A program made the translations under genes and the position numbers. A stretch of DNA of 64,000 nucleotides. Source: Macrostomum lignano. Lineage: Eukaryota. Numbering within the stretch: the stretch's first letter is position 1; every line of letters begins with the position of its first letter. Positions 1 through 64,000 of the stretch are shown here, piece by piece. Under the pieces are notes generated by a model that searched no databases, was not told the origin of the DNA, and was given only the letters and a program-made list of their open reading frames with translations. Location: positions 1 to 64,000 of the forward strand of contig NIVC01003605.1 of NCBI GenBank assembly GCA_002269645.1. The letters run 5' to 3'.

Positions 1-16
1 GATGAAGATGCTACAG

Positions 17-101
17 GTGCCAACCGCAGTCAGGTCACGGTGGGAATCTGGAATCTGCTGATGAACTTCGACTGCAGACCTTCTCCTGCTCCGTGTGGAA
101 G
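17..101 (+). CDS. Internal exon of unidentified gene (gene A), partial
   Basis: ctacag| acceptor and AAG|gtgagg donor; open frame CQPQSGHGGNLESADELRLQTFSCSVWK ends in phase 0, matching the next exon. The 5' boundary is uncertain. Confidence 0.45.
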
Positions 102-109
102 GTGAGGAT

Positions 110-590
110 TGCATGCAGCGATTCTGCGGGCGGATGGCAGCGATTCTGCAGCGATTCTGAGGTGGATGGCAAGCGATTCTGCCGGGCGGATGGCAGCGAT
201 TCTGCAGCGATTCTAGAGGGCGGATGGCAGCGATTCTAGAGGCGGATGGCAGCGATTCTAGAGGGCGGATGGCAGTGATTCTGCAGCGATTCTAGAGGGC
301 GGGGCAGTGATTTAGAGGGCGGATGCAGCGATTCTAGAGGGCGGATGGCAGCGATTTTAGAGGAAGGTGATTAGAGAGCGGATGAAGGGGATTAGAGGGC
401 GGATGAAGGTGATTAGAGAGCGATACAGGTGATAAGAGGGAGGATGAAGGTTATTTGGGATGGGAATGAAGGTGATGTTGTAGATGATAAAAGGCGGATG
501 AAGGTGATTGGAGGTCAAATGAAGGTGATTAGAGGCGGATGAAGGTGATTCTAGGGGCAGATAAAGGTGATATTATAGGGCGGATGAATG
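110..590. repeat. Degenerate 20-23-bp tandem repeat
   Basis: GCGATTCTAGAGGGCGGATGGCA grading into GAAGGTGATTAGAGGGCGGAT. Confidence 0.85.
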
Positions 591-680
591 TGATAAAATG
601 TGGTGAAAATTAGAATTCTTCTATTCTATAATAAGGGAGCACGCAGATAATTGATGACTTGAAAAACCGCCCTACCGCAG

Positions 681-794
681 GCGGATGCACGGGCCGTACC
701 TCAGCTGGTGCCGCTGTTCAAGTCCACAGCAAAGTTTGTCACGGACTCCCTTGGCTACTGCTGCCCCAATATGCCGCTGTCCGAGTTTGAACGG
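681..794 (+). CDS. Gene A exon (ADARAVPQLVPLFKSTAKFVTDSLGYCCPNMPLSEFER)
   Basis: ccgcag| acceptor and CGG|gtaata donor; 114 nt, phase 0-0, open frame. Confidence 0.65.
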
Positions 795-953
795 GTAATA
801 ACTGTTATTAGATATTTTGTATTTGAGTAATAACTGTCTTGTCACATTTTTAAACCCCACATCTACTATCCATTGATACCTCAACACTGCAGGGCGGGCC
901 TACAGCCTTGTTAAGCCGGCTTTTCTGTTGCTTTTGGAGTTTCTGCGACTCAG

Positions 954-1009
954 GCAGACTCAGGCCTGCTGCCTGCCAAGCTGCAATGTCTCGACGAGAC
1001 CGCGGTTGA
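954..1009 (+). CDS. Gene A exon (ADSGLLPAKLQCLDETAV)
   Basis: T-rich tract ending gactcag| acceptor and GA|gtgagt donor; phase 0-2. Confidence 0.55.
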
Positions 1010-1458
1010 GTGAGTTCTGAATTATTGTCTGTAGTAGTTGTAAGCACACTCGGTTGTTTTCATATTCCACAGAAAATGCTAGATTGTACCACAGATACTG
1101 GAATAACTAGATAGCCACTCATCTTATTTGCGTGTAAGCTACTTTCAGTTGAGTAGTAAGATAAACAGAAGTATTTTAATATATTTTTAAAGTCAAGGCT
1201 CATTTTATTGGCTCTTACCCCCCAGCCTAAACCCTCCAAAACGCGCCTTTCCACACAACCGCCCCACCACGCCCAATTCTTATTACGAGCTATATTGCTT
1301 TTATATAAAATAGCTGATGTATTCTTATTTGCTAGTGAACTGAAAGTTGACAGCTGTTTTAATTGCCTGAGTGGCCTATCTTATTATTTTAGTATCTGTG
1401 ACTTGTACTGGTCTGTAAGTTCGTAATCTTAGAGCAAGGCTTTAAAGGACTAAACAAT

Positions 1459-1508
1459 GATAGATAGTTAGATAGATATATAGATAGATGGATGGATAGA
1501 TAGATAGT

Positions 1509-1597
<89 letters not shown>
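1459..1597. repeat. (GATA)n microsatellite
   Basis: Read directly. Confidence 0.97.
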
Positions 1598-1699
1598 GTG
1601 ATCAGCTGCTGCAGCCTCGATGCGACAACGACAGAAAGCAAATCGAAACTCTCAACGGTCTCCAAGCTCGTTCGATACGGACGGACAAGACAGGCAGGC

Positions 1700-1734
1700 A
1701 AACAGACAGACAGATAGTCACAACAGACGGAGAC

Positions 1735-1784
<50 letters not shown>

Positions 1785-1821
1785 GGACAGACAGACAGAC
1801 AGTCACAACAGACGAAGACAC

Positions 1822-1866
<45 letters not shown>

Positions 1867-1884
1867 GTCACAACAGACGAAGAC

Positions 1885-1927
<43 letters not shown>

Positions 1928-2030
1928 GTCACAACAGACGAAGACACAGATAGACAGACAGACAGACAGAAAGACAGTCACAAAAGACGAAGACACAGAC
2001 AGACAGACAGACAGGCAGACAGACAGACAG
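1700..2030. repeat. (GACA)n with interspersed GTCACAACAGACGAAGACAC units
   Basis: Read directly. Confidence 0.95.
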
Positions 2031-2086
2031 AAATGCAGACACCCAGAATGCCATTCAGCGCCAGAGAATCCCACTCACTCCGCCAG

Positions 2087-2290
2087 CCTGTCATTCGTGG
2101 CAATGAGCCGCACCGGAGCTGCCGCAGCCCTCCGGCGCGTGTCGGTTCGAATCTCCCTGCCGGACTTCAATCGGTTTTTCTCCGCCTCCGGTTCGGACTC
2201 TGCCGGCCTCGCAACCGAGGAGTCTCATCACAAGGATTTTAGCGTGGCCGTCACTCAGTGGGCTGTCGGAGGACTGTTCGACTTGGTGGA
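2087..2290 (+). CDS. Gene A exon (LSFVAMSRTG...QWAVGGLFDLV)
   Basis: ccgccag| acceptor and GA|gtgagt donor; phase 2-2; GC-rich open frame. Confidence 0.7.
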
Positions 2291-2308
2291 GTGAGTTGCT
2301 GTGCGGCT

Positions 2309-2884
2309 TGGGTCATTGTGACTCATGATTGAGCACCATGCTGTAATCAGTCACTGGGTCATTGTGACTCATGATTGAGCACCATGCTGTAACCAGTCAC
2401 TGGTCATTGTGACTCATGATTGAGCACCATGCTGTAACCAGTCACTGGGTCATTGTGACTCATGATTGAGCACCATGCTGTAACCAGTCACTGGGTCATT
2501 GTGACTCATGATTGAGCACCATGCTGTAACCAGTCACTGGGTCATTGTGACTCATGATTGAGCACCATGCTGTAACCAGTCACTGGGTCATTGTGACTCA
2601 TGATTGAGCACCATGCTGTAACCAGTCACTGGGTCATTGTGACTCATGATTGAGCACCATGCTGTAACCAGTCACTGGGTCATTGTGACTCATGATTGAG
2701 CACCATGCTGTAACCAGTCACTGGGTCATTGTGACTCATGATTGAGCACCATGCTGTAACCAGTCACTGGGTCATTGTGACTCATGATTGAGCACCATGC
2801 TGTAACCAGTCACTGGGTCATTGTGACTCATGATTGAGCACTATGCTGTAACCAGTCACTGGTCATTGTGACTCATGATTGATC
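2309..2884. repeat. 46-bp minisatellite, about 12.5 copies
   Basis: GGTCATTGTGACTCATGATTGAGCACCATGCTGTAACCAGTCACTG. Confidence 0.97.
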
Positions 2885-2953
2885 ATAGTTCTAATGGTAG
2901 ATCATAAAATTTACAACAACTTAATAACAAATCATAATTTTCATTAATTCCAG

Positions 2954-3065
2954 TTGCCAGGCTCTGCAGTCCCGGTTGGCAGAGAGGATTAACCAGGACC
3001 GAACGTTTTTCCTCACCGGAGCCTATGCCGCTTGTCAAGAGTTTTTCGATGAGATAAATGTCTGA
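2954..3065 (+). CDS. Gene A terminal exon (CQALQSRLAERINQDRTFFLTGAYAACQEFFDEINV*)
   Basis: aattccag| acceptor, phase 2 consistent with the previous exon, TGA at 3063-3065. Confidence 0.7.
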
Positions 3066-3904
3066 CGGGATGTCGAGTCGCTGTCTGCACTACTAACATT
3101 TCAAAACCAAGTCAGTAGTATTTTTCTTTATTTTTGTTTATGGGATTAATAATTGTTTCTAACATTTATAAACTCGGTAATGCATTATATACAACTTTAT
3201 TTTTTATGTCCAGCATTTTTCTACTAACTAATCACTGCTATCTGCTGCCTTGCAGTAGTATAAGGTGCTTTTTCTGTTATTTTTCTATCTGCTCTGTAAA
3301 AAATCGCTTATCATTTTGTAATATCTTGTGTATTGTTGCATTAATAATAATTCAATTTATTTCAAGTTTTGTAAATGACGATGCTGAAATTCTGCTTTTT
3401 TGTTTTCATTTTTCTATTCCCATCCTTATATTTGTCACAGAAGTGGGGGATTCGAATTTTAAGCGACTGCGAAGCTAAATGGAACTTCAAAGTGGCCCTT
3501 TTATTGGCTTTTCAGCCAATTAGCCAAAATTGTCTTTGGCTGCAAGATACGGCTTGCTGCAGTGTTTCGCTTGGCAATTAAAAGCCGAGTCAGTTTATTT
3601 TTAGGCCCATGTTGTCCCCAGTTTGTCTAATTTGCGTGCGTATGAATTCCGATCTGTTTATTAAAGTGTTCAGCTGCGGGGCCTGGCACTGCTATATGCA
3701 TCTGGGCGCTGGAATATCGCTCTTCCGCGTTCTAATTTGGGCTGTTGTTGCCGCTTTCAGGCCCCGAAATGACCGCCCCATGGGCTGCTTGCTGGCGCTA
3801 AAACTGTAATATTGGCCTCAGCTTCAATACGGGACTGGAGAAATTACATTTCAGCACTTCATCCTGTTGCTTGGATTGTTTTCCTGGCTCAGGTGGACGG
3901 CTTC

Positions 3905-4386
3905 TTCATTCCCCTCTGCATTCGGGGACTGCTGATTCTTCATTCCCTCTGCATTCAGGGACTGCTGATTCTCCATTCCGCTCTGCATTCAGGGACTGCT
4001 GATTCTTCATTCCCCTCTGCATTCAGGGACTGCTGATTCTTCAATCCGCTCTGCATTCAGGGACTGCTGATTCTTCATTCCGCTCTGCATTCAGGGACTG
4101 CTGATTCTTCATTCCGCTCTGCATTCAGGGACTGCTGATTCTTCATTCCGCTCTGCATTCAGGAACTGCTGATTCTTCATTCCGCTCTGCATTCAGGGAC
4201 TGCTGATTCTTCATTCCCCTCTGCATTCAGGGACTGCTGATTCTTCATTCCCCTCTGCATTCAGGGACTGCTGATTCTTCATTCCCCTCTGCATTCAGGG
4301 ACTGCTGATTCTTCATTCCCCTCTGCATTCAGGGACTGCTGATTCTTCATTCCGCTCTGCATTCAGGGACTGCTGATTCTTCATTT
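3905..4386. repeat. 34-bp minisatellite, about 14 copies
   Basis: CAGGGACTGCTGATTCTTCATTCCGCTCTGCATT. Confidence 0.97.
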
Positions 4387-5090
4387 TGCCCTCATTCATG
4401 GATATCTTACATGCAAAATTTCAGTCATTTAGTAAAAGGAACACTAGCATCGATTCTTACATGCAGTGACGCACACACACAAAGCGGCAAGGCGATTCGG
4501 CATTCGCTTAATTGCAGTCGAATTCTGTCTTTATCTCCGAGGCCGACTGCTCAGCCCAGGATTGCCTTGCCTCGAGCCAGCTATTAAAAAATCTATCTCT
4601 AGGCATATTCATTTCCATAGGCTGTAAGCGCAATTATTGCTGCACTGCTCTGGGCCGCTGAGTGGCTGCCCAGACCGAGCTGTCTATCGGTCCGTGATTG
4701 AGGACAATCGGATGCGACGGCCTGCAGGCTGAGATGTTCATCATGGCCCGATTGCGTGGCTGTCTGCCTGCGTGGCCACAGTTCGTTCCTTGGTCCAGGA
4801 AATTCCCCCTGGGGGACGGAGAGGGGCTGAGAGCTCCTGTCCGGCCACGCGAGATCCCTCTATATCGGATTATTCCTTTTTATTAGCGAGTGCACTATTC
4901 TGGCTTGTATCTGCTGTTGGATTGTCCCAGATTTCAGCCGCAAACTCTGGCCGATTCAGCAAATTGTTAATGAATTGTCGCTTATCCCAACTGCGAGCGA
5001 TTCAACTGCATGAGATTTTCACTGTGGCTCGGCAGAGACAGACAGACTAAGCACTGAGACATGCATAGACAGACAGACTTATTTTAGCGC

Positions 5091-5555
5091 CGCAGACACT
5101 CATTTTAGCGCCGCAGACACTCATTTTAGCGCCGCAGGCACTCATTTTAGCGCCGCAGACACTCATTTTAGCGCCGCAGACACTCATTTTAGCGCCGCAG
5201 ACACTCATTTTAGCGCCGCAGACACTCATTTTAGCGCCGCAGGCACTCATTTTGGCACTGCAGGCACTCATTTTGGCACTGCAGGCACTCATTTTGGCAC
5301 TACAGGCACTCATTTTGGCACTGCAGGCACTCATTTTGGCACTGCAGGTACTCATTTTGGCGCCGCAGGCACTCATTTTGGCGCCGCAGGCACTCATTTT
5401 GGCGCCGCAGGCACTCATTTAAGCACCGCAGACAAAAAATGATTTGAAGAACGCGGTCACACAGTGGGGTGGGGTGACAAAGCATTGGCATGTTCCCCCA
5501 TAGCTTTTACTGGGGGGGGGGCATGTCCGGCCCCCTTCCGGTGGTGACGGCCTTG
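5091..5555 (+). mobile_element. MITE-like family copy 1 (5'-truncated, about 16 x 21-bp units)
   Basis: TTTTAGCGCCGCAG(A/G)CACTCA array followed by a GACAAAGCATTGGCAT tail and a degenerate terminus shared with the other copies. Confidence 0.6.
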
Positions 5556-6929
5556 GACATACACAGTTAAATAAATAAATTACATTGTATTGTGGGTATG
5601 TAACTGTACAAGTAAACAGTTAAATTGACCTTTCCCCAAAAGCGCTGGCATCGTATAAAAAAGTTGGGAAAGGGCATTCGAGTCTTGAAATTTCATATAA
5701 CTCGTACACCCCAAATAACTACTCGCTGACCTTTGATTAGAAATCTTCATCAAAGGATCGTGCTTTGCCACATGATGATCGGGATTCACGGGAACAAAGG
5801 CTGTCGAATCCGTTATATTGAAATATTCCAGTTGAAGAAGAAAATATTACGAACGAAGGAGCGTTGAGAACAGAGTCAGAGGGGCGCGAGCCAGGCTCCC
5901 GCCTCCGATCTCCCCCCGTATAACTACTGAAGCCGCATCGCATTCTTTATCTCACCTGCTGTCCGGTTCCCCCTCTTTTACTGCACGCAGTGCTCAGGTA
6001 GGACAGACATGCAGTTCTCCATAGCTAATGTAGCCAACCCTGCTTTTAGTCCTCGCTACTCGTGTGCTCATTAATTATTGAGGACAGCACGGTATATAGC
6101 TACTGGTTTACCGGTCTGGGGGAATCTAGCTATATCTGTAGAGCCCTGCAGGACCGAGTTGCTGTGCTCAGCGAAAAGATTTATAAGCCCGGATACCTGC
6201 ACAATTAGCTGCCTCTGTGCATGCATAAGCGATTATTTGAAAAAAGTACAAATTTAAATTTATGGATATTGGAGAGCAGAGCTGCAGCTCACATATCGCT
6301 GTCGCGGATTTCTTAGTCAGTCCTTCAGTTCATCTGCACTCGTCTCTGTTTTTCTCTCTCTCTGTCCAGTTCAACCCAGTAAATCTTATCTCTCTCCCTC
6401 GCTGCCTTCTGATTGGCTGTTCGCTCTTGCCTCTTTCCTCTGTCGGGCACCCCACCCCTCCTTTTCTTATCTGCACCCAACCCCTCCCGTTAATGACTTA
6501 ATCTACCCGCTTATGCCCTGCGCATTTTTTGACGGTTGTCGATCAAAAAAGGACGTGTTGAGCTTCACACACTGAAATTCACCACTTTGTCGAATTCGCA
6601 GAGAATAAATTCAACTTGTTTTCTATGAGCAGGCAGTATACTTTTTCTTAGCTTGCCTTTTTGCGATGCTTTCATTCCCCGAAGTACCCGCGGCAGGATT
6701 CAAGCTGGTCAGCTGCTGCTCACCCCCTGCCCCTGCTCCGGAGTCCCCTGCTCAGCGCAGCTGCCTTCAGGCAAACTTTCCCCAACCAGCTCCCTTCTGG
6801 CTTCCTGCTCAGTCCTCGGCTGCTTCTTTACACACTGCCTGCCTGCCAGCCTACCTGCCTAATTAGTTAGCGGGAACGTGCCCCATCTCCCCCGGCTCTC
6901 AGCATCCTCCACAGTGTCCGGCCTGTCCA

Positions 6930-6933
<4 letters not shown>

Positions 6934-6997
<64 letters not shown>
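6934..6997. repeat. (CT)n
   Basis: Read directly. Confidence 0.97.
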
Positions 6998-6998
<1 letters not shown>

Positions 6999-7555
6999 AG
7001 CATCGGCCGGGATCAAGGCTCGGCCACCGATGTCTGCTGACTCTTAATTAACAAAGGTGCGCGAAAAACTTTTATTTTTAATATGAAACTAATCACAAGG
7101 AGTGAGTATGCAATATTATATTCAGGGGATTGCAGCCTCAGAGCGTCAGTCCGGAACTCGAATCTGCGACTCCTGCATGCACTGACGCTGAAAAAAGTAG
7201 AAAATCACTCACTTGCAAATATGGCAAGCTGGGCGACCCTTGGGGGGAGGGGGGTGGGGGATTAAAGCGCGTGGACTCAAGCTGTGTGAGAACCCGAGCT
7301 GCGAGGCCTTCGTTGTGCTGGACTCCTGCCCCCATGCATCCTGCTTCCTTCCTTGTGCTGGGTTTCGAGCGGGCACTCGTGTGTCTCTAGGAGCAGCTTG
7401 CCGAGTCCCCTCACTATTATTCATCCAAACAATTTTAATCCTTGGGAACGGGTCGCTCTGCATCGGGATCCTGGCTGTTTATGCTCAAGGTGCTGGCTTC
7501 GTATTGGAGATTAAGGATACGGTGCTTGAGAAGGAGTGACCACACTGTTATCACT

Positions 7556-7998
7556 GCTAGGGCAGCAGTGGAGGGTAATTGAGGAGGGGAGAGAGGGCAG
7601 CAGTGGAGGGTAATTGAGGAGGGGAGAGAGGGCAGCAGTGGAGGGTAATTGAGGAGGGGAGAGAGGGCAGCAGTGGAGGGTAATTGAGGAGGGGAGAGAG
7701 GGCAGCAGTGGAGGGTATTGAGGAGGGGAGAGAGGGCAGCAGTGGAGGGTGATTGCGGAGGGGAGAGAGGGCAGCAGTGGAGGGTGATTGCGGAGGGGAG
7801 AGAGGGCAGCAGTGGAGGGTGATTGCGGAGGGGAGAGAGGGCAGCAGTGGAGGGTGATTGCGGAGGGGAGAGAGGGCAGCAGTGGAGGGTGATTGCGGAG
7901 GGAGAGAGGAGCAGTGGAGGGTGATTGCGGAGGGGAGAGAAGGCAGCAGTGGAGGGTGATTGCGAAGGGGATAGAGGGAAGCAGTGGAGGGTGATTGA
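7556..7998. repeat. 35-bp purine-rich minisatellite, about 12 copies
   Basis: GGCAGCAGTGGAGGGTGATTGCGGAGGGGAGAGAG. Confidence 0.96.
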
Positions 7999-10427
7999 GG
8001 CGGCAATATGATTGAAACTTATCAAATTGGTCATCAAAATGTAAATGCTCAAAATTCCAAGGAATATTTAATGTAGTTGAAAATTATAATTATTTTCCAA
8101 AATCGAATCCCAGGTAGGCAAAGGCGCAATCAGACGCGAATCTGGCATCGCAAAGAGAATTTCTGCAATATTCCTAGCCTGAGATCTGCCCGCTGCCCCA
8201 TCATTGCGGCGCAGCTGCCGTCCGTTCGGTGGCTTTCTTTGATGAATTGATTTCTTCTGCTGTTTCAGTTTGAAAAGGCAAGAAAGACAGCAGGGAAAGG
8301 GAGAGCTGGAGCAGAGCACACGCGGTTCAAGACAGCTCAGTGGATTTTTTACTGAAGAGAATCTGCTCTTCTATGCTGCTATCATCACCATCAGCCTGCT
8401 CCCGGCTCTCCCTCATCTCCTTATTTTCCTTTTGACGCGAGCTGCGACACAATTCCCCCGTTTCGCCTTCGCCACCCCTCCAGGTCCGCCGCCCTTCTCT
8501 CGGCCATTCTGTCCGCTCCCATGGGGTGAGGGAGAACTGTGGGGGGGGACTGCAGGACGCCCTCTGAGCAAATGCAGCTGAGGCAGGGTCGGTCGGCTGT
8601 TGTTGAATTCGAGGCCTGGGGTTGGACACCGCCCAGAGCCAGTCCTGGCGGCGGTCCCCCCACCCCAGGCCTCGCAAATCGTGCGTCGCCGAAGCCTATG
8701 AAAGCCCAGCCGCTGCTCCGGGGGCTCCGACTGCAACCGGCGGACACTTTGACAGTTTGATAGGCTGACAGCCCTGGGGTGACTCTGTTTTCAATAAAAC
8801 TCTCTCAGCCGTCTGCAGGGCAGCCAACCGGAGACTGAGGCAGCTACACTGCTGAAGAGCAGCCGTGAGCTACTGCCGCGGCAAAGTCACTCCTTGCTTC
8901 AGACGCCGATAAATATTTTTTGCGTAAGTTTCTTCCCACATCGCAGTAAACAGGCTGGTCCGGAAATCTTTTTCTCTGAAACAACTTTCCCTCACAGAAT
9001 AGGCAGGTCCCGCTGCCCACCCGGCATGTTCAAAAGCAGTTTAGACTTTTAGGCCATCCCAGCTGCCACCCCCCGCCTGCCCGTTAAATATACAATAATC
9101 CAGTCTAGCGCGTGTTTGCCAAATACACTCTCCATGGCAACGGTTTCTCTTGCCGTCTCTCTCTCTCCCTGCGTCCCTCTCTCTCGCCAGATTCCTCAGT
9201 CACCTCAGTCGGGTAGGTGGGGAGGCTGCAGTGCAGGCCCAGGTGCGACTTAGGCGGGGCAGCAGCTGATGCAGCAAAATGATTGCATTTATAGGGGAAA
9301 CTTGCAGCGAATACTGCGACCGCCCACCCCAAAATCGCAGCCTCCTCTCTTTGAGTCGCCTTCTGGCTTCCTTCTCCCCGCGCCTGCCTGCAGTCAATAA
9401 GCAGTTTGTTGAGTTATAATAGTGCAATTCCTTTGCAAACAGGAGTTCTGCTTCTCGTGAGCCCTTTTTTGTCTCTTAAGTTTTTCTCCTTTGTATTTCT
9501 TGTCTTTCCGCCCAGATTAGTGTACCACGCACCCGTTGAAATGAAAGCCAATTGGTCTCTAAATCTGCTTTCGCTGAAGTTTTCGCAGCTAAGGGCTGGC
9601 CTTTGACTTTTTTAGATAAAGAGGCAGGGGCTCCCTGGCGCACTTTAAGCGACATTGTCACACTTTAACCGGCGAGAGCCATTACTGCCCACTCCGCCGA
9701 CGCCTCTGAGAAGGCACACACACAGGCACAAAATCACACAGGAGTGTACAGCGGCCCTAACTTTACCTTAATCGCTAAGCATGTTCACTTCCCTGTGCCT
9801 TGGGGATTGGCCCAAGCCGAGATTCCAATTTAGCCCCAAAATAATGCGACTGCACTTGGAATCGAGCCTGGCCATAGACAGTTGCATTCCGTAATTTTCC
9901 CCTGCGACTGTCCCTTCCAGATGCTGAGATTTGGCAGTCTTTTCCCAGACTCAGTCATAGAGTTCTAAACAATGGCATCTGAAGTAAAGTGTAAAAAATG
10001 TAAAAAGCAGTGATTGCTACAGAAAATGAGAAACTTTGCCCCATGTGATGAATCAGGAAAAGTAGTCTCAAATCCATCCAGAGTCGGCTCAGTGTACTGG
10101 TGTATCAGCAAAACAGAAAGATGGCTCACTGTATAAAGCAACAGCATATGATTATCGGCATTTTGAAATGCCAGAGCTGATGCCCCGGGTCCCCGGAGAG
10201 CCCAGTGAAGCCGCTGTATAGTCCAGCCTCGTGAGCCATCTTGTGGTTTTCACAGCTCTGCTTGCCAGGCGCCAGGGATGTGGGGGAGACTGAGGGGGTT
10301 GAGATAGATGAGGATGAACTACAGTTTTTAAGAGAGATAATGGAATATGAGGGGTAGAATTGAGTGCGTGAGAGCAGAGATGAGAGAGAGGTGAGAGCGA
10401 AGATATGAGATAAGGAGAGGGAACAAA

Positions 10428-10635
10428 AGAGCCATGAGAGTGAAGAAGAGAGAGCCATGAGAGTGAAGAAGAGAGAGCCATGAGATTGAAGAAGAGAGAG
10501 CCATGAGAGTGAAGAAGAGAGAGCCATGAGAGTGACGAAGAGAGAGCCATGAGAGTGAAGAAGAGAGAGCCATGAGAGTGAAGAAGAGAGAGCCATGAGA
10601 TTGAAGAAGAGAGAGCCGTGAGATTGAAGAAGAGA
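10428..10635. repeat. 24-bp purine-rich minisatellite
   Basis: AGAGCCATGAGAGTGAAGAAGAGA. Confidence 0.93.
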
Positions 10636-11159
10636 ATTGTGGAGAGTGGAGAAAAGAGGGTTGAGAGTGGAGAAGTGAGAGAGGGAGAGTAGAGATGAGA
10701 TAGGCGAAGGAAGAGAGGGAGATTGGAGACAGAGGTGGAGAAGAGAGTCAAAGCAGACGACAGGAAGCGGAAGTCAGTTGTTAGGCACAGAAAATCCCGT
10801 CAGAGGGAGAACGGGAAGTGACGGAGAGGTTGCCAGGGGAAGTGCAGCAGGCACAAGTTCAGCAATTTTTGTCAATATTTTGGATTTCATGCTAATTTTC
10901 TTTTACCCCAGATGAAAATGCAGCATAAGCAGCGAGCTTTGAAAATAGGAGTTCTTGCATCGAAATTGCACGAGGTCACAACACAGGTGTAAATTCCAAT
11001 CTCGGAACTCCAATCTTAATTTCGAATTCGAATACGCAGATACCAGAACTTAAGTCCCAATTTTGAGTCCAATAGCTGGATTTCCAACTACGAGTACAAA
11101 CCCAAAATTTGAATTCGGTTTTCTAAATCCCAAAAATTGCACCCCAAAATTCCTATCCA

Positions 11160-11765
11160 TATTCAAATTCTCAAATCCCATTTCTCAAATCCCATTTCTC
11201 AAATCCCAATTCCCAAATCCCTATTACCAAATCCAAAATCCAAAATCCAAAATCCCAATTGCCTAATCCGATTTCTCAAATCCCAATTCCCAAATCCCAA
11301 TTGCCTAATCCGATTTCTCAAATCCCAATTCCCAAATCCCAAATCCCAAATCCCGAATCCTAATTCCTAAATCCCAAATCCCAAATCCCAAATCCCGAAT
11401 CCTAATTCCTAAATCCCAAATCCCAAATCCCAAATCCCAAATCCCGAATCCCAATTTCCAAATCCCAAAAATCCAATCCCGAATCCCAAATCCTAATTCC
11501 TGAATCCCAAATCCCAAATCCCAAATCCATAATCCCAAATCCCGAATCCTAATTCCTAAATCCCAAATCCCAAATCCCAAATCCCGAATCCCAATTTCCA
11601 AATCCCAAAAATCTAATCCCGAATCCCAAATCCTAAATCCCGAATCCCAAATCCCAAATCCCAACTCTCAAATCCCGAATCCCAATTCTCAAATCCCGAA
11701 AAATCCAATCCTGAATCCCAAATCCCTATTACCAAATCCCAATTCCCAAATCCTAAATCCCACTT
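11160..11765. repeat. (AAATCCC)n-based degenerate array
   Basis: Read directly; ends about 95 bp upstream of the RasGRF ATG. Confidence 0.95.
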
Positions 11766-11858
11766 CCCACATTGCATTTTTCGAGTCCTAACTACCCGAT
11801 TATCCGCAGACGCAGCTCAGAATCGCCAAGTCGCCAAACAGCAGCAGCAGCAGCAGTC

Positions 11859-12134
11859 ATGCAGAAGGCTATCCGAGTCAACGACTCCCAACTGCTGCAC
11901 CTGTCGCTGAAGGCCCGGTCAGGATCGGCCAGTCAGGCTGGCTGGCTGCACAAGCGCAGTCTGGACACGGGCAAGTGGCAGCTGCGCTACTTCGTGCTCT
12001 ACCAGAACCTTCTGTTCTACTACGACAGCGACAAGTCTGAGAAACCCTCCGGGGTCGCCCTGCTGGAAGGCTCCTACTGCGACAAGTATCTGTCGCTCAA
12101 ACAGGTTGACAGGACTGAGAGACAGCAGTATGCG
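11859..12134 (+). CDS. RASGRF: RasGRF exon 1 (start, PH1)
   Basis: MQKAIRVND...WLHKRSLDTGKWQLRYFVLYQNLLFYY matches the RasGRF1 N-terminus (MQKAIRLND...); GCG|gtaagt donor. Confidence 0.95.
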
Positions 12135-12221
12135 GTAAGTCCGGCTGGTGGGCTGTTAGACAATGGTTAGAGATCTGTTAGACAGGAGTTTTAAGTCTGC
12201 TCGACTGGGCAAGAGGCTTTA

Positions 12222-12637
12222 ATCACGACACATTCGCGTGTCTCCAAGGTCGCGCTGCTTTGTCAGGCAGGAATGATCACGCCACATTCGCGTGTCTCCA
12301 AGGTCGTGCTGCTTTGTCAGGCGGGAATGATCACGCCACATTCGCGTGTCTCCAAGGTCGTGCTGCTTTGCCAGGCGGGAATGATCACGCCACATTCGCG
12401 TGTCTCCAAGGTCGTGCTGCTTTGCCAGGCGGGAATGATCACGCCACATTCGCGTGTCTCCAAGGTCGTGCTGATTTATCAGGCGGGAATGATCACGCCA
12501 CATTCGCGTGTCTCCAAGGTCGTGCTGATTTATCAGGCGGGAATAATCACGCCACATTCGCGTGTCTCCAAGGTCGTTCTGCTCCAAGGTCGTGCTGATT
12601 TATCAGGCGGGAATAATCACGCCACATTCGCGTGTCT
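12222..12637. repeat. 54-bp minisatellite, about 7.5 copies
   Basis: AATGATCACGCCACATTCGCGTGTCTCCAAGGTCGTGCTGCTTTGCCAGGCGGG. Confidence 0.96.
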
Positions 12638-13147
12638 ACAAAATTGCGTGCTCACAAAATTTGACTTCAGATGAGCAACGAGGCAGTTTAAAAAATCTCC
12701 CCGATAGCCAAAAGTCATTCCATCGGAGCGGCGGGTTGGAAGGAACTGAAACTGGGCTGAGGCAAAAGCATGAGAAATAAGAGCTTGTGCCGAGCAAACT
12801 TAGTTAAAGATTAATCTGCTAACAGAGAAAGCCCATTAGCGAGGGGCAAAGCAAAAGTAACTCTCAGGAGAAGGAAATCTGCCTGTTTTCTCTCTCCGCT
12901 ATCGCCCGCTGTCTGCTCACTTTGATCTTTGCTAATGAGTCGGAAAAGAAATTGAATGTAGGAGGCCAGTCTGCAGCGGTCTGCATGGGTAGGCAGCAGG
13001 TGCAGCCTTTTGAGTAGCCTGGCCCTCTTTTATGAGGGTTTGTTTTTCAGGTTGAGCCAAATTTTGAAGACTAACTTTGTGTGCGTGATGTACACAATAT
13101 ATGCTTACAACTGTAGAATCTTTGTACTTCTTTTAGCGAGGCCTACT

Positions 13148-13548
13148 CAGGGGCGTCGCCATGGATTTTATGGTGGGAGGGACAAAGCCAATAATTATAC
13201 ATGTACATGTACACGACTCAATTCTTACGTGTAACATTATTTCAGAATCGGTGTTGTCAGCACTCATTTTAGCGCCGCAGGCACTCATTTTAGCGCCGCA
13301 GGCACTCATTTTAGCGCCGCAGGCACTCATTCTAGCGCCGCAGGCACTCATTTTAGCGCTGCAGGCACTCATTTTAGCGCCGCAGGCACTCATTTTAGCG
13401 CCGCAGGCACTCATTCTAGCGCCGCAGGCACTACGTATGGTCGCCCTGCAGCAAAATTATTGATTTCCATAATGGGTTACAAGATGAGGTGGGGGGACGA
13501 CAAAGCATTGGCATCTCCCCCCTGTCCCCCCCGGGAGCGACGCCGCTG
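13148..13548 (+). mobile_element. MITE-like family copy 2 (full length, about 8 x 21-bp units)
   Basis: TIR CAGGGGCGTCGC / GCGACGCCGCTG (11 of 12 match); no clear target-site duplication. Confidence 0.7.
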
Positions 13549-14714
13549 GCTACAGCTATTATGACAACGGATCACTTAAAACTTGCAAATCGTGAAACTA
13601 TAGATTTAAAAAAAATGCGAAGAGGTCAAGTTTTGGCTTGCTGGACTTTTACCGCTCAGCCGCCCAGCTGCATTCGAGATTCTTAGGGATTCAGTACTGA
13701 AAACTTCCAATTTCCTGATGTACTGTGCTGCACATTTCGCGAGTCAGTCAACTCATCACAATCAGCTCAATTAAGTTCATCATCATCCTAGCCGTGGGTC
13801 TCGATTTTCGCTAAGCAGTTAAAAAATTGGCGGAAAGACATCCCGCTAGACGGGATGAAGAAGACAAGCGCTTGGGGAGCGGGGACGGGGCCTGCAGATC
13901 AATCTATCATGCTGGCGCAGTGCAGACCGAATGGCCACCCCCCGCTGTCACGCCAGATCCCCTGCTTTTCCTTGCCCCTCCTCCCCCAGACCGCAGCATT
14001 GCTATGCCAGCCTCCAACTCGCTAACTGGTCCGGCGGGCCGTTAAACTGCTCCTCAGCCTCATCCTAGAGTTCTCATTCCTCATCTTGCTCCGCAGTGTC
14101 TGTCTGTCTCCCCAGTTTCTGGCCTCGGTTGGAGATCGGGGGCGCATGCGAGCGGATGGGATATCTCAATTCATGCCTGTGCCGGTTGGATAGCGGGCTG
14201 CCCAGCTGGCTGCTGAGATCCCGTTCTAACCCCCATCCCCCCTTCTTCTTGCCCGTCTCCCCTCTTTGCTTCTGCAGAAGCAGCAGCAATAGCAAGCTGC
14301 TTTCTACTAGCAGCCTGCATTCAGTTTAAACCGCGCGAGCCGGGGCGAAGAATGAGAGAGTGAATTTCTGCTCTCCGCGGGGTGAAGGCGAGAGAGAAAG
14401 CCGTTGTGTTCTCATCGCAGCGGGGAGAGCTGAGCTGCTAGGGGGTGCAGCGGAAGTCGTCACGGGAGGCGGGTGGCCGGGGGAGCAGAGATCAGCGCCT
14501 AGCTAGCAGCCCCCCCCCCCCAAGCCTCGGTTTGAATCGCAAAAAGAGAGCTGCCAGCGTGCCAGACAGAGGCGCAGGAGAGACAGCAGAGCCAGCCAGA
14601 AAACAGAAGATTCTAGAGTGGAAAAAAGTTCTCCCGCATGGCCTTCGGGAGCGGCTCTGAGCTTCCAGCGCCAACCAGCTCAGAAGCGGAACAGAGGGGA
14701 GCTCGTTCTCCACA

Positions 14715-14717
<3 letters not shown>

Positions 14718-14762
<45 letters not shown>
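14718..14762. repeat. (CT)n
   Basis: Read directly. Confidence 0.96.
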
Positions 14763-14765
<3 letters not shown>

Positions 14766-15445
14766 CATCAGCTCAGATCTCATCTGGCAATTCAGCCGGT
14801 GCCTTGGCGTGCACTTTTACCGCCGCTCCGCTCTCCTCTCTCACCCCCCCGGGCTGGCTGGTGCACTTTTGTTATAACAAAAGTGTCCGAGCATTCTTCC
14901 TCTCTCACCCCTGCGAGACTCAACCAGCCCTCTTCCCCGTGCAGGCCCTGCTCACAGCTCACAATCAGCGCCTCCCTTGTCTCAACCAATCCTTGGCTTG
15001 AAACTCCAAACCGAGTTCGCGTGCAACGGTTCTTCTTTCAAATTTTGCCTCACAGCTTCGAGCTGAGATGGAAAGAGAGGATGATATTTTTGCTGCTTCC
15101 GATTCTCGTCAATCCGGGCCATCCGGTTATGATTTATTGAAACCTGAGCAGGGATCGGGAAGGGGGCGCAGCCGGAGAGCCGGCCACGCCAGCGGAAGAG
15201 GAAATGGGCGATGATCAAAGGAATCTGGGAATTGATGGGGCGGAGATGCGGGCTCTGATTAGGCTGAGACTCGAGCTGAGCTCAGAAATCATCCGAGCCG
15301 CTGCCCGCCCCCGCTCGTCGGCTTCAGGCGCCTGTCCTCAAGGAATCAAAAAATTGTCACTCTGGATGAGAAAGATGAAATTCTTTTGTAGCCTGATCTC
15401 AACTGCTGCACTGAGACTCTCCGCCACCTCCCCTGTCCTCTGCAG

Positions 15446-15552
15446 CACTGCTTCAGCATTTTCTATAAGAAAGACGGCCAGAGGCACTACGACCTGCGGG
15501 CCGAGTCTGAGGCCGAGTGCAACACCTGGGTGGAGGCCATCAGAAATGCCAG
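15446..15552 (+). CDS. RASGRF: RasGRF exon 2 (end of PH1)
   Basis: ctgcag|[35 protein letters not shown]|gtaggc; phase 0-2. Confidence 0.92.
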
Positions 15553-15564
15553 GTAGGCCTTCAG

Positions 15565-16236
<672 letters not shown>

Positions 16237-16410
16237 TACTTTCGATGTTTTCAAACTGTGTTTCAGGCAATTTCCAATTTTAATTGCTTAAAATGGCTGC
16301 CCTTGTGCTGTCTCAAATCCCACAAGGATTAGCAATCCTCAATTGCTTAGCCTCACAGCATCAAACCCAGCGTCAGTCCCATCTCACAGCTGGACTGTCT
16401 CGAATTTCAG

Positions 16411-16558
16411 CTACAGCCGGCTGGCTGAGCAGCATGAGCAGCTGGAGCAGAAGCACCTGCACCTGCTGCAGATCATGGAGTCCGAGCGGCAGTCCAAGTG
16501 GAACTACGTCAAACAGGCCGAGGACATGAGCAACCAGCTCAGGCGGCTGCGGCTCGAG
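16411..16558 (+). CDS. RASGRF: RasGRF exon 3 (coiled coil)
   Basis: tttcag|YSRLAEQHEQLEQKHLHLLQIMESE...LRLE|gtgaga; phase 2-0. Confidence 0.92.
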
Positions 16559-16679
16559 GTGAGAGAGGTGAGTAGACTGCTGAGATCTGCTGCTTTTGCT
16601 TGTCATGCTGCCCGCTGCGTTTGGGCTGCAACTGAATGCGAATCTCCCTCCTACATGTATGTGTCTCCTTCTTCGCCCC

Positions 16680-16876
16680 TGTCCCAGTGTCTCCCTCTCA
16701 GCCCCTCTCCCCCTGTGTCTCCCTCTCAGCCCCTCTCCCCCTGTGTCTCCCTCTCAGCCCCTCTCCCTCTGTGTCTCCCTCTCAGCCCCTCTCCCCTCTG
16801 TCTCCCTCTCAGCCCCTCTCCCCACTGTGTCCCCCACTCAGCCCCTCCCCCCTGTGTCCCCCTCTCAGCCCCTCTC
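16680..16876. repeat. About 29-bp pyrimidine-rich minisatellite
   Basis: GTGTCTCCCTCTCAGCCCCTCTCCCCCT. Confidence 0.93.
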
Positions 16877-17194
16877 CGTAAAGAGAGGCAAGAATTTGCA
16901 AATAATTTGTTAGCTTTGTCAATTATTTTCAGAGCACTTTGCCCCCGACATGGAATCCAACCCAGCGGTTGCATGAATTGTCATTTTGTTGTCAATAATT
17001 GAATTTCAGTAATATGCAGCTGTAATTATTGTCAAAAATTAGTCAGTACAAAAGTTCTTCGTCTTCGTTTGGATTGTATCGCAACAGATTCACTGTGTTG
17101 TTGAATTTGTTGTCTTCATTAATGATGGTTTAATTTGCTTTTAGAATTCAAAGTATTGACAGATAGGCTGATATATAGATCGATAGGCATTTAT

Positions 17195-17400
<206 letters not shown>

Positions 17401-17957
17401 CCCTATTCATTGATTTATTGACTAATTGATTTATCAATTTATTTGTTGAATTTTTGATAGATTAATTATTGTTTCATCGAATAAATGAATGCTTGTTTGA
17501 TCGATGGAGCCATAATCAATCAATAACAATAACCTTAATTCAAATATTAATACCTTAATTAAATATAGTAATCAATAACCTTAATTAAACTAAACTCAAT
17601 GATTGAATAATCATTAGCAAACTGATTGACGATGAATTGTTGACGAATTTATCAAAATATCATTATTTGTTATTTATATTTACTACGATTTGATATACTG
17701 ACGTGACGGGGATAGAGAGTCAATAAAAATGTGAGGCAGCGGCCCAGTTGTTAAGAATAAATTCATTACCTGCTGGTCTCAGTCTCAAGTTGAGCACGAT
17801 GAGCACACTAGTCGATGTTTCATGGCTTGTTCCACTCAGAAACTCCCGTTCCGTTATGCAAATGCTGTGGTTATGGTGCAGTCACTTGTTTGTTTTTCTG
17901 ATGGTTCACAGCAATTGTCACTAGAGTACGAGTATATGGTTGAAATGTCTTCAATTT

Positions 17958-18885
17958 TTATTCAGATTTCAGATTTCAGATTTCAGATTTCAGATTTCAG
18001 ATTTCAGATTTCAGATTTCAGAATTTTGATTTCTGATTTTTGATTTCAGATTATAGCTTTCTGATTTCAGATTTCAGATTTCAGATTTCAGAATTTTGAT
18101 TTCTGATTTTTGATTTCAGATTATAGCTTTCTGATTTCAGATTTCAGATTTCAGATTTCAGAATTTTGATTTCTGATTTTTGATTTCAGATTATAGCTTT
18201 CTGATTTCAGATTTCAGATTTCAGATTTCAGAATTTTGATTTCTGATTTTTGATTTCAGATTATAGCTTTCTGATTTCAGATTTCAGATTTCAGATTTCA
18301 GAATTTTGATTTCTGATTTTTGATTTCAGATTATAGCTTTCTGATTTCAGATTTCAGATTTCAGATTTCAGATTTCAGATTTCAGATTTCAGATTTCAGA
18401 TTTCAGATTTCTGATTTCAGATTTCAGATTTCAGAGTTCAGATTTCAGATTTCAGATTTCTGATTTCTGATTTCAGATTTCAGATTTCAGATTTCAGAAT
18501 TTTGATTTCTGATTTTTGATTTCAGATTATAGCTTTCTGATTTCAGATTTCAGATTTCAGATTTCAGAATTTTGATTTCTGATTTTTGATTTCAGATTAT
18601 AGCTTTCTGATTTCAGATTTCAGATTTCAGATTTCAGAATTTTGATTTCTGATTTTTGATTTCAGATTATAGCTTTCTGATTTCAGATTTCAGATTTCAG
18701 ATTTCTGATTTCAGATTTCTGATTTCAGATTTCAGATTTCAGATTTCAGATTTCAGATTTCAGATTTCAGATTTTAGATTTCAGATTTCAGATTTCAGAT
18801 TTCAGATTTCAGTTTTCAGATTTCAGATTTCAAAGTTCAGATTTCAGATTTCAGCTTTCTGATTTCTGATTTCTGATTTCTGATT
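17958..18885. repeat. (ATTTCAG)n array with higher-order repeat
   Basis: 7-mer units plus a recurring AATTTTGATTTCTGATTTTTGATTTCAGATTATAGCTTTCTG block. Confidence 0.97.
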
Positions 18886-18912
18886 GCTTTCACCCGCGCT
18901 TTCCAATTCCAG

Positions 18913-18990
18913 CTGAAGGAGCTGCGCAAGGAGCAGACTTCTGGAAAGGAGCCAACAGAAGAGACGGAAGAGTTGAAGAAAATAAAAAAG
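18913..18990 (+). CDS. RASGRF: RasGRF exon 4
   Basis: ttccag|LKELRKEQTSGKEPTEETEELKKIKK|gtaaaa; leads into the IQ motif. Confidence 0.88.
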
Positions 18991-19374
18991 GTAAAATTCG
19001 CTCGGTGCTTGATGGAAAAATGTTCTTCCTTGTGTCTTATTTTTGTATTCCGTTTCGGAACTTATGAACTACAAATTAGCTTAGCGATCTAACTGAATGC
19101 ATTCTTACCCTCACCAACGCTGTTTGCACCGACTGACCTCACCCCCCAGAAACCAGTAGTTCTCCCTTGTTGCCGTCTCTGACGCTCAACTGTCTGAACT
19201 GTCTTTTTTAAATCCTTCTTTTGCATCGTTACTTACTAACGCGCCGCTGTGTTGCATTGCTGACCAACTTTGCTGCCAGACATTGCACCAAATCTATTAT
19301 AGAGCAATGACCCCAAATTTATTACCTTATGACCCGAATATGTTACCTATTTACCTGATTGACCTTACAACTCC

Positions 19375-19760
19375 ATTGACCCAATGACCCGATTGACCCA
19401 ACGACCCGATTGACTCAAGGACAGGATTGACCTAATGACAGGATTGACCTAATGACAGGATTGACCTAATGACAGGATTGACCCAATGACAGGATTGACC
19501 CAATGACAGGATTGACCTAATGACCTGATTGACCCAACGACCCGATTGACTCAAGGACAGGATTGACCTAATGACAGGATTGACCTAATGACAGGATTGA
19601 CCCAATGACACAATTGACCCAATGACAGGATTGACCTAATGACAGGATTGACCTAATGACGGAATTGACCCAATGACAGGATTGACCCAATGACCTGATT
19701 TACCCAATGACCTGATTTACCCAATGACCTGATTGACCCAATGACACAATTGACCCGGTG
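19375..19760. repeat. 17-bp minisatellite
   Basis: GGATTGACC(C/T)AATGACA. Confidence 0.94.
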
Positions 19761-20521
19761 ACCCGAATGTCCCCATTCTACAGTTTCGCTGACTTTGCAA
19801 ATAAGCCAGAAGTTACTCAAGAATATGTTGAGAAAATATTCAATAGTCACTGCTAGTTGAGATCCCCATTGAGTTTCGGTTACGGCACAGTGATGTAACC
19901 CATACATGCTTGATCAACCCCTAAGACTTAAGCAGTGCGCACCCTTCAACTGAACCCTTTAACATGCTGCAATAAATATATGCCTTATTCATTTATTCAT
20001 TTTGTTTTCAGGTCAGATGCTCAATTCCCTGAATTTAAGTACATTTGCACCTATAAATAATGAGTGCAAAGCCAGTTTGTTTAGCATGGCAGCTGGGCGG
20101 TAGCAGCCGCTACAGACAGCCCAGTTTGGCTACCTGTCTATCAATACGAGTTACTTTTTCTCTGATCGGGTGTGTGCGCTTCCTCAACCCTGTCTAGCCG
20201 TATTTGACACCCCAGTTCATTGCTTGCCAGCGCCAATAGCAGCGCACTCTGCATTTTAGGTTGGCGTTGAATTAATTGGTTTTGTGGGCCGAAGCGCCAC
20301 AGTGACTGTGCGCCAATAGCCGTGGCATTTTAACTTTCCTGCTTGATTATTATCATTTTTTCACTCTGTACTTTCTTCCTTGTGATTCTTAATTTTCTTC
20401 TGCTAGACTGGCTATCTGTGCACTGAAACTTTTCTCGCCATGGCTTCGTTAGCTGCTTGTTTTGGGGCGCAGTTTTTGTGCCGAATTGTACAGTGAAGCT
20501 CAATGGTTATTGCCAGCTGGC

Positions 20522-20898
20522 TACCGTCTTGAATGTACATCTCGTGGCAGAGATTCAGCCTGGGTTAGAGGGGAGAGAGAGAAAGCGCTACTGTCTTGAA
20601 TGTACATCTCGGGGCAGAGATTCAGCCTGGGTTAGAGGGGAGAGAGAGAAAGCGCTACTGTCTTGAATGTACATCTCGGGGCAGAGATTCAGCCTGGGTT
20701 AGAGGGGAGAGAGAGAAAGCGCTACTGTCTTGAATGTACATCTCGGGGCAGAGATTCAGCCTGGGTTAGAGGGGAGAGAGAGAAAGCGCTACTGTCTTGA
20801 ATGTACATCTCGGGGCAGAGATTCAGCCTGGGTTAGAGGGGAGAGAGAGAAAGCGCTACTGTCTTGAATGTACATCTCGGGGCAGAGATTCAGCCTTT
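20522..20898. repeat. 67-bp minisatellite, about 5.5 copies
   Basis: CTACTGTCTTGAATGTACATCTCGGGGCAGAGATTCAGCCTGGGTTAGAGGGGAGAGAGAGAAAGCG. Confidence 0.96.
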
Positions 20899-22314
20899 AG
20901 CAGAGGAGAGAAAAAGAAATATTCAACCAAATAGAGAAAATTGTAGTTAAAAAGGAGATTTAATTTTTTAGAGTAACAGGACGAAAATATCGGAAAGATA
21001 GGGATGTGAAAGATCGGATTTGCAGATCGACCTTTCCCCCCCTTCGCCGGAACCAACCCGGATAAAAGCGTACTTGTCTTTTTTTACTCATCATTCGAGT
21101 ATTTTTCTATGCTAATGGTGACGAGCAGGGGCTGATGCCGTGATCCGGGCGATAACGGGCAGGTGGGGGCGACTGTGAGAACAGGGAGGCGAAAAACTGA
21201 TGAGCAAATCTGCTCTGAGCGCGGATTTAATTATTCCCAAGCGAGGCAAAGCCCGCCTTGGTTTCTTTCTCAGCCCTAATTTGAGATTCCTCTGCTCAGC
21301 TACCTGTCCCGGGTGTTTCACCTTAATCCGCGCGCGGAACTAATTGTAGAAAAATGAGCGAGGGCCGGCTTTGACAGAGGAGTGAGGGAAGTGGCGGTGC
21401 TGATGTCTCAAGCCGGCAGCTTGAGCAGCTGCTCAAGATGGGAGAGGATTGAGCTGTCAAACTGTCCGAAAATCCCCGCCTCCCCAGCAACACTGGCGGG
21501 TCCCAGTGGCTGAGGAAATTGCGTCCGTAGTTTTCTGCTTTTGCGTCACCTCTGTGCGACTGCATGGCTGCATGCTGCCAGAGATTGCGCGGAGCAGTGG
21601 GGTCGAGAACGGCCTGCCGATTAACGAGTGCCGAATGCATTGCGTCAGCGACATGGGCAGAGGGTAATAACCCCAGGTGTGGGTAGTGCGAGAGTCTGCC
21701 AGGCTGCCCTGCTCCGAGATGTTGCCAAATACATCTCAAGCAAATCGTTCAGAAAGAAAATAGTTTGGGAGGGATAAGTTCAAGTTAAGAGGGCTTTAAG
21801 TTTGATTGTAGTAGCCTAATTCCATGCCAGATATTGACTTATTTTCTATAAGGAGTCCTTGTCTGTAATCCTTGGCCGAGTCGCTTTGTCCGCCAGCACG
21901 TAAACAGCAGCCGTTAAAATTATAGTTTTTTTACAAAATGCAGTTTTTAGTGCTTAGGTGCACATTTATGAGTTTCGATTGCAGCTGGTCTTGCACTGGT
22001 TTTGCCTAAGTGTATTTGATATACTGTGTATATAGCATTGCATTGTGTTCGTTACCTGCATTCATCTAATTGATTTCAGTATGAGGCTTGTTGTCCAACA
22101 CTAAGTTTATTGATACCGCAACAACACTTCTAGCCGTTTAATCCAGATGTGCTCCAACACTAAGTTTATTGATACTCTAGCCGTTTAATCCAGATGTGCT
22201 GGGAATGTAATTCATAGTTTGTGTGCTCGTATTGCGTCACCCCGGCCTTTTGACTCAATTAGGAAAGATATTTTAGCTGGGTTGATCGATTAAATTCATT
22301 GATTCGTATAGACT

Positions 22315-22368
22315 ATTTGACTGATTGATTAATTGATCGATTGTTTTATTGCTTGCTTGAGCGATTGG

Positions 22369-22401
<33 letters not shown>

Positions 22402-22432
22402 CGATTGTTTTATTGCTTGCTTGAGCGATTGG

Positions 22433-22465
<33 letters not shown>

Positions 22466-22496
22466 CGATTGTTTTATTGCTTGCTTGAGCGATTGG

Positions 22497-22529
<33 letters not shown>

Positions 22530-22560
22530 CGATTGTTTTATTGCTTGCTTGAGCGATTGG

Positions 22561-22593
<33 letters not shown>

Positions 22594-22624
22594 CGATTGT
22601 TTTATTGCTTGCTTGAGCGATTGG

Positions 22625-22657
<33 letters not shown>

Positions 22658-22688
22658 CGATTGTTTTATTGCTTGCTTGAGCGATTGG

Positions 22689-22721
<33 letters not shown>

Positions 22722-22752
22722 CGATTGTTTTATTGCTTGCTTGAGCGATTGG

Positions 22753-22785
<33 letters not shown>

Positions 22786-22816
22786 CGATTGTTTTATTGC
22801 TTGCTTGAGCGATTGG

Positions 22817-22849
<33 letters not shown>

Positions 22850-22880
22850 CGATTGTTTTATTGCTTGCTTGAGCGATTGG

Positions 22881-22960
<80 letters not shown>
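22315..22960. repeat. 64-bp higher-order repeat built on (GATT)n
   Basis: GATCGATTGTTTTATTGCTTGCTTGAGCGATTGGTT plus GATT units, about 9 copies. Confidence 0.95.
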
Positions 22961-23163
22961 CTGTTATTCAGCTGATTATTTAGCCCAGAAAAAAAGCTTT
23001 CAACAGTGAGTACTAAGGGCAGAAAATCAAGTAAAACAGATCATTCGAATTTTTGATAATGTACAGTACAGTACCTGTTATTGACACCTGTCTAAATGGC
23101 CCAGTTTAGCCACTGGGCCAGCATCCAGAGCTGCTGTATTCTGTTAAAGTGCAGATTTCACAG

Positions 23164-23417
23164 GTGCAATCGTTTTTCCGCGGCTGGCTGTGCCGACGCC
23201 GGTGGAAGCAGATTGTGGAGGAGTACATCCGCTCCGAGCACGCCGAGCACATGCGAAAGCGGAACGGCATCGTGTTCGGGCTGGTGGAGTGCGAGGAGGA
23301 GTACGTGCAGCAGATCAGCGTCCTGGTGTCCTGCTTCCTGCGGCCCTGCCGGATGGCCGCCTCCGCCAAGAAGCCCATCATCACCCACGAGGATGTGAAC
23401 TCCGTATTTCTCAACGC
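23164..23417 (+). CDS. RASGRF: RasGRF exon 5 (IQ motif, start of DH)
   Basis: [14 protein letters not shown]...EEYVQQ...[27 protein letters not shown]; donor gtgagt. Confidence 0.95.
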
Positions 23418-23439
23418 GTGAGTCGCTTGGGGTGAAATC

Positions 23440-23760
23440 TGCAGGGTGTGGATTCTGGAGCTGGGATGTGGATTCTGATTGGCTGGGATGTGGATTCTGA
23501 TTGGCTGGGATGTGGATTCTGATTGGCTGGGATGTGGATTCTGATTGGCTGGGATGTGGATTCTGGGGAACTGAGATGTGGATTCTGGACAACTGAGATT
23601 TGGAGTCTGAGAACTGGGATGTGGAGTCCGGACAAATGAGATGTGGAGTCTGGAAAACTGAGATGTGGATTATGAGGAACTGGGATGTGGATTCTGGGGA
23701 ACTGGGATGAGGATTCTGCGGAACTGGGATGTGGATTATGGGGAATTGGGATGTGGAGAG
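23440..23760. repeat. About 22-bp degenerate minisatellite
   Basis: GCTGGGATGTGGATTCTGATTG. Confidence 0.9.
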
Positions 23761-24409
23761 ATGAGCATCAGGGTCGGTTGCCGGTGAGTACGAGCTCATG
23801 GGCGTAGATATGGGAAAAAGCCGATATCTTTCAATGCCAGTTTCTCTAATTCCCAGCGGTTGCACCCGTGCGTTACCCTCGAGCTGCAGCAAAACCCGGC
23901 GATGAGCCTAGACCGAACAATCACTAAGTGCTTTCTGATCTCTAAGCTGCTGCTCTCCCCGTTCAGGCATGGCCCGCTCCGATGGGTCACCGACTGTGTC
24001 CCCTGCGCCAGCACTCAGTCAGCTGCGCCCTGGGGAGGCTTACTCCTCCGTGAGTGGCAGGGGAGAGTCCATTTCATTTTGAGTAGCTTTGCGAGCTCAA
24101 CCCCAGGCACCCTGGAGGATGGGAAGGGAGTGCAAAATCTCCCCTGGATGAATTATTAGAGCGCGTCCTTGGCAACTGTCCCACCCTCCGGCCCCTGGAC
24201 GCGGCCGGCCCCTGGGGAGGAGAGCCGCGTGGAAAAGTGGAAAATTAACTGCTCTGAGAGACTGTTAAACACGTCAGCTGGTCAAGCTCGATCGGCCTGG
24301 CCTGCGGTTTTACGGAGATCAGTTAGGTTCATTAGTTAACAAGATCTGACGAGAATTTTCTCTCAAAATAAGGTGACAATTGTACTTTTATGACAGCATT
24401 ACAACTGAG

Positions 24410-24670
24410 CAGTTACAAAAAGTACATTACGCCCGGACAAGAGTTTAAAAGTTGAATGCGCCCGGACAGTCACCAAAAGTACATTACACTCGGACAGTCA
24501 CTAAAAGTACATTGCACCCGGACAGTCACCAAAAGTACATTACAACAGGACAGTCACCAAAGATGCAGTCCGCATTAACAGTCACCAAAAGTACCTTGCA
24601 TCTGATTATCACCAAAAGTACATTACGCACAAACAGTCGCTAAAAGTGCATTACATCCGAACTTTCAGCA
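24410..24670. repeat. Degenerate repeat of about 30 bp
   Basis: AAAAGTACATTAC...CGGACAGTCACC. Confidence 0.8.
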
Positions 24671-24824
24671 ATAGTACTTTCCGGTACATGAAAGTTCATT
24701 CGTAAATCTTCATCAGAAAACAATTGAAATTAACTACAAAAAAGCACAGAGCAAACAAAAGTACACTGAATCTGAAGCAGAATCAACAAAAGTACATCTC
24801 CCTCTAAATCGCCCCACACCGCAG

Positions 24825-25208
24825 GGAGACTCTGCTATTCCTGCACCAGATCTTCCTCCAAGGCCTGAACAGCAAGATGGAGAATTGGCCGACCCTGCAG
24901 CTGGGCGACCTGTTCGACATGCTGCTGCCATGCTGTGCATCTACCAGGAGTACGTGCGCAACCACCACTACAGCCTGCAGGTGCTGGCCGAGTACAAGCA
25001 GAAGCCCGAGTTCGCCGCCCTGCTCAAACGCTACGAAGAGAAGCCAGTTTGCGAGGGCCGAAGCCTCGAGACCTTTCTCACCTACCCGATGCACCAGATC
25101 CCGCGGTATATTGTCACCCTGCACGAGCTGCTCGCGCACACCCCACACGACCACGTGGACAGGCAGCAGCTTGAGTTCGCCAAGAGCAAGCTGGAGGATC
25201 TGTCTCAT
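24825..25208 (+). CDS. RASGRF: RasGRF exon 6 (DH domain), with a 1-nt deletion at 24928-24929
   Basis: [10 protein letters not shown]...GDLFDMLLP then [17 protein letters not shown]...[15 protein letters not shown] in another frame; 384 nt where 385 is needed. Confidence 0.93.
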
Positions 25209-25640
25209 GTGAGTAGCCGATGTGTCTCATGTGAGTAGCCGATGTGTCTCATGTGAGTAGCCGATGTGTCTCATGTGAGTAGCCGATGTGTCTCATGTGA
25301 GTAGCCGATGTGTCTCATGTGAGTAGCCGATGTGTCTCATGTGAGTAGCCGATGTGTCTCATGTGAGTAGCCGATGTGTCTCATGTGAGTAGCCGATGTG
25401 TCTCATGTGAGTAGCCGATGTGTCTCATGTGAGTAGCCGATGTGTCTCATGTGAGTAGCCGATGTGTTTCATGTGAGTAGCCGATGTTTCTCATGTGAGT
25501 AGCCGATGTGTCTCATGTGAGTAGCCGATGTGTCTCATGTGAGTAGCCGATGTGTCTCATGTGAGTAGCCGATGTGTCTCATGTGAGTAGCCGATGTGTC
25601 TCATGTGAGCAGCCGATGTGGCTCATGTGAGCAGCCGATT
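25201..25640 (+). repeat. 22-bp tandem repeat of the exon 6 splice donor, 20 copies
   Basis: TGTCTCAT|GTGAGTAGCCGATG; GT at 25209+22n, n=0-19. Confidence 0.97.
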
Positions 25641-25684
25641 TGCCATATGCACATCTATAGACCCCAAATCTTTCGATATCTATA

Positions 25685-26560
25685 GATCCCATATCCCTAG
25701 ATCCCATATCCCTAGATCCCATATCCCTAGATCCCATATCCCTAGATCCCATATCCCTAGATCCCATATCCCTAGATCCCATATCCCTAGATCCCATATC
25801 CCTAGATCCCATATCCCTAGATCCCGTATCCCTAGATCCCATATCCCTAGATCCCATATCCCTAGATCCCATATCCCTAGATCCCATATCCCTAGAGTCC
25901 ATATCCCTAGATCCCATATCCCTAGATCCCATATCCATGGAGTCCATATCCCTAGATACCATATCCCTAGATCCCATATCCCTAGAGTCCATATCCCTAG
26001 ATCCCATATCCCTAGATCCCATATCCCTAGATCCCGTATCCCTAGATCCTGCATATCCCTAGATCCCATATCCCTAGATCCCATATCCCTAGATCCCATA
26101 TCCCTAGATCCCATATCCCTAGATCCCATATCCCTAGAGTCCATATCCCTAGATCCCGTATCCCTAGATCCCATATCCCTAGATCCCATATCCCTAGATC
26201 CCATATCCCTAGATCCCATATCCCTAGAGTCCATATCCCTAGATCCCATATCCCTAGAGTCCATATCCCTAGATCCCATATCCCTAGATCCCATATCCCT
26301 AGATCCCGTATCCCTAGATCCCATATCCCTAGATCCCATATCCCTAGATCCCATATCCCTAGATCCGTATCCCTAGATCCCATATCCCTAGATCCCATAT
26401 TCCTAGATCCCATATCCCTAGATCCCATATCCCTAGATCCCATATCCCTAGATCCCATATCCCTAGAGTCCATATCCCTAGATCCCAATCCCTAGATCCC
26501 ATATCCCTAGATCCCTAGATAGATCCCTAGATAGATCCCTAGATAGATCCCTAGATACCA
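25685..26560. repeat. 15-bp minisatellite ATCCCATATCCCTAG
   Basis: About 57 copies. Confidence 0.97.
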
Positions 26561-26640
26561 TATCTCTAGATTCCATAGGTCGTATCCAGATCCCCACTCC
26601 CAGATCTGCAGCACTTACCAGTAAACCCCAACCTCCCCAG

Positions 26641-26940
26641 GTGATGCACGATGAGGTGTCAGAAACGGAGAACATCCGCAAGAATTTGGCCATCGAGCGG
26701 CTCATAGTGGAAGGCTGCGAGATCCTGCTTGACGTGAACCAGATTTTCGTGCGCCAGGGCTCGCTGGTGCAGATCATGGGCAGCGACAAGCCGAAGAACT
26801 CACGCGTGAGGCTGGGCTCCTTCAGCAGCACCTTCAGCAACAAGGACTCCAAGAAGGAGGCGGTGAGGCAGGTGTTCCTCTTTACAAATCACCTCATCCT
26901 GACTACCAGAGCCTCCAATGGTCGCCTGCACCTGGTCAAG
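26641..26940 (+). CDS. RASGRF: RasGRF exon 7 (DH end, PH2)
   Basis: [19 protein letters not shown]...EGCEILLD...FVRQGSL is nearly identical to RasGRF1 as recalled; canonical splice sites. Confidence 0.96.
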
Positions 26941-27029
26941 GTAATTTTCTGAGCGGAGCACTCTAGTAGTACGCGTGTACTTTTGTTGGAAATCCTACCA
27001 GCATTTCTACCAAATTCTTCCCGTTGCAG

Positions 27030-27108
27030 AATTATGGAAAATTGTCTCTGGCCGACTGCACCTTGTCGGAGGATGGCTCATCTGACTACTACTATGTTGA
27101 TGATGACG
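27030..27108 (+). CDS. RASGRF: RasGRF exon 8
   Basis: ttgcag|NYGKLSLADCTLSEDGSSDYYYVDDD|gtgagg; phase 0-1. Confidence 0.88.
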
Positions 27109-27127
27109 GTGAGGCAGAGTATCAAAT

Positions 27128-27945
27128 ATCCCATTTCCAGATATCCCATTTCCAGATATCCCATCTCCAGGTATCCCATCTCCAGATATCCCATCTCCAG
27201 GTATCCCATCTCCAGATACCCCATCTCCAGATATCTCATCTCCAGATATCCCATCTCCAGATATCCCATCTCCAGATATCTCATCTCCAGATATCCCATC
27301 TCTAGATACCCCATCTCCAGATATCCCATCTCCAGATATCTCATCTCTAGATACCCCATCTCCAGGTATCCCATCTCCAGATATCCCATCTCTAGATATC
27401 CCATCTCCAGGTATCCCATCTCCAGATACCCCATCTCCAGATATCCCATCTCCAGATATCTCATCTCCAGATATCCCATCTCCAGATATCCCATCTCTAG
27501 ATACCCCATCTCCAGATACCCCATCTCCAGATATCCCATCTCCAGATACCCCATCTCCAGATATCCCATCTCTAGATACCCCATCTCCAGATACCCCATC
27601 TCTAGATATCCCATCTCTAGATACCCCATCTCCAGATATCCCATCTCTAGATACCCCATCTCCAGATATCCCATATCCAGATACCCCATCTCTAGATATC
27701 CCATCTCTAGATACCCCATCTCCAGATATCCCATCTCTAGATACCCCATCTCCAGATACCCCATCTCCAGATATCACATCTCCAGATACCCCATCTCTAA
27801 ATACCCCATCTCTAAATATCCAATCTGCAAATATCCCATTTCTAGATATCCCATCTCTAAATACCCCATCTCTAAATATCCAATCTGCAACTATCCCATC
27901 TCTAGATGTCCCATTTCTAAATATCCAATCTGCAAATATCCTCAC
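27128..27945. repeat. 15-bp minisatellite ATATCCCATCTC(C/T)AG
   Basis: About 54 copies filling RasGRF intron 8. Confidence 0.97.
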
Positions 27946-27951
27946 TCGCAG

Positions 27952-28142
27952 ATCCCAACATACAGACCAACCTGCTGAGCATTGAGCCGCAGCAGCCAAA
28001 GGACAGCCGGAACGCCCAGCCAGACTTCAACGGGCTGGACTTCCGGCTCATCCTTCACACGAAATCGGGACCGCCGGTGACCATCACCCTGGTGGCCAAC
28101 TCGGTACAGGAGAAGGCCGCCTGGTGTTCCGACATTAATCAG
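27952..28142 (+). CDS. RASGRF: RasGRF exon 9 (end of PH2)
   Basis: LDFRLILH...TITLVANSVQEKAAWCSDINQ; phase 1-0. Confidence 0.93.
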
Positions 28143-28279
28143 GTTGGTTGGCTGCTTTTGGGTTGGATGCATTTATACTACTTATTTATACGCTGATGGT
28201 CAGTAGCATCATTCTCACAAAAAGATTTTTCATTTGAAGTCGTTTAGCTATATTTTTTAAACTCAATAAACCTAGCACT

Positions 28280-28982
28280 CCTGACATCCGTGTCTAACAC
28301 TTCCGACATCCGTGTCTAACACTTCTCAAATCCGTGTCTAACACTTCTCAACTCGGTATCTAACACTCCTGACATCCGTGCCGAGCATTTCTGACATCCG
28401 TGTCTAAAACTCCTGACATCCGTGTCTAGCACTTCTTACATCCGTGTTTAACACTTCTCAAATCCGTATCTAATAGTTCTTACATCCGTGTCTAACACTT
28501 CTCACATACGTGTCTAACACTTCTCAAATCCGTGTCTAACACTTCTCACATCCGTGTCTAACACTTCTCACATCCGTGTCTAACACTTCTCACATCCGTG
28601 TCTAACACTTCTCAAATCCGTATCTAATAGTTCTTACATCCGTGTCTAACACTTCTCACATACGTGTCTAACACTTCTCAAATCCGTGTCTAACACTTCT
28701 CACATCCGTGTCTAACACTTCTCACATCCGTGTCTAACACTTCTCACATCCGTGTCTAACACTTCTCAAATCTGTGTCTAACATTTCTTAAATCCGTGTC
28801 TAACACTTCTCACATACGTGTCTAACACGTCTCAAATCCGTGTCTAACACTTCTCACATACGTGTCTAACACTTCTTACATCCGTGTCTAACACTTCTTA
28901 AATCCGTGTCTAACACTTCTCAAATCCGTATCTAATAGTTCTTACATCCGTGTCTAACACTTCTTACATCCGTGCCTAACAG
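28280..28982. repeat. 22-bp minisatellite ACATCCGTGTCTAACACTTCTC
   Basis: Read directly. Confidence 0.96.
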
Positions 28983-29088
28983 TTTTTTACCATGTCTACC
29001 AGTCTAATGGCCATTAAAATACTTAAAACAGAAGTACAACCATATCTAGTAATGCTAATCACACCCGAATTTCAACCCGAATATCCAG

Positions 29089-29171
29089 TGCATCGAGCAG
29101 ATTCACTACAGCGACCTGCTGAACAGCACCTTGGCAGAGACCAGCTCCGTGTCCATGCCGCACACCATCAG
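29089..29171 (+). CDS. RASGRF: RasGRF exon 10
   Basis: atccag|CIEQIHYSDLLNSTLAETSSVSMPHTI|gtgagg; phase 0-2. Confidence 0.9.
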
Positions 29172-29611
29172 GTGAGGCTGGGAAAAATCGTCTCAAGTGC
29201 CGTCAGAACTGCTGATAACTACTGACAATTTTTCAAAAATACCACCATAGTTAGTAACGCTTTATGCAGACTTATTACTGTGCATTATCCAAAGTAGATA
29301 GCAACTGAGGCACCGCCCGAGTCCCAGACTCAAACTGTCCCGCTTTCATTTATTTTTGCCATTGCGCGCGCGGATTTTAGCAGTCACGGCCTGGTTGTTT
29401 GCTACAATAGCAAGCTGTTAAAGTGAGTCGGTTTGAGTTCGGCTGGCTGGATAGAGACTTTATTTTGACGGTGGTCTTTTCATTTTTCAAACAAGGCTAG
29501 GCCTTGAGCTATATATATATTTACATATATTATTAGTAGTTCATTGGGGCCTGCATGTCAGTGGCATTTCGAATCTGCATGCACTTTTAATTCCACTGGT
29601 GCACATCTGAG

Positions 29612-30475
<864 letters not shown>

Positions 30476-30715
30476 CAGACAGCAGGCAGGAGACAAAGTC
30501 GTTTTTTCTTTGAAATTTGTTTTTTTGCTTTGACTCTGGCGATATAAACGTTTTCGTTAATATTTTCAGTCTCGTAGAAATCCTAATTTTACACAATACT
30601 CGTAGCACATTGCTGTTTTGATAATTTAGCTCATTTGCACAGAATTTGCTCATCTTTTAGATGTAGAATTTCGATCACTTAAGAATTGATAATTTTCACC
30701 CAACCTGCTTGCCAG

Positions 30716-30791
30716 ATCGGACCCCAAGCTCTTCAGAGACGATGTCGACATCAAATTCAGTCGAACTCTCAACTCCTGCAAAGTTCCGCAG
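30716..30791 (+). CDS. RASGRF: RasGRF exon 11
   Basis: [25 protein letters not shown], compare RasGRF1 DDVDIRFSKTMNSCKVLQ. Confidence 0.93.
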
Positions 30792-30890
30792 GTGCGCCCG
30801 TCACTCGTTTCGAATGCTGCACTTTCTACTAGCCAGTAAGTAGTGCAATGCGAACGTGAACTTCAAGCAAAGTTTATCTTGAATCAACAG

Positions 30891-31087
30891 ATCCGACACG
30901 CCACAGTCGACCGACTCTTGGACCGCCTCACCGATTTGAGATTTCTGTCAATCGACTTTCTGAACACGTTTCTACTGACCTACCGCATATTCACAACACC
31001 GAAGACGGTCATAACGGCCCTGAAACGAATTCTGAACAACCCGGAAAGCGGAAATCTGGACCCGAGACCCAGCATCAGCATTCAGAG
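30891..31087 (+). CDS. RASGRF: RasGRF exon 12 (REM, first half)
   Basis: [36 protein letters not shown]; phase 0-2. Confidence 0.95.
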
Positions 31088-31239
31088 GTTGGTGCTGGCC
31101 ACCGTATTATTGTATCGGCTGTTTATTACCTATGTTATCATTTTCGCTCTGATTTCTTATTTCATCCTTCTCAAATCTTATCCATCCTCAAACTCATACC
31201 GTCTGAAGTTTTATTATCATATCCAAATTCACACTAATA

Positions 31240-31490
31240 GCCGATCCCATCTCCAATCTCACCTCCATCTCCAATCTCACCCTCATCTTCAATCTCACCT
31301 CCATCTCCAATCCAATCTCACCCTCATCTCCAATCTCACCCTCATCTCCAATCTCACCTCCATCTCCAATTTCACACCATCTAAAAAAGCAATTTCACCC
31401 TTATCTCCAATCTCACCCTCATCTCCGATTTCACCCTTATCTTCAATTCACACCATAAAAACAATCTCACTCAGTCTCCAATCTCATGCA
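31240..31490. repeat. 18-bp degenerate minisatellite CTCCAATCTCACCCTCAT
   Basis: Read directly. Confidence 0.9.
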
Positions 31491-31504
31491 TTGTTTTCGT
31501 GAAG

Positions 31505-32360
31505 CTCCACCGAGTCGGATCAGAACGCCATCAGCGGAGGCGGGGATGGCGGCGGCAAGACAGCGGGAGGCGGCAGTGGCGGCGGCAGCGGCGGCGGAGG
31601 AGGCGGCGGCGGCGGCGGCGGCGGTTTCCTGCACGTGAAGCCGCAGCTGGACAAGGCCAGGCGCATCAGCACCGGCATGATGCGGCTCGAGGTGGCCACG
31701 GAGGCGGCGGCCGGCGGACCGAGGACGCGAGCGTCCGGCGGTCATCCGAGCCCGACTGCGAAATTCAGCTCCTCGACTTCGAAAGCTTCGTCCACGGCGA
31801 TGACGGCAGCTGTGACATCGGCCGCGGCAGCGACCGTAGCCTCCGCCAGTCGACAGCAACAGCCGGGCGGTCAAGCAGCAGCCGTGGTGGCAGCCGCCAC
31901 GGTGCCGCAGCATCGTACGGGCAGTCTGGACGCCGGCGCCTGCGTCCGCCTCGCCAACCAGCGTCCCGGCGGCTCGACCGTCAACTACGACGATCCGGCT
32001 TCGATGGCGGCGGCCGCGGCGGCGGCTGCCTCTGCCGCTGCTGCAGCCAAGCGAACGGCCGCCGTGGCCGCAGCTGCCGATGCCGTCGCTGGCGGAGTCA
32101 GCGGCGACTCGCCGGAGATTCTCTGCGAGCTGTCGGAGATCAGCGAGCGGCGCAAGGAAATGATGGAAGCTGCAGCCGCTGCTGCGGCGGCCGCGGCTGC
32201 AGAAGAAGATAAGGAGGCGTCGGGCGGAGGCAGCAGCGACAGCCGCGCGCCAATCGCCAGCTGCGAGACTGTGCAGGACGCGAACAGCAGCAGCGACGAC
32301 AGCGACAGTGAAACAGCGTCGGCTGTGGCGGCCAGCCGAGAAAAACTCATCGCCAAGAAG
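31505..32360 (+). CDS. RASGRF: RasGRF exon 13 (Gly/Ala/Ser low-complexity insert)
   Basis: gtgaag| acceptor and AAG|gtgaat donor; 856 nt open, phase 2-0 fits both neighbours. Confidence 0.82.
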
Positions 32361-32744
32361 GTGAATCTTGACAAGTTTGCTGCATTTGCATAAATCAGTT
32401 TGAGTACCAAAAATAGACAAGACTGACAAATGCTCGAGTGTACTGTGACGTCGACAGGTGCGCCTAGAGTTGAGATCCGGGATGCTGTGTCTGAGTTCTT
32501 GCTCTTTGTTGGCTGGAGAGCACACAAACGCTCGATGCTCTTAGCTAGAAATTAACAGGCGAGTTTTGCCATTAGGCCATCGGATTTGTTGCTTTTGGCA
32601 AGATAGTGTAGCAAGTATAGCATGTAGCATTTAGTAAGTGGGGGTCATCTTGTCTTTTAGTACAGTAGAATAGATATGTTTCGCCTTTATATAAATTGCA
32701 TCTTTTTCTGTCGCTTCTCTAGTTTTTGATCAAAAAATTCACAG

Positions 32745-33273
32745 GTGCGCATCGCCGGTGTCACTGAGTCCGAAGTTCGCGACTCGAGCCCGCCGCTGCT
32801 GACTACCGACCGGCCCAGCATCCTGCATCAACAGCAACCGACGCCGCAGCCGTCGCAATCGCAGCAGCAGCCTCCTTCGTCGCCGAAGCCGCAGACCCGT
32901 CCGACCCGGTTCGACGCGCCGTCCATGTTCATCCCGGGCTGCAACCTGCTGGACCACCGCTCACTGTCTCCGGGCAGCTCGCCGCAGCCGGCTCGTGCCG
33001 CGGCTGCCACGGCGGCGAGACTCACCGCTGGCAGTCCGCTGCCCTCGCACGGTCGACGAGCTGCGTCTCCAATCCGACCGGCGGCGCAGCAGCAGCAGCA
33101 GCAGCAGCAGCAGCCGGACTCGCCGTTGTCGCACAGCGCGAGCTCGCCAACCATCGGGCAGCTGCCGGCCGGCGCTCAGTTCGGCGGACCCAGCGGTGGT
33201 GCCGCGGCCGGCGCTGCTGGCGGTGCTGGCTATCAGAGTCAGGCCAGCTGGCCGAGGGGCTCCGTTGTGTCAT
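32745..33273 (+). CDS. RASGRF: RasGRF exon 14 (Pro/Gln/Ser low complexity)
   Basis: tcacag| acceptor and T|gtgagc donor; open frame, phase 0-1. Confidence 0.82.
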
Positions 33274-33429
33274 GTGAGCTGGAGTATTGCTGACAGTCTT
33301 TCGCTTACCCATTCCAACATGCTATGGCAGACACACAATACGAACGTATTAAGAATAATTGGCATTGTATACAGCTTTCACCCAGTCACAGTATAAATTT
33401 GTTTTGGCCACTGTAAATTGTTTTAATTC

Positions 33430-34935
33430 CAGCGGCGTCGCCACCGGGGGACAGAGTGGGACATGTCCCCCCCAGTAAAATCTATGGGGGGACATTCCAA
33501 TGCTTTGTTCCCCCTACCCCACCTTGTGACCCGTTATGGAAATCAATAATTTTGCTTGAGGGCGACAAAATATAGCGCCTGCAGCACTATAATGAGTGTC
33601 TGCGGCGCTAAAATGAGTGCCTGCGGCGCTAAAATGAGTGCCTGTGGCGCTAAAATGAGTGTCTGCGGCGCTAAAATGAGTGCCTGCGGCGCTAAAATAA
33701 GTACCTGCGGCGCTAAAATGAGTGCTTGCGGCGCTGAAATGAGTGTCTGCGGCGCTAAAATGAGTGTCTGCGGCGCTGAAATGAGTGTCTGCGGCGCTGA
33801 AATGAGTGTCTGCGGCGCTAGAATGAGTGCCTGCGGCGCTGAAATGAGTGTCTGCGGCGCTGAAATGAGTGTCTGCGGCGCTGAAATGAGTACCTGCGGC
33901 GCTAAAATGAGTGCTTGCGGCGCTGAAATGAGTGTCTGCGGCGCTAAAATGAGTGTCTGCGGCGCTGAAATGAGTGTCTGCGGCGCTGAAATGAGTGTCT
34001 GCGGCGCTAGAATGAGTGCCTGCGGCGCTAAAATGAGTGCCTGTGGCGCTAAAATGAGTGTCTGCGGCGCTAAAATGAGTGCCTGCGGCGCTAAAATGAG
34101 TGCCTGCGGCGCTAAAATGAGTGTCTGTGGCGCTAAATGAGTGCTGCGGCGCTAAAATGAGTGCCTGCGGCGCTAAAATGAGTGCCTGCGGCGCTAAAAT
34201 GAGTGCCTGCGGCGCTAAAATGAGTGTCTGCGGCGCTAAAATGAGTGTCTGCGGCGCTAAAATGAGTGTCTGCGGCGCTGAAATGAGTGTCTGCGGCGCT
34301 GAAATGAGTGTCTGCGGCGCTAGAATGAGTGTCTGCGGCGCTAAATGAGTGCCTGCGGCGCTAAATGAGTGTCTGCGGCGCTAAAATGAGTACCTGCGGC
34401 GCTAAAATGAGTGCTTGCGGCGCTGAAATGAGTGTCTGCGGCGCTAAAATGAGTGTCTGCGGCGCTGAAATGAGTGTCTGCGGCGCTGAAATGAGTGTCT
34501 GCGGCGCTGAAATGAGTGTCTGCGGCGCTAGAATGAGTGTCTGCGGCGCTAAAATGAGTGTCTGCGGCGCTAAAATGAGTGCCTGCTGCGATAAAATGAG
34601 TGCCTGCGGCGCTAAAATGAGTGCCTGCGGCGCTAGAATGAGTGCTTGCGGCGCTAAAATGAGTGCCTGCGGCGCTAAAATGAGTGCTTGCGGCGCTAAA
34701 ATGAGTGCCTGCGGCGCTAGAATGAGTGCTTGCGGCGCTAAAATGAGTGCCTGCGGCGCTAGAATGAGTGCTTGCGGCGCTAAAATGAGTGCCTGCGGCG
34801 CTAAAATGAGTGCCTGCGGCGCTAAAATGAGCGTTGACAACACCGATTCTGAAAATAATGCACATGTAGGGATTTAGTCATGTACACGTACATGTAGAAT
34901 TCTTGGCTTTGTCCCCCTCACGATAAAATCCCCTG
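33430..34935 (-). mobile_element. MITE-like family copy 3 (inverted, about 59 x 21-bp units)
   Basis: Both unique arms match copy 2 in reverse; flanks tttaattc / tatatttc (6 of 8) may be a decayed 8-bp TSD. Confidence 0.7.
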
Positions 34936-35120
34936 TATATTTCCTAGAAACTAGACACTAGTGATATTCTAGTGTAAATGCTACAGAAGATATTGTTTCT
35001 CTCACTTGCTTCTAAAGTACTTTTGAATGAGTTCTTGGAAACTTGACTTTAAAAAAGGTCTCTATAAAGAAGTGATCAATAGCTAACCAAGTGGGGCTCG
35101 GCCTCCTAAAAAACCCGCAG

Positions 35121-35277
35121 GGTCCGGCATCAAGCGGCCATCGTACGCGTCCGAGTCGGGCGACCTGCCCGGCCAGCACTCGCGCAGCAGCATCGCCACC
35201 CGGTCTGACGTGGACTCACCGCCGTGCCGCGCCAGAGCCGGCGCCGTCGTCACATCGTCGAGGGCGTCGAAGAGGCG
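35121..35277 (+). CDS. RASGRF: RasGRF exon 15
   Basis: cgcag|SGIKRPSYASESG...AGAVVTSSRASKR|gtgagt; phase 1-2. Confidence 0.85.
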
Positions 35278-35846
35278 GTGAGTGACCGGGCCTCAGTACA
35301 CAGCTGCATGAGTATGTCCCTGTGTGAAAGACTGCCTACGTATCCGCGCTTGTGTGCCTGCTCAGGGAGTCAGCGGAATCAGCAGTAATGCCTCTCGGGT
35401 TGTGTGACAATGTCGTTTAAAGTGCGCCAGGGTGCACAGAGCATGTACACAGTAAAGTTCATTTTTTACGAAAATTACAAATGTAGAGCCAATCTCTAAT
35501 TTACACTCCAATGTGCAGATTTATTAATGCTCCCGCATATACGGTTTTTCCCTATTCGAGATACTCGGCTCCAGTACCCATAGGTGTAAACCTTAAATAT
35601 TTGTGAACTTACGAACTATATTTAAAAAGAAGTTTAAATACTGTTATAATTAGAGAACTTAATTGCAACAATAACTTTGACGTTGAGCTCGAATATTAAA
35701 GGATAAATTTTCTAATTACAGAGTATATAAATAGCGCCATGCACCTACAGACTAAAAATGGTGACAGATGAACGGCCCGAACCCAAATTTATCTGACGCT
35801 ACTCCTCAACAGCTCGCATTTGAAATCACTCTCTCGGCTTAAACAG

Positions 35847-36404
35847 CTCTAGCAACACCGCCGCAGCGCTCGCCTTCGCCGCTGCCACGGCCGGAGCTTC
35901 AAACTCGCCAAAGATCAGCGCCAGCGAGCGCCAGGGCCGGGCCACCGTCGCCAGCACGTCCGCCGCCGCAACAGCCGCAGCTGCCGCTGCCGCCGCGGCC
36001 GCTGCAGCCGCCAACTGCGGGCCGATCTCTGGAGGCATTCTGGACAAACGGCTCAGCATTATTTGCACCGCTGCCACCATGCGCGTGCTGAACGTTGTCC
36101 GGCACTGGGTATACAAGTTCGGCGAGGATATTGAATCCGACGCTTCACTGCGCAGCGACATGATCGACCTGCTGGAGGAGCTGGTCTGCAACCAGAGCCT
36201 CTTCCCGCCAGATCACAAGGCCGCACTGCAGATTCTGCTTCGCCTCAGGGACAACTCTCTGTCGGAGCCCAAGCCCGATCTTGAGGCGCTGCTCACCCCA
36301 AAATCCGTGCCGTCGGCTGAGTGCTTTGACACGCTGTCCGCACTGGACATCGCCGAGCAGATCACCTACATCGATCATCAGATATTCAGAGCGATACAGA
36401 GCAC
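35847..36404 (+). CDS. RASGRF: RasGRF exon 16 (REM second half, start of CDC25)
   Basis: TAATMRVLNVVRHWVYKF...LSALDIAEQITYIDHQIFRAI; phase 2-2. Confidence 0.95.
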
Positions 36405-37033
36405 GTGAGTCATCTTTGAGGCTTTCCTTTGATACGTATTTGTTTCTCATGCTTAAGTAACGATAAAATAGATAAAAATGTCACAAAGCTGTGAAGCCTG
36501 AATAGTCATCTGGTAGCATCCAGTATCCACTACCGTGTGGACAAGAAACTATAAACAGACAGAACTGAATCTGGGCCTGAGAAAGATCAGAGCCTGCCGG
36601 TTGTGACTCCTGCTTAAAAGGACTGGCACTGCTCTCAGTTCGTGAATTGGACTTGTCATTCACATCCAAGTACACTCATCAGAGCTGAAAATTACCATCT
36701 TAAACTTACTCAGCTCGTGATGCACCTGAGGGAATAGTTGACCGTTCAAATGAAGTAAGCTAAGGCCACCTGTTCCCACAATTTAAGGCCATTTCACATT
36801 ATCGCTGGTAGTTCTACGGGTCGAAGATTGTCCAAATTAGTTCACTTTCGGTTCAGACCCTGTATTATAATTAATTTGAGCAATATTTAACCCACAGAGT
36901 CTTTCTAGTATTTTTTTCTGAGAGAACTGTTACTAGTGGCGCAGAAACACCAAAATATTTTTGGACACATACAACATTTCGCAATATAAGCTCGAGCATG
37001 ACCCATGCAATTTAATAAACTCAACCTCTGCAG

Positions 37034-37396
37034 TGAATTCCTCATGCAAGCCTGGATGAAACGCGACCGAAACGACAAAGCGACTCACGTGCACCTGGTC
37101 AGCAAGCGCTTTAACGAAGTAAGCAGCCTGGTTATCTCCGAGATCGTGTCTCGCACCGATATGTCTGATCGAGTTGCTTGCATGGAAAAGTGGGCGGCCA
37201 TTGCCGACATCTGCCGCTGCCTGCACAACTACAACGGCGTGCTGCAGATCTGCGCCGCCTTCGTCAATTCTGCCGTCTTCCGGCTGAAGAAAACCTGGGA
37301 GCGCCTGTCGAAATCGACGCGTCAGATGATTGAGAAACTGCAGACTCTGGTCTCGTCTGACGGCAAGTTCAAGAACATGCGGTCCGCCTTGCACAC
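37034..37396 (+). CDS. RASGRF: RasGRF exon 17 (CDC25/RasGEF)
   Basis: RFNEVSSLVISEI...KWAAIADICRCLHNYNGVLQICAAFVNSAVFRLKKTW. Confidence 0.96.
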
Positions 37397-39611
37397 GTGA
37401 GTTCTCTGAGTGCCGAGCTGCCGATATCTATTCTATTAGGCTGCTACGATTAGGTAATGACTAATTAAATGATTTGGGATGCTGTGATAAGTGCGCACCA
37501 GGACAAGCGCGCGATCTTGAGCAGGGTCTGGTAAGGGTTGTAGGGCCCGACGGACACGAAAGCAAAATTGTCTCGAGTATGACATCCGGAATTGAAATTT
37601 GATGTCTAACGGACACTTGAGGCTTGTTCGCGCCGATGTAAACTGCAAGGCTGATGCATGAGGGTCGTAAATGAAGCTTTAGGCTCATATTTTTCAAGAA
37701 TAAATTTCACTTATTCAGGGTAAGCGCAAGGGCAGATAATCAGAATGAAGATGAGGTAGAGAAGAGATCTCTAGAGACTGATGTATACTGACCAATTTTT
37801 GTTAATTTTTAATTGTTAATTGTTAATTGTTAATTGTTAATTGTTACATACATACAATAATCCTTGCAATATGTCCGGGAAAGTGATCGATTAAATCCCG
37901 CAAAATAAAATCCATGTCAATATCCTCCCTGAAAGTGAGCTTTAAAGTGGTTTAATAGTTACTATTTTTTCCATTCACAAAATAATGAGTTTTGGCCATA
38001 GACAATTCCTTAGATTTCATTCATTCTCTCTTTCTCTGGAGTGGTGGTGTGCAAACGTACTAATCGCCCCCTTGACCCCACTGTCTTCTGACTTTACCAT
38101 AGACGTTTTCAGCGGGCCGTGAAACTAACTGAATGAATTGAATTAAATGGGATTTTACCATAGACAGTCTCTCAGCGGGCCATGAAACGCGATTTCTCGC
38201 CCGCTAACTATAACACTAATATGGATAGGCTGCAGAGGGCAGAAACGGGCTATAACGCCGTAGCAAAGACAATTTTATGACAATCAATATTGGTAGATTA
38301 ACCCGTATTTTGTTAAAAATTGATTGTACGAGCCAGTTTCGTCGTGCGCTGCCATTAATTGGGAGCCGATCTAGAAGTGGGATGTGCCAATAGAGAAAGG
38401 CCAACTCTTTTAGCACTTCTTCAGTGTCTGTTTTTTCTTCATCCCATGATTTAATCAATCTATCGTTTTCAAAACTATCCGAGCGAATTTCTAACACTGC
38501 TCAATCTTTCCTGACTCACTGTATAGGATGAGCGCCGAGCATTTTCAAAGGTAAAAACTGCAGCATAAAAGAAAACTAGAAGAATGCCATTATTGTGCTG
38601 CAGCTTTTCAACTTTGGTTAATAGCTAATTAATAATTAATTAAATGATTTCTACAGTCGCGCGTCACCGCTCCTGCTTCCAGTTGCTGTTGTGACGCATA
38701 GACCTACTTAGCCTCGGAGACAGAACAAGTCATATCGGCCCCGTTAATTTAGACAAAAATATTTGTTCACTGTTTATGGAAATTATGCATGGTATAGTGG
38801 TTTAATAGTGCTTGTTATTATAATTTTTCATAAGCATCATTTCGAGCTGCTTGTGCAAATGTCACCACTATAACAATGTCTTTCAGTTTTTCATTCACAA
38901 AGTTGCGCGGCCTTTTCAGGTTATAAACACAAAGGGCAAATAGTTAGCTAAGCATAATAAAAAACTGCATTTAGCTTCCAACAATGATATTTCCGCATCT
39001 TTGTCGATTTTTCGAATATTATTGTCAAAGTCTTGAAGCTAATACACTTCGTTATGAAATGGACGTCCCATCATCTTCACTAACTACTTGAATAGTGTCT
39101 AGATAGCCAACTTGAATAGGTTACAACCTAAACTGTTCAGCTTTGACAAACTGCTGGATTTGACAGCCTCCAATTCCAACATTCACTGAACTATTGTTGT
39201 GTCACCGACCCCTCACTTATCAATGGGCAGCTTTCAAACATGTAGGGGTGTGCTGAAATGCCTGTCTACCAGCTGCAGTATGATCAGTACGTATATTGTG
39301 AACTTCCAATGAACCGTTCATCCCAGTGACCGCTTTCGTGTGCATTGAAACTTGGTAGAGACGTTTGAAGGACTGCATGTACACATGCAGTGTAAATGCT
39401 AGTATCAGCAGAAACTAATTTGACGTGCGATAAGCGTGATTAAGCCACCTGTCGACTAGTCAAGACCCAGATGGGAAGAGGTGCTAAGTAAAAAGACAAA
39501 ACACTGTAAAACTATATGGAAAGATTACCGATTACTGAGCTGTAACTGTAACTGGTTTTGATTAGATAATATGATGTCACACCAAAAAATCACAAAACCA
39601 CACAATTGCAG

Positions 39612-39729
39612 TTGCGACCCGCCGTGCATTCCGTACCTGGGCATGTACCTCACCGACCTGTCCTTCATTGAGGAGGGCACATCGAATGTCACCGATGACG
39701 GCCTGATCAACTTTTGCAAAATGAGAATG
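39612..39729 (+). CDS. RASGRF: RasGRF exon 18 (CDC25)
   Basis: CDPPCIPYLGMYLTDLSFIEEGT...GLINFCKMRM is the RasGEF signature. Confidence 0.97.
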
Positions 39730-39811
39730 GTTCGTATTTTAAACAATTTTTTGGATGAATTCAATGTCTAATGTACATGCACCAATAGTTTAATACTATT
39801 GAATTCTTCAG

Positions 39812-39880
39812 ATCGCTCATGTAATTCGGGAGATTCAGCAGTACCAGCAGACGCCTTACAGAATAGAGTACAATCCCAAG
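39812..39880 (+). CDS. RASGRF: RasGRF exon 19
   Basis: IAHVIREIQQYQQTPYRIEYNPK|gtatgt. Confidence 0.93.
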
Positions 39881-40131
39881 GTATGTAATCTGCAGTGCCT
39901 TGATTGCTGGTTTCTTACTGTGAACCCAGATAAACTAACTATGAATTACAGGTAGAACACCAAGCTACCAAACGGCTTTTCAGCCGAAAACATTCAAGAT
40001 AGTGGATATTTACGTTCTATATGATTTAGCAATATTTCAATTTTGAAGTCAAAGAAAGACTTCAATTTTAAGCCGACAACGCAGTCGTCAGTCTTATTTT
40101 ACAGCAGCGCATTAATTATTCTTTTCTGCAG

Positions 40132-40266
40132 GCCTGCGACTACCTGCTGGACCCCAGCAGGCAGATGGACGATGAAACAGCCTATCAGGCGTCGCTGAGA
40201 CTCGAACCAAGGGTCTCCATTTGCCCGGACGCGGCGCACCAGACGCGAATCAAGGCGCAGCACTAA
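40132..40266 (+). CDS. RASGRF: RasGRF terminal exon 20
   Basis: ACDYLLDP...YQASLRLEPR...KAQH*; TAA at 40264-40266. The exon sum plus 1 nt gives 1653 codons. Confidence 0.92.
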   Translation, partial: ACDYLLDPSRQMDDETAYQASLRLEPRVSICPDAAHQTRIKAQH

Positions 40267-43200
40267 GAGCAGTCCCAGAGAATTCGATGAAAAGTAGCCA
40301 TGTGTCAATTGCAAATATGAGCTTATCCTGATTCTTATTTGTAACTGAAAGCAGAGCTTATCTTCAAAGATTCCAGCTGCAGCAAATAGCTTTTTGAGCA
40401 AAATTTGCGCGAGCTTTTTCCATGAAATTCCCGACTTTTATCTACTTTTTTAGCGTTCGATCCTTTTGTGCTTATCTGAGCAGTATCTGAATATATTCAA
40501 TACTCCAATATATTATTCACATAGCACTGTTGTGAATGAACTTTGTAACACTGATGTGACTGTCTTTTTATTTTCCTATTTAATAATTGATCCAATGGCT
40601 ATATCATTCGTATTGTTCGATGTTCGACGCAATCCTTGTATACAGTGCTTGGAGGTTACATAATTTCATCTTGTGGTGCCGTGACGTCTGTGTACATGTT
40701 CGTAATCGTTTCTGTACTATATTTGTACTATTTCATTAAGTAAAATAATTACATGTAATTTGGACTGGTATAAATTTTTCATTAAATTATTTTATTTTTT
40801 TCCCTAATATAATAACCGTGACGTTATTTTGTTTTAGGGTGTAAAATTTGTCCACGCATCTTGTCTGGCTGATGTCCTCATTAACTTTCTATTTCCTTTG
40901 CGACAGTCTTTTGACAAAACTGTTCCTGTTCGTTGCTGTGTGCGCAAAAATTGCGTTTTGTCGCATTTTTTATCTACAATTTCATTATTTTACTAACCAT
41001 GTATATTTATTAAGCTATTTTTAACTGAATTGTTATATTGCTTTAAATTCGAAACTTTATTTGTCAGTCCTAGCTTCTATTGTTCAATGATCGAGCAGAA
41101 TTACCAACGCGTATTAAAGAAAGCAAAAACACCCTTTTTAACAAATTATTTATAATTTTCTCTATTGTATTTGAAACCGATGGTTTCTTTAAATTTTTGG
41201 CGCCAAAGCACTAATTGCTAAAACTCATGTCGAGTTGCTGTCATCGCATCTGTGTTAAGCAAGCTTTTATTATCAGGCTTGCTGATTTATTCTTTGTCTT
41301 AATTCTTCGCGCCATTTTATTAAGGAATTTATCGCTAATAACTATCAAATTTTGTGTCATATTTACTACACTTGCCGACTTTACTGTGAATCATTTAGTT
41401 TTTCTCTTTTCCTATACCTTCTCTTACAGTTTTATTGAAATATTTGTGTCTTTTGTGTATTTTCATTCACTAAAATAAATACAAACCAGGGGAGACCGGG
41501 ATTTCTTCGAGATGTATTATAGTTTGTGTTCTTAAAATGCTAGTGTTTTTAGTTATACCAGTCAACTACAAATTTTACCTACTAAAGTAGAGTTGATTGT
41601 GTAAAATTTGAATTACGGTACATGCACATGTACATGTACACGGGTAACTCATTATTAATTAAAAAATCAGGTATACAATTATTTCGTGTGCATTGAAACC
41701 TCCAGTTGGAAAAAATGCAGTACATATGCAGTTTATGGTGTCTTTCTGAATGATGCTCATACATATATGTGATCAGTTGTGCTGAAAGCAAGTAGCATGC
41801 GTGACCATGGGGTTTCCATTTCCAAAGGAAACAGTGTGATGTTTTGAGCAAATTTATATTTTAAAATAATTAACACTATTAATTATTACAAAATTTGCGT
41901 TTCTCTACTGTTTGGAGAACATTAATATGAAAAATAAGCTGAAAATGTAGTTGTTAAGGACTTGCCACAATTGTGCGCTTGTTCGTTAAAAAGCGTTCAG
42001 TTTTTTAATAGCTAGCGTTGATTAATTGCATGATTGTGTAGTTAAAATATTTTTAATTACCAGGTTAACGAAATTTTCGTTAGAAAGTTTCATTTTTACC
42101 ACATATAGATAGCTTTAATTTTGTCTGAATAAGTAGCTCCGCAAATTCTCCATCATTTATTTTGCTTTCTACTGGTAGCAATTAGCTATGCATATGTAAC
42201 GATCGAGAATTATCGACAGGTCCATAAATACATAACCGTAGTTTTGAATATGGGCGACATCGCTATCCGGGGCTTATGTTGTTACTATTCTGAAAAGTAG
42301 GCGGATTTTTTTGGAGAGATCAGTAAAATAAATAAATCGAATGAATCGACAAGGTCGCAACCATGTTCTCAGCTGTCCTAAAAAGACATCTGCAACGTAA
42401 TATATAGCGCATATGTTCCTTTCAGTTAACCTTAATGATTAGCTTATTGGCAATAAGCGGTTTCGGTATTTTTTGTAAACAATGAGTTGAAAATTTAGGC
42501 TTTTTTAGTTAATGACTCGCCAATAGAAAACAAACGAGTCAAAGCCAAGAAGTCAACGCTTTTCAGGAACCGATAACATGCTCGATATATTTTGAACAAA
42601 GTATTCTAATCAGCCGTTGGCTGGTCATCATAGAAATCAGTAAATAAAAATATTGTCTTTAGATACAAATAACACAAAAGAGTTTTCTTCCGATACCATT
42701 ACCCTGCCTTCTCCAATAAGAAGACATTTCACGGTTGCTTTGTTTTGACATTTGATGTCTCAATTGTCAGAGGTGTGAACCAGCCTTAAAAGCATACTTT
42801 TACTTTAACAAATTACCTCAATAAGTATGAATTAATTCTTATTAGCTTTATATTGCGATAAGTAAAACAATTTAGCCTTCACAGAAGGCAAACAAAAAAA
42901 GCCGTAATACTCGTAAGAGAACAGTAAACATCTGTTTCTTTGAATTTGAAAATATGTCAAAACAGCCGCAAAGAAATCGAAAAGTTAAAAACGCAAAGAA
43001 AAATTAATTATTCAAAGAAACGAAAATTCGACTGCATGGAGAAAGTTTTGCGAACTGGATCCAGTTCAGAAGGTATTGCAGGAGTTTCGCTTATTCCACA
43101 ATAGTGAAAAGTTGTACAATGGCACAAATTCGAAATTTAATTAATATTAATGAAGTCCAGAAATCTTGGAGTAAAGTTTTTCTTCTTCGCATTAGCAAAT

Positions 43201-43423
43201 TAATCGATGATGCAGATTGCAAATGAGATGGAAGATCGTAGAGAGCTTTCTGGTGATCTTTCTTTGCGTTGCAACAACTGTAATTATAAAGTACTGCGTA
43301 CATAAAAACGAATTCAAATGGTTTGATTGGTACCAACTGCTCAAAATGATCTATCTTGATGTTCACTGCAAACAGCTCATCAAAACGCTTATAATTTTCT
43401 ACTAGTCATCAGCATCGACTGAA

Positions 43424-46142
43424 TCAGTTCAATTCCAGCAGCTGGCCAGGCACCAGACCCCTGTGCCCATTCACCTCAGCGTTATACATTCCGTCGGGGC
43501 GCATCGGACCGAACGTCGTAACATCGTCGCCGCGGCGCAGCTCAAGTTCATAAGAGGGAAAAGCGGATGGTGATTCTTCACTCGGTCGGTAGTCTCTAGC
43601 AGCGCGTCGCTTTGCACCCTGTTGCTGCTGTGGCTCCTCATGAGGCTGCAGATGTGACGGTGAAAACTGCGGCGGTGACTGCTGTGACTGATACTTGGGC
43701 GCCGGCGAAGAGTAATATGGATCCATAGGCCCGCTGCTTGGCCGGCCTATGGGGGCGTCGTCCCTGCCCGGACTGCGACCTTTAGCGGCATCGCCTGCCG
43801 GTATTTCAATCTTGTCCGATGTTTCACCATCGTAGCCGAATGTCTGAACGCCCAGTGAGACGAGAGCGCCAAGTGAAGTCTTCGGAATGAGCGACTTGGT
43901 TAGGCGGCAGCTCACCACGGTCTGCTCCTCGACACCATTCACGAACACTCTGTAGCCAGCAACCACAACGCCTTGGTTCCGGTCCAGATTGTCCAGCTGC
44001 GGCGCTTCCCACTCCAGCATGATGCTGCCGTCGCCAAGGACGCGGCTAATGCGTACGTTCATCGGCGGATCGAGCAGCCGAGGTGTCGGCCGATTTCTTG
44101 TGGGCTCAATGTCGGCGCGACTCAACCTGGCAGCAGTAGGTCTGGTCTGTGGTGGCGAACGGCCCCGCTGTCGCACTGGTTCGGGCTGCACAGGGTACGC
44201 CGCAGCTGCTGGACTATAGGGACTCGAGTACGGATCGTCAGCGGGATGATTTTGCGGCTGTCGCGAGGCGCGAAGTGATGGATAGTCATTTGAATCGTCA
44301 CGTGTCGGTTGCTGTTGCTGCGGATGAGACTGGTACTGAGGTTTAATTGGATCTTCCGGTTGCTGGTGTTGATGTGGATCACGATTATTAGCGTAATTTG
44401 GGTAATCACTCTCAGGCTTCTGCTGCTGCGGCTTCTGTTGTTGCTGGTATTGTGTGGCAGCGCGCGGCTCGTATGCGGCTTTTGGCGACGCTGGAGGATC
44501 TTCATAGGCAGGTGAGTAATAAGGCTGTTTTTGTGGCTGCTTCTGTGGCTGTTTTTGCTGCTGCTGCTCCGATTGCGACAGTGGTGAAAGCGGTGCCTGG
44601 TCACTGGATCTGGGTCGACCCTGTGACTTTGCGACGATCTGCTCTGAGAGCGGCGTGTCGTCCGGGTTGACCAGGTAGTCGATTGGATCAACATAGTCAT
44701 CTACAGTTTTCCTCTGATTCTGATCCGCCTCCTGCAGCAGCTCCCTCGGCAAGCGCTCCCCACCTCCGCGAAGCTCGTTAGCCAGGCGTCGAATCAGGTC
44801 GTCCTTCTCCTTGCAGCGTTTTTGCAAGCGCTCAACTTTTGGCCTCAGCTTTGCAACAAGCAGCTCGTTCTTGAACTTGTCTCGCTCTAGGTCTTCGTAG
44901 CGCTTCTTAATTTTGTGAAAGTCAGTCTCAAGATCGCGGTAGAAGTCATTCTCACGCTCAAGCTCGTTAAGAACATCCTTGAGCTTCCCCAACTCCTGCT
45001 GCAGGCCCTGTTCATCTGTGGACTTTTCTCGCAACATGTCCTTGAGCTGCTGGGTCTCAACTAGCAAGTCTCGTCGATCCTTTAAAACTTTATTTTTGTC
45101 CTTTAAGGCCATTTTCAGATCATGCACTAGTTCCTCAAGGGTCTCCTTGTCTCGTTTAAGTGTCTCAAGATGGAACACTTTAGCTTCCAGTGCTCGCACA
45201 GCTTCAGAAATATAGGCGTTCTCTTCTTCAAGGTTTCGACATCGTTCGCGGTAGTCAGCGAGCTTGTCCACCTGCTCTTTAAGCGCCTTGTTCTCGCGCT
45301 CGGCTGTTCGATAGTGACTGTCCGACACCGCTTTTTCGTTCTCCGCACTAGCGATGGAGCTCTTAGCTTCAACAAGTTCGCGGTTTAGGTTCTCAATCTG
45401 CTCATTTTTTGCTCTTACCTCTCTCTCCTTTCTCGCTAGCTGGTTTTGCAGACTTTTTAACTCAGATTTGGCGCCATCAACCTCCAACTCGATGCTTGCC
45501 AGTTCATCTTTGGTCCTGTCTAGCTCCTCGCTAACCGCCTGCAATCTTTCAGCCTCCTTCAGTGCATTCTTAGCGACAATGACTCGATCCAGGTTGTCTA
45601 CTTCTGACTGCAGCTGAAATATCATGCGCTCTTTGTCAGCAATGTCTTCACCAAGCCTTGCATTGTCCTCCGTGAGGTCGGCGATGACTTTCTCCTGGTT
45701 GCTGATTTGTCTCTCCTTGTCCTTGATCAGGTGCCTCAGCATGTAGGCATCGTCCGCTATTTTCAGCTTGCGATTCATTTCGCGTTCAATGTATCGATTT
45801 GTGTCCAGCTCGCGGCTTTGAGCACGGTTCTCCGTTTTCAGATCGTCTAGCTCAGACTCATGGGGCTGGTGAGAGCGTCTAGCTGCTTGAGAAGCGTAAC
45901 TAGTACCGTTCTCAGCGCCACCATTCTCTTGCTGCAACTGCTTATTGAGCCAAGGTGACGTCACTGGCTGGGTGCCGTTTGGATGTTCGTCCCTCAGGGT
46001 GGAGTTCTTCAAACGCTGTGGGTCCTGATGTTGGTGCTGATGAGGCGGCGGTTGTTGGCTTTGACCGAACCCGTTGTCTTCGTGTTGATGCGGAGGACGC
46101 TCTCGAATTGACGGCTTCTTTGGCACTGGCGGAGGCTGACGT

Positions 46143-46174
<32 letters not shown>

Positions 46175-46243
46175 TTGTTGCTGAAACTGGTTATAGCTCA
46201 GCGGCCTAGGATTCGGATATGACTGCGGCTGCTGACTTGTCAT
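43424..46243 (-). CDS. Intronless 939-aa RIM-binding-protein-like protein (polyQ, long coiled coil, one FN3, one C-terminal SH3)
   Basis: Uninterrupted ATG-TGA ORF; FN3-like LDPPMNVRI...IMLEWEAP...VAGYRVFVNG; RIMBP-type SH3 RDYRPSEESPSAFPSYELELRRGDDVTTFGPMRPDGMYNAEVNGHRGLVP. Confidence 0.88.
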
Positions 46244-47224
46244 GATTATACAATTGCAGCAACTTCGCTCTCTGCTTCAAAGTTTTTTTGAAGTTTTCCT
46301 TAGAAAACTGTTAATAGCCTGTGTCTGTTGTTGAAGAATCGCTAATCCTGTATCAAAGTTGGTCGCGCCTCTCTGCGTAACGCTTCTAGCTTTTATTGAC
46401 GGAATAAGCTAACTATCGAGCTGGTTGTCAAAGCTAATTTGGGCGGTTCCCTGCCAAACAACAGGCGTCTAGAGAGGAGAGAGGCGGGGGTTGTTAACGG
46501 AGTCGGTACGAGCTCTGTGCGCATAAAACACCGCGGGAGGCAGAAGGCTTGTGCGACTCTTAGGCTGAACAGCTTGGCTGCCTAGGTCTGACGCACTTTG
46601 GGGAGGGGGGGGGGCTGGCTGAAAGGGCTGCTCAGACCGAGGCAAGAAGCCGAAATATGCGGGTGATCAGAATAATCGATTTCTTCTCGCCGCGATCGCC
46701 TATTTGGACGTCAGGGTCTCAGCTGGCCCTAGCAGTCTCGGGCTCTCTCTCCCTTTTCCTCTCTCCATTGCCACGTTTCAACCCCTGCTCCCGTGAGAAG
46801 GGGGTAGAGGGGAGCGAGAGGAAAAAATAGCTGCGGTATTTTAGTAGCAAAGCTGGTGGCAGCATACCAGCGTAGCTGTGCAGATCTTATTGATCTGATC
46901 AATTCCTTTCGGCATGCTGGAATGCTTTCACAATCCCAAGTCAGAAGCACCACCAGGCTTAAGCAAGTTTCAGCTCTTCGAGGTCACTTTAGGAAGGAAC
47001 TTTGTGAAGGATTATTTAATCAACTTTGCCTGTTCGCCTTGCCTATGTCCCTAGTGTTAAGCTCGCGGAGATTATTGGTAGCGTTAACTCCGCTACCATA
47101 GACAAACTTAAAATTGATAGTAAAACAAAAACACGTATATTTATTGAACGTTAAAACGGTAAACAAGCGTTTAGTCAGTTATAGTTGTTTTAGTTCGTTA
47201 GTCTACAACTTTTTATTGCTATCA

Positions 47225-47320
47225 CTATTGCATCTTGTTTGTCGGGGAACTGAAATTGATCGTGGTTGGCCCGTAGAAGTTTAGTACAGGGGCGGACCAT
47301 TGTTGACTTAGAGCCAAAGC
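47225..47320 (-). CDS. Probable terminal exon of the Crypton recombinase (ALALSQQWSAPVLNFYGPTTINFSSPTNKMQ*)
   Basis: In frame after removing a 56-nt GTGAGT...CCGCAG intron (47321-47376). Confidence 0.55.
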   Translation of the reverse strand, partial: ALALSQQWSAPVLNFYGPTTINFSSPTNKMQ

Positions 47321-47376
47321 CTGCGGTCCGGAAATATTGGAGTTGCCTTTGGCAATTGCTCTTCAACCTCACTCAC

Positions 47377-48108
47377 GCCGCTCGTTTTGGCTGCGGCAGT
47401 GGGCTCTCCATATAGTACTGCCGACATGTTCTTCTCTGACTTACGGACGTCGATGTAGGACCTGTCAGCCTTTTCGGTAATCCTTCCAGTCTTCTGGCTT
47501 GCTATTTCCTTACTGATGCCGCCTTCCACCAACCTAGTCTTGCAGGTCCGACGCAGACTACTGTTCGTGATAGGTCCGGTCGTACTGCCGGCTTCAATCT
47601 GCTTGCCAGAGAACAGATTCTTCACGACGTTTTCAATCGTATGCACACCCATTGGTTGACTACGATACCATATATCAGATGTCGGCGCCTTGATCGGTGT
47701 CAGATAGAACGCAGAGTGACCCTTGAGTCCGAATTGCTCCGGCCGGTGACGAACGTAGGTCTTATACATCGTGATGACACATTTGTCTGGGTCGCCATTC
47801 GAATAGATCCTGGTTGTTTTCAGCTCAACGTGTGCCTTGTGCAAACCAACTCTCCCGTTCTTCGACATTCGCTCGGTGTACACCAGACATTCAGTGTCAT
47901 TTTCCTTGACGAGCACAAGCTGCGATCGCTCACCGAATTCTAACGCGCGATGTTCAGCACTCGCTCTGAGCGATAGGTGCAGACCTACCAGGGGTAAGTG
48001 GTACAGCAGGGTATTCACCAGCTGCGTCGGATTAGACATTCCGAAACGTCCCTCTGCCCAGAGTTGCACTTCTTCGTCTAGGCCGATTACCCTCGCTCGC
48101 TTTGGTGT
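47377..48108 (-). pseudogene. Crypton recombinase catalytic part
   Basis: EEVQLWAEGRFG...PTQLVNTL...LSLRASAEH...SKN...KC...Y...RP...FYLTP...WY...PMGVHTI...ITNSSLRRTCKTRL...TG...SY. Confidence 0.85.
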
Positions 48109-48112
48109 AAGT

Positions 48113-48589
48113 AAGATGAAAACCTGATTTGGCACTCAATTTCATGGCGGCGTCGATGCACTGCCTGGTTAGGACGAACTCGTTGTCCTTGAAGATGGAC
48201 CAATCATGCAGAAACTTTGTTTGTAGGTGGAACTGGATACTGGCGACAAAACCTTTGATCGTGGCAGGCGGGTACATATCTCCGTTGTCCTTGCGCAGTT
48301 CAAGCAGAAAGCACTGCAGCACGTAGTCCCATTCCTTCTTGCTCCACTCGAACATATCCTTCACAACTTTCAACTGAGCAGTTTGGCGCACTCGCCAGTC
48401 AGTATACCAAGCGCACAGTTTATTCCAATTGCTACGAACCTTTTTGGCCGTTGTTTTTGGAATTCGCGAGTCTCTAAATTCGGCAAGCCGGACGTCAACG
48501 TTGGTGCTAGTGCTTTGCACTGTAGACGCTTCTTCATTGGTAATCGTTCGCATCACTTCCATTATATCGTCAGCGGTTAGCTCCTCCAT
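48113..48589 (-). pseudogene. Crypton recombinase N-terminal part (codons 1-159)
   Basis: RIPKTT...W...WDYVLQCFLLELRKDNGDMYPPATIKGFVASIQFHL...SIFKDNEF is typical of the DUF3504-family N-terminal region; frame broken at 48108-48115. Confidence 0.8.
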
Positions 48590-48695
48590 TTTGGTAAAAT
48601 TTGTGGCTTGTTTATTTCACAGCTTGCTTCTCTCTTCCTAAACCATCAGTCCTCTTTGATTTAGACTTGGTATTTTACCATAGACAATACAGGGA

Positions 48696-48715
48696 GCGGA
48701 GATTTAAATCTCCGC
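48696..48715. other. Perfect 20-bp palindrome GCGGAGATTTAAATCTCCGC
   Basis: Self-complementary as read; 8 bp outside the right Crypton direct repeat. Confidence 0.95.
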
Positions 48716-48796
48716 CGGAGATTAACTCGTGCTAAATATAGATTGCCTCGAGGCTTACAGGCTGTTGATTAAATTAAAATCAACCACTGAAGCGAA

Positions 48797-48913
48797 ACAA
48801 TAAATGTGTAATAAACCACTGAAACGAGGAGATACTCTATGCAGATTCAGAAGCCGAGGAGATTTTGCCATAGAGTATCTCCTCGTTTCAGTGGTTTATT
48901 ACACATTTATTGT
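48797..48913. repeat. Perfect 45-bp inverted repeat with a 27-nt spacer
   Basis: 48797-48841 (ACAATAAATGTGTAATAAACCACTGAAACGAGGAGATACTCTATG) is the exact reverse complement of 48869-48913. Confidence 0.95.
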
Positions 48914-48967
48914 GCGGAAATGGGCTGTGGAAGACGGGTTTTATAGATTAAAAAATTACACAAATGT

Positions 48968-49199
<232 letters not shown>

Positions 49200-49910
49200 C
49201 TCAAAACCAAAGATAAAAAATCAGTTCAGAAAACACTCAGTATCCCGAAAGTGCTTTGAGAGCGCTTTGTCCCAGGCTCCTGCTTAGCTAGTCAAGTAAA
49301 TCAATCAATCATTCCGTACTAGTAAACAAGCAGTTCGCATTGGCACCCGCATTAGGCAGTGACAAGTATCTTGGCTCTCTGCAGCGTAAAAATAGGATGG
49401 AAAAGCCCAGCTTACTCCCTCTGAGTTCCAAGGCCGGCCATCTTTGACATGAATAATTAAATGGTATTAGAGTTGCAGAAGCTCTTTGGAGGTGCTCAGC
49501 TCTGGTCGCGGACGAAAATAGATTGCAGAAAGACGTGCGACCCGCTCGCTCGATCGTGTCTGCCAGTTCAAGTGGTGCATCTAACAGTCAGGTTCGAGTG
49601 CTCTTAGAGGCTGTCTCAAGGTTACTGACGGGCTGCGCTCGGCTAGTTTCTGCGAGAATGACGCAATCGAAAATCTCCCTCTGATACAAGAATGCGTCAG
49701 CAAGAAGGCAGTCGACGAAACGCTGAGTGCGGGTCTGCCCACGGTGCCTGCAGCATCAGAAGCAACACCTCCAGCACCGGCTGCGGGCAGTACGTCTCGG
49801 CGCTGTCATGTGGCCTTCCAGCTGGAGTTGCCGACGTCGCAACAGGTCACTTGGACGGACCAGGCCAGTTTACATGACTAAATCCGTACAGTATTGTTTT
49901 TAACACTCAT

Positions 49911-50021
49911 TATGGCGCCCTGAAGCAAAGTTATTGATTTCCATAACGGGTCACAAGGTGGCGCGGGAGGACAAAGCACTGACATGTCCCCCAGCCCCCC
50001 CCCCCGGTGGCAACGCCCCTG
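49911..50021 (+). mobile_element. MITE-like family copy 4 (3' arm only)
   Basis: TTATTGATTTCCATAACGGGTCACAAG...GACAAAGCA...GGCAACGCCCCTG matches the 3' arm and TIR. Confidence 0.65.
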
Positions 50022-51258
50022 TTCTAGCATGACCTTTATCCTCACCCGAGGTTGTAAAATACGTACTCATACTACCAATACTAATTTCAGCATTATACTA
50101 ATTAGCCATTACTTATAGCAGATTTGATAGCTAATTTCAACTGATACCCAGCAATCGTGTCAGGACCTTCTTCCAGCAAAAGAAGTAGCTCGCGAAACTG
50201 GCCCATTCACAGGGGAGAGACGTGGAGAAAGTGAGGTTGGAAATGATAGATGGTAGCGGGCAGCGACTTAGAGGAAGTTGTGCCAAGGAGTGTGAGATAG
50301 CGGCTTATTTGGTACGGAGCGCCTGTGCCGCAGATGGAGGGAAGGGGGGGGGGCTAACACCGACCGAAAGTGGGGAAGATTAGAGGGGATCGAGTGAGGT
50401 TCGCCGGCACAGCCACTGCTGCTGTCCCCCAATCGCCTTCCCCCTTCAGCGAATCCAGCTGGACCCTTTGGTTCCACCTCGTCCCTCTTCGTTCTCCCCT
50501 CCTCATCCCCTCTTCCTGTCGACTTCCTAAGCCCTAGTCCTGAGTTTTTTGCATCTCTGATCTCTCTCAGCCAGCCAACCGCCCAGCGCCAACCGGTCTT
50601 CTGCCGCCCTCCCCGGTTCCCTCCTACCGTATTTTAGCTCCCATAGCTGCCCCCCCCCCCTATCTTGCTGTCCCAGTCGCGGGGAGAAGAGATATAGAAG
50701 TGAGGGTGAAGGCGGACAGAGAGACTGAGCGGCCGTTTCAATATTCAGACTGCTGCGCACAATATCTGGCCTCAGCTGCCACCCCGCACCTCATCGCAGC
50801 TGCGCACGACTTCTGAGGTGCCGGGGCCCGTGTGGAATTTTCGAGTCCACCTCCCCATCTCCCTCTCCCTCCAAGTTCTCCTATTTTTTTCTCCCGATTT
50901 CGGCTATCCAGCTACTTCCCGGATCCTGCGGCCTTTCTGTTTCTTGCCAACTAGCATTCGAATACTGTTTTTTATCAAAAAAGAGGGCCGAGAACGAGAG
51001 GGGCCTTGAGAGCTGAGCACAGGAGCCGAACCCGCTGGTCTCGCTGTCTCGCTCTCCTTTACCTTTGCGCTTTGAAGCAGAAACAAACTTTTATTTCATT
51101 GCTTCACTATTCTTATCTTCGATCCTGGTGTACTTTTTCGGAATTTGGCAGCATAAAAACATTTTTTTCGTAGCCGAATTGGCTTGCCCGCGTGCAGCTC
51201 CATCTACTGCGGCGCAGCGTACGCGACTTTGAAGATCTGATTCGATCAGTACGACGCC

Positions 51259-51290
51259 ATGTCCAAGTCGCCGCGTGAAAAGCACAACAG
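51259..51290 (+). CDS. HHD-PDZ gene coding exon 1 (MSKSPREKHN)
   Basis: gccATG with an in-frame upstream TGA (51238); AG|gtgagt donor in phase 2 fits the acceptor at 53779; the exon probably starts at 51174. Confidence 0.65.
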
Positions 51291-51842
51291 GTGAGTTTAT
51301 AGTTTCGATGCGAAATTGGGAAGAAAATAGTTCGCAAGAACTGGTGGATTTCCGTGGCGGACAAAATTGTGGGCAAAAATGGTAGATCAGTTGAGATACG
51401 GTGGAGCGAAGGTTGCGTTGTCGAAGCCACACGCATGCAACTTGTGCCCGTAAAAGTTGTTTAACTAAAAACAAGTGGTGTCCCTCTTTACGTCCGCAAC
51501 GATATGCCCTAGGGGGGGGGGTTGTTTCGCAAAGCAGAGTTTCATCTTAGCCCTCTACTTAGGTCCGATGTTGGAATTGTAGGTGTTTGACAAAACTATA
51601 AGGTGTCGTTTAATAAGGAGTCGAATTTTAGATGTCTCATAGAATTTATTTTGGCTGGCTTCCAAGTTCGGTGCGACTCAAAGAGAGAGAGAGAGAGAGA
51701 GAGAGAAATCAAATTTAAGAGTGAAGTGCTTCACGTAAGAAGTCTGCGGTGAAACCAAAACCATCTGTGGTAGCAAATAGGTTAAATCGAATGAATATAC
51801 TTGATACATGCCTCAGCTCAAAATAGAGAAGTATCAGATAAG

Positions 51843-52275
51843 CAAAACAACAACAACAATAACAAAACAAAAAAGAGTACACGGTCCCAGTAAGTCAGTA
51901 GAGGAGCGTCAGATGGGGCTCCAAAGAGCCAGCGAGCGGACAAAGTCCGGCCCATTGACAGTGTCAGGCGTCCCAGAGTCGCTCAGGATGCAGTCCACGT
52001 ATCTTTGGGCCCTCACTTGATCGTTGATCCCACCCGAATGATCTTGGCAAAGTGAGCAGCAGGATGCCCTGGAGAGGCTGAAGGCAGTAGCTAACTGTCA
52101 GCCAGGATCATGTGGCCTGCCAGTTGGAGTCTCCGCCTGCACGGGATGGTGGATGGGCGTTGCAGCTGGGCCCTCTCGTATATTGCGTTGGACCGGACGC
52201 TCTCGTCAACTTGAAAGGCTGCCCGAAGCAGCCCCGAGTGAGCCGACGCTAGCGTGGCCGTCAGCGTGGCCGTTA
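51843..52275 (-). mobile_element. 5'-truncated, degenerate non-LTR retrotransposon 3' end (RTE-like)
   Basis: HSGLLRAAF...SNAIYERAQLQRPS...RRRLQLAGH...QPLQGILLLTL...RYVDCILSD resembles the post-RT C-terminus of LINEs; frameshifted; TTG-rich tail at about 51843-51877. Confidence 0.6.
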
Positions 52276-53778
52276 GTGAATGGTTCACTAAGAAGGAGGA
52301 AGCCATTTCTTTTGTCTTGGAAATAATCCAATGATATCCAAGCAAAAAAAGGAAGGCGTTGTGTGGGAATTATAGTGTAGTGTGGCGGAGAACAGTGAAT
52401 GAACGTAGATTTTTTGTCTATAGCTTGCCTTTCAGGTACTAAGGGGAGATACAAAGACTCAGACCCTCCCCAGTCTGCCCAAAAGAGACTGGGCCGCACC
52501 ATTGACTCAAAATAGTACGGACTCAAAAATGGTTAAGCACCAACCAGGAATAGAGGTCAGACAAGAACTGGTTTTAACCAGTGGGGTCAGTTAGGATGCA
52601 GCTTGTGCGAAACTCCTCCCCCTTCCCCAGAGCCTTAGAGGCATCTCAAGAGCAGGACTAAAACTGAACCAATGAGCTCCAAATTAGCAGAGGAATAGAA
52701 TCCCTGCGATTAGATCGGGCTTGGCATTGGTTTTGATGCGGCGATCCTGGACTGAGGAAGCCGCAGGCCGGCCCTGGACTGCTCAATTATTGATGCCCTG
52801 ATCCGACTCGTTTGCCCAACCGCTGTGAATGGATGCGTTCCCTGTGATGATGGGGCATGAGAGAATCTGAGACTGAAGTAATTGGAAGATTGACTCGAAA
52901 GGTCAGCGCATCGGGGGGGGGATGCACAGAGAGTGCGACCTGCTTATGCTTTAGCTATTACCCTCGCGTGGGGGCAATAAATTTAATGCAGATGGGACCG
53001 GCAAGAGCAGCTGGAAAGGCCGTGACAGAGTCGGTCGCGGCCTCTTTTTATTTCTAGTGTTCCTAAACCATCCAACACAGTGCAAGCATAAACAATGTCT
53101 GGAAACACAGACGCAAACTGCAGAATCAAGTACGCGGTGAACTTCAAGAGGCTCCAAACATTCCTGACCTTCAAGGATGTCGCTGGCTTAGGCTACAGCG
53201 GCCATGAGCTGCCTAATTTATTTACTCGCTAGTGGGTAGCGTAACCCCCCCCCTACCGCCGATGAAAACTGGCTCGACTTGGGTAGCGAATTGAGCAGCC
53301 AAAAAGGGGGTTGGGGTTGCGTGATCCGGGCCAGCTGCCTTTATCTCTGGGGGTCCGGCGGTGCCAAAGCCGCTGAATAATTCCCCCAGCCATTATAATT
53401 CCGTATCTTTCTTGCCGCTCCGAAGATAGATTAGTACTGCGGCTCTGGCTGGACTCATTCCGGTGCCCAGATTTTATCCAGCTCTTTTTTCCTCTTTGTT
53501 GGCCTGCCAGAGTCGGCCCGTCACGGGGCTTCCGTTGCCAGCACCGAATTCGCCTGCTATTCCCAGATGGAGAGAAAGAGAATTTGACTCTTTCCCTCTG
53601 CTCAGCGCTTCCCCGCAGCAGACTATTGCTGATTGCAGCTCTTCTACTGCTGCTAATTTTTTTGTTAATTTGCTGCCGACTGAGCTTAAATTTAGCAAGC
53701 GTCGACCAGCCTTGATTGCGAAGTAGCGAAGTATAAAAAAACTGCTGAGCCAAGAATTTAAATTTCAATTTTGCGCAG

Positions 53779-54472
53779 TCCCCAGATTATTGAACAGCAC
53801 GTGCAAGCCAAACTGCAAACTTATTTGTCGTTTAAAAACTCCCCCCCCCCAAGGAGTGCCAGCCTTCGCAAAGCGGCGCACCAGCTGCTCAGCAGGGAGG
53901 AATGCGAGACCTTCAAGGCGGCGCTGCGAGCTTTCCGCGAGACCACAACAGCGGGGCAGCTGATCAGCAGCCTGGAGAAGATCATCGACTCGCCGAAGAA
54001 GCTCAGCCTGCTGCGCGAGATCGCCCTGCTGCTGCCGATGGAGCAGCGCCGGGATTTCATACGCATGTCGCGCCAGCGATTCAAAGGCTCCGAGCTGCTG
54101 CTTCAGGAGGAGAACATCGCCCAGGAGGCGGCCAGCAGGAACCGGTTGAAGAGCAGCAGCTCAGCCTGCCTGCCGGGAATTGCGGAGCCGTCGCAGGGAC
54201 CGCTGATTCGGCAGCAGCTGCAGCTACAACTGCAGCAGAAGCATCAGCAGCAGCCGCAGCAAAGGCTGCAGCGACCTGGCGGAGGCGCCGCCACCTTCAG
54301 CGGCAAGCGGCTCAGCATCAACCAGTTGGGCTTGTCGGACAGCGCCATCGGGAAGCTGGAGCGAGCTGTGGGACTGGCCGAGAAGATCACCCTGGCTGAC
54401 AGCGCACCGATTCGAAGGCTAAAAGACGATTCAGCACCCCGGGTGATCAAGTTGAACTCGGCCACGTTTCAG
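53779..54472 (+). CDS. HHD-PDZ gene exon 2 (harmonin-N-like helical domain)
   Basis: AHQLLSREECETFKAALRAFRE...LISSLEKIIDSPKKLSLLREIALLLPMEQRRDF resembles the HHD of whirlin/PDZD7/delphilin; CAG|gtaagc donor. Confidence 0.85.
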
Positions 54473-54687
54473 GTAAGCTATAAATCATGCCACAGAACAG
54501 CACCTGATGGGATGATGGGATGGCAGATACCAGCTGATGTATTCGGACCTTCTTTGATTCAATGCACTTCTTAACTTAGAATATTTGTTTCTTACACAGT
54601 TTGCTTCTGCTTTGAAAATTTGGCTCTCTGCCAAAAGGAGGCCTCTCAATCACGGTAGCCACTTACCGCTGCTATTGATTTCCGTAG

Positions 54688-55990
54688 GTGCGCTACAAGT
54701 CTCAGATTTCGCCCATCACCGGACTGTCGCAAGGAGACGGCAGCGTGAGCGTCGTTCAAATCGCTGGACCATCGACCTCTTCGACAGGAGCTTTGGACAG
54801 CTCGTCCAATTCAGCAGCGGCTCCAGTCAAGTTCCAGTCGCTCGGCTTCGTTCGTCAGCAGCATCCGCAGATCTCCGTCATCAAGGAGGAGTCGCCAACA
54901 GACGAGGCGAACACTGGCAGCGGAGCCCGCGGCAGTCCAGCCGGTGGAAAGTCTCCGGCCAAGACGGCGTCTTCAGCGTCCGCCTCGGCTTCGGCAGCGG
55001 CATCGACAGCGCAGGATCCGGACGATGAGCTGATGGAGCGCATCAAAAACCAGATGTCAAGACCGAGACCACCGCTGGCTGCACTGCAGGACAAAGGCTT
55101 CTGGGCACTCAACAGTCCGCGAAGAAACCTGCAGGAGCAGCGCAAGCAAGAGCGTCGGTTGCTGCAAGAATCGGCCAGTGAGCTGATGCAGGCGCACGCA
55201 TCGCCTTCAGAGACACCTCAGAAAATCGTTACAGAAGCTATTGTAGCAGAGCAGCCGCCTCCGCAGCCCCAGCCTCCTGCGCAGGAGGAGATCCACATCA
55301 TGCCGTGTCATGATGAGACCAACCATGGCATCTGCGACGTGATCCTGGACCGGCCCGACTCAGAGATCACCACCGGCTTCTCCACAGACACAGACACTGA
55401 GGCTGCGCAGCCGGTATCGGCAGCGGCTCTGGCGGCTGCAGCAGCTCTCGCTCTCTCGTCTTCGGCACCGCCGACTTGCGCTTTCCCAGAATCCTCGGCG
55501 ATAGATGGCGAAGCAACGCCACCGGCGGAGAATCACAGAGATGTTGCCGAGACTAGCGAAGATGTGGAGACAGCGGTTGAGGCTGAGGAGAAACATGAAG
55601 ATGAGAATAATGTTGATGAGGATGTGGTTAAGCCATCTGAAGCCGTGACTCAACAATCAGAAAAAATGGAAAAAGTAGCAAAAGAAGACTCGGAACCAGA
55701 TGTAGTTGGCAGCTTAAGCGAAGATTCAAGCGCCCAAAATGCCCACGCGGTTCAGGATGACAATGATGACAGAAATGTTGACGCTGACGCGGAACCAGAT
55801 GTGGATTTCCATGCAGACGCAGCCAAAAATGCTCCAACGGTCGATTCTGACAGCAGGGAGGCGAGCGATGCTGAGCGCGAGGCCAGACACGGTAGTGCAG
55901 ATCTCATCAGCAGACGGTCGGTGTCCATGGTGGAGGTGGCGTCCGCTGCCACCGCGAGGACGGAGCCTCGATCAGGCGGCGAAGACGCTG
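54688..55990 (+). CDS. HHD-PDZ gene exon 3 (acidic, disordered)
   Basis: ccgtag| acceptor, 1303-nt open frame, G|gtgagt donor in phase 1. Confidence 0.82.
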
Positions 55991-57934
55991 GTGAGTTTCG
56001 CGATAAAAGCTTTCTCAGCCCTGTTACTGCATGACTAGTGCAATTCCACTGTTTGAGTTGAAGAGCCCACTCGAGTGCAAACCCGCATCAAGACAGAAAT
56101 AAGCACCCCAGACAACAATCTGATTATTCCAATTGCGTGGACTTGTCCGTGTCGAGAAGGTCCACGGGCTCCCAAAGGGGCCCCGCAGTGCTGATTGTAT
56201 CGCGCCCTGTAATAAGCCAATCTGCACGAGCGCGCTTAAAAGCTTATACTCGTAGAAGAAGCTTGGAGACAAAGTGGCTGGATTTGGGATGGGAGAGCAG
56301 ATTGGTCCAGACAGAACTCGGCGCCTAGATGAGGGAAAGCCTGATAGCCTGACGTTTGCGTCAGAAAGGATTATTGGAAGAATTCGTGTGCTATGGTGCG
56401 GATTTAGGAAATATTTTATTACTCCATGTGGCTCTTCTGTAGAAGTAAACAGATATCTGTGTTCAACTTATTATCGTTTTTTATTAGCGTACGAGTAATG
56501 GTACACTAAATGTAGAAACGAGCGCTGGAAACCGGACTGTCGGTAAGATAAGACCCCATCATCATGCCAGCGCTGCCGCTTGATTGAGAGTGAAAATGGG
56601 AAGAAAGTTCAGACAGACCACCGTATGGAGGGCCGGAGTAGGAAATATGAAAAACTAAGAATGGAAGATTTTTTGACAGGGACGAATGGTTCGCTGCTGT
56701 GGTTTCCCTCTCCTTTACTGTTCCCTCCAACGGTCCCAGCCAGGAAATACCTGGAGCTACCTGGAAAGGATTTGCAAAGTTGATATTCTACGCACTTTAG
56801 GGGCGGGGTTTGAACGCCTTCATACCCATCAGAATCTTGCGCGAATCTGCAAGGCATAGATGGTCCAAGGGCCGGCACTTCATACCAGCTGAAGCGAAAT
56901 GTGGAAGGTTAAGTTTCGATAGGAGGCCGTGTAAGTTGAACTTCGGTTGCTTGTTTTTGGTATTCATGCGTTCTACGGGTCAAAAGATAACTGCCGAACG
57001 TTGCATTCGCCGGTGTGAAGCAAACTTACATAGCAAAGCTTACTGACCAATGTTTTCAATGTTTTCAATGCTGGGAACGTAAGCAAGGAAAATTTCCCAA
57101 CGTCATCTAACTGTTGTTATATGCTATATAATCAAAACAAAGCAAATATTTAGTGTTACTAAACCCGACTGAGTCAAAGTTAATTGGAGAAGATACAGAG
57201 GAAGAGATACGCTCATAAATGCAATGCAAGTACGCATTTCATCCAACAGGCCAACAGGCCCAATAGTGACTGGAAGCCCGTCCTCAGATCTCCGCTGTCC
57301 AGAAATGATGATTGCTTTTGCGTGTGCTGTCCCCCCTCTCTGTTCAAAGTCCGCGTGTGCCAGTTCCCATCCGTCTGCCAGGGTCCACTGGATTGAACAG
57401 CTGTGCGCTTCATTTGGCCATCTATGCAACCTTTTCATGGCTTTGCCTTGAATACGTCCTGTCCCAGTGCCTCTCTCGGCAAGGCCCGTGGTTAATAGTC
57501 CATTGCCCACTGAGCCGCAGTAATTTTATTTACCCGGAGAAAACTACAGAGATCGATGCGAAGTCTAGCTTTTCAGTTTAAGCTTCACTGCGAACGTTTT
57601 AAAGTGAAGAATATGATAAAATTGCATCATCAATCCATTAGCTTTGCAGTTTCAATAGCTGGGATGTGCTGGGATGTGCTCACAATCATATTGTAGCTGC
57701 CGGAAGCAGCAAAACAAAAATCATGGGACAGTACAATACGAATTATCTTAAAAATCCTGTGAGCAAACTGAATGAATGCGTGATGCAATTTGTTTCCTTT
57801 GTTTTGGAGAGAGCACCTTCCAAGTAGGAACTTTCTCGATTGTTCTCTCTCGCCGAAGCTTGTAGGAGCGACTAACGGGGTTCGGCAAGATTTTTTTACC
57901 TCCAAGGCCAAATGGAGAACCTAGAGAATGACTA

Positions 57935-58260
57935 CGGGCCGGAGGAGGGGAGAGAGGAGAGGGAATAGCGAAGAGAGAAGGGAGATAAGAGAAAGAGAGG
58001 CGAGAGTATAAGGAAGAAGAAGAGTGGAGAGAAGAGGAGAGAGAAGAGAGGAGAGAGGAGATGAGGAGAGAGGAGAGAGGAGAGAAAACGAGAGGAGAGA
58101 GGAGAGAAAACGAGAGGAGAGGAGAGAGGAGAGAGGAGACGATAGAGAATAGGAGAGGGAGAAGAGGAGAGAGGAGAGAGAAGAGGAGAGAGGAGAGGAG
58201 AGAGAAGAGAAGAGAGAAGAGAGGAAGAGAGTAGAGAGGAGATTAGGCAAGAGCACGGAG
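57935..58260. repeat. GA-rich low-complexity tract
   Basis: Read directly. Confidence 0.93.
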
Positions 58261-58399
58261 AAGAGACATAAACATTGAGCGGGCTGGATTGCTATTGTGA
58301 AGTTTCAAACGACCCGAGAAGGGTCGGATGGAGATACTCTGCGGGCCGCATGTGGCCCACGGGTCGGAGTTTGTCGACCCATAGCCTAACTTCACAGGA

Positions 58400-58520
58400 G
58401 AGCTTTGGAATTCGATACTGATTTAGCCAGTCGTGACCAAATAAGTTGGAACGGTCTGGAGCATACACATGTATCACTGCTGGGAAAGAAGCTGAGGGTT
58501 CGCAGAATCTCGCGCCAAAC
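58400..58520 (-). mobile_element. Possible Gypsy/Ty3 protease remnant
   Basis: AVIHVYAPDRSNLFGHDWLNQYRI resembles the retropepsin C-terminal NLLGRDWL motif; short and isolated. Confidence 0.3.
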
Positions 58521-58710
58521 TGACTGACTCCATGTGCCAATGCATTTGTTTTAGACCTATGCAATTCTGCCAATGCACAGGGTTGTTTAGTTTCGTACAA
58601 ACACCTGAAAATACGCTCGTAAGAACTTCTGGGCCGTGTACACAAGTCTTTAGCGACATCTTTATGGTATTGTTCGTGAAAATAGTTTAAAAACTAAAAT
58701 CTATTGTCAG

Positions 58711-58979
58711 ATGCGCACGACAGCCAGGCGCGTCTCCGCCAGGTTCGCGAGAAGAGCAGCTCGCTGCAGCGCGACACGAAGTCAGCCAGACTTGGAAACG
58801 ACGGCTGCTCGTCGCCGCCGCCTCCTCCGACGATGCCGCCGACAACAAGTGCCGCGTCAGCGGCCATGTCAGCAGCCGCCAGGGCCAAGTTCTCCAGCAG
58901 CCCGCCTGTGGCTGACAACCAGCTGTACCGCATGCTCTACGGACCGAGCACCGGCAGCGGAAAGGAGGAGGATGATCAG
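58711..58979 (+). CDS. HHD-PDZ gene exon 4
   Basis: ttgtcag| acceptor and CAG|gtttga donor; phase 1-0. Confidence 0.75.
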
Positions 58980-59235
58980 GTTTGATCACGTATTTGAATC
59001 TTGATAAAAATGAAGGAAAATTAAAAATAAACAATGTCAAAATCAGTTGAAGTGAAGTGAATTAGTGCGATGAATTGTAATCATCAAAAGAAACAAGCCG
59101 TGACGGAAGACGCAGAGATGGATTGTATGGCACATCCAAATCTCGTTAAGCGTGATAGGGTTCAGGGACAATACGGTCTCAACGCATGCATGTAGAAAAC
59201 ATACTAAAATTTTTCTACCTTATCGTCATCTCCAG

Positions 59236-59581
59236 GTTTCTGTGACGTCATCGGTACTAGAAAGCGAGTACCTGAAGTCGCGTCTCATCCAGGGCTGGCC
59301 CGTCGTTAGTGGGCCCGTCGCGGCGACAGCATCAACTGCGTCGGCAACATCGCGAGTGACGGCTGGCTGCCAAACGGAATCGCAGCTGACGCCTGAAGGT
59401 CACGCGGACTTCGGCCTGCAGGTGTCCATGCACTCCGACTACAGCGTAGGCAGCGGCGGTGGCGGCGGGGGTGAATCAGCTGGTGACGTCTTTCGCCGGC
59501 TGAGACCCGTAGACAATCGGGAGATTCAGTGCGACCTGGGCAGGCCTCTGCTGCAAGACTCAACGACATCGCCGGCAGAGA
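59236..59581 (+). CDS. HHD-PDZ gene exon 5
   Basis: ctccag| acceptor and A|gtgagt donor; phase 0-1. Confidence 0.78.
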
Positions 59582-61607
59582 GTGAGTTGCTGGGCTTTGC
59601 TGGCGTTTAATAAGCTACCGGTGGACTTTAAATCAATTGGCAAAAAAGTATCCCCAGAGACCAGCTGGGTTCATATCTAGATATAGACGAACCGCAACTA
59701 ACGGGGAAACAATTGTAGCCCCGCTCAGTTGGCTGACCATGAAGGCATGCATATTCGCATATGGACGCACAAGCTAGGTGCATCTCGTACTATAAAGATC
59801 TCTCCGATTTTCTTGTACTAGGCAGGTCACCCTTTCTTCTTTGTCGGACTTCATAGTCGTGGAAGGGCACAAAAATTGTCCAGCCCACTGAGTTTATACC
59901 CACGGACTTTTTGTACGAGAGTTGGAGGCGTGGTCTCTCACTACTCACCCATGCTTCTGTTCCGGACTCATTGTCAAACGTTGATGAGTGGTTCAGCTTC
60001 TTTCACGCTTTCTCGTAGTCTCGTCGTATTTTATGCATACATTACCGTCTTCAAGGCAGCCTCTGGACAATTCCCATTTTGAGACTTATCTCTCGTGCCT
60101 TACTCATAAGTGTGTTTATTGCAAGCGTAATGTATTTTATTAGTCACGTGCGTCTGTGAATATTTTTGTGTGCCGCTGGAGAGTTGAAATTTATTAATAA
60201 TTTAAATTCCACAGAAAGCTGAAACAACATTAGATCCAGCCGATCACAGAAATGAAGACTAAGAGCGGTTATCTTATTGCAACACTCCTTGACAGTGTCC
60301 TCTTGAAAATAATATTCTAGTTCCCTGGTTACAGCTGATTATTTTCACTATGTTGTCAGAGGGAATTTTGATGTGATTAAAAAACTAAAGCGTGTAAGTC
60401 ATGCTATGACTCATAGATACTTGCTCATAATTGATTATTTGCTGGAACAGATCCAAAAACAGAAGAGAAAGCAAAAGCAGAAGAAAATAAGCGGAGCAAC
60501 AGGATGCAGGGAGGATCTGGATTTGAAAGCGACAAAATTAATCCACCACTCATCAATTCCATCTTGGCCTCGCTCCTCTATCCCTCTCTGCCTTCCTATC
60601 TGCCCAGTCTGACCTGTTGGAGACAGCCCATCAGCATTAGGCGATCAGTGAGGCCAGGGAACAGAGACGGAAATTGAGATCAATTTCATTTCACAGGACC
60701 CTACCTCATCTAACCGGGTCGTCTGCAGTCAGGAGGAAACCAAATCAAATTGGGCACTGGAAAACGGTTTCAACTTGCTTCCAAACTGAGCGTTTGCTCT
60801 GATAAAACCTCGATGGCAGCAGGCAATGGGCTCGCAGTGCCAAAGTGATGCTGTGCGAATCAAGCGTGCATGAGTTTTATAAAAATAAACTCTGTAGAAG
60901 CTTTGAATCGGATGGATGTTCTAAACATAGTGGGATCCTCTGCGTTCAGGCACGAAAGCTGCAGAATTGCACCAATGCGTGTTGGATGTCAAAGACAGAT
61001 TGTTGAACAAATGAGATGGGTTATTTTGCTTTCGTTTAAAAAATTACTAATATGTGCCTTTTCCCGATTAAACCGTTACCTAGGCCAAGAAGCGTCCCAG
61101 AGTGAATTGTGTAAAGATTGGAGTCAACGTAAAATAGAAAGAAGTGACTGTAGACGACTCTAAAACGATGAGATATCACGGTACAAGTCACCAAAAAGTT
61201 ATCAATGTCGCCTAAGAGTTACTTTGAACCGTTTTTATCGTGTGCGACTTTGAAACGACTCTGGGGCGACAGAAGTGACACTGAAGACTGTAGCGTCATT
61301 TAAACCGCATTTGCGCCGCTTAATGAATTAAAGCCACATCTCTTGCAAAAGTTAAGCGCCAAAACAACGATTATTGAAAAACTCACATCTCAGGTGACGC
61401 GCTTGTGACGCAACAATTGCCTCTCCGTTGCATTAGACGCATTGTAGTTGTTACAAAGTCACAAGAGTCGCCCCAAAGTCGCTAGAGTTAATTGAGTTGT
61501 TTGCTATTCTTTTTCCGGTATCGTTTTCAACGGGTTTATCTGAGATTTTCGTGCAGTTTCGTGTTCTCGGTTGAAAATGTTTCATACAACTGGCCTTGGA
61601 CCCGCAG

Positions 61608-62635
61608 GTTTGAACCTCCCCGGAAGCCGCCGACGAACGCCTCCGTCGCCTCTGGCGCTTTCGCTTGGAAAGCCACCTCAGCTGCAGCAACAAAATCAGT
61701 CTCCGTCGCCTGCGACCGAGCCCAAGGAGGCCAAGACGGCTGACGAACCGAAACCAAACGATGCTGAAGATCTTGATGAAGTTCTGCAAGAAGCTGAGCT
61801 ATTGTACGCAATGGACGCTGCGGAGGAGGAAGCATCTAAAACAGAAAGAGGGGAAGACCCGACCCGACCCGGCCAGACTGCGGATTCTCAGGAAATGACA
61901 CCTGCCAAACTCCCAGGACACACGGAGGCCTCGCAGCCGATCTCTATCGACACAGGTCTGCGTCAGCAGCGTATCAGACGCAGCAGCAGCAGCTTCAGCA
62001 ACACCGACGATTCCTCGATGCCGTCTGCTTCCGCACCGACTACAAGTGCCGCCACCGCCGCTGCCGCTGCTTCCGCGGCTTCGGGACCAATGCCATCAAT
62101 GCAAGGCGCAGCCGCAATGTCTTCCACAGCCGCAACTCCGCAGTTTCCTCATCCGGCCGCTCTTGGCGCAGCTGCCGCTATAGGGAGCGCTCCGAACTCA
62201 GAGTTTCCGTTCGGCTATTTCTTTCCACCACCGCCGCCACCGCCACCGCAAATGATGATGAGCTCACAGACTCAGTCGAGACCAATCTCTCCAATGTCGC
62301 GCAGCAGCCAACAGCAGCAGCCGCAGGTGCCTTACAGCTCTTCCTATCCCGGAAACCTGTTCTTCCAGTGGATGACAGGCCAGATGATGATGCAGGCGGC
62401 CGCCGCGCAGATGCCGTACGCGGGCTTTTCGCCAGCCGACTTTTTCAACCAGTTGTACGGCCAGCACCATCCCCAGCAGCAGCAGCCGATGCCGAGCGAG
62501 CCGGATGTCAGACAGATTACTCTTGTCAAAGCTGGAGGAACTTTTGGATTGTCCGTCACGATGGCGAAACGGGAGGGCGACTTGCCCGCTGTGTTGGTCT
62601 CCGCTGTGGCCACGGGATCTCCGGCCTACCAGCAA
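61608..62635 (+). CDS. HHD-PDZ gene exon 6 (Pro/Gln-rich, first half of PDZ)
   Basis: phase 1-0; ends RQITLVKAGGTFGLSV...VLVSAVATGSPAYQQ (PDZ carboxylate-binding loop). Confidence 0.88.
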
Positions 62636-62718
62636 GTGAGTAGCTATATTTAAAGTCTTATGAAAACTGATGCAGGGTTCTTTGTGTAAAACATCGTGTG
62701 TCGTTTCCCAATTGACAG

Positions 62719-62865
62719 GGCATTCAGCCTGGAGACGAGCTGCTGGAGCTCGAAGGCGAGAAGGTGTCCAACATGACTCTGCACCAGCTGGGCATGGCCA
62801 TCCGCAACCAGAGCAAAATACGGCTCTCCATCCGAGCTAAGCACAAGACAGACTCAACCGCCTGA
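62719..62865 (+). CDS. HHD-PDZ gene terminal exon (second half of PDZ)
   Basis: GIQPGDELLELEGEKVSNMTLHQLGMAIRNQSKIRLSIR...*; the exon sum is 3819 nt, or 1273 codons. Confidence 0.92.
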   Translation, partial: GIQPGDELLELEGEKVSNMTLHQLGMAIRNQSKIRLSIRAKHKTDSTA

Positions 62866-64000
62866 GTCTAGCTGGTGTTCACGGGATTATGCATGCATAA
62901 GTCCCTACTTTGATCTGCCCCTTTGTTCTCCTGACCCGCGTCGCTGTCTCTCTTGTCTTCATTTATAGTGCAGTCACATTTAGCCTGTATAAAACCGCCA
63001 GCCACACCGCACAGCACTGGTTAATCAGTTATTCTCTTTGACACGCTGCTCTGCGCTTAACATGCTCCGTCGTGTATTTTTGCGCTATATACTACTCGTA
63101 TATGTAAGTGTAGCCCTCCGCGCAGCGCTTATTCGCTATCATTTCTCTGCCGCACTAAACCCATTTTGCGAACTATTTACGGTAGTTTAAATTGAAAGCT
63201 TGATTAAATTATAGCTTGGCAGCCTGAACTGAGGACAGGTTAATCTTATAGCTCTAATAAGGGCTGCCTATAGCATAGCCAATAAGCATTAGAGAAATCT
63301 GTGCTGGCATCCGCTGGTTTTCATACTGTTGAAAATAATCCTACATACTAAAATGCCGCTCGCTATCTGCTAGAAATTGTTTTTGTTTCTGATAAAAAGT
63401 ACAGGATGTACAATAAATTATGTTTGTTGAATAAAGCTAGATGGTCAGACAAATATGCAAGTGGTTCGGTAAGATTGGCATGACATTGCAGTAGTCCTGT
63501 GGGCATTAATTAACATGTATGATCACACTTAATTGTCTGAAATAATTTGCAGTTTATAGGTGAATTTTTGACGCAATAAGAGATACCATACAAGTCAAAT
63601 TGTGTGCGTTGTCTACTGCAATGCCAAGCCATTGAATTGTGTAGGAGTTTGTTTTGAATGAATAAAACGCCTGCAACACCTGCAAACTCCTGCTTTAGCG
63701 AAATCGCGTGGCCTATTGAACTGTTTGAATCAAAGTCAAATTTGACCAAACATAAATTTAGCTTGAGCTGACTCCAGCGAGTTGCTTTGATTCAGAAATT
63801 ATCTGGGGGGAATTCAATTGATGCTTGAGTTTGAATGCAGTCAGCAGCTTACGAGGCTAAATATAAATGTTAGTTACGCTATTGTAATCAGTTAATTTAT
63901 TAATTAATTTGCTACTCAGCTTGGCATATCGAGGAGAATTGTTTGGCTTGATGTTTCATTGTTGGCATGGTGGCTTTTCATTCAGATTTGATTATACATG

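What the first reader, a model, noticed from the sequence alone, without database searches (positions are those of the whole stretch)
47094..48687. Compact Crypton tyrosine-recombinase element with definable ends (12-bp direct repeats)
Seen: a minus-strand DUF3504-type recombinase coding region sits between two identical TACCATAGACAA sequences. The ATG is 86 bp inside the right repeat and an AATAAA lies about 35 bp inside the left one, so one transcription unit fills a 1594-bp cassette. Known: Cryptons are YR-encoding DNA transposons with short terminal direct repeats and are thought to move through circular intermediates; animal members with mapped ends are comparatively scarce. Inference: this is a young, near-complete member of a possibly undescribed family, and the 12-mer is its crossover site.
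Basis: partly seen in the sequence, partly recalled or inferred. Interest (0 to 1): 0.8.

Follow-up and report, generated by a model that had tools for sequence, protein, structure and literature searches.

The report
Broken hairpin-bearing Crypton-like transposon copy
This is a frameshifted copy of a small tyrosine-recombinase ("Crypton-like") jumping gene in the flatworm Macrostomum lignano. The 12-base repeats are real but are probably not its ends, because signals shared with related elements (a 117-base hairpin, inverted repeats, GGAGAT motifs) lie outside them.

Summary
TACCATAGACAA occurs exactly at 47094 and 48676, and between the two copies lies a minus-strand QRICH1-N + DUF3504 gene (ATG 86 nt inside the right copy, AATAAA 34 nt inside the left).

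Two corrections are needed. First, the gene is broken by a 4-bp tandem duplication (TAAGTAAG, 48108-48115). Second, the 12-mers are most likely not the element's ends.

Relatives from aquatic metagenomes and sequencing-run assemblies (40-62% protein identity) share one layout. It runs 5' hairpin of 106-135 bp, then an inverted repeat, the gene, and the complementary inverted repeat at the 3' terminus. One family (L009/L010) has both ends mapped from two insertions.

The window has the same parts outside the 12-mers:
- hairpin 48797-48913;
- inverted repeats 48693-48782 and 47010-47093;
- a GGAGAT triple carrying a 16-mer identical to L009;
- a 3' terminal motif at 47013.

The predicted element is about 47013 to 48913 or slightly beyond (~1.9 kb).

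The window is contig NIVC01003605.1 of Macrostomum lignano. Copy number in that genome could not be tested, and a duplicate contig carries the same insertion.

The subfamily's active site is R-K-S-R-R-Y, with both histidines replaced. The element is a Crypton-type member with an architecture I could not find described. Interest is moderate.

The parts
47010..47093 (-). 3' inverted repeat (IR3). It holds the terminal motif GTTGATTAAATA (gene strand, ending at 47013, the predicted 3' end of the element) and one GGAGAT motif at 47067-47072.
   Evidence: It aligns with the reverse complement of 48692-48782 with score 52, against 23.9 +/- 4.3 in shuffles. The terminal motif aligns with the mapped 3' end of L009/L010, with the IR3 of L031 and with the contig end of L029.
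47094..47105 (.). Left copy of the 12-mer TACCATAGACAA. It lies just inside IR3.
47140..47145 (-). AATAAA polyadenylation-type signal, 162 nt after the stop codon.
   Evidence: Read directly from the sequence.
47308..48589 (-). Tyrosine-recombinase-like gene with no intron, in two frames in this copy. N-terminal part is a QRICH1-type domain; C-terminal part is DUF3504. Active-site positions are R208, K243, S343, R346, R369 and the Tyr of DRSYID.
48108..48115 (-). TAAGTAAG, a 4-bp tandem duplication that shifts the frame.
   Evidence: Dropping 48112-48115 gives one open 425-codon frame. The junction then reads FHLTPKRAR, against FHVAPKRAR in P0001.
48676..48687 (.). Right copy of the 12-mer. 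It lies 86 nt upstream of the ATG and 10 nt (48688-48697) downstream of the GGAGAT triple.
48693..48782 (-). 5' inverted repeat (IR5). It holds the GGAGAT / ATCTCC / GGAGAT triple (48698-48722) and the 16-mer shared with L009 and L028 (48708-48723).
48778..48795 (.). Third, partial copy of the hairpin-arm motif (AATCAACCACTGAAGCGA).
   Evidence: D16, I22
48797..48913 (.). 117-bp hairpin with perfect 45-nt arms, each carrying GGAGATAC, and a 27-nt loop. It is the predicted 5'-terminal structure; the exact 5' end is not mapped.
   Evidence: I1. The 231-nt stretch 48690-48920 containing it folds at -68 kcal/mol, z = -14. Hairpins of the same size and position occur in L009, L003, L013, L014, L031, L002 and L029.

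Best explanation
The locus is one degenerate copy of a compact (about 1.9 kb) DNA transposon that encodes only a tyrosine recombinase. It belongs to the Crypton / DUF3504 lineage and lies upstream of a RIM-BP-like gene in Macrostomum lignano.

On the gene strand the element runs as follows:
1. a 117-bp hairpin;
2. an inverted repeat containing three GGAGAT motifs;
3. the first 12-mer;
4. an 86-nt leader;
5. a 425-codon intronless gene;
6. AATAAA;
7. the second 12-mer;
8. the complementary inverted repeat with one GGAGAT motif, ending in GTTGATTAAATA.

The 12-mers are therefore internal and sit just inside the inverted repeats.

Shown here: the anatomy, its conservation across at least five related families, the mapped ends of one related family, and the Cre-like fold.

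Inferred: the recombinase binds the GGAGAT(A) motifs, the element leaves as a circle, and joining the two ends rebuilds a palindrome of roughly 250 nt (IR3 - hairpin - IR5) that serves as the recombination site. Re-integration would use a short core (TATGT in L010).

This copy cannot supply the enzyme, because a 4-bp duplication breaks the frame. The role of the 12-mer is unresolved. It may be an accessory or regulatory motif, or partly coincidence.
For: - Protein: Pfam DUF3504 and QRICH1. QRICH1 9HJT matches at E 3e-18, and a XerA alignment places the catalytic positions. The AlphaFold model (pLDDT 75.7) matches Cre at TM about 0.53 over about 365 columns.
- Mobility of relatives: L009 and L010 are 97% identical over 2099 bp with unrelated flanks on both sides. 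L003 and L004 are 100% identical with different 5' flanks.
- Hairpin upstream of the gene in seven loci.
- IR5/IR3 pairs: WIN z 6.5, L031 z 8.6, L013 z 6.4, L009 z 5.6.
- IR3 lies at the mapped 3' end in L009/L010, and the WIN motif aligns with it.
- The 16-mer is identical in WIN, L009 and L028; in WIN and L009 it lies about 115-135 nt upstream of the ATG, closer in L028.
- In L028 versus L009 this region is 88% identical against 80% for the coding region.
- GGAGAT occurs 7 times in WIN non-coding parts against 0.26 expected.
- A joined-end model folds as one long stem at -84 kcal/mol, z -13.7.
- The frameshift is shown.
Against: - No second, independent copy of this particular family was available, so the window's own ends are inferred by homology and are not mapped. 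The 5' end is not fixed at all.
- The 12-mer repeat is significant in its local context, sits exactly at the inner edge of both inverted repeats, and this model does not explain it.
- Comparable direct repeats are absent in most relatives.
- The subfamily lacks both active-site histidines, so its catalytic competence is uncertain.
- The hairpin could in principle be a separate foldback insertion. Its recurrence in other families argues against that.
Confidence: 0.62

Rival explanations
1. First reader's model. The mobile unit is the 1594-bp cassette, the 12-mer is the crossover core shared by the circle and the target, and the DNA outside is host sequence.
For: The 12-mers are exact and in direct orientation. 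No shuffle gives such a repeat between the two untranslated segments. On the gene strand the 12-mer contains TATGG, the terminus reported for CryptonS elements (PMC3212892). L003 and L004 diverge at a TATG 53 nt upstream of the ATG, a similar position.
Against: The DNA outside the 12-mers carries family-conserved elements at conserved distances from the ATG: the 16-mer, the GGAGAT triple, the hairpin and the 3' terminal motif. The cassette sides of the 12-mers have no GGAGAT motif and no inverted repeat, so the circle's site would have no visible binding sites. The core also occurs at 37996-38166.
Confidence: 0.13
2. Nested or secondary event. The gene cassette recombined, at the 12-mer, into the centre of a palindromic non-autonomous relative (IR-L + 12-mer + IR-R, about 190 bp). 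Equivalently, recombination between the two 12-mers can delete the gene and leave a foldback MITE.
For: The inverted repeats abut the 12-mers on both sides. L003 carries a 265-bp MITE-like palindrome beside its element; its ends read TACAGAGGAG and it contains ATAGACAATA, which resembles the window junction ATAGACAATACAGGGAG. L009's 3' flank contains a piece of an L002-type hairpin arm, so these elements do land next to each other's palindromes.
Against: The distance from the GGAGAT triple to the ATG is the same in the window (114-133 nt) as in L009 (120-151 nt), where the layout is the element's own. That would be a coincidence if the gene had been inserted secondarily. No solo palindrome was found in the window.
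Confidence: 0.12
3. A domesticated, single-copy DUF3504 host gene (QRICH1/ZMYM-like) rather than a transposon.
For: The closest solved structure is human QRICH1. The same insertion is present in the duplicate contig. No close paralogue turned up in the protein collections.
Against: The ORF is frameshifted. It has no intron and no host-type added domain. It keeps Arg, Lys, Arg and Tyr, which QRICH1 lacks. It is flanked by transposon-type hairpin and inverted repeats shared with mobile relatives.
Confidence: 0.03
4. The 12-mer pair is coincidence or a host or element regulatory motif with no role in transposition.
For: Window-wide E is 0.16. Five CCATAGACA sites lie on one strand. A 15-mer at 38152 matches the right junction better than the left 12-mer does. 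Direct repeats are not a family hallmark.
Against: Local significance is 0 of 300 shuffles. L009 has 11-mer direct repeats at the equivalent place just after its triple.
Confidence: 0.35

Closest known systems
CryptonA elements (animal Cryptons; Kojima and Jurka 2011, PMC3212892) and Glomhoppers (PMC13465315)
   Same: It is a DNA element whose only gene is a DUF3504-type tyrosine recombinase, with no reverse transcriptase and no DDE transposase. Copy number is low and ends are hard to define. Circular excision and reintegration is the proposed mechanism.
   Different: It is very small (1.6-2.1 kb). It has a conserved 106-135-bp 5' hairpin, an IR5/IR3 pair and GGAGAT motifs, whereas the 2011 survey found no terminal repeats in animal Cryptons. 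The active site is R-K-S/T-R-R-Y rather than R-H-R-Y. The host phylum, Platyhelminthes, is not in the 2011 list.
Fungal and stramenopile Cryptons (CryptonF, CryptonS)
   Same: Short terminal direct repeats: TATGT at both ends of L010, against the 4-6-bp repeats and the TATGG termini of CryptonS.
   Different: No GCR1_C or C48 peptidase domain. The 12-mer is twice the known repeat length and is probably internal.
Domesticated DUF3504 genes (QRICH1, ZMYM2/3/4, WOC, KCTD1, KIAA1958)
   Same: Same N-terminal and DUF3504 fold. QRICH1 9HJT is the best structural and sequence match.
   Different: It keeps the C-terminal Arg and Tyr segment, has no added host domains or introns, is frameshifted, and is flanked by transposon-type structures.
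Integron attC sites and the CTX-phi attP hairpin (works-like comparison only)
   Same: A tyrosine recombinase is paired with an imperfect palindrome of about 60-150 nt. Here the apex is often GCGAAGC, which from my own knowledge is a very stable DNA mini-hairpin.
   Different: No evidence here for single-stranded substrates. The recombinase is carried by the element itself, and the host is eukaryotic.
DIRS / Ngaro / VIPER tyrosine-recombinase retrotransposons
   Same: Combinations of inverted and split direct repeats at the ends, and a circular intermediate.
   Different: No reverse transcriptase or RNase H, and far smaller.

Membership tests
Crypton (CryptonA group) | The only gene is a tyrosine-recombinase-type protein; no RT and no DDE transposase | tested here: met
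   Within 46000-50000 the only ORFs with a domain hit are the two halves of the DUF3504 gene. The model has a Cre-like fold.
Crypton (CryptonA group) | The protein groups with DUF3504 / CryptonA recombinases | tested here: met
   PF12012 at E 3.9e-23 and PF25561 at E 4.3e-8. QRICH1 at E 3e-18. 1104 representative proteins match the profile at E <= 1e-30. No tree including named Repbase Cryptons was made.
Crypton (CryptonA group) | Complete catalytic tetrad R-H-R-Y | tested here: not met
   R208, R346 and Tyr are present. The His II position is Ser343, aligned to the H of XerA HQLRH. Among 107 relatives scored, His II is H in 72 and S or T in 26, the window's subclade being S/T; His III is R in 22.
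Crypton (CryptonA group) | Short (4-6 bp) terminal direct repeats, no TIRs and no LTRs | tested here: inconclusive
   The ends of the window copy are not mapped. The relative L010 has TATGT at both ends. However, the family has an IR5/IR3 pair and a hairpin, which departs from the published description.
Crypton (CryptonA group) | Copies at different genomic sites (mobility) | not testable with these tools
   The M. lignano genome cannot be searched by DNA here. The only other copy found is the same locus on the duplicate contig NIVC01001159.1. The feature is met for relatives.
Crypton (CryptonA group) | Extrachromosomal circular intermediate | not testable with these tools
   This needs reads or PCR.
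Domesticated DUF3504 host genes | Loss of the catalytic Arg/Tyr segment, and fusion to host domains or introns | tested here: not met
   The SLRR...GR...Y segment is kept. There is no extra domain and no intron.
Domesticated DUF3504 host genes | Intact ORF conserved in synteny across species | tested here: not met
   The ORF is frameshifted. Synteny across species is not testable here.
DIRS/Ngaro-type YR retrotransposons | Reverse transcriptase / RNase H next to the recombinase | tested here: not met
   No such ORF lies between or beside the repeats.

The most novel reading that the evidence does not exclude
These are 'hairpin Cryptons': a widespread but undescribed subclass of compact tyrosine-recombinase transposons of aquatic animals. 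Their two ends, once joined in a circle, rebuild a roughly 250-nt palindrome with a GCGAAGC-type apex. That folded or cruciform site, rather than a simple duplex core, would be the recombination (or replication) site, a eukaryotic counterpart of integron attC or the CTX-phi hairpin. It would be served by a recombinase that has replaced both active-site histidines. The internal 12-mers would be a second pair of sites able to pop the gene out and leave a foldback MITE.
Probability: 0.15. Interest if true: 0.8.

Novelty: new variant of a known kind. Interest (0 to 1): 0.45.

Why it matters
The ends and cis-acting sites of animal Cryptons have been an open problem. The reference survey found no terminal repeats in them (PMC3212892), and the 2026 Glomhopper study could not define boundaries either (PMC13465315).

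The family here has one set of mapped ends and a conserved, easily recognised architecture: hairpin, inverted-repeat pair, GGAGAT motifs and a 3' terminal motif. That gives concrete sequences to test for recombinase binding and circle formation. It also gives a search signature for annotating such elements, which gene and repeat pipelines appear to miss: this copy is unannotated in the gene calls available here.

M. lignano can be made transgenic, so an intact family member could be assayed in vivo.

The specific copy in the window is broken and of little importance by itself.

Tried and rejected
- Retrocopy with a 12-bp target-site duplication: rejected. There is no poly(A) between AATAAA and the left 12-mer.
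- Cut-and-paste transposon with a target-site duplication: rejected. There are no inverted repeats just inside the 12-mers.
- Short intron at the frame break: rejected. The only GT..AG is 24 nt, too short and a multiple of three; the break is a CTTA duplication.
- Known RNA genes: only sub-threshold hairpin-like Rfam hits and no tRNA.
- Other copies or remnants in the window: none by blastn or tblastn.
- Exact look-ups of the window's ORFs, seven start variants: not in the collections.
- Empty allele: the duplicate contig starts inside the cassette (window 48100) and carries the insertion.
- A right-hand homeologous contig could not be fetched, because the neighbouring gene models are spliced.
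- Metagenome scan: 11 loci, mostly 28-34% identical, sharing coding homology only.
- Viral contigs: nothing.
- CTATG enrichment: weak and inconsistent.
- My own crude palindrome finder was unreliable and was replaced by the repeat finder.
- Literature searches for Crypton plus flatworm or hairpin found nothing relevant.
Full report
**Source and setting.**
The 939-aa ORF at 43424-46243 (minus strand) is found exactly on two contigs of assembly GCA_002269645.1. Contig NIVC01003605.1 has coordinates equal to the window's; the other is NIVC01001159.1. NIVC00000000 is the Mlig_3_7 assembly of the flatworm Macrostomum lignano. It is a Canu/PacBio assembly with 180 Mb of duplicated blocks (PMC5730564).

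The ORF is RIM-BP-like, with Ig_RIMBP2 and SH3_2 domains. The finding lies 850 bp upstream of it, on the same strand.

**Observation.**
TACCATAGACAA is exact at 47094-47105 and 48676-48687. Between the two copies, on the minus strand, lie two ORFs:
- 48589..48032, with a QRICH1 domain (E 4.3e-8);
- 48135..47308, with DUF3504 (E 3.9e-23).

The ATG is 86 nt inside the right repeat, and AATAAA (47140-47145) starts 34 nt inside the left one. All of this is as described.

The two ORFs overlap in different frames. On the gene strand the sequence reads CAT CTTA CTTA CACC. Removing one CTTA (48112-48115 on the plus strand) gives one open 425-codon frame. Its junction, FHLTPKRAR, matches FHVAPKRAR of the closest relative. 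So the copy carries a frameshift caused by a 4-bp tandem duplication, or an assembly error of that form.

**Protein.**
A search of 5.8 billion proteins gave 22 relatives. The best is 62% identical (P0001); the rest are 30-48%. All lie on contigs of 1.4-5.4 kb from marine (TARA) and other ENA or JGI metagenome assemblies and from Logan assemblies of sequencing runs.

A profile search of 1.84 billion representatives found 14,154 proteins at E <= 1e-3 and 1,104 at E <= 1e-30. Most are 350-480 aa.

The closest solved structure by sequence is human QRICH1 (9HJT, E 3e-18). A weak alignment to the archaeal XerA protein fixes the catalytic positions. The AlphaFold model (pLDDT 75.7) matches QRICH1, and matches Cre recombinase over both domains (E about 1e-5, TM about 0.53).

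The window protein keeps Arg208, Glu212, Lys243, Arg346 and the Tyr of DRSYID. It has Ser343 where His II should be and Arg369 where His/Trp III should be. Among 107 relatives scored, His II is H in 72 and S or T in 26, and His III is R in 22. The S/T + R combination marks the window's subclade. That subclade includes the recently copied elements described below.

From my own knowledge of Cre mutagenesis, Arg, Lys, Arg and Tyr are the indispensable residues and the histidines are more tolerant. Activity is therefore possible but not shown.

**Relatives are mobile, and one family has mapped ends.**
L009 and L010 come from two different metagenomes and encode the same protein, P0003. They are 97% identical over 2099 bp (L009:181-2279) and unrelated on both sides. 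The unit starts with TATGTG. It ends with ...GGATATGTA in L010 and ...GGATATATA in L009, so L010 has TATGT at both ends.

L003 and L004/5/6 are 100% identical over 1819 bp. They diverge at a TATG 53 nt upstream of the ATG, and three contigs from three assemblies stop at the same 3' base.

**Shared architecture.**
A hairpin lies upstream of the gene in every locus that has enough 5' sequence:

| Locus | Hairpin coordinates | Size |
|---|---|---|
| Window | 48797-48913 | 117 bp |
| L009 | 187-304 | 118 bp |
| L003 | 327-443 | 117 bp |
| L013 | 109-214 | 106 bp |
| L014 | 794-928 | 135 bp |
| L031 | 246-360 | 115 bp |
| L002 | 1-217 | at least 217 bp (contig start) |
| L029 | 1-62 | partial |

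- The hairpin apices are related: AGAATCTACGAG... and GCGAAGC or GCGTAGC. The window has the decayed form GAAGCCGAG.
- Directly after the hairpin comes a segment (IR5) whose complement (IR3) lies downstream of the gene. Scores against shuffles are L031 17/17 nt (z 8.6), L013 (z 6.4) and L009 (z 5.6).
- In L009/L010, IR3 is the mapped 3' end. In L029 it is the contig end.
- GGAGAT/ATCTCC is strongly enriched in the non-coding parts of four families. The window has 7 against 0.26 expected; L009 has 4, L031 has 4 and L003 has 5.
- The motif occurs in the hairpin arms, as a triple starting about 115-150 nt upstream of the ATG, and once near the 3' end.
- L028 is 80% identical to L009 in coding DNA but 88% identical across the triple and the box that follows it.
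- Even relatives at about 30% identity (JAAUYG01) each have one hairpin, about 350-470 bp upstream of the estimated ATG.

**The window copy in that light.**
Every one of these elements is present, and all of them lie outside the 12-mers.
- The hairpin at 48797-48913 has perfect 45-nt arms. The 231-nt stretch 48690-48920 that contains it folds at -68 kcal/mol, z -14.
- The triple is at 48698-48722, 114-133 nt upstream of the ATG, against 120-151 nt in L009. It contains the 16-mer AATCTCCGGCGGAGAT, identical in the window, L009 and L028.
- The flanks just outside the two 12-mers are imperfect inverted repeats of each other: 47010-47097 against 48782-48692, score 52 against 23.9 +/- 4.3.
- The outer end of the left one reads, on the gene strand...AAGTTGATTAAATA. 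This aligns with ...AAGTTGGTTAAATA (L029 contig end)...ATCGTTGGATATATA (L009 mapped end) and ...GCGTGGGATATATA (L031).

I therefore place the 3' end at about 47013 and the 5' end at or shortly beyond 48913. The 5' end is not mapped. The element is about 1.9 kb, close to the 2.1 kb of L009.

A model of the joined ends folds into one long stem in which IR3 pairs with IR5 around the hairpin (-84 kcal/mol, z -13.7). The same holds for L009, where ATCGTTGGATATAT at the 3' end complements ATATATCCAACGAT just after the hairpin.

**What the 12-mers are.**
They sit at the inner edge of the two inverted repeats. Locally the repeat is significant (0 of 300 shuffles). L009 has two 11-mer direct repeats at an equivalent place, just before and just after its triple, with partners in a 3' palindrome.

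Against a defining role:
- such repeats are absent in L013, L003, L014, L002 and L029;
- the window-wide E-value is 0.16;
- the core CCATAGACA recurs at 37996, 38095 and 38156 on the same strand;
- the right junction matches a 15-mer at 38152 better than it matches the left 12-mer.

The cassette sides of the 12-mers carry no GGAGAT motif and no inverted repeat. A circle cut there would have no visible recombinase sites and no conserved upstream region.

I conclude that the 12-mers are probably not the element's ends. Their function (accessory site, regulatory motif, a secondary recombination pair that could delete the gene, or part coincidence) remains open.

**What could not be tested.**
- Copy number and insertion polymorphism in M. 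lignano. No tool here searches that genome by DNA. The window's ORFs are not in the protein collections, and the locus is not among the gene calls.
- The one other copy, contig NIVC01001159.1, starts at window 48100 and is the same locus at 99.5% identity. It differs at 37 positions in the first 1 kb (the cassette) and at about 10 in the next 2 kb. That first kilobase is also a PacBio contig end, so I draw no conclusion from it.

**Comparison with what is known.**
Kojima and Jurka (2011, PMC3212892) report the following:
- 4-6-bp terminal direct repeats for fungal and stramenopile Cryptons, with TATGG for CryptonS;
- no terminal repeats in animal Cryptons;
- animal hosts in six phyla that do not include flatworms;
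- very low copy numbers.

The 2026 Glomhopper paper could not define boundaries of fungal CryptonA elements. Full-text searches for Crypton with hairpin or palindrome found no description of this architecture. Repbase and Dfam could not be checked.

I file the element as Crypton-like by gene content and protein family. Two features depart from the definition: an incomplete R-H-R-Y tetrad, and the presence of a hairpin and inverted repeats.

**Verdict.**
The locus itself is a dead transposon copy. The family architecture uncovered around it is the more interesting result and is directly testable.

Noticed in passing
window 37984-38190: A cluster of three sites holds the core of the 12-mer: GGCCATAGACAAT, TTTACCATAGACG and ATTTTACCATAGACAG. 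All are on the plus strand, next to TCAGCGGGCCRTGAAAC repeats 63 bp apart. The third site resembles the cassette side of the right junction over about 30 nt. No recombinase remnant, GGAGAT motif or known RNA is present there.
   Followed up: partly
window 48100 = position 1 of contig NIVC01001159.1 (L008/L027): The duplicate contig begins inside the cassette, 8 bp from the TAAGTAAG frameshift site. Its differences from the window are concentrated in the cassette (37 in 1 kb against about 10 in 2 kb). This could be contig-end error or faster divergence.
   Followed up: partly
window 48968-49200: A long (CAA)n/(CTA)n microsatellite starts about 55 bp beyond the hairpin, at the predicted 5' side of the element.
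   Followed up: no
window protein, residues about 197-199 (YHL-PLV-GLHL): A three-residue insertion (PLV) is absent from all 16 aligned relatives. It lies just before the conserved GLHLSLRA box that holds the first catalytic Arg.
   Followed up: no
L003:1-265: A 265-bp MITE-like palindrome with ends TACAGAGGAG... lies next to a family member. It contains ATAGACAATA, the same 10-mer as the window junction (ATAGACAATACAGGGAG).
   Followed up: partly
L009:2318-2329 (3' flank) versus L002:64-75: The flank of one family's insertion contains a 12-mer (ACTAACTCTATG) from the hairpin arm of another family. This suggests that these elements insert next to one another's palindromes.
   Followed up: no
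L002:41-61, 159-177, 1858-1878: A 21-nt piece of the 5' palindrome arm is repeated exactly 214 nt downstream of the stop codon. It is the longest 5'/3' repeat seen in any relative.
   Followed up: partly
proteins P0029, P0037, P0050, P0087: Four representatives of 1236-1476 aa match the profile in two or three stretches each. They may be tandem or fused copies, or mis-joined gene models.
   Followed up: no
window 1468-2294, 15204-16332, 25618-26376, 26983-27999, 29541-30653, 33556-34877: Large blocks of short tandem repeats give long spurious ORFs in several frames. This is consistent with the repeat-rich M. lignano genome.
   Followed up: no
window 43424-46243 (-) and 51259 onward (+): The neighbouring genes are a RIM-BP-like exon (Ig_RIMBP2, SH3_2) and a PDZ-domain gene model. 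The element lies between them and is not annotated.
   Followed up: partly
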